Positions 1 to 32,000 of a DNA stretch of 32,000 nt are shown here, piece after piece; positions within the stretch are counted from its first letter, which is position 1; every line of letters starts with the position of its first letter. Under the pieces are notes generated by a model. That model was given only the letters and a program-made list of their open reading frames with translations. It was not told the origin of the DNA and searched no databases. The stretch is from NCBI GenBank assembly GCA_965224465.1, contig OZ245049.1:2580001-2612000 (forward strand), read 5' to 3'. The DNA is from Flavobacteriaceae bacterium (GTDB taxonomy: Bacteria; Bacteroidota; Bacteroidia; Flavobacteriales; Flavobacteriaceae). The position numbers were made by a program, and so were the translations under genes.

Positions 1-368
1 GAGCTAGAGTAGGATTGACTTTTTTAACGAATGCCTTAGTAACTGACAATGGTTTGGATATGCTTGAGGAGATTCGTAGAGAAAGAACAATTGAATTAAT
101 CTATGAAGGGTTTAGATACGACGATTTAAGAAGATGGAAACAAGCAGAAAATATGCTTCCAGTACATTTAAGAGGAGTGAAATTTACAGGTACAGAGTAT
201 AGCAACAGCCCTCCTAATCAAGGTAAAAACATACCTGTAGATGCTGATGGTTTTGTTATTGCCGATAATAAAGACCACAGGTCTTGGGATCAAAAATTAT
301 ATTTATTCCCTATACCTACGAGTCAAATTAAATTAAATTCGAACCTTACCCAAAACCCTGGTTGGTAG
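1..368 (+). CDS. RagB/SusD-family nutrient-binding outer-membrane lipoprotein, C-terminal fragment (gene starts upstream of the window)
   Basis: The frame is open to the window edge, and the ORF-track start at 15 is an internal TTG. The stretch ERTIELIYEGFRYDDLRRW and the ending LFPIPTSQIKLNSNLTQNPGW are the characteristic SusD/RagB C-terminus. Confidence 0.8.
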   Translation, partial: ARVGLTFLTNALVTDNGLDMLEEIRRERTIELIYEGFRYDDLRRWKQAENMLPVHLRGVKFTGTEYSNSPPNQGKNIPVDADGFVIADNKDHRSWDQKLYLFPIPTSQIKLNSNLTQNPGW

Positions 369-520
369 TATTTATTGGTATTCATGTATGAATCAATACC
401 GCTTCTTATAATAACGAGGGACGCTTCCAAAGGAACATTTTCTGTTTCTAAGATTAAGTTCCTAGGAATTAAGCATTATAGATATTAAAAAGCCCCCCAA
501 TAAAAGTGTGAATTTTTAAC

Positions 521-562
521 CCAAGTGATTTATTTAACCTTAAATCACTTGGTTTATTTTTT
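521..562 (+). terminator. Rho-independent-type terminator after the SusD gene
   Basis: A 12-bp perfect stem, CCAAGTGATTTA (521-532) with TAAATCACTTGG (541-552), has an 8-nt loop and is followed by a T-rich run. Confidence 0.6.
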
Positions 563-648
563 CAATATTAGAATAAATTCCATTAACACAAGAAAACAAC
601 AAGCAGCGTTAGTCATTCATTATTTCTATACCCTAAAAAATTGATTTC

Positions 649-1950
649 ATGCAACAAACATTTATCAAAACAATCGAAGTTAAAGACATCCGATTCCCTA
701 CAAGTAAAACTCTTGACGGATCAGATGCTATGAACCCAGCCCCTGATTATTCCGCCGCCTATGTAATTATAAAAACCAATCACCCAGACCAGCTAGAAGG
801 TCATGGACTTACTTTTACTATAGGTAGAGGAAACGAATTATGTGTCGCAGCCATCAAGTCCTTATCCTATTTAATTATAGGAAAAACATTGGAATCCTTT
901 ACAAAAGATATGGGTGCTTTTTGGAAAATGATTACTGGAGACAGCCAACTTAGATGGTTAGGTCCCGAAAAGGGAATTATTCACTTAGCCACAGGCGCTA
1001 TTGTAAACGCAGTTTGGGACTTATATGCCAAGACAGAAAAGAAACCATTATGGAAACTTCTTGCGGACATGTCACCAGAAGCATTGGTCAAATGCGTTGA
1101 TTTTACATACATTACAGATGTCATTAACCCCAAAGAAGCTATTGAATTGTTAGAAAAACATGCCGATTCGAAACAAGAACGCATCGATAGTTTATTTAAA
1201 AATGGATACCAAGCATATACAACCTCCGCGGGTTGGTTAGGGTATTCTGACGCTAAAATGCGTAGGCTGTGTAAAGAAGCAAAAGAAGCGGGATTTAAAC
1301 ACATGAAAATAAAAGTAGGTTTAGACTTACAAGATGACATGCGAAGAACTGCAATAATCCGTGAAGAAATTGGAGACAAACTAGGTCTAATGATGGATGC
1401 CAATCAAATATGGGACGTAGATGAAGCCATCGAAAATATGGCAGCATTGGCAACATTTAATCCTTTATGGATTGAAGAGCCTACAAGCCCTGACGATATT
1501 TTAGGGCATGCAAAAATAGCCAAAGCCGTAGCCCCTATAAAAGTAGCAACTGGAGAACATTGTCATAATAGAGTCATGTTTAAACAACTAATGCAAGCTG
1601 GATCGATAGAAATTTGTCAGATAGATAGTTGTCGCGTAGGTGGTGTAAATGAAATTTTAGCCATACTTTTAATGGCAGCTAAATTTAAAATCCCCGTATG
1701 CCCTCATGCAGGAGGTGTTGGACTTTGTGAATATGTACAGCATTTATCAATGATTGATTTTATTGCTATTAGTGGATCAACCGAGGGGAGAATAATTGAA
1801 TACGTAGATCATTTACACGATCATTTTATAGACCCTGTAGTGATAAAAAACGGAGCCTATATGCCTCCTACAGCAGCAGGATATAGTATTACAATGAAAG
1901 AAAAATCCTTAAAAGACTATGAATTTCCACATGGAAAGGTCTGGAAATAA
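649..1950 (+). CDS. fucD: L-fuconate dehydratase (enolase superfamily, MR/MLE class)
   Basis: 433 aa. The N-terminal VKDIRFPTSKTLDGSDAMNPAPDYSAAYVII matches the FucD/ENOSF1 signature as I recall it. The enolase-type metal-ligand region MMDANQ...IEEP is present. The gene sits among the other fucose-pathway genes. Confidence 0.85.
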   Translation: MQQTFIKTIEVKDIRFPTSKTLDGSDAMNPAPDYSAAYVIIKTNHPDQLEGHGLTFTIGRGNELCVAAIKSLSYLIIGKTLESFTKDMGAFWKMITGDSQLRWLGPEKGIIHLATGAIVNAVWDLYAKTEKKPLWKLLADMSPEALVKCVDFTYITDVINPKEAIELLEKHADSKQERIDSLFKNGYQAYTTSAGWLGYSDAKMRRLCKEAKEAGFKHMKIKVGLDLQDDMRRTAIIREEIGDKLGLMMDANQIWDVDEAIENMAALATFNPLWIEEPTSPDDILGHAKIAKAVAPIKVATGEHCHNRVMFKQLMQAGSIEICQIDSCRVGGVNEILAILLMAAKFKIPVCPHAGGVGLCEYVQHLSMIDFIAISGSTEGRIIEYVDHLHDHFIDPVVIKNGAYMPPTAAGYSITMKEKSLKDYEFPHGKVWK

Positions 1951-1957
1951 AATAAAT

Positions 1958-3283
1958 ATGAAAAAAATAATATTAATATTAGCTTTGATTGTTTTTACTC
2001 AAAACAATTATTCTCAAAAAAACTACAGCCCTTCTCCGGAGAATATAAAAGCGAGAAAGTGGTTTAAAAACGCCAAATTCGGACTGTTTATTCATTGGGG
2101 AGTTTACAGTATTTTAGGTGATGGAGAATGGGTTATGAATACTCAAAACATAGCAATAGAAGAATATGAAAAATTACCTTCTTTTTTTAATCCAATAGAT
2201 TTTAATGCGGATCAGTGGGTAAAAATGGCGAAAGATGCAGGGATGAAATACATCACTATTACCAGTAGGCATCATGACGGGTTTTCCATGTACGACTCTA
2301 AAATAACGGACTATACGATTGTTAAAAAGACCCCTTATAAAAAAGACCCCTTAAAAGAACTTGCAATCGCATGTAAAAAAGAAGGAATCAAACTTTTTTT
2401 CTATTATTCTCTTTTAGACTGGCACGATGATAATTATTTTCCAAGAGGAAAAACAGGAACAAAAATTCCTGGAAGAAAGCAAGGAGAATGGAAAAAATAC
2501 ATTGCGTTTATGAAAGGTCAATTAACCGAATTATTAACAAACTATGGAGAAATCGCAGGTATTTGGTTTGACGGAGATTGGGATCAACGTGTTGGAGACG
2601 TACACAGTCCTTTAACTATCAATTGGCATTACGACGAAATATACGCCCTTATTCATAAATTACAACCTCAGTGCTTAATAGGCAACAACAGACATTTAGC
2701 ACCCTTAAAAGGAGAAGATTTTCAAATGTTTGAAAGAGATTTACCGGGTGAAACAAAAACAAATTTCGGAACCAAATCCTCAGACCTAGGCAATTTACCA
2801 AGGGAAGTTTGCGGAACTATTAATGGGAATTGGGGTTTTAATTTAAAGGACAGAAATCATAAGTCTAAAAAACAACTTATTCATTATTTAGTAAAAGCAG
2901 CGGGCTATGGAAGTAACTTATTACTAAATGTTGGTCCAATGCCAAACGGAAAAATTCAGCCGAATCATGTTAAATCCTTGGCTGAAATTGGAAAATGGCT
3001 TAGAAAAAATGGAGCGACAATATACAATACCGTTCAAGGACCAATCGCATCGAATGAATTGATGGTTTCAACCAAAAAAGACAAAAAAATATACCTTCAT
3101 ATCTTAGATACAAAACAAAACCACTATTTTATAAAAGGTTTTAATGAAAACATAAAATCTATGATTTTTTTTAGTACAGGAGAAAAAGTAGGTTATAAAA
3201 AAAGTAAAAATGGACTATCCATAGAGGTTCCAAAAAAGAATCAAAACGCCATAGACACCATTATAGAAATCGAATTAAAATAA
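1958..3283 (+). CDS. alpha-L-fucosidase, GH29, secreted
   Basis: The FGLFIHWGVYS motif and ITSRHHDGF are typical of GH29. I moved the start to ATG 1958 (MKKIILILALIVF signal peptide) because the ORF-track start at 1919 overlaps fucD. Confidence 0.85.
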   Translation: MKKIILILALIVFTQNNYSQKNYSPSPENIKARKWFKNAKFGLFIHWGVYSILGDGEWVMNTQNIAIEEYEKLPSFFNPIDFNADQWVKMAKDAGMKYITITSRHHDGFSMYDSKITDYTIVKKTPYKKDPLKELAIACKKEGIKLFFYYSLLDWHDDNYFPRGKTGTKIPGRKQGEWKKYIAFMKGQLTELLTNYGEIAGIWFDGDWDQRVGDVHSPLTINWHYDEIYALIHKLQPQCLIGNNRHLAPLKGEDFQMFERDLPGETKTNFGTKSSDLGNLPREVCGTINGNWGFNLKDRNHKSKKQLIHYLVKAAGYGSNLLLNVGPMPNGKIQPNHVKSLAEIGKWLRKNGATIYNTVQGPIASNELMVSTKKDKKIYLHILDTKQNHYFIKGFNENIKSMIFFSTGEKVGYKKSKNGLSIEVPKKNQNAIDTIIEIELK

Positions 3284-3287
3284 AAAT

Positions 3288-4070
3288 ATGTCGCAGTTTA
3301 GTTTACACGGAAAAACAGCCATTGTTACAGGTGGTGGTAGTGGAATAGGAAAAGCTATTTCTCTAAAATTTGGAGAAAATGGAGCCCATGTGTGTATCCT
3401 AGAAGTACAACTAGAAGCTGCACAATCCACTGCTGAAATTATTCTAGCAACAGGAGGAAAAGCAACAGCTTATCAATGTAATGTTACAAATCGACAAGAA
3501 GTACAAGCTGTTATTAACGCAATTTCCGAAAGTAATAGTATTGATATATTAGTAAACAATGCTGGAATTGGGCATGTAGGAAACATAGAAAACACCCAAG
3601 AAAGTGATTTAGACAGGCTGTACAATGTAAACATAAAAGGAGTTTACAACTGTATGTTTGCCTGCATTCAAAAAATGAAAAGCACTAAAAACGGAAGCGT
3701 TATATTAAACATAGCATCCATTGCTTCCTCTGTTGGTATCGCGGATCGTTTTGCGTATTCCATGACAAAAGGTGCTGTTTTAACGATGTCTTACTCGGTT
3801 GCCAAAGATTATTTAAAAGAAGGCATACGCTGTAATACCATTTCACCTGCAAGAATTCACACCCCTTTTGTAGACGGGTTTATTGCTGAAAACTACCCAG
3901 GACAAGAGACCGAAATGTTTGAAAAACTATCAAAAACACAACCTATTGGACGCATGGGAAAACCAGAAGAAGTTGCAAACTTAGCCTTGTTTTTATGCAG
4001 TAATGAGGCTTCATTTATCACAGGAACCGATTTCCCAATAGATGGTGGATTTATAAAATTAAACGGATAA
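3288..4070 (+). CDS. SDR-family oxidoreductase (2-keto-3-deoxy-L-fuconate 4-dehydrogenase or L-fucose dehydrogenase; the two cannot be told apart here)
   Basis: TGGGSGIG Rossmann motif, NNAG, and a YSMTK catalytic Y-x3-K. 260 aa. It lies between the fucosidase and the FAH hydrolase. Confidence 0.8.
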   Translation: MSQFSLHGKTAIVTGGGSGIGKAISLKFGENGAHVCILEVQLEAAQSTAEIILATGGKATAYQCNVTNRQEVQAVINAISESNSIDILVNNAGIGHVGNIENTQESDLDRLYNVNIKGVYNCMFACIQKMKSTKNGSVILNIASIASSVGIADRFAYSMTKGAVLTMSYSVAKDYLKEGIRCNTISPARIHTPFVDGFIAENYPGQETEMFEKLSKTQPIGRMGKPEEVANLALFLCSNEASFITGTDFPIDGGFIKLNG

Positions 4071-4119
4071 TACAAACCACCTCGTTGCAACATACACTAT
4101 AAATAAAGATAAAAACACT

Positions 4120-4977
4120 ATGAAATTAATACGATTTGGAACCCTAGGGAAAGAAAAACCAGGAGTACAATTGGAAAATGGAAACCGAATAGACGTCAGT
4201 GCTTTTGGACAAGATTACACCGAAGTTTTTTTTGGTGATGCGGGCATTGAACACTTAAAAACATGGTTAAAAGTTCATCAAAGTGAATGCCCTATTATTG
4301 ACAAGAACATACGTTTAGGCGCTCCTTTATGCCGTCCATCAAAAATAGTTTGTGTAGGATTAAACTACGCACAACACGCCGCAGAAAGCGGCATGGATGT
4401 CCCTTCCGAACCTGTATTGTTTTTTAAAGCAACAAGTGCAATTGTAGGCCCTTATGATGATCTTGTAATCCCAAAAGGAAGTAAAAAAACAGATTGGGAA
4501 GTAGAGTTAGCTGTTGTTATCGGAAAAAAAGCCTCTTATGTAAGTAACGCGAATGCTTTAGACCATGTAGCAGGGTATGTACTACATAATGATTACAGCG
4601 AAAGAGCATTTCAACTAGAACAAGAAGGTCAGTGGGTAAAAGGAAAAAGTTGTGACACCTTTGCTCCAATAGGCCCATTTATTGTAACAAAAGACGAAAT
4701 TACAGATCCTAATAATTTGAATCTTTGGCTCACTTTAAATGGGAAGAAAATTCAAAATAGCTCTACCTCTGATTTTATATTTAACATTCAGTATATCATC
4801 AGTTATATCAGTCATTTTATGACTTTATTACCTGGGGACATCATTTCTACAGGAACTCCTTTTGGTGTAGGTCTAGGATTGAATCCTCCCATGTATTTAA
4901 AACCAGGAGATGTCATAGAGTTAGGAATAGAAGGATTAGGCACTTCAAAACAAACTGCGGTAGCATATACAAATTAG
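4120..4977 (+). CDS. fumarylacetoacetate hydrolase (FAH) family protein, probable 2,4-diketo-3-deoxy-L-fuconate hydrolase
   Basis: FAH-fold signatures are present (KIVCVGLNYAQHA, DWEVELAVVIGK, GDIISTGTP.GVG). The pathway role is inferred from context. Confidence 0.75.
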   Translation: MKLIRFGTLGKEKPGVQLENGNRIDVSAFGQDYTEVFFGDAGIEHLKTWLKVHQSECPIIDKNIRLGAPLCRPSKIVCVGLNYAQHAAESGMDVPSEPVLFFKATSAIVGPYDDLVIPKGSKKTDWEVELAVVIGKKASYVSNANALDHVAGYVLHNDYSERAFQLEQEGQWVKGKSCDTFAPIGPFIVTKDEITDPNNLNLWLTLNGKKIQNSSTSDFIFNIQYIISYISHFMTLLPGDIISTGTPFGVGLGLNPPMYLKPGDVIELGIEGLGTSKQTAVAYTN

Positions 4978-4980
4978 AAA

Positions 4981-5808
4981 ATGAGTATAGACAGCCATCA
5001 ACATTTTTGGAAATACAATGCTATTAGAGATCAGTGGATCAATAAAAACATGCAAGCAATCCAAAGGGATTTCCTTCCTTCAGACTTGGAATCTATTCTT
5101 TTAAAAAATAATGTTGATGGCTGTATTGCTGTTCAGGCTACACAATCAGAAGAAGAAACTACTTTTTTATTAGGCCTCGCAAACAAGCATTTATTTATTA
5201 AAGGTGTAATAGGATGGATAGATTTGTGTGCAGAAAATACAGAAGAACGATTGTCCTATTTTTCAAAAAATACATTCTTTAAAGGAGTACGACATATTTT
5301 ACAAACAGAAGAGGTCTCATTTATGAGCAAACCAAGTTTTTTAAATGGCATCAAAAAGCTCCAAACATTTAATCTTACCTATGATATTCTTATTAACAGC
5401 ACGCAATTAACCTCCGCCGAAATACTTGTTTCAAAGTTCCCAAAACAAGCTTTTGTGTTGGATCATATTGGAAAACCGAATATTAAAAATCAAGAGTTTG
5501 AAAAATGGGCCCTTCAAATTTCTGATGTAGGAAAACACAAAAACGTTTTCTGTAAAATAGCTGGTTTGGTTACCCAAGCAAATTGGAATCACTGGAACGA
5601 TGAACAAATCACTCCCTATTTGGATCATGTTTTTGATGTCTTTGGAATGGATAGAATTATGTATGGATCTGACTGGCCTGTCTGTTTACTATCCGCTAGC
5701 TATAAAGAACAATTACAGATTATTCAAAATTATATCTCCACATTTTCAATAGATGATCAAGCACGAATAATGCAAGGAAATGCAATTCGTTTTTACAATT
5801 TACACTAA
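4981..5808 (+). CDS. amidohydrolase-2 family protein, probable L-fucono-1,5-lactonase
   Basis: An N-terminal IDSHQHFW metal-binding motif and C-terminal MYGSDWPV are typical of COG3618 lactonases. It starts 4 nt after the FAH gene. Confidence 0.75.
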   Translation: MSIDSHQHFWKYNAIRDQWINKNMQAIQRDFLPSDLESILLKNNVDGCIAVQATQSEEETTFLLGLANKHLFIKGVIGWIDLCAENTEERLSYFSKNTFFKGVRHILQTEEVSFMSKPSFLNGIKKLQTFNLTYDILINSTQLTSAEILVSKFPKQAFVLDHIGKPNIKNQEFEKWALQISDVGKHKNVFCKIAGLVTQANWNHWNDEQITPYLDHVFDVFGMDRIMYGSDWPVCLLSASYKEQLQIIQNYISTFSIDDQARIMQGNAIRFYNLH

Positions 5809-5860
5809 GTATACAATAAATGAAAAATTAAAAAAACACAAGAAATAACACTTTTTTATT

Positions 5861-7045
5861 ATGTATAGAAACAACATCATTTTACTCCTAACTTTATCGA
5901 TGGTTATTTTTTCAAGCTGCAAGCACAAAGAAAAAAATACAATTCATAAAGACCTAATTACCGATATAGAATCACAATACGAATTATTATTTAATGCCAT
6001 TCAATCCGAAAAACAAACAAAAAAATTCCTGCCTCGAAATAGCATTAATGAGAAGATCGGATATATTCCAACCTACGATTGGACCAGTGGATTTTACCCT
6101 GGATCGCTCTGGGAGATTTATAAGTTGACAGGTAGTGAAATTTGGAAAAAAAGAGCCTTAGACTATACCGAACGAATGGAATCCGTAAAGTTTTTTACTG
6201 AGAATCACGATATCGGTTTTATGATAGAATGCAGTTTTGGAAATGCAATAAAAACATTAAAAACCACAAAGTATGATGCTATAATTGTGCAATCTGCAAA
6301 ATCATTGGCTTCTAGATATAGATCCAAAGCGGGAGTTATTCAATCATGGAATAAAGGCAGTAAATGGAATTGCCCTGTTATTATTGATAATATGATGAAC
6401 TTAGAACTCCTATTTCATGCGACCCGAATTTCAGGAGATTCAACCTATTACAACATCGCAGTACAACACGCAAACAAGACCCTTAAAAATCATTTCAGAG
6501 ATGATTCTAGCTCTTATCATGTATTGGATTATGATTTAGAATCAGGTGCAGTTGTTGCTAGAAATACACATCAAGGCTATGCAGATGTATCGGCATGGGC
6601 ACGTGGTCAGTCTTGGGGACTCTATGGTTTTACGGTCATGTATAGAGAAACTAAAGATACGCGCTATTTAGAGCAAGCAGTAAAAATTGCTGATTTTATA
6701 AAAAACCACCCAAATTTACCCGAAGATCAAATTCCATACTGGGACTTTAATGTAAAGCCAGAGAAAGAAACACCACGCGATGCTTCGGCGGCAGCAATTA
6801 CAGCTTCTGCCTTATTAGAATTGTGTACATATGTAGATCAAGACCACAAAAACGCCTACAAAGATTGGGCAATAAAAATCATTCACGTTTTAAGTTCTAA
6901 AGCATATCTAGCAGAAAAAGGCTCTAATAATGAGTTTTTATTAAAACATTCCGTAGGGAGCTTACCTCATGATTCTGAAATTAATGCTGCCATTAATTAT
7001 GCAGATTATTATTACCTAGAGGCATTAAATAGATTGAACAATTAA
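5861..7045 (+). CDS. glycoside hydrolase family 88-like (unsaturated glucuronyl hydrolase), lipoprotein
   Basis: Lipobox-like N-terminus (VIFSSC). The motifs DWTSGFYPGSLW, IIDNMMNLELLF and WARGQSWGLYGF are typical of GH88. Confidence 0.75.
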   Translation: MYRNNIILLLTLSMVIFSSCKHKEKNTIHKDLITDIESQYELLFNAIQSEKQTKKFLPRNSINEKIGYIPTYDWTSGFYPGSLWEIYKLTGSEIWKKRALDYTERMESVKFFTENHDIGFMIECSFGNAIKTLKTTKYDAIIVQSAKSLASRYRSKAGVIQSWNKGSKWNCPVIIDNMMNLELLFHATRISGDSTYYNIAVQHANKTLKNHFRDDSSSYHVLDYDLESGAVVARNTHQGYADVSAWARGQSWGLYGFTVMYRETKDTRYLEQAVKIADFIKNHPNLPEDQIPYWDFNVKPEKETPRDASAAAITASALLELCTYVDQDHKNAYKDWAIKIIHVLSSKAYLAEKGSNNEFLLKHSVGSLPHDSEINAAINYADYYYLEALNRLNN

Positions 7046-7056
7046 AAACGAGAGCC

Positions 7057-8271
7057 ATGTTAAAAAATAAATCAAAAATTTTATTACTGGTATTCGTTTT
7101 TACAACTGTAACCATAAACGCTCAAGACACACGAAAACAATGGGTAAACGAGATCACAAAAATAGCGACCCCTGTTTTAACCGCTTTGAGTCAGGATAAA
7201 CTAAAAGAAAAAATGCCTATTGAACAGCATAGTTTTGAATATGGAGACCGAAGCAGTTTTGCCCATTTAGAAGTATTTGGACGCTTAATGGCAGGAATAG
7301 CTCCATGGTTAGAATTAGGTATTGACACCACAGAAGAAGGAATAATTCGTAAAAAACAATTAGAATTAGCGCTAAAATCCATTGAAAACGCAGTAGACCC
7401 TAAAGCAGACGACTTTATGAATTTCACCAAGGGATCGCAACCATTAGTAGATGCCGCTTTTTTAGCACAAGCATTTTTACGTGCTCCTAATCAATTATGG
7501 GAGCCCTTACCAGCACAGGTGAAGAAAAATGTGATTCATGCCTTTGAATCTACAAGGATAATACGCCCTTATTATAACAATTGGCTGTTGTTTTCGGCAA
7601 CCATTGAAGCTTTCTTTTTAAAATTTACGGACAAAGCTGACCTAATGAGAATTGATTACGCCATAAAAAAACACATGGAATGGTATGTTGGAGATGGTCA
7701 CTATTCTGATGGCGAAAAATTTCATTGGGATTATTACAATTCTTTTGTCATCCACCCTATGCTCTTGGATATCGCCAAAGTACTTGTTAAAAAAAACAAA
7801 AAAAGAAATACACAGCTCTATCAGAAAATACTAAAAAGAGCCCAGCGTTATAGCGTTGTATTAGAACGATTGATTTCACCTGAAGGCACTTTCCCTATTA
7901 TAGGGCGCTCTTCGATTTATAGACTGGCAGCATTTCAAACATTGTCACAAATAGTTCTTTTGGATACATTACCTAAAGAAATCTCATACGGACAAGTTCG
8001 AAGTGCTTTAACAGCAGTTATGAAACGTCTATTTGAATTCGAAGGCACTTATAACCAAGATAACTGGCTCCAATTAGGGGTTGTTGGTCATCAACCAAAA
8101 CTTGCAGAACCTTATATAACAACAGGGAGTTTGTACTTAACATCTGTTGGTTTTTTACATTTAGGATTACCACCAAACCATCCTTTTTGGACCTGTAAAA
8201 GCGAACCTTGGACGATGGTGAAAATGTGGAATGGAAATACAACATTACAAAGAGATAAAGCAATAAACTAA
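7057..8271 (+). CDS. DUF2264-domain protein, secreted (family I recall as linked to CAZy GH154; not verifiable here)
   Basis: 404 aa with a signal peptide. It has an alpha/alpha-toroid-like composition and commonly neighbours GH88. The family assignment rests on sequence recall only. Confidence 0.55.
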   Translation: MLKNKSKILLLVFVFTTVTINAQDTRKQWVNEITKIATPVLTALSQDKLKEKMPIEQHSFEYGDRSSFAHLEVFGRLMAGIAPWLELGIDTTEEGIIRKKQLELALKSIENAVDPKADDFMNFTKGSQPLVDAAFLAQAFLRAPNQLWEPLPAQVKKNVIHAFESTRIIRPYYNNWLLFSATIEAFFLKFTDKADLMRIDYAIKKHMEWYVGDGHYSDGEKFHWDYYNSFVIHPMLLDIAKVLVKKNKKRNTQLYQKILKRAQRYSVVLERLISPEGTFPIIGRSSIYRLAAFQTLSQIVLLDTLPKEISYGQVRSALTAVMKRLFEFEGTYNQDNWLQLGVVGHQPKLAEPYITTGSLYLTSVGFLHLGLPPNHPFWTCKSEPWTMVKMWNGNTTLQRDKAIN

Positions 8272-8290
8272 CTCAAAACCAACACAACAC

Positions 8291-8417
8291 CAATTACAAT
8301 TCAAAATAACCGATATAAATAAAACAATAGCAGGGCTATCCTTAAACTTTTAGCCTAGCTAAAACAAAAAATAATTCCATTTCTAAACTGTCACTTGGAA
8401 ATGTATTTGGTGTAATT
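8291..8417 (-). repeat. Dispersed repeat family R1, copy A (inverted relative to copy B)
   Basis: Positions 8376-8402 are the exact reverse complement of 15393-15419 (27 nt, ATTTCCAAGTGACAGTTTAGAAATGGA). GGATAGCC and the TTTATATCGGT(T/C)ATTTTG segments are also shared with copies B and C. Confidence 0.75.
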
Positions 8418-8430
8418 TAACAAAAAAACT

Positions 8431-10797
8431 ATGAGAACCATCTTAGCACTTACTTTTTTAACCTTCTTATTAACCCTACAATCGTGTACAAACACCACTA
8501 CAGATAAACAGGAAACTGTCTTATGGTACCAAGAGTCAGCCTCCAAATGGATCGAAGCACTCCCTGTAGGAAACGGAAGACTGGGAGCCATGGTTTTTGG
8601 AGACACAGCACATGAGCGCATTCAATTAAATGAAGACTCCATGTGGGCTGGAGGTCCTGATTGGGGAAATTCAAAAGGTGGTCCTAAAGATTTACAGCAA
8701 ATAAGAGACCTACTAAATAAAGGAGAGCATCAAAAAGTAGATCCGTTAATTGTAGAGAAATTCTCCTTTAAATCAGTAAAAAGATCCCATCAAACTATGG
8801 GTGATTTATACATTGATTTTCCAAACAGAAAAAAAGTAGAAAAATACAGGCGTTCACTAAGTTTAGACAATGCTTTAGTTGCCATAAGCTACACCTCGAA
8901 TGGTGCTGAATATTCAGAAAAGGTATTTGCCTCTGCATCTGACGATGTATTGGTGATCGAATTAAAAACAACGGCTAAAGAAGGTATGAATTTCAAGCTA
9001 AAACTTGACAGACCTTTAGACAAGGGACATCTTACAGTCAAAACATCAAACCCAAGTGATCATGAAATTTCCATGTTAGGAATGGTTACTCAATATGGAG
9101 GAGTAAAGAATTCAAAACCATTTCCAATAAATTACGGAGTACAATTTGAAACACGCCTTAGGGTTAAAAAAACATCAGGAACCATTGAAGCCAACAACGG
9201 TGAATTAGTTTTAAAAGGAGTAAAAAAAGCAACCTTATTTATTGTTTGTAGCACCTCTTTTTATCATCAAAATTACAAAGAAAAAAATCGTCAAACATTG
9301 AGTTCTCTAGAAGGAAAATCATTTAAATACCTCCTAAAAAGACATATTAAAGATTATCAAAAATTATACAAACGTGTTGCCATTGATCTCGGAGGACATG
9401 CCTTGGATTCGATTCCAACAAATAAAAGGTTAGCTAGAATTAGAGAAGGTTATGAAGACCCCGATTTAGAAGCTACACTATTCCAATTCGGCAGGTATTT
9501 ATTAATTGCAAGTTCAAGACAAGGAACAAACCCTGCAAACCTACAAGGCTTATGGAATAAGGATATAGAAGCAGCATGGAATGCAGACTATCACCTAAAC
9601 ATTAATATGCAAATGAATTATTGGCCTGCTGAAATCACAAATCTAAGCGAATTACATCAACCATTTTTTGATTTATTGGACAAGGCAATTATAAGAGGAA
9701 AAAAATTAGCTAAAGAACAATACGGCATACATAGAGGAGCCGTATTACATCATACCACAGATCTTTGGGCGAGCCCATGGATGCGTGGCGAACGTCCATA
9801 TTGGGGCGCTTGGATTCATGGTGGAGGCTGGGCTGCGCAACATTATTGGCAACATTATACATTTACAGAAGACAAAGAATTCTTAAAAAATCGCGCCTAC
9901 CCAGCAATCAAAAATTTTGCGGAATTCTATTTAGACTGGTTAGTGAAAGACCCCATAAATAACACATGGGTATCTTCTCCTGAAACTTCTCCTGAAAACA
10001 GCTATCTAACAAGCCAAGGCAAACCTGCAGCAGTGTCTTATGGAAGTGCCATGGGGCATCAGATAATTAAAGAAGTATTTGATAATGTACTAGCATCCGC
10101 AAAAATTTTAGGAATTGAGAATGACTTTACAAAAGAAGTTCGACTAAAAAGAGCAACACTACATCCAGGAATTGTAATCGGTAAAGATGGAAGACTATTA
10201 GAGTGGAATCAACCTTATAAAGAAGCAGAGAAGGGACATCGCCATATGTCGCATTTATACGCATTACACCCTGGTATTACAATTATTGAACATACGGAAG
10301 CTTTTGAAGCAGCTAAAAAAACAATTGCTTATCGACTACAACATGGCGGAGCTGGCCCCGGTTGGAGCAGAGCTTGGATGATTAATTTTAACGCCCGTTT
10401 ATTTGATGCTAAATCTGCGGAAGAAAACATAAAAAAACTGATGCAACATTCTATATCTAACAACCTATTTAATCAACACCCTCCTTTTCAAATAGATGGA
10501 AACTTTGGTTATACAGCGGGTGTTGCAGAATTATTAGTTCAATCGCATGAAGGTTTTATAAGAATACTCCCAACACTTCCTGAAAACTGGGATACAGGAA
10601 AAATATCAGGTTTAAAAGCGAGAGGAAATATAGAAATAGACGTAGAATGGAAAGATGGAGAACTACGTAAAATCGGATTGCAATCGAAAAACAATAAAAC
10701 AAGCATTGTAAAATACAAAGACCTTATAAAAACGATTAAACTAACAAAAAACAACAAAATATGGCTAGATAAAAACCTAACTGTCATAAAGTTATAA
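8431..10797 (+). CDS. alpha-L-fucosidase, GH95 family, secreted lipoprotein
   Basis: 788 aa. The N-terminal WYQESASKWIEALPVGNGRLGAMVFG...ERIQLNEDSMWAG is the GH95 N-domain signature. NADYHLNINMQMNYWP is the catalytic-region motif. Confidence 0.85.
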   Translation: MRTILALTFLTFLLTLQSCTNTTTDKQETVLWYQESASKWIEALPVGNGRLGAMVFGDTAHERIQLNEDSMWAGGPDWGNSKGGPKDLQQIRDLLNKGEHQKVDPLIVEKFSFKSVKRSHQTMGDLYIDFPNRKKVEKYRRSLSLDNALVAISYTSNGAEYSEKVFASASDDVLVIELKTTAKEGMNFKLKLDRPLDKGHLTVKTSNPSDHEISMLGMVTQYGGVKNSKPFPINYGVQFETRLRVKKTSGTIEANNGELVLKGVKKATLFIVCSTSFYHQNYKEKNRQTLSSLEGKSFKYLLKRHIKDYQKLYKRVAIDLGGHALDSIPTNKRLARIREGYEDPDLEATLFQFGRYLLIASSRQGTNPANLQGLWNKDIEAAWNADYHLNINMQMNYWPAEITNLSELHQPFFDLLDKAIIRGKKLAKEQYGIHRGAVLHHTTDLWASPWMRGERPYWGAWIHGGGWAAQHYWQHYTFTEDKEFLKNRAYPAIKNFAEFYLDWLVKDPINNTWVSSPETSPENSYLTSQGKPAAVSYGSAMGHQIIKEVFDNVLASAKILGIENDFTKEVRLKRATLHPGIVIGKDGRLLEWNQPYKEAEKGHRHMSHLYALHPGITIIEHTEAFEAAKKTIAYRLQHGGAGPGWSRAWMINFNARLFDAKSAEENIKKLMQHSISNNLFNQHPPFQIDGNFGYTAGVAELLVQSHEGFIRILPTLPENWDTGKISGLKARGNIEIDVEWKDGELRKIGLQSKNNKTSIVKYKDLIKTIKLTKNNKIWLDKNLTVIKL

Positions 10798-11393
10798 TAC
10801 CAATTACAAAGACATATACTTCAAACACGCTTACTTTTTTTAACAAGACCTAAACAAAATTTATGAAAAAAAATCCAGTCAATAATCTCAGAGCAAGCCC
10901 ACAAGGCATGAAAACGAAAAAAACCTTAATCATTTAGATGCAAGCATCAAGAATTAAACCCACTGATGGGATTAAACAATAAAACACCCAAACAATAGGA
11001 TTGATTTTCAGCATATTAGCAGTACCAAAAAGAGCTAAAAAACACGTTGCCAAAATAAAAAAAAGAGTTCTCAAGAGCAGACAAACAACTCTTTTAATAA
11101 TTGCAATGATAGTTTATTACACAAGGAAACAGCAACAATAAAGACCTTGAGAATAGCACTCCTATAAAAATATTTATTACCTAGGCTATTTACAATTAAT
11201 TATTCACTAAACACTGGAATCAATTAAGTTAGCTCCATGCTGTAAAGCCCGTTTTACATATTTTACAAAAAACAGGCGATTAAAAAAACACGAAGAACTT
11301 CCCCTTAGAACATATAAAGACACCAATAGAAATAAATCAATTGGCTAAAATAGCCATGCGCCATTATTTTTTAAAAAAAGAACACAGGGAATT

Positions 11394-12179
11394 ATGGATT
11401 TAAAACTAAAGAACAAAGTTATTATCGTAACAGGAGGATCTAAAGGCATTGGATTTGGGATCTGTAAAGTACTCGCACAAGAAGGAGCAATTCCTGTAAT
11501 TTTAGGAAGAAATAAAACAACGATTGCTAGCGCAGTAAAAGAACTTAAAGATGCAGGAGGAATGGTAGGTTTTGCTTTTGTAGAATTAACACATCCTGAA
11601 GAATGTAAAAATGCCGTAGCCAGTGTTCTAAAAGAATTTGGAAGAATAGACGGATTGGTAAATAATGCAGGTGTTAATGATGGCGTAAGTCTAGCAGATG
11701 GAGGGTATGCTAATTTTATGGATTCTATTCACAAAAATTTGATGCATTATTACTTAATCACACATCATGCATTGCCCGCTCTAAAAAAAGCAAAAGGAGT
11801 AATTCTTAATATAGGATCTAAAACATCCATTACTGGTCAAGGAGGCACTTCTGGTTATGCCGCGGCAAATGGAGGGCGCAATGCATTGACACGCGAATGG
11901 GCTGTAGAATTATTACCCTTCGGCATCAGAGTAAATGCTGTTATAGTCGCAGAATGTTACACTCCCTTGTATCACAGTTGGATTCAAAGCTTTAAAAATC
12001 CGAAAGAAAAACTAGCCGCTATTACAAAAAGTATTCCTTTAGAAAACAGAATGACCACGACCGAAGAAATTGGAAATACAGTGGCTTTTTTAGTGTCGGA
12101 AAAATCCAGTCATACTACAGGTCAATTGGTATATGTAGATGGAGGTTACACACATTTAGACCGAGCTATCACCACCTAG
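11394..12179 (+). CDS. SDR-family oxidoreductase (second fucose-pathway dehydrogenase candidate)
   Basis: TGGSKGIG, NNAG and a YAAANGG active-site region. 261 aa. It lies immediately upstream of fucP. Confidence 0.75.
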   Translation: MDLKLKNKVIIVTGGSKGIGFGICKVLAQEGAIPVILGRNKTTIASAVKELKDAGGMVGFAFVELTHPEECKNAVASVLKEFGRIDGLVNNAGVNDGVSLADGGYANFMDSIHKNLMHYYLITHHALPALKKAKGVILNIGSKTSITGQGGTSGYAAANGGRNALTREWAVELLPFGIRVNAVIVAECYTPLYHSWIQSFKNPKEKLAAITKSIPLENRMTTTEEIGNTVAFLVSEKSSHTTGQLVYVDGGYTHLDRAITT

Positions 12180-12368
12180 TCTTTGCTAAAGATGCCAACT
12201 CCTGCGTTACAATCATTTTAAAAGCAGTCATTTACAACAATATATTCATTGATTTTTAAAATTTTACAAGCCTTGACTTTGACGCTATCTTATCAAGAAC
12301 TTAGGAAACACGTAGTTTTCTTTCTGATATACAATTACACGAACAAATAAGTACTAAAAACTATACTA

Positions 12369-13718
12369 ATGAATACTCTTAAAAAAACACCTATTGTCTC
12401 TAAAAAAGTATTTTTCCCATTTATTTTAGTCACCTTACTTTTTGCTCTTTGGGGCTTTGCCAATGCCGTTACCGACCCCATGGTTAAGGCATTTAAAACC
12501 GTATTAGAACTGAGTAACACACAAGCCTCTTGGGTTCAAATGGCATTTTATGGAGGCTATTTTTGCATGGCATTACCCGCCGCTATGTGTATGCGAAAAT
12601 ATTCCTATAAAACAGGTATATTAATAGGACTTGCACTGTACGCCATAGGCGCATTATTATTTTATCCAGCAGCAAGCACCCAAATATTTTGGTTTTTTTG
12701 TTTGAGCCTATATATTCTAACCTTTGGACTGGCTTTCTTGGAAACGGCAGCCAATCCTTATATTTTAGCCATGGGTGCAAAACAAACAGCTACCCAACGT
12801 CTAAATTTAGCGCAAGCCATCAACCCCTTAGGCTTAATTGCAGGACTTCTAGTTGCAAAATATTATATATATGATCAATTACTTACCGATGACATTAAAG
12901 ATTTTGGCAGTTTAGACGAAGCTAGAAAAACAGTCATTAGATTGGCAGACCTATCCGTAATACGCGACCCATACGTAGTCTTAGGCTTGCTAATCACGTT
13001 GGTATTCGTCGTTTTTCTAATCAGTAAAATGCCGCAATCAAAAGAGGAAGGTTCCATGCCAAGTATTGGAGCTACATTTAAGGTCTTGACAAAAAACAAA
13101 AAATATGTACTGGGTGTTGTAGCCCAACTATTTTATGTAGGAGCACAAATAATGACTTGGACCTATATCTATCATTATACTGAAGGAATAGACTTAGCGA
13201 ATCAAGGGCTGGCAAATTATGAAAAAATAGATGTATTCTCTTATCAATTTATTGCATTCATACTATTTACAGTGGGTAGAGCTGTCGGAACTGCTTTATT
13301 AAAATATTTGAATTCCGGAAAATTACTCCTGTATTTTTCTGTGTGTGCCATGGCATGTGTGGTAGGAACTATTTGGATCCCTGGAATTATAGGCTTGTAT
13401 TGTTTAATAGGCATCTCTTTCTTTATGTCTTTAATGTTCCCTACCATTTATGGAATTGCATTGGGCGGTTTAACAGAAGAACAATCAAAAATTGGTTCTG
13501 CTGGATTGGTCATGGCAATTGTTGGAGGTGCATTAATGCCCATGCTCCAAGGTATGATTATAGACCACGGAGGACAAGGATATAACGACACCCTAATCTT
13601 GGGCGTTTCTGAAGTAAACTTCTCCTTTATATTGCCCTTATTATGTTTTACATACATCGCTTGGTACGGATTCAGTGTTCAAAAAACACAAGAAATTATA
13701 GAAACTCAGAAAATATGA
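12369..13718 (+). CDS. fucP: L-fucose:H+ symporter permease (MFS)
   Basis: 449 aa and multi-TM. FALWGFANAVTDPMVKAFK...QMAFYGGYFCMALPAA..YSYKTGILIGLALYAIGALLFYPAA is colinear with the E. coli FucP N-terminus as I recall it. Confidence 0.85.
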   Translation: MNTLKKTPIVSKKVFFPFILVTLLFALWGFANAVTDPMVKAFKTVLELSNTQASWVQMAFYGGYFCMALPAAMCMRKYSYKTGILIGLALYAIGALLFYPAASTQIFWFFCLSLYILTFGLAFLETAANPYILAMGAKQTATQRLNLAQAINPLGLIAGLLVAKYYIYDQLLTDDIKDFGSLDEARKTVIRLADLSVIRDPYVVLGLLITLVFVVFLISKMPQSKEEGSMPSIGATFKVLTKNKKYVLGVVAQLFYVGAQIMTWTYIYHYTEGIDLANQGLANYEKIDVFSYQFIAFILFTVGRAVGTALLKYLNSGKLLLYFSVCAMACVVGTIWIPGIIGLYCLIGISFFMSLMFPTIYGIALGGLTEEQSKIGSAGLVMAIVGGALMPMLQGMIIDHGGQGYNDTLILGVSEVNFSFILPLLCFTYIAWYGFSVQKTQEIIETQKI

Positions 13719-14047
13719 AAAGACATTGTTTCACATTGGATTTGATCAACGATGCTGCATTGATAAAAGACTATAAAGCACATCATAAAAAAGTATGGCC
13801 AACAATAGAGTCTAGCATCAAATCAGCAGGGATTTTATCCCTTGAAATATACCTTTTAGAAAACCGATTGTTTATGATTATGGAAGTAAATGACGCATTT
13901 AGTTTCGATAGAAAAAAGCAAATAGATCTAGAAAATCCCAAAGTTCAACAATGGGAACAATTGATGTGGACATACCAAAAAGCATTGCCATCAGCAAAAA
14001 AAGGAGACAAATGGATGCTCCTAGAAAAAATATATGACTTGGCTTAA
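13715..14047 (+). CDS. L-rhamnose mutarotase (RhaM/YiiL, DUF718) family protein, likely acting as a 6-deoxyhexose (fucose) mutarotase
   Basis: 110 aa from ATG 13715, which overlaps the fucP stop (ATGA). HHKKVWPTIESSIKSAGILSLEIYLLENRLFMIMEV fits the RhaM pattern. The ORF-track start at 13643 lies inside fucP. Confidence 0.75.
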   Translation: MKRHCFTLDLINDAALIKDYKAHHKKVWPTIESSIKSAGILSLEIYLLENRLFMIMEVNDAFSFDRKKQIDLENPKVQQWEQLMWTYQKALPSAKKGDKWMLLEKIYDLA

Positions 14048-14065
14048 CCATTAAAAACTTGCACC

Positions 14066-15214
14066 ATGAAATTATCCTACAATTACAACTATCCTTCGAT
14101 AGAAGACTTGAGAGACCGCGCAAAAAAAAAGATTCCAAAATTCGCCTTCGAATATTTAGATGGCGGCTGTAACGAAGATGTAAACATCCACAAAAACACC
14201 AAAGAAATTAGAGATGTAGAACTGATTCCTCGTTATTTAAGTACACATAAAGGCTCCTTCATAAAAACAGAACTATTTGGCCATACTTACGATGCGCCCT
14301 TTGGGATTGCACCTGTAGGTTTACAAGGCTTAATGTGGCCAAAATCACCTGAAATACTAGCCAAAGCAGCTTTTGACCACAACATCCCATTTGTTTTGAG
14401 CACTGTTAGTACAAGCAGTATAGAAACCATAAGTGAAATCACAGAAGGGCAGGCTTGGTTTCAGTTGTACCACCCAGCAGAAAACAGCCTCAGAGATGCG
14501 TTGATAAAACGTGCCGCAGCTGCCGAATGTCCAGTTTTGGTCTTACTCTGTGATGTCCCAACTTTTGGATATAGACCTAGAGATATTAGAAATGGATTGG
14601 CAATGCCACCTAGAATGACTTTTAAAAATATACTTCAAGTATTAGGCAAGCCAAATTGGGCAATTCAAACCCTCTTAAATGGAGCACCAAATTTTGAAAT
14701 TTTAAAACCTTATACACCCAAAGGATTGGACATGAAAAAACTAGGCGAATTTATGGATCACACTTTTTCTGGTAGGCTCAACGAAGAAAAAATAGCCCCC
14801 ATCCGAGATCTATGGAAAGGGAAAATTGTTTTAAAAGGAGTTACAAATCAAATGGATGCAGAAAAAGCCATAGAACTAGGACTCGACGGAATCATTGTTT
14901 CAAATCATGGAGGAAGGCAATTAGACGCAGGTGAGTCCTCCATTAAATCACTCACAACAATTGCTGCTAACTACGGGGATAAAATAAAAGTAATGATGGA
15001 CAGCGGCATACGTTCTGGACCAGACATTGCAAGAACATTGGCAAGCGGAGCAGATTTCACCTTTATGGGAAGACCTTTTATGTATGGAGTTTCTGCCCTA
15101 GGAAAAGAAGGAGGCAACCACACCATCTCAATTTTAAAAATACAATTACAACAAGTAATGGAACAACTTTGCTGTAAAAACTGCAGTGATTTTCCATCAT
15201 TTTTAAAAAAATAG
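14066..15214 (+). CDS. lldD: FMN-dependent alpha-hydroxy-acid dehydrogenase (L-lactate dehydrogenase-like)
   Basis: 382 aa. The motifs WFQLY, VSNHGGRQLD and DSGIRSG.DI are hallmarks of the glycolate oxidase/LldD family. Confidence 0.8.
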   Translation: MKLSYNYNYPSIEDLRDRAKKKIPKFAFEYLDGGCNEDVNIHKNTKEIRDVELIPRYLSTHKGSFIKTELFGHTYDAPFGIAPVGLQGLMWPKSPEILAKAAFDHNIPFVLSTVSTSSIETISEITEGQAWFQLYHPAENSLRDALIKRAAAAECPVLVLLCDVPTFGYRPRDIRNGLAMPPRMTFKNILQVLGKPNWAIQTLLNGAPNFEILKPYTPKGLDMKKLGEFMDHTFSGRLNEEKIAPIRDLWKGKIVLKGVTNQMDAEKAIELGLDGIIVSNHGGRQLDAGESSIKSLTTIAANYGDKIKVMMDSGIRSGPDIARTLASGADFTFMGRPFMYGVSALGKEGGNHTISILKIQLQQVMEQLCCKNCSDFPSFLKK

Positions 15215-15377
15215 GCAACAATTAAATAGACAATCACACTGTACACAAATCACCCTTCATTTTTTTATGAGGGGTATTCACCTTTATCTATACAAGAAAT
15301 CAAATCAACAACCTCACCCCAAAAGAATGAGCTATACTCCCAAAAAAATATTTTCAGTTCAAAGCATATCCTTGGGA

Positions 15378-15507
15378 AATCATACCAATTAAATTTCCAA
15401 GTGACAGTTTAGAAATGGATGGATAGCCTTAGCAATCGTTCTGTTTTTTAACAACGCTAGAACATAAAATAAACTATTTATATCGGTCATTTTGGAATGT
15501 AGTTGGA
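15378..15507 (+). repeat. Dispersed repeat family R1, copy B
   Basis: It shares the 27-nt block 15393-15419 with copy A. It shares the 30-nt block 15465-15494 (TAAAATAAACTATTTATATCGGTCATTTTG) exactly with copy C (29819-29848). Imperfect terminal inverted repeats are TTCCAAGTGAC and GTCATTTTGGAA. Confidence 0.75.
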
Positions 15508-15952
15508 ATTAAACCCTCCAAGAAAAATTAGAAACACAATTTCAGAAGTAAAAACCATCGTTTTTCAAAAAAATAAAACTTTTTCAAACAAAAACTCCAA
15601 ACACAACAAAAACGAATCATAAATTGACTTAAAACCCCACTTAAGCTATAAAATTCTGACCTACAATTACATGAATAGCCCTCATATTTAGTTATTTTAA
15701 CCCTTAAAAAAGAAGGCAATACTTTCTTATTTTTAAGGTTAGGATCGCCCCATTGCATATCTTTCAATAAATTACATAACTGCAACCGTAAGACTTAAAT
15801 TAATCACAAATACAGCTATCAATACCACAAAAGCACATTAAATTCCTTTAAAAATCACTAAAACGTTTGCGTGCTATTTGTACCCGTTCTAAATTGCTTT
15901 ATACACCTTTAATTAATCACATTACCTCCCTTATTAGTCCATTGGATAGTTA

Positions 15953-15960
15953 TATCTTTG
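15953..15960 (+). promoter_or_regulatory. Candidate Bacteroidota -7 promoter box (TATCTTTG) for sdhCAB
   Basis: It matches the TAnnTTTG consensus and lies 29 nt upstream of the sdhC ATG. I found no clear -33 TTG. Confidence 0.35.
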
Positions 15961-15988
15961 ATGCAACTTATTTAAAAAAAACTTAAAA

Positions 15989-16669
15989 ATGAGCGGATTA
16001 TTATCTTCATCAATTGCAAGGAAAGTAGCCATGGCGTTATCGGCACTTTTTCTAATTATCTTCTTGATTATCCATGTTGCGGTAAACATAACATCGATTT
16101 TCAGCGAAGAAGTTTTCAATGATTTATCCCACTTTATGGGAACAAACCCTTTGATACAATTTGGTATGCAACCAATATTGATTCTTGGTGTTGTTTTCCA
16201 TTTCGTAATGGGATTTGTATTAGAAATACAAAACAGAATAGCCAGAGGAGGGCAAAAGTATGCAAAATTTAATGGTGCAGCTGGAGCAACGTGGATGTCT
16301 AGAAACATGGTATACAGCGGAGCTGCTATATTGGCTTTTCTAATTTTACATTTCCTTGATTTTTGGATTCCAGAAATCAACACAAAATACATTATTGGAG
16401 ATATGTCCGGTATGATAGACGGTGAGGAAGGGTATCGTTATTTCCACGAGTTGCAACACAAATTTGTTCCATTATGGAGAACAGCAGCTTATGTGATTGC
16501 TTTTGTATTCTTAGGATTGCACTTAGCACATGGATTCCAATCGGCATTTCAATCTATTGGTTTTAATAACAAGTTTAGCAAAGGATTAAAAACCTTTGGT
16601 AATGCATACGCTATTATAATTCCTTTGTGTTTTATTATTGTTGCATTATTTCACCATTTCAACCATTAA
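15989..16669 (+). CDS. sdhC: succinate dehydrogenase/fumarate reductase cytochrome b subunit (b558 family)
   Basis: 226 aa, five hydrophobic helices with conserved His residues. It lies directly upstream of sdhA. Confidence 0.85.
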   Translation: MSGLLSSSIARKVAMALSALFLIIFLIIHVAVNITSIFSEEVFNDLSHFMGTNPLIQFGMQPILILGVVFHFVMGFVLEIQNRIARGGQKYAKFNGAAGATWMSRNMVYSGAAILAFLILHFLDFWIPEINTKYIIGDMSGMIDGEEGYRYFHELQHKFVPLWRTAAYVIAFVFLGLHLAHGFQSAFQSIGFNNKFSKGLKTFGNAYAIIIPLCFIIVALFHHFNH

Positions 16670-16680
16670 TCTAAGTAACT

Positions 16681-18687
16681 ATGACGACTTTAAATTCGAG
16701 AGTACCACAAGGCGGTCCAATTAAAGATAAATGGACAACCTATAAAGATCAAATAGACCTAGTAAACCCAGCCAACAAGCGTAATATTGATATTATTATT
16801 GTAGGAACTGGATTGGCAGGAGGATCTGCTGCTGCAACCTTAGCAGAACAAGGATATAATGTAAAAGCATTTGCTTATCAAGATTCACCACGTAGAGCAC
16901 ACTCTATTGCTGCACAAGGGGGAATTAATGCTGCAAAAAACTATATGGGTGATGGAGATTCAAACTATCGCTTATTTTATGATACGGTAAAAGGAGGAGA
17001 TTACCGTTCACGTGAAGCAAACGTACACCGTTTGGCAGAGGTTTCTGGTAATATTATTGACCAATGTGTGGCACAAGGAGTTCCTTTTGCACGTGATTAT
17101 GGTGGATTGCTAGACAACCGTTCTTTTGGAGGGGTATTAGTCTCTCGTACTTTTTACGCCAAAGGACAAACAGGACAACAATTATTACTAGGATGTTATT
17201 CAGCAATGAACCGTCAAATAGCACGTGGTAAAATTGAAATGTTCAACCGTCACGAAATGTTAGACGTAGTAATAGTAGACGGAAAAGCCCGTGGTATTAT
17301 TGCACGTGATTTAATTACTGGAGAAATTGAGCGCCACTCAGCACATGCTGTTGTAATAGCCACTGGAGGCTACGGAAACGTATACTTCTTATCTACAAAC
17401 GCTATGGGATCAAATGCTACTGCTGCATGGAAAATCCATAAAAAAGGAGCGTTTTTCGCAAATCCTTGTTTCACTCAAATCCACCCTACTTGTATTCCTC
17501 GTTCTGGAGATTATCAGTCAAAATTAACATTGATGTCTGAATCTCTACGTAATGATGGACGTATCTGGGTACCTGGAAAAATTGAAGATGCAAAAGCAAT
17601 CCAACAAGGAAAATTAAAACCTACAGAAATTGCTGAAGGTGATAGAGATTATTACTTAGAACGTCGCTATCCTGCATTTGGTAACTTAGTACCACGTGAT
17701 GTTGCATCAAGAGCTGCAAAAGAACGTTGTGATGCTGGTTACGGAGTAAATGCTACCGGAGAAGCTGTTTACCTTGATTTTGCTGCTGCCTTTCAACGTT
17801 ATGGAAAAGAGCAAGCAAAAATAAAAGGAATCAAAAATGCTTCTGAAGCAGAAATAATCAAATTAGGACAAGGAATTATCGAAGCTAAATACGGTAACTT
17901 GTTCCAAATGTATGAGAAAATTATCGACGAGAATCCTTACGAAACTCCAATGATGATATATCCTGCTACACACTACACCATGGGAGGTGTTTGGGTAGAT
18001 TATAACCTAATGACTACCGTACCTGGATTGTACTGTATTGGAGAAGCAAACTTCTCTGACCACGGAGCAAACAGATTAGGAGCCTCTGCATTAATGCAAG
18101 GATTGGCAGATGGGTATTTTGTATTGCCATATACTATTGGTGATTATTTATCTGACGATATTAGAACAGGAAGAATTCCAACCGACACTCCAGAATTTGA
18201 TGCTGTAGAAAAAGAAATCAAAGACAAACTAGATTTCTTTATCAATAATAAAGGAACACACTCTGTAGATTATTTCCATAAGAAATTAGGGAAAATTATG
18301 TGGGACAAAGTAGGAATGGGACGTAACGAGAAAGACTTAAAAATAGCGATTAAAGAAATTGCTGAATTAAGAGAAGACTTCTGGAAAAACGTAAAAGTTC
18401 CTGGAGACTTAAACGAAATGAACCCAGAACTTGAAAAAGCAGGTAGAGTTGCTGACTTCCTAGAATTAGGAGAATTATTTGCCTTAGACGCCTTGAACAG
18501 AAACGAATCTTGTGGAGGTCACTTCCGTACAGAGTACATAACTGAAGACGGTGAAGCAAGACGTGATGATAAAAATTACGCCTACGTTGCAGCATGGGAA
18601 TTCAAAGGAAAACCAAGCGAAGCAATATTGCACAAAGAAGAATTAGAATTTAAAGACATCGAGCTTAAAACTCGTTCCTATAAATAG
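16681..18687 (+). CDS. sdhA: succinate dehydrogenase/fumarate reductase flavoprotein subunit
   Basis: 668 aa. [14 protein letters not shown] fold, the [14 protein letters not shown] covalent-FAD His region, and HYTMGG. Confidence 0.95.
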
Positions 18688-18720
18688 GCAGTAGTCACTA
18701 GCGAAAAGCAACAAGGAACA

Positions 18721-19110
18721 ATGGGAACCGTAACATCATTTAAAGAATTAATCGTTTGGCAAAAGCCAATGACTTTAGCGATGGATATTTACCCCCTTAC
18801 CAAGACTTTTCCTAATGATGAAAAATTTGGATTACTAAGTCAACTTAGAAGATGTCCCGTTTCTATCCCTTCAAACATCGCTGAAGAATGGGGACGTAAA
18901 TCAACTAAAAGCTACCTGCATTTCTTAAGAATTGCAAATGGCTCATTGGCAGAATTAGAAACTCAATTAATTATAGCTAAAGAATTAAACCATAGTACCG
19001 ATACGCAAAAAGCAGATGGACTGATTATTGAGGTTAGCAAAATGTTAAACTCAATAATCCGAACATTATCGGAACGGGGCTACCCCCTTCCACTTTTCGC
19101 CTATCACTAA
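18721..19110 (+). CDS. four-helix-bundle protein (TIGR02436 / 23S rRNA intervening-sequence protein / Avd-like family)
   Basis: 129 aa. FKELIVWQKPMTLAMDIY..T..FP..EKFGL.SQLRR..VSIPSNIAEEWGR and GSL.ELETQL are the family signature. Confidence 0.85.
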   Translation: MGTVTSFKELIVWQKPMTLAMDIYPLTKTFPNDEKFGLLSQLRRCPVSIPSNIAEEWGRKSTKSYLHFLRIANGSLAELETQLIIAKELNHSTDTQKADGLIIEVSKMLNSIIRTLSERGYPLPLFAYH

Positions 19111-19122
19111 AAACTAACAGTT

Positions 19123-19869
19123 ATGAATTTAACGTTAAAAATTTGGAGACAAAAAAGTGCGCAATCAAAAGGAAAAATGGTTGAGTACAAAGTAACAGAT
19201 ATCTCAGAACACATGTCATTTTTAGAAATGATGGACGTGTTAAATGAACAATTAGTTGACTCTAATGACGAGCCAATTGCCTTTGACCACGATTGTCGTG
19301 AAGGAATTTGCGGTATGTGTTCGTTGTTCATTAATGGAGAAGCTCATGGACCTGACCGTGGTATTACTACCTGTCAGTTACACATGCGTACCTTTAAAGA
19401 TGGAGACACCATCTATATTGAACCATGGAGATCAAAAGCATTCCCAGTAATTAAGGATTTAATCGTAGACCGTATGGCTTTCGAACGCATCCAACAAGCT
19501 GGAGGGTATGTTTCTATCAATACTTCTGGAAATACACAAGATGCCAACGCAATTCCTATTTCAAAATTTGATGCAGATCTATCTATGGATGCTGCCTCTT
19601 GTATTGGATGTGGTGCCTGTGTAGCTACCTGTAAAAACTCAAGTGCAATGTTGTTTACCGCTGCTAAAGTATCTCAATTTGCTTTGTTACCACAAGGTAG
19701 AGTTGAAGCGATAGAACGTGTTCAAAACATGGTTGCCCAAATGGATTTAGAAGGTTTTGGTAACTGTACCAACACCGGAGCTTGTGAAGTGGAATGTCCT
19801 AAAGGAATAACACTAGAAAATATTGCACGTATGAATCGTGAGTATTTAAAAGCAAGTTTAGTCAGATAA
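19123..19869 (+). CDS. sdhB: succinate dehydrogenase/fumarate reductase iron-sulfur subunit
   Basis: 248 aa. Cys clusters [20 protein letters not shown] and [10 protein letters not shown]. Confidence 0.95.
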
Positions 19870-19896
19870 GTACTTATCTTATACATTTATATATAG

Positions 19897-19930
19897 AATC
19901 CCCTAGCCTTTGGTTTGGGGATTTTTTTTG
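19897..19930 (+). terminator. Rho-independent terminator of the sdh operon
   Basis: Stem AATCCCC (19897-19903) with GGGGATT (19917-19923), additional inner pairs, then a T8 run. Confidence 0.7.
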
Positions 19931-19942
19931 TTTTGAATCATG

Positions 19943-20062
19943 TTGGGCGTTCCCAAAAAGGGGCGGGCTATACGCTCATACGCTTCGCTTTTACAGTGCG
20001 CCTGTTCTAAGGCAGGCACACTGTAAAAACTGCAGGGTAACCGCTGCTATCCCTAACGCGAG
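19943..20062. other. GC-rich intergenic island with a long hairpin
   Basis: This stretch is clearly GC-richer than the AT-rich flanks. TTACAGTGCGCCTG (19991-20004) pairs with CAGGCACACTGTAA (20013-20026) at 13/14 positions with an 8-nt loop. A TACGCT direct duplication is also present. Confidence 0.6.
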
Positions 20063-20334
20063 AGTATAGGAAATAACAAAAAGAGAACCCCAAAAGGAGC
20101 ATTCCATGTATTTCAATATACTATAGAAATCGTTCCCTATTTCATCTGGTAAAAGTAACCTGTCAACCTTTTAAAAAGGCAAAAAGGTTCTTATTATTGA
20201 TTTTTCCTTTGTTATCCCTATATATATTAGACACTTATAAAAAAATAGCTATTTTTTAACACAATTTATTAATAGATTTTCTTAGACTCGACATTAGTAC
20301 TAAGTTCGCTTCTAAGGATTATTATAATTAAAAA

Positions 20335-20601
20335 ATGAAGCGAATTTTATTAGTGTGCTTTTTAGCATTAGGGACGTATTGTTTTGCTGCAACAAATATT
20401 GTAATAAATAACTTAATTTTAGTTGAAGAAATAATCATCGAGAATATTAAAACTGTCACTGTCGGAGAAAGTAATGAAGGCTATTTTAGATGCCGAGCAG
20501 ATATTTATTACAAAGATCAGTATGTCAGGATGGTATCGGACATGAAGAAACACCTAACACAATGTGTAGCAAAACAAGAGGTAATGCTGAGTTATGTATA
20601 G
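20335..20601 (+). CDS. hypothetical small secreted protein
   Basis: 88 aa with a clear signal peptide (MKRILLVCFLALGTYCFA). I recognise no family. Confidence 0.45.
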   Translation: MKRILLVCFLALGTYCFAATNIVINNLILVEEIIIENIKTVTVGESNEGYFRCRADIYYKDQYVRMVSDMKKHLTQCVAKQEVMLSYV

Positions 20602-20644
20602 CTGCACAACTATAAACATTTAATATTTTTAAACAAAAACATAC

Positions 20645-20672
20645 AGCTCCAATTCATAACTGAATTGGAGCT
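20645..20672. terminator. 12-bp perfect hairpin between the small ORF and the GLPGLI gene (possible T-run-less terminator)
   Basis: AGCTCCAATTCA (20645-20656), loop TAAC, TGAATTGGAGCT (20661-20672). Confidence 0.4.
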
Positions 20673-20686
20673 ATTAAACTATAGAA

Positions 20687-21451
20687 ATGAAAATATATAA
20701 GAAAAAGTTCAAGATATTTTTTTTACTAGGAGCTATACTTTTCTGTAGGAATGGAATAGCACAAAACAATGATTTTTTCGTAAAAATAGACTATACCTAT
20801 TTAACCCAAACTCATGGACCAGCGTCAAAATATAGTGCGAATTCAACGTTAGTCTGTACTAAAAACGAATCTATATTTGAAATAAACCACAGAAAAAGCA
20901 AAGACAATCAAAACGTTGAAAACAATAACGATGATGGATATGTTTTTAAAGTCCAGTCTGATAAAAATGATTTTGTATACAAAAGTAACAAACAACAAAT
21001 GTACTATTCAAATACAATAGGTTTTAAAAGATTTTACATTCAAGACAGCTTAAATATATGTGATTGGACATTGGGAACAACAACAAAGATAATTTTAGGT
21101 TATACGTGTCAAAAAGCAACCACTAGCTATGGAGGAAGAAATTATACAGCCTATTTCACATATAAAATCCCTATAGCAGATGGCCCATGGCGTTTTAACG
21201 GTTTACCCGGTTTAATACTGGAAGTTGCCGATGAAGACATGGTTTTTAAAATAAAGGCGACAGGTATCGAAATAAAAAACAACAACATTAGTATAGACAA
21301 CCCTTACAAAGATAAAAAGTTGATCTCCTGGGAAACGTTTTTAAAACTGTATCGAAAAAAATACGACGAAGTTTTACGGAACGGAATGACAGCACATGGA
21401 CCAACAATGGTATTAGCAAAAAAGAGTATTATTGAATATATAAAAGAATAA
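20687..21451 (+). CDS. GLPGLI family protein (TIGR01200)
   Basis: 254 aa with a signal peptide. It contains the eponymous motif FNGLPGLILEV. Confidence 0.85.
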   Translation: MKIYKKKFKIFFLLGAILFCRNGIAQNNDFFVKIDYTYLTQTHGPASKYSANSTLVCTKNESIFEINHRKSKDNQNVENNNDDGYVFKVQSDKNDFVYKSNKQQMYYSNTIGFKRFYIQDSLNICDWTLGTTTKIILGYTCQKATTSYGGRNYTAYFTYKIPIADGPWRFNGLPGLILEVADEDMVFKIKATGIEIKNNNISIDNPYKDKKLISWETFLKLYRKKYDEVLRNGMTAHGPTMVLAKKSIIEYIKE

Positions 21452-21535
21452 CTTCCTTGTTTACACACTACAGGGGACTGTAAACTCAACTCTGTCTGAA
21501 TAAAAAAAAGTATTAACTTTATTCAAACAGAAAAC

Positions 21536-22768
21536 ATGACAAAAGACGAGTTAGCCAACATTGAAAAAAAGGCATTGGATCAATTATTATCAGGAAAAAG
21601 TTTATTCGGAAAAGAAGGTGCCTTTGCTCCTTTAATGAAACAATTTCTTGAGAAAGCATTGGAAGCAGAAATGGAATCACACCTTAGTGAAGAGGAACGT
21701 TCTAAAGGGAATAAACGTAATGGAAAGGGCAAAAAGACTGTTAAAACTAGTATTGGTAGTTTTGAAATAAGCACGCCAGCGGATAGAAATAGTAGTTTCG
21801 AGCCTGTTCTGATAAAAAAGCGTCAAACCATTTTAGCAGATAATTTATCAGATAAGATCATTGGATTATACGGCCTAGGAATGAGCTTACGCGATATTTC
21901 TGGTCATATAAAAGAGATGTATGATACAGATATATCACACACTGTTTTAAGTCAAATTACAGATAAGATCATACCAGATATAAAACAATGGCAAAGTCGT
22001 CCAATAGAACAGATGTACTGCATTGTTTGGCTTGACGCTATGCATTACAAGGTAAAAGTAGACGGTAAAATACAACACAAAGCACTTTACAATGTTTTAG
22101 GAGTAAATAAAGAAGGGATCAAAGAGGTTTTAGGAATGTATATTTCAGAAAGTGAAGGCGCAAATTTTTGGCTTCAAGTATTGACAGACCTTAATAACAG
22201 AGGGCTTAAGGATATCCTAATTGCCTGTACAGACAACTTAAAAGGGTTTTCAGAAGCTATCTTGAGTGTATTTCCTAAAACACAAATTCAAAAGTGTATT
22301 GTTCATCAAATTCGTAATTCTTTAAAGTATATAGCTTCCAAAGACCAAAAAGAATTTATTCGAGATTTAAAGCTTGTTTACAAGGCTGTTAATAAGGATA
22401 TTGCTGAGTTGGAGTTATTGAAATTAGAAGAAAAATGGGGAGAAAAATACCCTGTAGTTTTAGAAAGTTGGAACCGTAATTGGGAAGAGTTATCTCAGTT
22501 TTTTCAGTATACAGAACCTATCAGAAAAATAATTTACACAACAAATGCAGTAGAAGGTTTTCATAGACAGGTAAGAAAAGTAACTAAAACAAAAGGGGCT
22601 TTTACCAGTGATATGGCACTATTAAAGCTTGTTTACTTAGCAACAAAAAATATCGAAAAAAAATGGACAAACCCTTTACATAATTGGTGCTTGACAATTC
22701 AACAATTATATATTAAATTTGAAGATCGAATAACGTTGGATTTACATAAAAACGGAAGCAATTCGTGA
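21536..22768 (+). CDS. IS256-family (Mutator-type) transposase
   Basis: 410 aa. The segment LFGKEGAFAPLMKQFLEKALEAEMESHL...KRNGKGKKTVKTSIGSFEISTPADRNSSFEPVLIKKRQ and the DDE region are typical of IS256 transposases. Confidence 0.92.
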   Translation: MTKDELANIEKKALDQLLSGKSLFGKEGAFAPLMKQFLEKALEAEMESHLSEEERSKGNKRNGKGKKTVKTSIGSFEISTPADRNSSFEPVLIKKRQTILADNLSDKIIGLYGLGMSLRDISGHIKEMYDTDISHTVLSQITDKIIPDIKQWQSRPIEQMYCIVWLDAMHYKVKVDGKIQHKALYNVLGVNKEGIKEVLGMYISESEGANFWLQVLTDLNNRGLKDILIACTDNLKGFSEAILSVFPKTQIQKCIVHQIRNSLKYIASKDQKEFIRDLKLVYKAVNKDIAELELLKLEEKWGEKYPVVLESWNRNWEELSQFFQYTEPIRKIIYTTNAVEGFHRQVRKVTKTKGAFTSDMALLKLVYLATKNIEKKWTNPLHNWCLTIQQLYIKFEDRITLDLHKNGSNS

Positions 22769-22787
22769 CGCTAGCCGCTGGGGCTCA

Positions 22788-22847
22788 TTTTAAAATAGTT
22801 CGATTTTTAAAGCAGCCTTATGAAGAGAAAATCGAACTATTTTAAAA
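22788..22847. other. 20-bp perfect inverted repeat (hairpin) inside the IS256 3' end
   Basis: TTTTAAAATAGTTCGATTTT (22788-22807) pairs with AAAATCGAACTATTTTAAAA (22828-22847) with a 20-nt loop. It lies between the transposase stop and the right IR. Confidence 0.6.
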
Positions 22848-23032
22848 CGTAGAAAAAAACAAGCAGACAGAGTTTAAATTACACAACCCACTACAGAACA
22901 AACCTATTCACTAAGAAACTAAAAACAGTATTAGTACTATTATTTATAGTATTTACAAGTGTAGCTCAAAACAAGATTAAAGGAATAGTTACAAATAGTA
23001 AGGGAGCTCCTTTACCTTATGTAACTGTACTA

Positions 23033-25555
23033 TTGCTAAACAAAACTAACTCGACAATATCAAAATACACTTCCACGGATAAAAGCGGAAATTACACCTT
23101 AACTATTAACAATGAATTAAAAGCATTACAAATCGAATTTCGATTGATTTCATTCCACAAACAAACCTTTACCTTAGAAAATGTAAAAACAAGGAATAAA
23201 ACTACTATTTTAGATGTCACCTTAAAGTCAAGGACAACCGCCTTGGACGAAGTCCTTATAAAATCACCAAAAAACAAAGCTATCACAGTAAAAAAGGATA
23301 CGGTGTTTTTTGAAATCAACCGTTTTAAAGACGGTACTGAACTGGTGGTAGAAGATATCATTAAAAAACTTCCAGGAATGGAAGTAGGAAATAATGGGAA
23401 AATATTTTTTAAAGGAAAACCTGTTGAAAATATATTATTAGATGGAGACGATTTGTTTGGAAGTAATTATACAATGGGCACCAAAAATATAGATATTGAT
23501 ATGATAGATAAATTGTCTGCCATTGAAAATTATATAGAAAACCCATTATTACATGGACTTGAAAATTCAAAAGCTGTAGCGATTAACCTTATTTTAAAAA
23601 AAGGAAAAACTGACTTTTCCAACACTACTTCAATTGGTCTAGGCATAGAGAACAAACAGGATTTAAAGTCAAGTTTACTAGGCGTATCTAAAACACTAAA
23701 ATCGTTTTCAACCATTAGCTATAATAATGTGGGAAAAGAAAATAGTGCTTATGATTATTTTGGATCCAATGCTACCTCTTTAGAAAGCATAAAAGAACAA
23801 ACATTGAGCTTACCTAAAATAATAGAAGACCGGATTTTAAACACAGAAATAGGAGAAGAACGTTCCCGTGTTAATCATAATTTTTTCACCAACATAAACG
23901 GCATTTATAAAATAACAAAGAATTTAGGAATGCGAATAAATCTGGACTATAAAAGCGATAAATTATTACGTAACCTAGAAAACAGGACTTTATTTACAGA
24001 CGCTTTAAACAATGATTCTATTTTACAAAGCAATGCTATTAAGAAAACACCAAATATAAAGGTGCTTAAGGTAAAATTAAATTACAAATTATCTGCGAAT
24101 AAAATATTAGAATATAACAGCAAATTAAAAAAATCCAACATTAAAACTATCGAAAAAACTGAACGGAATGGATTAAATCAAAATAGTAGAAGTAGTTTTA
24201 AAGAAAACTTGTGGAGTCAGCAATTGGCATATACAAATAGAATAAATTCAAAGAGTGCCTTTATAGGAAAGATTGTAGTCAATTCATCTAGCTTACCTCA
24301 ACAACTCATTATTTCTCCAGAATATAGGTTTAGCAATACCCCAGAAGAAGGGCAACAAACAGTGAATTTGAACAAGGATTATTATAAATTAACCACCGAG
24401 TATTTAACAGCAAAAAACAACCTCACTTCTAAGTTCTATTTGGGCTATTCCTTAGAGGATCTTAAATTAAATTCTTTACTCGCTAACACAAACAAAACAT
24501 TGCCTGTATCAAATAATGATTTTAACTATAAAACCAAACACCTATGGATAGGGAGTTCTTTGTTTTTCAAAAAAAAGAAATGGAGGTACCAAGTCAAAGC
24601 TACATTTAATTACTTGAAGCAGCGCATACACTTCTATTCTATTTCCGAAAAGGATGACCTTAATAGATTTTTTGTTACACCTTCAATCAATGTTTCATAT
24701 CACATCTCTAAAAAATCAAACTTAAACGTTGGAATGTACTATACAGAAAGCAAACTAAATGAAAAAGACTTGTTTAGACAACCAATTTTTACATCCAATG
24801 AAAATGCCATTAGCAATAATGTGAATTTAAAAATGATAAAGAAATACAAGGTAAAACTAGGGTATAATCACAACGATTTTTATAATCTTTTTCAGTTAAA
24901 TACAAGTTTAAATTTTATAAGACAAAAAAACAATTTAGTTTCCAATGTATCATTTGTAAATACCTTTTTTGAATCATTAAGAACGTTGGAATCTGTTAAT
25001 TATGACACAACATTCCTAAACCTAAACTTGGACACCTATTTGAATGGGATAAATTCAAATTTAAAATTTACAGGTTCTTACGGAGTAAGTACTTTTAAAA
25101 ACATAGTGAACAACTCGCAAGTTAGGAATAACATTGGGTATTCTGGATTCTATAAAGTATCGTTAAAAACAGGATTTTTAAACAGGGTTAATTTCGAAAA
25201 CAGCTTAGAAATAATGACAAGTAAATTTAAGACAAATACAATGCAACCGATCAACAGTATTTCTTATCACAACGTGTTTAAAATTTATATAAAACCAACA
25301 CAAAGGATTCGTTTGGTTTCAAGCATTGATGTTTATTCCCCAAACAAAAAAATGAACAACCTTTATTATTTTATTGACAATTCACTTTTCTATACATCAA
25401 AAAACAATAAAATAAAATACACAATTACTGCCAAAAACTTAACAACTAAGCCAAACAGCTATAGTAGAACGGTTGTTTCCGATTTTGCAGTTAGTACCAT
25501 TTCACATAATATATTAAAACCTTATATTTTGTTTACGGTAGATTTCAGGTTGTAA
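23033..25555 (+). CDS. outer-membrane beta-barrel family protein (CarboxypepD_reg domain + TonB-receptor-like barrel); 5' end displaced by IS256
   Basis: The frame is open upstream to 22853 and encodes KKLKTVLVLLFIVFTSVAQNKIKGIVTNSKGAPLPYVTV (signal peptide plus carboxypeptidase-regulatory fold). No ATG, GTG or TTG occurs before TTG 23033. A plug-like LPGMEVGNNGKIFFKGKPVENILLDGDD is present, and the protein ends in F/L-rich beta strands. Confidence 0.7.
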   Translation: MLNKTNSTISKYTSTDKSGNYTLTINNELKALQIEFRLISFHKQTFTLENVKTRNKTTILDVTLKSRTTALDEVLIKSPKNKAITVKKDTVFFEINRFKDGTELVVEDIIKKLPGMEVGNNGKIFFKGKPVENILLDGDDLFGSNYTMGTKNIDIDMIDKLSAIENYIENPLLHGLENSKAVAINLILKKGKTDFSNTTSIGLGIENKQDLKSSLLGVSKTLKSFSTISYNNVGKENSAYDYFGSNATSLESIKEQTLSLPKIIEDRILNTEIGEERSRVNHNFFTNINGIYKITKNLGMRINLDYKSDKLLRNLENRTLFTDALNNDSILQSNAIKKTPNIKVLKVKLNYKLSANKILEYNSKLKKSNIKTIEKTERNGLNQNSRSSFKENLWSQQLAYTNRINSKSAFIGKIVVNSSSLPQQLIISPEYRFSNTPEEGQQTVNLNKDYYKLTTEYLTAKNNLTSKFYLGYSLEDLKLNSLLANTNKTLPVSNNDFNYKTKHLWIGSSLFFKKKKWRYQVKATFNYLKQRIHFYSISEKDDLNRFFVTPSINVSYHISKKSNLNVGMYYTESKLNEKDLFRQPIFTSNENAISNNVNLKMIKKYKVKLGYNHNDFYNLFQLNTSLNFIRQKNNLVSNVSFVNTFFESLRTLESVNYDTTFLNLNLDTYLNGINSNLKFTGSYGVSTFKNIVNNSQVRNNIGYSGFYKVSLKTGFLNRVNFENSLEIMTSKFKTNTMQPINSISYHNVFKIYIKPTQRIRLVSSIDVYSPNKKMNNLYYFIDNSLFYTSKNNKIKYTITAKNLTTKPNSYSRTVVSDFAVSTISHNILKPYILFTVDFRL

Positions 25556-25603
25556 CCAAATGAGGCAATACAATATTACATGAAGATTTATTATGTAAAC
25601 CCC

Positions 25604-25627
25604 CCAAACCGTTGGTTTGGTTTTTTT
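25604..25627 (+). terminator. Rho-independent terminator after the beta-barrel gene
   Basis: CCAAACC (25604-25610), loop GTT, GGTTTGG (25614-25620), then T7. Confidence 0.7.
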
Positions 25628-25678
25628 GTTTTGGATGATGGGTATGGCTAGAGATACATTGCATTGCGTCTCTAGCAA

Positions 25679-25702
25679 CATCATCATCATCATCATCATC
25701 AT
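25679..25702. repeat. (CAT)8 trinucleotide microsatellite
   Basis: Eight perfect CAT units followed by CAC. It is intergenic. Confidence 0.95.
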
Positions 25703-25733
25703 CACACCGCATTCGCGGTGCTATTAACAGGCC

Positions 25734-25894
25734 CCACGCTGTGGCTTTTAAATCCCAGTCGGATTACACCCTGAAAACAACCCACAAGAAACGACACACA
25801 AAGCTCCAGAGGAGCGACATGTTAGTAGTAATAAAGCCCCCCAATCCGACAGCTTGAGAGGAGCGACATGTTAATAATGCTAATTAATAGGTCC
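25734..25894 (+). repeat. Nested tandem repeat array, unit 1 (left of the IS66 insertion)
   Basis: The unit is hairpin CCAC-GCT-GTGG, a CA-rich tract, then two copies of AGCTCCAGAGGAGCGACATGTTA (25802-25824, and variant 25851-25874) spaced 49 nt apart. It is near-identical to unit 2. Confidence 0.9.
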
Positions 25895-25922
25895 GTAAGC
25901 GTACGGTAAAGTACACCCTTGA

Positions 25923-27425
25923 TTATTTATCAACAGGCTTCCAATTTTGAGGCAGTAACTCCGAAAGTTTATTAGCCTTATGTTCTGGTAATCTATTAAG
26001 GACATCACATAGCCACGTATGTGGGTTTACGTTATTCTTTTTGCAAGTAGCAAAAAAGCTATAAAATAGAGCTATGTTTTGTGCGGACTCATGACTGCCA
26101 GCAAAGAGATAATTTTTTCTGCCAATAGCTAAAGGTCTTATGGCATTTTCTATATTATTGTTGTCTATTTCAAACCTGCCATCATCGATGTATAGTTTTA
26201 GGTTTTGCCATATTTTAAGAGTATAAGCAATTGCTTTTCCTATGGCACTTTTAGGCAGTACGTTTTTTCGCTCTTTTGTAAGATAAATTTCTATTCCGTC
26301 TAAAACAGGTGATGCATGTTTTTCTCTATATGCTTTAGTTTGCTCAATAGTTAATTCTTGTTCTTTTATTTTACGTTCTATCTTGTATAGCTTTTGAATT
26401 TCCAACAAAACAACATCCGCTCTTTTAGGATCATTATCCAGCGCCTTCTCAAAATACCGCCTAGCATGAGCCATGCAACCTAAAAGAGTAATTTCTCCTT
26501 TTGTTGTTAAGTTTTGGTATGCAGCATACCCATCGGACTGTAGTGTCCCATTGAAATCTTTAAAAAACTCTTCTGGAACAACTTTTCCTCTCCCTTTATT
26601 GTATTCAAAAAGAACTAAATTTTTAACAGGATTTCGATACACCCACATATACCCTCTGTGTGTTGATTTTTTCTTGTCTTTATCTAAAACCTTTATAGGA
26701 GATTCGTCTGCTTGAATATAATTGGCATTTTCTAAAAACTGAGCCTTAAATGTATCGTATAAAGGAGCGATAAGCTCCGAACTTTTAGATACCCATCCTC
26801 CAATTGTTGATTTACTTACTTTTAAATCTTGTCGTTTAAAAATTTGAATTAATCTGTAAAGTGGTAAATGGTCTACAAATTTTGAAATAAGTATAAAGGC
26901 CAATAAACTTGCTGATGCATTTCCTTTAGGTATCGGTAAGCTTGGTAATTCTGCTATAACAACGCCTTTTTCTTCCGGAAGTGCATATTTAGGTCTTACA
27001 ATTCGTCTTACAAAAACGGAAAGAGGCGTTATTTCTAAAAGTTCTGTAACTTCTTCTCCTATTTTTACAGCTCCTTCTTCTATGTGCTTAGGCTCTATAA
27101 TCTCTTCTACTCGCGGAAAATGCGCAGGTATAGAAGAGCGAACAGGTTTTTTCTTTCCTTTCTTCTTTTGTTTTCTTTCGTAGATTACAATATGTTTTTT
27201 GTATGCCTCTTCTTTCTCAGCTATTATTTTTCCGAAAAGCGACAATTGATTTGTGTCAACAGGGATAAAACGTTCGCTTTTAGACCCGAAAACCATTCTT
27301 TTAAGCTGCTCGTATTGCTGCTTAATTTCAGCTAGTTCTTGAGCTGTTTTTTCAAGTTCAATCTTTAAAATTACCAGCTCTTTTTGTATGTCTATTGTAT
27401 TGTTTTCCACACTATAAATATACAA
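25923..27425 (-). CDS. IS66-family transposase (TnpC)
   Basis: 500 aa. N-terminal coiled coil, the MVFGSKSERF motif and a DDE core (QADESPIKVL ... LQSDGYAAY ... CMAHARRYF). Confidence 0.9.
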   Translation of the reverse strand: MYIYSVENNTIDIQKELVILKIELEKTAQELAEIKQQYEQLKRMVFGSKSERFIPVDTNQLSLFGKIIAEKEEAYKKHIVIYERKQKKKGKKKPVRSSIPAHFPRVEEIIEPKHIEEGAVKIGEEVTELLEITPLSVFVRRIVRPKYALPEEKGVVIAELPSLPIPKGNASASLLAFILISKFVDHLPLYRLIQIFKRQDLKVSKSTIGGWVSKSSELIAPLYDTFKAQFLENANYIQADESPIKVLDKDKKKSTHRGYMWVYRNPVKNLVLFEYNKGRGKVVPEEFFKDFNGTLQSDGYAAYQNLTTKGEITLLGCMAHARRYFEKALDNDPKRADVVLLEIQKLYKIERKIKEQELTIEQTKAYREKHASPVLDGIEIYLTKERKNVLPKSAIGKAIAYTLKIWQNLKLYIDDGRFEIDNNNIENAIRPLAIGRKNYLFAGSHESAQNIALFYSFFATCKKNNVNPHTWLCDVLNRLPEHKANKLSELLPQNWKPVDK

Positions 27426-27468
27426 AAAACAAGACTAAATAGCAGGTAAAACCTACAGTTTTATTGAA

Positions 27469-27822
27469 TTATTTAGCCTCTAAATAACGTTCGTTTTTCT
27501 GAGTATTTATAATACTAATTCCGTCTAAAACCATAACCATTTGGGTATAACTCAAAACTACTAATCCATCTTCAATGTCGTATTTTGGAAGCTCAAAAAT
27601 ACCTCGTTCCAATCGTTTATAATACAGTACAAATCCTCCAGGTCGCCAATGAAGAAGTTTTAGTTTATTTTTTTGCTTATTGATAAATGCATAAACACTA
27701 TTTCTATCTCGCTCTTGTTCCATGTGCTCACTAACTAATCCACTTAATCCATTAAATCCTTTTCGCATATCAACTGCAGATAAGTGATAATAATACGTGT
27801 GTTCTGTACCTAATCCTAACAT
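27469..27822 (-). CDS. tnpB: IS66 Orf2-like accessory protein TnpB
   Basis: 117 aa. DMRKGFNGLSGLV ... LKLLHWRPGGFVLYYKRLERGIFELP is typical of PF05717. Confidence 0.88.
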   Translation of the reverse strand: MLGLGTEHTYYYHLSAVDMRKGFNGLSGLVSEHMEQERDRNSVYAFINKQKNKLKLLHWRPGGFVLYYKRLERGIFELPKYDIEDGLVVLSYTQMVMVLDGISIINTQKNERYLEAK

Positions 27823-27909
27823 TTATATTTTCGTTTTTGTTTAGATGCAAAAATTAGATTATTTTTAACTTCTTACAAGATGTAGTTCTCCGTACGCTTA
27901 CATAGGTCC

Positions 27910-28436
27910 CACGCTGTGGCATTTAAATCCAAGTCGGATTACACCCTGAAAACAACCCACAAGAAACGACACACAAAGCTCCAGAGGAGCGACATGTTAG
28001 TAGTAATAAAGCCCCCAATCCGACAGCTCCAGAGGAGCGACATGTTAATAATGCTAATTAATAGGTCGCCACGCTGTGGCTTTTAAATCCCAGTCAGATC
28101 ACCCACAAAAAACGACACAAAAAACCCAAACCCACAATCACACAAAGCTCCAGAGGAGCGACATGTTAATTGTAATAAAACCCTCCCAATCCGACAGCTC
28201 CAGAGGAGCGACATGTTAATAATGCTAATTAATAGGTCGCCACGCTGTGACTTTTAAATCCCAATCAGATCACCCACAAGAAACGACACAAAAAAACCCA
28301 AACCACAATCACACAAAGCTCCAGAGGAGCGACATGTTAATAGTAATAAAGCCCCCCAATACGACAGCTCCAGAGGAGCGACATGTTAATAGCAAAAGCG
28401 CCCCATATCCAATAGTTCCAATGGAGCAACATATCA
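27910..28436 (+). repeat. Nested tandem repeat array, units 2-4 plus a degenerate terminal motif
   Basis: Units are 27910-28068, 28069-28239 and 28240-about 28400. Motif copies lie at 27977, 28025, 28146, 28196, 28317 and 28366, with a degenerate copy at 28414-28436. The intra-pair spacing is 48-50 nt and the unit period is 169-171 nt. Confidence 0.92.
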
Positions 28437-28448
28437 ACAAGGATTCCC

Positions 28449-28456
28449 TATCTTTG
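28449..28456 (+). promoter_or_regulatory. Candidate Bacteroidota -7 box (TATCTTTG) for the methyltransferase gene
   Basis: It matches TAnnTTTG, lies 23 nt upstream of ATG 28479, and sits immediately after the last degenerate repeat motif. Confidence 0.35.
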
Positions 28457-28478
28457 CAAAAAAGCAAACAAAACAATA

Positions 28479-29543
28479 ATGTCTGATATAACACTAAATA
28501 AACCAACGCCAATCCTCACTACACCTCAAACAATCCCGTTTAAACGTGGATCGGATAGCAGGGCTTCCATACAAGAATTAGAAGAAGGAAATGCCGTTTT
28601 AATCACAGCATTTTACGGAAACGGTTTGGATCTAATGCTAGAGTTAAAGAAGCATCTAACACGCAAATTTCCAAAAAAAACATTTTTAGAACAACGCAAA
28701 TACAGAGAAGCCTATCACAGACTCTCTAGTCTTATTTTAATAGAAATTAAAGAACATAAATTAGCGGTAAAAAAAGCACCAGCCATCGGTTGGTTGGAAA
28801 AGCTATATCCAGAAACTCCTGATTTCACCTTAACATTTTCACAAGTTCAAGGGCTGAACAGTTCTTGGCAATGGTACACAAAAGGAATCACAGTTCCCGT
28901 ACTTAGAAATAAATTACATCCGTATTACGGAACCTACTTCCCTACCCGTTTCGATCACTTGATCCTTTTTGATAATTGGTTAAAACGCTACGAAGGCCCT
29001 AAAAAAACAGCCATAGATGTAGGGACTGGAAGTGGAGTACTCGCTTTTCAATTGGTAAAGCACGGTTTTCAAAAGGTCTTTGGAACGGACAGCAATCCAA
29101 ATAGTATTGTAGGATTAACCGATTTTATGGGAGCTACAAAACTGTCAAGAAAAGTAGAATTAGACCATGGGAATCTTTTTGGAAAGTGGACAAAACAGAC
29201 CGAACTGATCATCTTTAACCCACCGTGGATTCCAAAACTAAACAATATCGAAAGTGTAGACGAAGCTATTTATTACGACGAGAAGCTTTTTCCTGACTTT
29301 TTCGAAAAAGCAGTAGACATGCTTTTACCTGACGGGAAATTAGTACTTATCTTTTCTAATTTAGCTCAAATAACAAAGGTCACCAAAGCCCATCCTATAA
29401 AAATGGAGCTCACCAATGGTGGACGATTTAAATTGGAAAAATGTCATACAAAATCGGTAAAAGTGAGTTCTGAAAAAACAAAACGCGACCCTCATTGGCG
29501 TGGTTCTGAAGAAGTAGAACTTTGGATTCTTGTAAAAAAATAA
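28479..29543 (+). CDS. class I SAM-dependent methyltransferase with an N-terminal uncharacterised domain (N6-adenine / N5-glutamine-type NPPW motif)
   Basis: 354 aa. Motif I is IDVGTGSGVLAF and motif IV is IIFNPPWIP. The first 170 aa or so have no family I can name. Confidence 0.75.
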   Translation: MSDITLNKPTPILTTPQTIPFKRGSDSRASIQELEEGNAVLITAFYGNGLDLMLELKKHLTRKFPKKTFLEQRKYREAYHRLSSLILIEIKEHKLAVKKAPAIGWLEKLYPETPDFTLTFSQVQGLNSSWQWYTKGITVPVLRNKLHPYYGTYFPTRFDHLILFDNWLKRYEGPKKTAIDVGTGSGVLAFQLVKHGFQKVFGTDSNPNSIVGLTDFMGATKLSRKVELDHGNLFGKWTKQTELIIFNPPWIPKLNNIESVDEAIYYDEKLFPDFFEKAVDMLLPDGKLVLIFSNLAQITKVTKAHPIKMELTNGGRFKLEKCHTKSVKVSSEKTKRDPHWRGSEEVELWILVKK

Positions 29544-29565
29544 AAAACAATAGTTAATTGCTAGA

Positions 29566-29605
29566 TAGCTAGAAACATCTAAAATTGTTTCTAGCTATTT
29601 TTTTT
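29566..29605 (+). terminator. Rho-independent terminator after the methyltransferase gene
   Basis: TAGCTAGAAAC (29566-29576), a 10-nt loop, GTTTCTAGCTA (29587-29597), then T8. Confidence 0.8.
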
Positions 29606-29679
29606 AGGGAATGTAATAAGAACATCGTGTGAATTTATAAAAATCACATATTTGGTGTAAATTAACCCCAAAAGAAGGT

Positions 29680-29814
29680 ACGACTAAACAAAGTATCTCC
29701 TTTACCAAACCCAATAATGAATGTCTAAAAGCGCAAGTAGACAGTAAAGAGTACACAAGTAAAAGCGAGCTTGTAAATGACTTTATTAGACAGGCCAGAA
29801 ATCAACAACGATAG
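29680..29814 (+). pseudogene. ParD/ribbon-helix-helix antitoxin-like relic lacking a canonical start codon
   Basis: The translation (T)TKQSISFTKPNNECLKAQVDSKEYTSKSELVNDFIRQARNQQR* follows the ParD pattern SISLT..5..F[IV]..QV.SG.Y.SASEV[IV]R.ALR. ACG stands where ATG would be expected. The frame is closed upstream by TAA 29638-29640, and the product is shorter than typical ParD. Confidence 0.4.
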
Positions 29815-29861
29815 AATGTAAAATAAACTATTTATATCGGTCATTTTGAATTTTAGATTGG
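29803..29861 (+). repeat. Dispersed repeat family R1, copy C (partial, right half only)
   Basis: Positions 29819-29848 are identical to 15465-15494. The flanks AACAACGATAGAATG and AACAACGCTAGAACA also align. Confidence 0.75.
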
Positions 29862-30193
29862 TATTACAAAACACCAAAGCAAATCCCAAAAACTTACCTC
29901 CTCTAAGCTCATTATATTATTACTTTTATTAAAAGGGCATATAGTGCCATACATTCCTCTAAAAATACAATAAATTTCAAGCCCTTAGTTTCACTAATTA
30001 ACAGCGCATTACAACACTACAGCGCTTCCATTTTTTCGCTTTTTCTTATGTAAAAAAAAGGAACTCCCCTATTCCGGTCCTCCTCAAAATTAAGTTAAAA
30101 AGGTTTTTCATTTAAAATGGCATAAAGATGTCATATCAAAAACAGCTCTATCCCTTTAAAATAGTGTTATTTTTCGTGTCTAAAACAGCAGTA

Positions 30194-31099
30194 ATGACAA
30201 ACGAAAAACTGGCACAAGGAGCAAAAGAATTGAGAAAAGAGAAAAACTTTTCACAAGAGGAGCTCGCCAAACTTTCGGGACTTTCGTTAAGAACCATTCA
30301 ACGGATTGAAAAAGGAGAAACTACACCAACAGGAGAAACGCTTAAAAGATTGTCTAATGTGTTAGAGGTTTCACCCCATGAATTATTGGAGTGGAATACA
30401 AGCAATGATATTCTTATAAAAACCATTCAAACAAAATATGATTTTTTACATATTTTTAAAGACAAGCTTGTTCTAAGTAGCACGGCAGAAATAGATGATT
30501 TGGTAGCAGATTATGGGAAATCCGTAAATAACGTATTTAAAACACTGATGGTGTTTTTTATTTCTATCCCGATATCCAGTGTAATGGCAGTCATTTTTTA
30601 CACAATAGATAGATATGGTTTAGCATTTAATTCTGGAGCTTTTTCCTTTTGCTTTTTGGTAATTGCATTCAAAACTTTACTATTTACTTCTGGGGCAACC
30701 CTCATAAAAAAAGACCACATTACTAAAATAAAACTTATAAGAAGTTTATCTAAAAATGTTCTTGTAATTTCTCACAAAGAATCTGGACGCATCAAAGAAC
30801 GAGGTATCGTACTAGAAAAAAACCAAGTAGCTACTGTTAAAAATGTTTTACTGTCCGAAGGTCTTATAGAAGAAAAAAATATACACCTCAATAATAAAAC
30901 CATCATCCTACGAATGGCATTATCAACTCTTATGATCCTTGGTGCTTTTTATTTAGTCTATACAATGGGAATTAAAGAAATGATGTTTTATTATGGCGCC
31001 ATCTTTCTATCTTTAAGCATTATAGAATTAGTAAAAATCACAGTGAAATTGACTCAGCCAATACGCTCTAAAAAAACCAGTATTAAATATGGAGTTTAA
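30194..31099 (+). CDS. XRE-family helix-turn-helix protein fused to a multi-pass membrane region
   Basis: FSQEELAKLSGLSLRTIQRIEKGETTPT is a Cro/C1 HTH. At least four hydrophobic segments follow. I prefer the start at ATG 30194 (MTNEKLAQGAKELRK) over 30128. Confidence 0.7.
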   Translation: MTNEKLAQGAKELRKEKNFSQEELAKLSGLSLRTIQRIEKGETTPTGETLKRLSNVLEVSPHELLEWNTSNDILIKTIQTKYDFLHIFKDKLVLSSTAEIDDLVADYGKSVNNVFKTLMVFFISIPISSVMAVIFYTIDRYGLAFNSGAFSFCFLVIAFKTLLFTSGATLIKKDHITKIKLIRSLSKNVLVISHKESGRIKERGIVLEKNQVATVKNVLLSEGLIEEKNIHLNNKTIILRMALSTLMILGAFYLVYTMGIKEMMFYYGAIFLSLSIIELVKITVKLTQPIRSKKTSIKYGV

Positions 31100-31340
31100 A
31101 ACAACATCACTCCCTCATCTCTGGTAAATAACATAAAGAAGGCATCAGGTAAAACATCCAATCTGATCAAAGTTATTTTTAAACTGATACATCCACTATT
31201 TAAGCCACAGAGGAGGATCCTATACCACCAAAACTTACCGTTCCTTTGTCGTTCAATAAAAAACGGCTAGAGAATCACGATATTATGACTTTCAAAACAT
31301 AAATAGTACACAAATAGATGACAGCTTAACATCCTTATTT

Positions 31341-31985
31341 CTAATTTTCTAAAACTAAACTTCGTATAATTTCAGCATTCACTTCATGACCTCCATCAAA
31401 GGAAATAATTTTTACATTATTTTTAAATAAAGCATTGGCTTTCTCGGTTTCTTCGGCAATACGTTCAGCATTCAAATACGTATCTTTTGTCCCGTAAATC
31501 AGTATTGTTTTCGCAGCTAAAAAGGCAAAATCTTCCTCCCTTAATTCTTTAGGAATACCTCCAGAATGGAGTATTAATTGGGTACAATGTAATTGACGTT
31601 TGGCAACATACCTCGTAGCAACACTCACTCCTTGTGAGTAGCCCAACACAATTAAATTCAAGTCACAATCCAAGTTTTCCTTTTCAAAAATGGCATCAAA
31701 ATAATGCATAATATTCTCCGTCTCTTGGAGCGTATTCTCTTTTGTCAACCAACTCGCTCCAACATGCTTAAAGTTTGCCCCTTGGTAATACAGACTAGGA
31801 GCTTGCGCAGCCACAATATAATTTTCCTCTGGGTTTAAGCCTTTAAAATACCGTAAGAAATAACGACTCAGATGTCCCATTCCATGACATACAAACCATA
31901 TATTTTTTGTTTTTACGGTACGCTTATTTAGCGTAGCATACGGTTTGGTAGTACTGTAGACTATTTGTTTTTCTGTAGTATCCAT
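31341..31985 (-). CDS. alpha/beta hydrolase (phospholipase/carboxylesterase-type serine esterase)
   Basis: 214 aa. GYSQG nucleophile elbow, and a late D...H (FDGGHEV) consistent with a Ser-Asp-His triad. Confidence 0.65.
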   Translation of the reverse strand: MDTTEKQIVYSTTKPYATLNKRTVKTKNIWFVCHGMGHLSRYFLRYFKGLNPEENYIVAAQAPSLYYQGANFKHVGASWLTKENTLQETENIMHYFDAIFEKENLDCDLNLIVLGYSQGVSVATRYVAKRQLHCTQLILHSGGIPKELREEDFAFLAAKTILIYGTKDTYLNAERIAEETEKANALFKNNVKIISFDGGHEVNAEIIRSLVLEN

Positions 31986-32000
31986 GCGAAATGTTGATTT

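Follow-up and report, generated by a model that had tools for sequence, protein, structure and literature searches.

The 32,000-nt window analysed here, from the genome of a Flavobacteriaceae bacterium, carries an array of small hairpins followed by the palindrome ACATGT. The array lies between a gene for an outer-membrane-type protein of 840 aa and the gene of an MTS/HemK-like class I methyltransferase (NPPW; 28479..29543, plus strand). The question is what such an array represents: a satellite of purely local origin, a structured RNA, sites for the adjacent methyltransferase, ends of an insertion sequence, or, as the initial annotation suggested beside an sRNA array and a protein-binding array, a mosaic of REP/BIME type. 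We consider it probable that the repeated 23-mer is one local form of a REP-like DNA element of wide distribution that has a Y1 transposase of subclass 1.2 as its partner, and that the array in the window is a BIME-like cluster. The REP/BIME reading is supported by hairpins that are dispersed, mostly intergenic and covarying, and by Y1 genes that are bracketed by them.

Organization of the repeat array

The 23-mer AGCTCCAGAGGAGCGACATGTTA occurs in eight plus-strand copies, the number originally reported, of which seven are exact and one has two stem-breaking mismatches; no occurrence appears in 100 shuffles of the sequence. The copies are arranged in four units that are 94-97% identical to each other, and the two copies inside each unit are 48-50 nt apart, as had been described. 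Bit scores given here for motif copies are from a model, R1, built solely from non-seed copies in other genomes. Unit 1 (25733..25894, plus strand, short type A) includes an inverted copy, a C/A-rich tract and two direct copies, and it is 97% identical to unit 2 (27902..28067, plus strand, also of type A). The direct copies of unit 1 are copy 1, an exact 23-mer (25802..25824, 44.7 bits), and copy 2, the one with the broken stem, AGCTTGAGAGGAGC (25851..25873, 11.9 bits). Unit 2 includes copy 3 (27977..27999, 44.7 bits) and copy 4 (28025..28047, 31.2 bits), the tail of which reads TAA and not TAG. Units 3 (28068..28238) and 4 (28239..28413), both on the plus strand and of long type B, have 95% identity in the repeat comparison between them. 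Unit 3 includes copies 5 (28146..28168, 37.3 bits) and 6 (28196..28218, 31.2 bits), and unit 4 includes copies 7 (28317..28339, 46.2 bits) and 8 (28366..28388, 46.5 bits). The decayed half copy that the initial annotation placed near the methyltransferase promoter is also present (28414..28436, plus strand, 11 bits). It reads AGTTCC-AAT-GGAGC-AACATATCA, and judging from its alignment with the relatives L199 and L201, its "tail" is ancestral host sequence.

The first hairpin of each unit had been taken for a module of a different kind, GCCAC-GCT-GTGGC followed by TTTTAAATCCCAGTC. The module does occur four times, but the claimed stem is not intact in every unit: it is CCCAC...GTGGC, with 4 bp, in units 1 and 2, and GCCAC...GTGAC in unit 4. 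The idea of a separate module does not hold either, because the hairpin matches model R1 on the minus strand; by these matches we identify it as a diverged minus-strand copy of the 23-mer motif. The inverted copy of unit 1 is at 25712..25753 (minus strand, hairpin 25733-25745, minus-strand tail CCTGTTAATAG, 12.3 bits), and its orthologue in L199 scores 37.1 bits (E 3.5e-9), also on the minus strand. The inverted copy of unit 3, which reads GCCAC-AGC-GTGGC-GA-CCTATTAATTAG on the minus strand, is at 28045..28088 (15.9 bits, E 0.02); it is tail-to-tail with copy 4, and the DNA fold pairs their shared spacer. That of unit 4, with the stem mismatch GTGAC, is at 28216..28259 (minus strand, 10.6 bits). 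In each unit of 160-171 bp, a C/A-rich linker then joins an inverted copy to two direct copies, which makes the unit a BIME-like mosaic. Outside the array, a scan of the 32-kb window with R1 finds no convincing motif copy.

An IS66-family insertion and the history of the site

The four units of 160-171 bp stand as annotated, but they are not contiguous and do not by themselves fill the intergenic space. An IS66-family element of 2,007 bp (25895..27901, minus strand), previously overlooked, separates unit 1 from units 2-4. It is identified by its terminal inverted repeats, its target duplication and its TnpB and DDE open reading frames. The terminal repeats, GTAAGCGTACGG.../...CCGTACGCTTAC, are 21 nt long and imperfect and begin with GTAAGCG. 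The DDE transposase (TnpC) is at 25923-27425 and TnpB at 27469-27822, both on the minus strand, and the 8-bp target-site duplication ATAGGTCC is at 25887..25894 on the left and 27902..27909 on the right. The position of the element is the exact junction of units 1 and 2, for which 28059-28067 and 28230-28238 are the uninterrupted counterparts. The element is a secondary insertion outside the repeat system. Eight of the ten ACATGT sites of the window are indeed in the array; because the element interrupts the array, their reported span of less than 0.7 kb is true only once the element is removed.

On the left, the intrinsic terminator of the upstream gene, CCAAACC-GTT-GGTTTGG plus a T run (25604..25630, plus strand), is older than the array, as the same hairpin and T run are found in the relatives L201 and L203, where the site is empty. 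The palindrome CTAGAGATACATTGCATTGCGTCTCTAG (25650..25677) also aligns with the array-less L201 and L203, which identifies it as ancestral sequence and not as a member of the repeat family. The inserted block has at its left edge a (CAT)8.7 microsatellite (25679..25704, plus strand), corresponding to (CAA)n in L199, and it is flanked as a whole by a 6-bp direct repeat CAACAT, with the left copy at 25676..25681 and the right copy at 28427..28432, both on the plus strand. The right copy is where the ancestral sequence resumes, and CAACAT is single in the empty sites of L201 and L203. TATCTTTG (28449..28456, plus strand), a candidate -7 box of Bacteroidota type, lies 12 nt beyond the half copy and 22 nt before the ATG at 28479; array-less relatives keep it as TACCTTTG. 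TAnnTTTG is the known -7 consensus of Bacteroidota, and by resemblance to it TATCTTTG may act as a promoter element of the methyltransferase.

The orthologous site has one unit in L199/L200 and none in L201 and L203/L204. Because close relatives have zero units or one, the history of the site is one of insertion, amplification and IS66 arrival, in that order. The empty site of L201 and L203/L204 is the starting state. One block was then inserted ~45 nt ahead of the start codon of the methyltransferase, the state of L199/L200, and tandem amplification brought it to four units, types A and B being different deletion derivatives of an L199-like unit. The IS66 element was inserted last, at the junction of units 1 and 2. 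Transposition by Y1 "peel and paste" is not expected to leave a 6-bp flanking direct repeat, and the CAACAT repeat counts against a Y1-mediated arrival of the block. The block may have arrived by recombination or slippage instead of Y1 action; its amplification was certainly by recombination or slippage.

A dispersed family of hairpin elements

The initial annotation described a hairpin followed by GACAT as recurrent in Bacteroidota, and named uniqueness of the 23-mer to this locus as what would reduce the array to a local satellite. The recurrence is confirmed and was understated, and the 23-mer is not unique. Its 20-nt core has exact matches in at least 118 8-kb genome tiles from at least seven phyla, which include Bacteroidota, Chlorobi, Ignavibacteria, Acidobacteriota, Verrucomicrobiota, Planctomycetota and Poribacteria; among the matches listed, many separate tiles each come from the chromosomes of Loosdrechtia YC1 and of Poribacteria. 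The element has a G+C-rich stem of 5 bp (sometimes 7 bp) with a 3-4-nt loop, a tail N[C/A]AT[G/A]T about 2 nt after the stem, and (A/G)TAG 2-4 nt further. Non-seed copies nearby keep this shape on stems of different sequence. A perfect 5-bp hairpin precedes 57 of 90 non-seed tail sites, compared with 1.2% of random positions. Covariation gives 51 doubly-changed pair cells against 12.7 in shuffles, a value reached by none of 500 shuffles, and controls with the stem slid out of place collapse; the alignment for this count was partly selected for pairing, and the unbiased 57/90 test covers the 5-bp stem only. Under R1 the window copies score 31-46 bits (E 1e-7 to 1e-11), and on these scores we assign them to the dispersed family.

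Among the matches listed, 113 of 127 seed copies (~89%) are intergenic, in sequence that is 82% coding. Seed copies are enriched between convergent genes and depleted between divergent ones, and they are nearer to gene 3' ends (33 vs 17); their strand bias relative to flanking genes is weak (31 vs 19). The spacing between copies peaks at 49-52 nt, and inverted (tail-to-tail) pairs are also common. Clusters analogous to the one in the window occur in other Flavobacteriaceae: Flavobacterium loci have ++-- clusters, and in Salinimicrobium (L092) there are composite units of 201 nt and 161 nt, each combining two motifs at a distance of 49 nt with a C-rich tract and a further hairpin. As the initial annotation also noted, such repeats are often mistranslated as small hypothetical proteins; in L199 the gene caller turned the repeat into a 65-aa "gene". 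A fixed TAG upstream of the elements, expected if they insert 3' of TAG, was tested for with a negative result.

Association with a Y1 transposase

The only enriched neighbour of the motif is Y1_Tnp, found in 8 of the 118 motif-sampled loci among the matches listed. These Y1/HUH proteins have the motifs DHIH, WQ and Y-x3-Q-x2-HH, and they match the signature of subclass 1.2, which has DH[IV]H, WQ and a YIKNQKEHH-like motif in ~150 aa (PMC6006769). In 80 metagenome loci chosen by the Y1 protein alone and not by the motif, the motif is present in 68, with 273 model hits in 359 kb. Motif density within 250 bp of the Y1 gene is 3.1-3.2 per kb, about 15-fold the background of ~0.2. The motif is almost always less than 600 bp from the gene, in inward-pointing doublets, and symmetric doublets stand on both sides of it; a Flavobacteriaceae MAG has the same doublet-bracketed layout. 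The pairing is also seen in Acidobacteriota, Verrucomicrobiota, Ignavibacteriota and Poribacteria. Variants of the tail track Y1 similarity (59.9% vs 55.1% identity, 0 of 2,000 permutations). The Y1 proteins match PF01797 with E 1e-19 to 1e-28 and are annotated as IS200/IS605 family transposases. They score 21-35 bits with NF047646, the NCBI model for REP-associated tyrosine transposases, below its cut-off of 80, and they do not have the class 2 signature Y-x3-NP. All these Y1 genes are in other genomes; the open reading frames of the 32-kb window include none.

In the proposed mechanism, a Y1 dimer would recognise the hairpin when it folds in single-stranded DNA, for example at a replication fork, and would cut and rejoin next to it, so that elements could spread or be rearranged. 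We infer the catalysis and the single-stranded-DNA mechanism by analogy with IS200/IS605 TnpA and with E. coli TnpA-REP; any effect of the array on methyltransferase expression would likewise be presumptive.

Alternative explanations

Two alternatives look to the locus itself. It is very unlikely that the ACATGT sites serve the adjacent methyltransferase as targets or as regulatory binding sites, a link raised in the initial annotation on the strength of eight of the window's ten sites adjoining an NPPW methyltransferase. Of 91 family members sampled independently, just 7 have ACATGT, and CCATGT, GCATAT, CCTGT and similar are found in other lineages; the palindrome is a by-product of the motif variant of this genome. 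The array is missing from relatives whose enzyme is 82-90% identical, orthologous loci have at most one unit, and the Salinimicrobium array is between unrelated convergent genes with no adjoining methyltransferase. The enzyme has 2,155 homologues at ~70% identity across Flavobacteriaceae genera and no match to DNA-methylase families above cut-off; it is a conserved housekeeping-type enzyme without detectable functional link to the array. That the array is purely a slippage satellite without wider identity is hardly credible. Neither the composite unit of 160-171 bp nor its linker or C/A tract is found in the other 198 loci or in plasmid records, and the step from one to four units is local tandem amplification. 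Because the core motif is identical over 20/20 nt in the at least 118 loci of seven phyla and matches a model of foreign copies, only the amplification step is local, and the satellite reading is refuted for the motif.

An array that encodes structured RNA, either tandem sRNAs or a cis-regulatory 5' leader of the methyltransferase, is improbable. E. coli REPs are known for effects on mRNA 3' ends, and here the eight good copies are all on the coding strand of the methyltransferase and reach to 12 nt from the -7 box, the stems tolerate G-U, and the unit folds better than shuffles (z = -3.3). On the other side, the Rfam comparison proposed earlier (Flavo-1, Chlorobi-1 and Poribacteria-1 are examples of its families) gives no match in the window at gathering score and none in the array even at E ≤10; the strand bias against flanking genes is weak, both orientations occur within clusters, orthologous methyltransferase genes do without the array, and the specific association is with the gene of a single-stranded-DNA enzyme. 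An array of type III toxin-antitoxin RNA (ToxI-like) is ruled out, the downstream gene being an MTS methyltransferase, and arrays elsewhere adjoin unrelated genes. CRISPR was rightly dismissed at the outset: spacers are conserved between units, and there are no cas genes among the window's open reading frames. Unlikely, if less so than the RNA, is that the motifs are solo ends or MITE/PATE-like derivatives of selfish IS200/IS605-type insertion sequences, with an active Y1 that moves with its flanks. The Y1 proteins reach 52-77 bits with the IS200 model NF033573, around its cut-off of 55, and carry the IS200/IS605 annotation; blocks present or absent among close relatives indicate recent mobility; and one Y1 gene with its flanks is located within a type I R-M operon, a position expected of an insertion. 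The ends of IS200/IS605 elements are asymmetric hairpins on one strand, but the Y1 genes here are bracketed by inverted symmetric doublets, and neither distinct same-strand left and right hairpins nor near-identical copies are found: the 80 sampled Y1 genes are diverged, with 53-68% identity to the query. Among the matches listed, a Y1 gene is lacking in 110 of the 118 tiles sampled by the motif. Subclass 1.2 is placed in class 1 beside true IS200 transposases, which favours an insertion sequence, but its reported copy number is low, at 1.7 per genome, and IS features are absent (PMC6006769).

Comparison with known systems

The element has several parallels with REP/BIME-RAYT systems of Enterobacteria and Pseudomonas (REPINs). 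In both, the hairpins are short and extragenic, have covarying stems and a conserved tag beside them, are dispersed with a bias to gene 3' ends, and form dimers and mosaic clusters that have conserved linkers and are open to tandem amplification. In other genomes of our set, a low-copy Y1/HUH gene is bracketed by its own inverted repeats, as in those systems. As a short extragenic palindrome, the element has a 5-bp stem, a triloop and a tail in ~30 nt; as a BIME, the window array has both orientations, conserved linkers and tandem reiteration in four units, with analogues in L092 and Flavobacterium. There are also differences. The partner is of class 1 and IS200-like (Y-x3-Q-x2-HH), whereas RAYTs are of class 2 (Y-x3-NP); by this motif and the NF047646 scores the enzyme is outside the RAYT protein family, while the pair works like REP/RAYT. 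The 5-bp stem with a triloop is unlike REP, and the tag is 3' and bipartite (CATGT ... TAG), while the REP tag is GTAG or CGTC abutting the stem. The systems here are distributed in the FCB and PVC groups, Acidobacteriota and Poribacteria, and REP/RAYT in Proteobacteria. The commonest dimer here is a head-to-tail, same-strand doublet of 49-52 nt, and head-to-tail dimers are rare in GTAG/CGTC families (Di Nocera et al. 2013, PMC3733652).

Those GTAG/CGTC repeats, like the ones here, are tagged stem-loops with head-head, tail-tail and head-tail dimers and clusters, and CGTC repeats are reported in Bacteroidetes and Chlorobi (PMC3733652). The published descriptions set the present motif apart from both: GTAG families have the tag at the stem, and CGTC families have 8-9-bp stems that begin with A-T pairs, 4-5-nt loops and no association with a transposase gene (PMC3733652). 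The Y1 of IS200/IS605 (IS608, ISDra2) is the closest relative of the enzyme. As at the right end of IS608, where a hairpin is followed by the cleavage tetranucleotide, the hairpin here is followed ~10 nt later by a short conserved sequence; unlike IS200/IS605, most copies are far from any Y1 gene, and the Y1 genes are diverged and low-copy. The TnpA-Y1 of subclass 1.2 have the same signature and ~150 aa, and here 68 of 80 such genes carry flanking hairpin doublets. The published survey of the family (Quentin et al. 2018, PMC6006769) scored subclass 1.2 as REP-less, which would make the pairing new, and we found no earlier description of it.

Taking these comparisons further, we put forward, tentatively and at somewhat less than even confidence, a REP-type system of the FCB and PVC groups, Acidobacteriota and Poribacteria. 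Its partner would be a domesticated class 1 Y1, domesticated either independently or earlier on the IS200 side, and its mobile or recognised unit would be the hairpin doublet of ~49-52 nt, matching a Y1 dimer.

Implications

REP/RAYT is the textbook example of a host that has retained a transposase along with a population of tiny non-autonomous repeats, and to our knowledge work on it has been almost confined to Proteobacteria and to class 2 enzymes. If our reading is true, many environmentally dominant phyla harbour a repeat population that belongs to a second, IS200-like branch of Y1 enzymes, and there is a likely substrate for an orphan subclass universally labelled "IS200/IS605 family transposase". 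It would also account for thousands of spurious small ORFs and for assembly breaks in Bacteroidota, Acidobacteriota and Poribacteria, and would provide a compact hairpin-plus-tail substrate for the biochemistry of Y1 target recognition. In the window, a cluster that landed ~45 nt upstream of the start codon of a conserved gene was amplified four-fold and then became a landing pad for IS66, and the series of 0, 1 and 4 units is natural material on how such elements affect the expression of a neighbouring gene.

A family of structured hairpin repeats

The array upstream of the methyltransferase gene (28479-29543, plus strand) is built from the 23-mer AGCTCCAGAGGAGCGACATGTTA, a hairpin followed by a tail. 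Eight plus-strand copies are found in the window, seven exact and one with two stem-breaking mismatches, and none in 100 shuffles. The initial annotation had described these eight copies together with a half copy (28414-28436), four modules of the hairpin GCCAC-GCT-GTGGC followed by TTTTAAATCCCAGTC, and four units in the order AABB, two short and two long. Direct reading of 25300-28700 and repeat finders recover all of it, with a unit-to-unit identity of 94-97%. Rfam reports no match in the array (whole window at the gathering score; 25500-28600 at E <=10), and neither does the plasmid collection.

The motif is not the simple local satellite that had been considered a possible outcome. In a tile scan with one genome per species, the 20-nt core GCTCCAGAGGAGCGACATGT occurs in at least 118 tiles from several phyla. 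Amongst the listed tiles there are Bacteroidota (Flavobacterium, Salinimicrobium, Chitinophagales, Saprospiraceae, Cytophagales and Bacteroidales), Chlorobiaceae, Melioribacteraceae, Acidobacteriota (Pyrinomonadaceae, Blastocatellia), Verrucomicrobiota, the planctomycete Loosdrechtia, and Poribacteria. Neighbouring copies carry different stems, such as GCCCC/GGGGC, GTCCC/GGGAC, GCTTC/GAAGC, GCGCC/GGCGC, GCACC/GGTGC and GCCAC/GTGGC, closed by loops of 3-4 nt and followed by tails of the form g(a/c)[C/A]AT[G/A]T(t/c)(t/a)(A/G)TAG(a/c)a.

We assessed the stem without selecting for structure by taking every non-seed [C/A]ATGTNN[A/G]TAG site (n=90). A perfect 5-bp Watson-Crick hairpin lies upstream of 57 of them, compared to 1.2% of random positions, and these hairpins include at least 10 different stems. 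Aligned without gaps, 48 non-seed copies show 51 pair cells changed on both sides, versus 12.7 in shuffles (none of 500 shuffles reaches 51), and the covariation signal is lost when the partners are slid by 1-3 columns. A covariance model built only from foreign, non-seed copies finds the window copies with 31-46 bits (E 1e-7 to 1e-11) and nothing else convincing elsewhere in the 32 kb. Because this model includes no seed copy and detects them, the window copies belong to a large family.

A Y1 transposase gene bracketed by the motif

All-against-all clustering of 789 ORFs from the 118 listed tiles leaves one non-trivial recurrent neighbour, a protein of about 150 aa present in eight tiles, which is Pfam Y1_Tnp. 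We rejected an association of the array with any other neighbouring gene family, as beyond Y1_Tnp only common families such as ABC ATPases, TPR proteins and dehydrogenases recur. Seven of the eight proteins have in common DH(I/T)H, WQ and Y(I/V)xNQExHH, and the remaining one is a canonical IS200 transposase. Judged by signature, length and low copy number, the seven belong to subclass 1.2 of Quentin et al. 2018 (PMC6006769), a group of close kin of the IS200 transposases, but without IS properties, for which the published table has the entry "REP: no" (PMC6006769). In L081 (Pyrinomonadaceae) and L062 (Ginsengibacter), pairs of motifs stand on both sides of the gene and point inward.

The initial annotation had proposed searching for a RAYT-type Y1 gene. 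We fetched 80 metagenome loci by the Y1 protein alone, independently of the motif; the covariance model finds 273 copies in their 359 kb, and 68 of the 80 loci are positive. The motif density by a strict regular expression is 3.1-3.2/kb within 250 bp of the Y1 gene versus about 0.2/kb farther away. Upstream copies are mainly on the strand of the Y1 gene (47 versus 26) and downstream copies mainly on the opposite one (62 versus 34), therefore the tails point towards the gene. The layout of the flanks is symmetric: an outer copy with a full tail, about 50 nt, an inner copy consisting of the hairpin and CATG, and then the gene within 5-15 nt. The Flavobacteriaceae MAG GCA_021648755.1 (L205 1-6462) has the same flank layout; there, the subclass 1.2 Y1 gene and its doublets are inside a type I restriction-modification operon in the order hsdM, Bro-N, hsdS, PDDEXK_3, Y1, hsdR. 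We also observe long head-to-tail motif arrays with an exact 49-nt period directly beside Y1 genes (L176 1150-1835, with at least 14 copies; L094 2240-2390; L147 4540-4830), and a 49-52-nt period recurs across phyla.

The tails fall into types by lineage (CATGT, CATAT, CCTGT, ACTGT and AATGT). Y1 proteins with a common tail type are 59.9% identical versus 55.1% otherwise, a difference that none of 2,000 permutations reaches, and which fits co-inheritance or co-evolution. The Y1 family comprises 6,981 clusters at E <=1e-10, annotated by NCBI as "IS200/IS605 family transposase" and by IMG under the generic COG name "RayT". Against the NCBI model for REP-associated tyrosine transposases, the Y1 proteins score 21-35 bits, below its cut-off of 80. 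A PDB sequence search with one Y1 protein returned only a spurious match.

Architecture of the repeat unit

The covariance model also reports weak minus-strand matches on the GCCAC-GCT-GTGGC hairpins, at 28045-28088 (E 0.02), 25712-25753 and 28216-28259. In the close relative L199, the hairpin at the orthologous position is a complete minus-strand copy, GCCAC-agc-GTGGC-ga-CATAT-TAATAG (37 bits, E 3.5e-9). The first hairpin of each unit is an inverted copy of the motif. Given the minus-strand matches and the full copy in L199, the unit therefore consists of this inverted copy, followed by a linker rich in C and A and by two direct copies spaced 48-50 nt. Where two units join, the second direct copy stands tail to tail with the next inverted copy across a common spacer able to pair with itself, and the layout follows the logic of a BIME-type mosaic. 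The modules of the composite unit, the hairpin+TTTAAATCC module and the AAAGCCCCC linker, are absent from the other 198 loci.

Several ORFs cross the repeats: 27916-28086, 28076-28219 and 28247-28486 in the window (all plus strand), L199 1-198, and P0127. The gene caller produced a 65-aa "protein" from the L199 unit and an N-terminally extended 391-aa methyltransferase in the relative L204; such repeats seed spurious hypothetical proteins.

History of the methyltransferase locus

The array had been described as tandem units filling the intergenic space; it is not contiguous. A complete IS66-family element (25895-27901, 2,007 bp), with TnpB and a DDE transposase (TnpC) on the minus strand and without a tnpA-like first ORF, splits unit 1 from unit 2 exactly at their junction. 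It has 21-nt imperfect terminal inverted repeats beginning GTAAGCG and an 8-bp target duplication ATAGGTCC. Once the element and one of the duplicates are excised, the restored junction matches the other unit junctions except for one indel and one mismatch. The element has no match in the plasmid collection.

In the relatives L199 and L200, whose enzyme is 89% identical, a single unit precedes the methyltransferase gene. It is made up of (CAA)n, a conserved CACCGC-ATTC-GCGGTG hairpin, the inverted copy, a C/A tract mixing A- and B-type features, two direct copies, a half copy and the promoter. No unit is present in L201 (82% identical), nor in L203 and L204, whose proteins are in the same 90% cluster as that of L199. 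These empty sites read without interruption through the terminator, a conserved palindrome, CTACA followed by CAACATATCA(A/C)CAAGGATTCC, the -7 box and the ATG. The presence and absence of the block among such close relatives directly shows that it is, or recently was, mobile. By this comparison, one block was inserted into an empty site and then amplified to four units, the A and B types being products of different internal deletions, and the IS66 insertion came last.

A 6-bp direct repeat, CAACAT, borders the block on both sides (25676-25681 and 28427-28432), and the empty sites have one copy of it. The half copy at the right-hand end takes the host CAACATAT as its tail. Y1 transposition does not explain these flanks and the borrowed host tail. 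At the left edge of the block lies a trinucleotide microsatellite, (CAT)8.7 at 25679-25704 and (CAA)n at L199 1-52, where the L199 contig breaks. The near-perfect palindrome, 26-28 nt with the sequence TAGAGAyrCAATGCATTGCGTCTCTA (window 25650-25677; L201 864-889; L203 about 2476-2503), is situated in the stretch from the upstream terminator to the methyltransferase promoter. Relatives keep it whether or not they carry the array, which makes it a possible operator or older hairpin element.

Homologues of the methyltransferase number 2,155; they are named methyltransferase, RsmD, TrmN6 or PrmA, with about 70% identity across Flavobacteriaceae genera. The enzyme is of a conserved housekeeping type rather than an orphan DNA methylase. 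The speculation that the ACATGT sites of the array are targets of the adjacent enzyme finds no support: just 7 of 91 Y1-adjacent copies have ACATGT, and orthologous methyltransferase loci are without the array. ACATGT is incidental to the motif.

The gene content of the window is Flavobacteriaceae-like and includes a polysaccharide-utilisation locus (SusD/fucosidase/GH95), an 840-aa outer-membrane-type gene, an MTS-type methyltransferase, an HTH protein and an alpha/beta hydrolase. An IS256/Mutator-family transposase gene (21536-22768) is just upstream of the outer-membrane-type gene, and a "23S rRNA intervening sequence protein" gene (four-helix-bundle, bAvd-like; 18721-19110) lies between sdhA (16681-18687) and sdhB (19123-19869). 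In L203, sdhB is followed by a 167-aa gene and then directly by the methyltransferase, thus several insertions have accumulated between sdhB and the methyltransferase in the window genome.

Genomic habits of the family

In the listed tiles, which are 82% coding, 113 of 127 seed copies are intergenic. The classifiable spacers holding copies are 50 co-directional, 27 convergent and 9 divergent; in summed spacer length, the three classes make up 62%, 22% and 16%. In co-directional spacers, copies are closer to the end of the upstream gene (33 versus 17), and their strand preference is weak (31 versus 19). The commonest spacing of same-strand neighbours is 49-52 nt, and Flavobacteriaceae loci have clusters such as ++--. 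Salinimicrobium sp. WS361 (L092 3780-5090) has a 1.3-kb array between convergent genes, with composite unit types of 201 nt (x3.9) and 161 nt (x2.7). Both types contain two motifs at a 49-nt spacing, together with a C-rich tract and a CCCTCC/GGGAGG-type hairpin. This array has the grammar of the window array, with different filler and no methyltransferase. These habits are those of REP/BIME elements, unlike those of a strand-specific RNA gene.

Relation to known systems and possible mechanism

The motif system is REP/BIME-like, and its kind is already known. Classical REP/RAYT systems combine an enzyme of class 2 with repeats that have GTAG/CGTC at the stem, whereas here the partner is not of class 2 and the motif family has no such tag; nor does the motif fit the GTAG or CGTC families in the catalogue of Di Nocera et al. 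The one systematic survey of Y1 proteins scored subclass 1.2 as REP-less (PMC6006769). In a literature search, motif strings gave only unrelated primer matches, and neither the motif nor a REP partner for subclass 1.2 was found described in the sources covered, which exclude most subscription journals; an earlier description of the motif or the pairing is therefore possible.

What we observe is a family with conserved structure and an extragenic, clustered habit, the specific bracketing of subclass 1.2 Y1 genes, and filled and empty sites. The array may also have a role at the RNA level. E. coli REPs affect mRNA ends, and the block replaces all the sequence upstream of the methyltransferase -7 box, but no result requires such a role. 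For the whole-unit tandem amplification, slippage or unequal recombination between repeats would be a simpler explanation than Y1 activity. A scheme in which insertion 3' of TAG recreates the target and gives the 49-nt tandem arrays stays speculative: single copies have no upstream TAG at a fixed distance.

The IS608 and ISDra2 TnpA and the E. coli TnpA-REP are HUH/Y1 enzymes. They recognise small hairpins on single strands of DNA and cleave at a short sequence close by. In the motif, a conserved short sequence comes about 10 nt after the hairpin, an arrangement resembling an IS608 right end. By analogy, a Y1 dimer would bind the hairpins when the DNA is single-stranded, and its two hairpin-binding sites may correspond to the 49-52-nt doublet. 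The enzyme would then cut or rejoin at or close to the conserved tail and so disperse or rearrange the elements.
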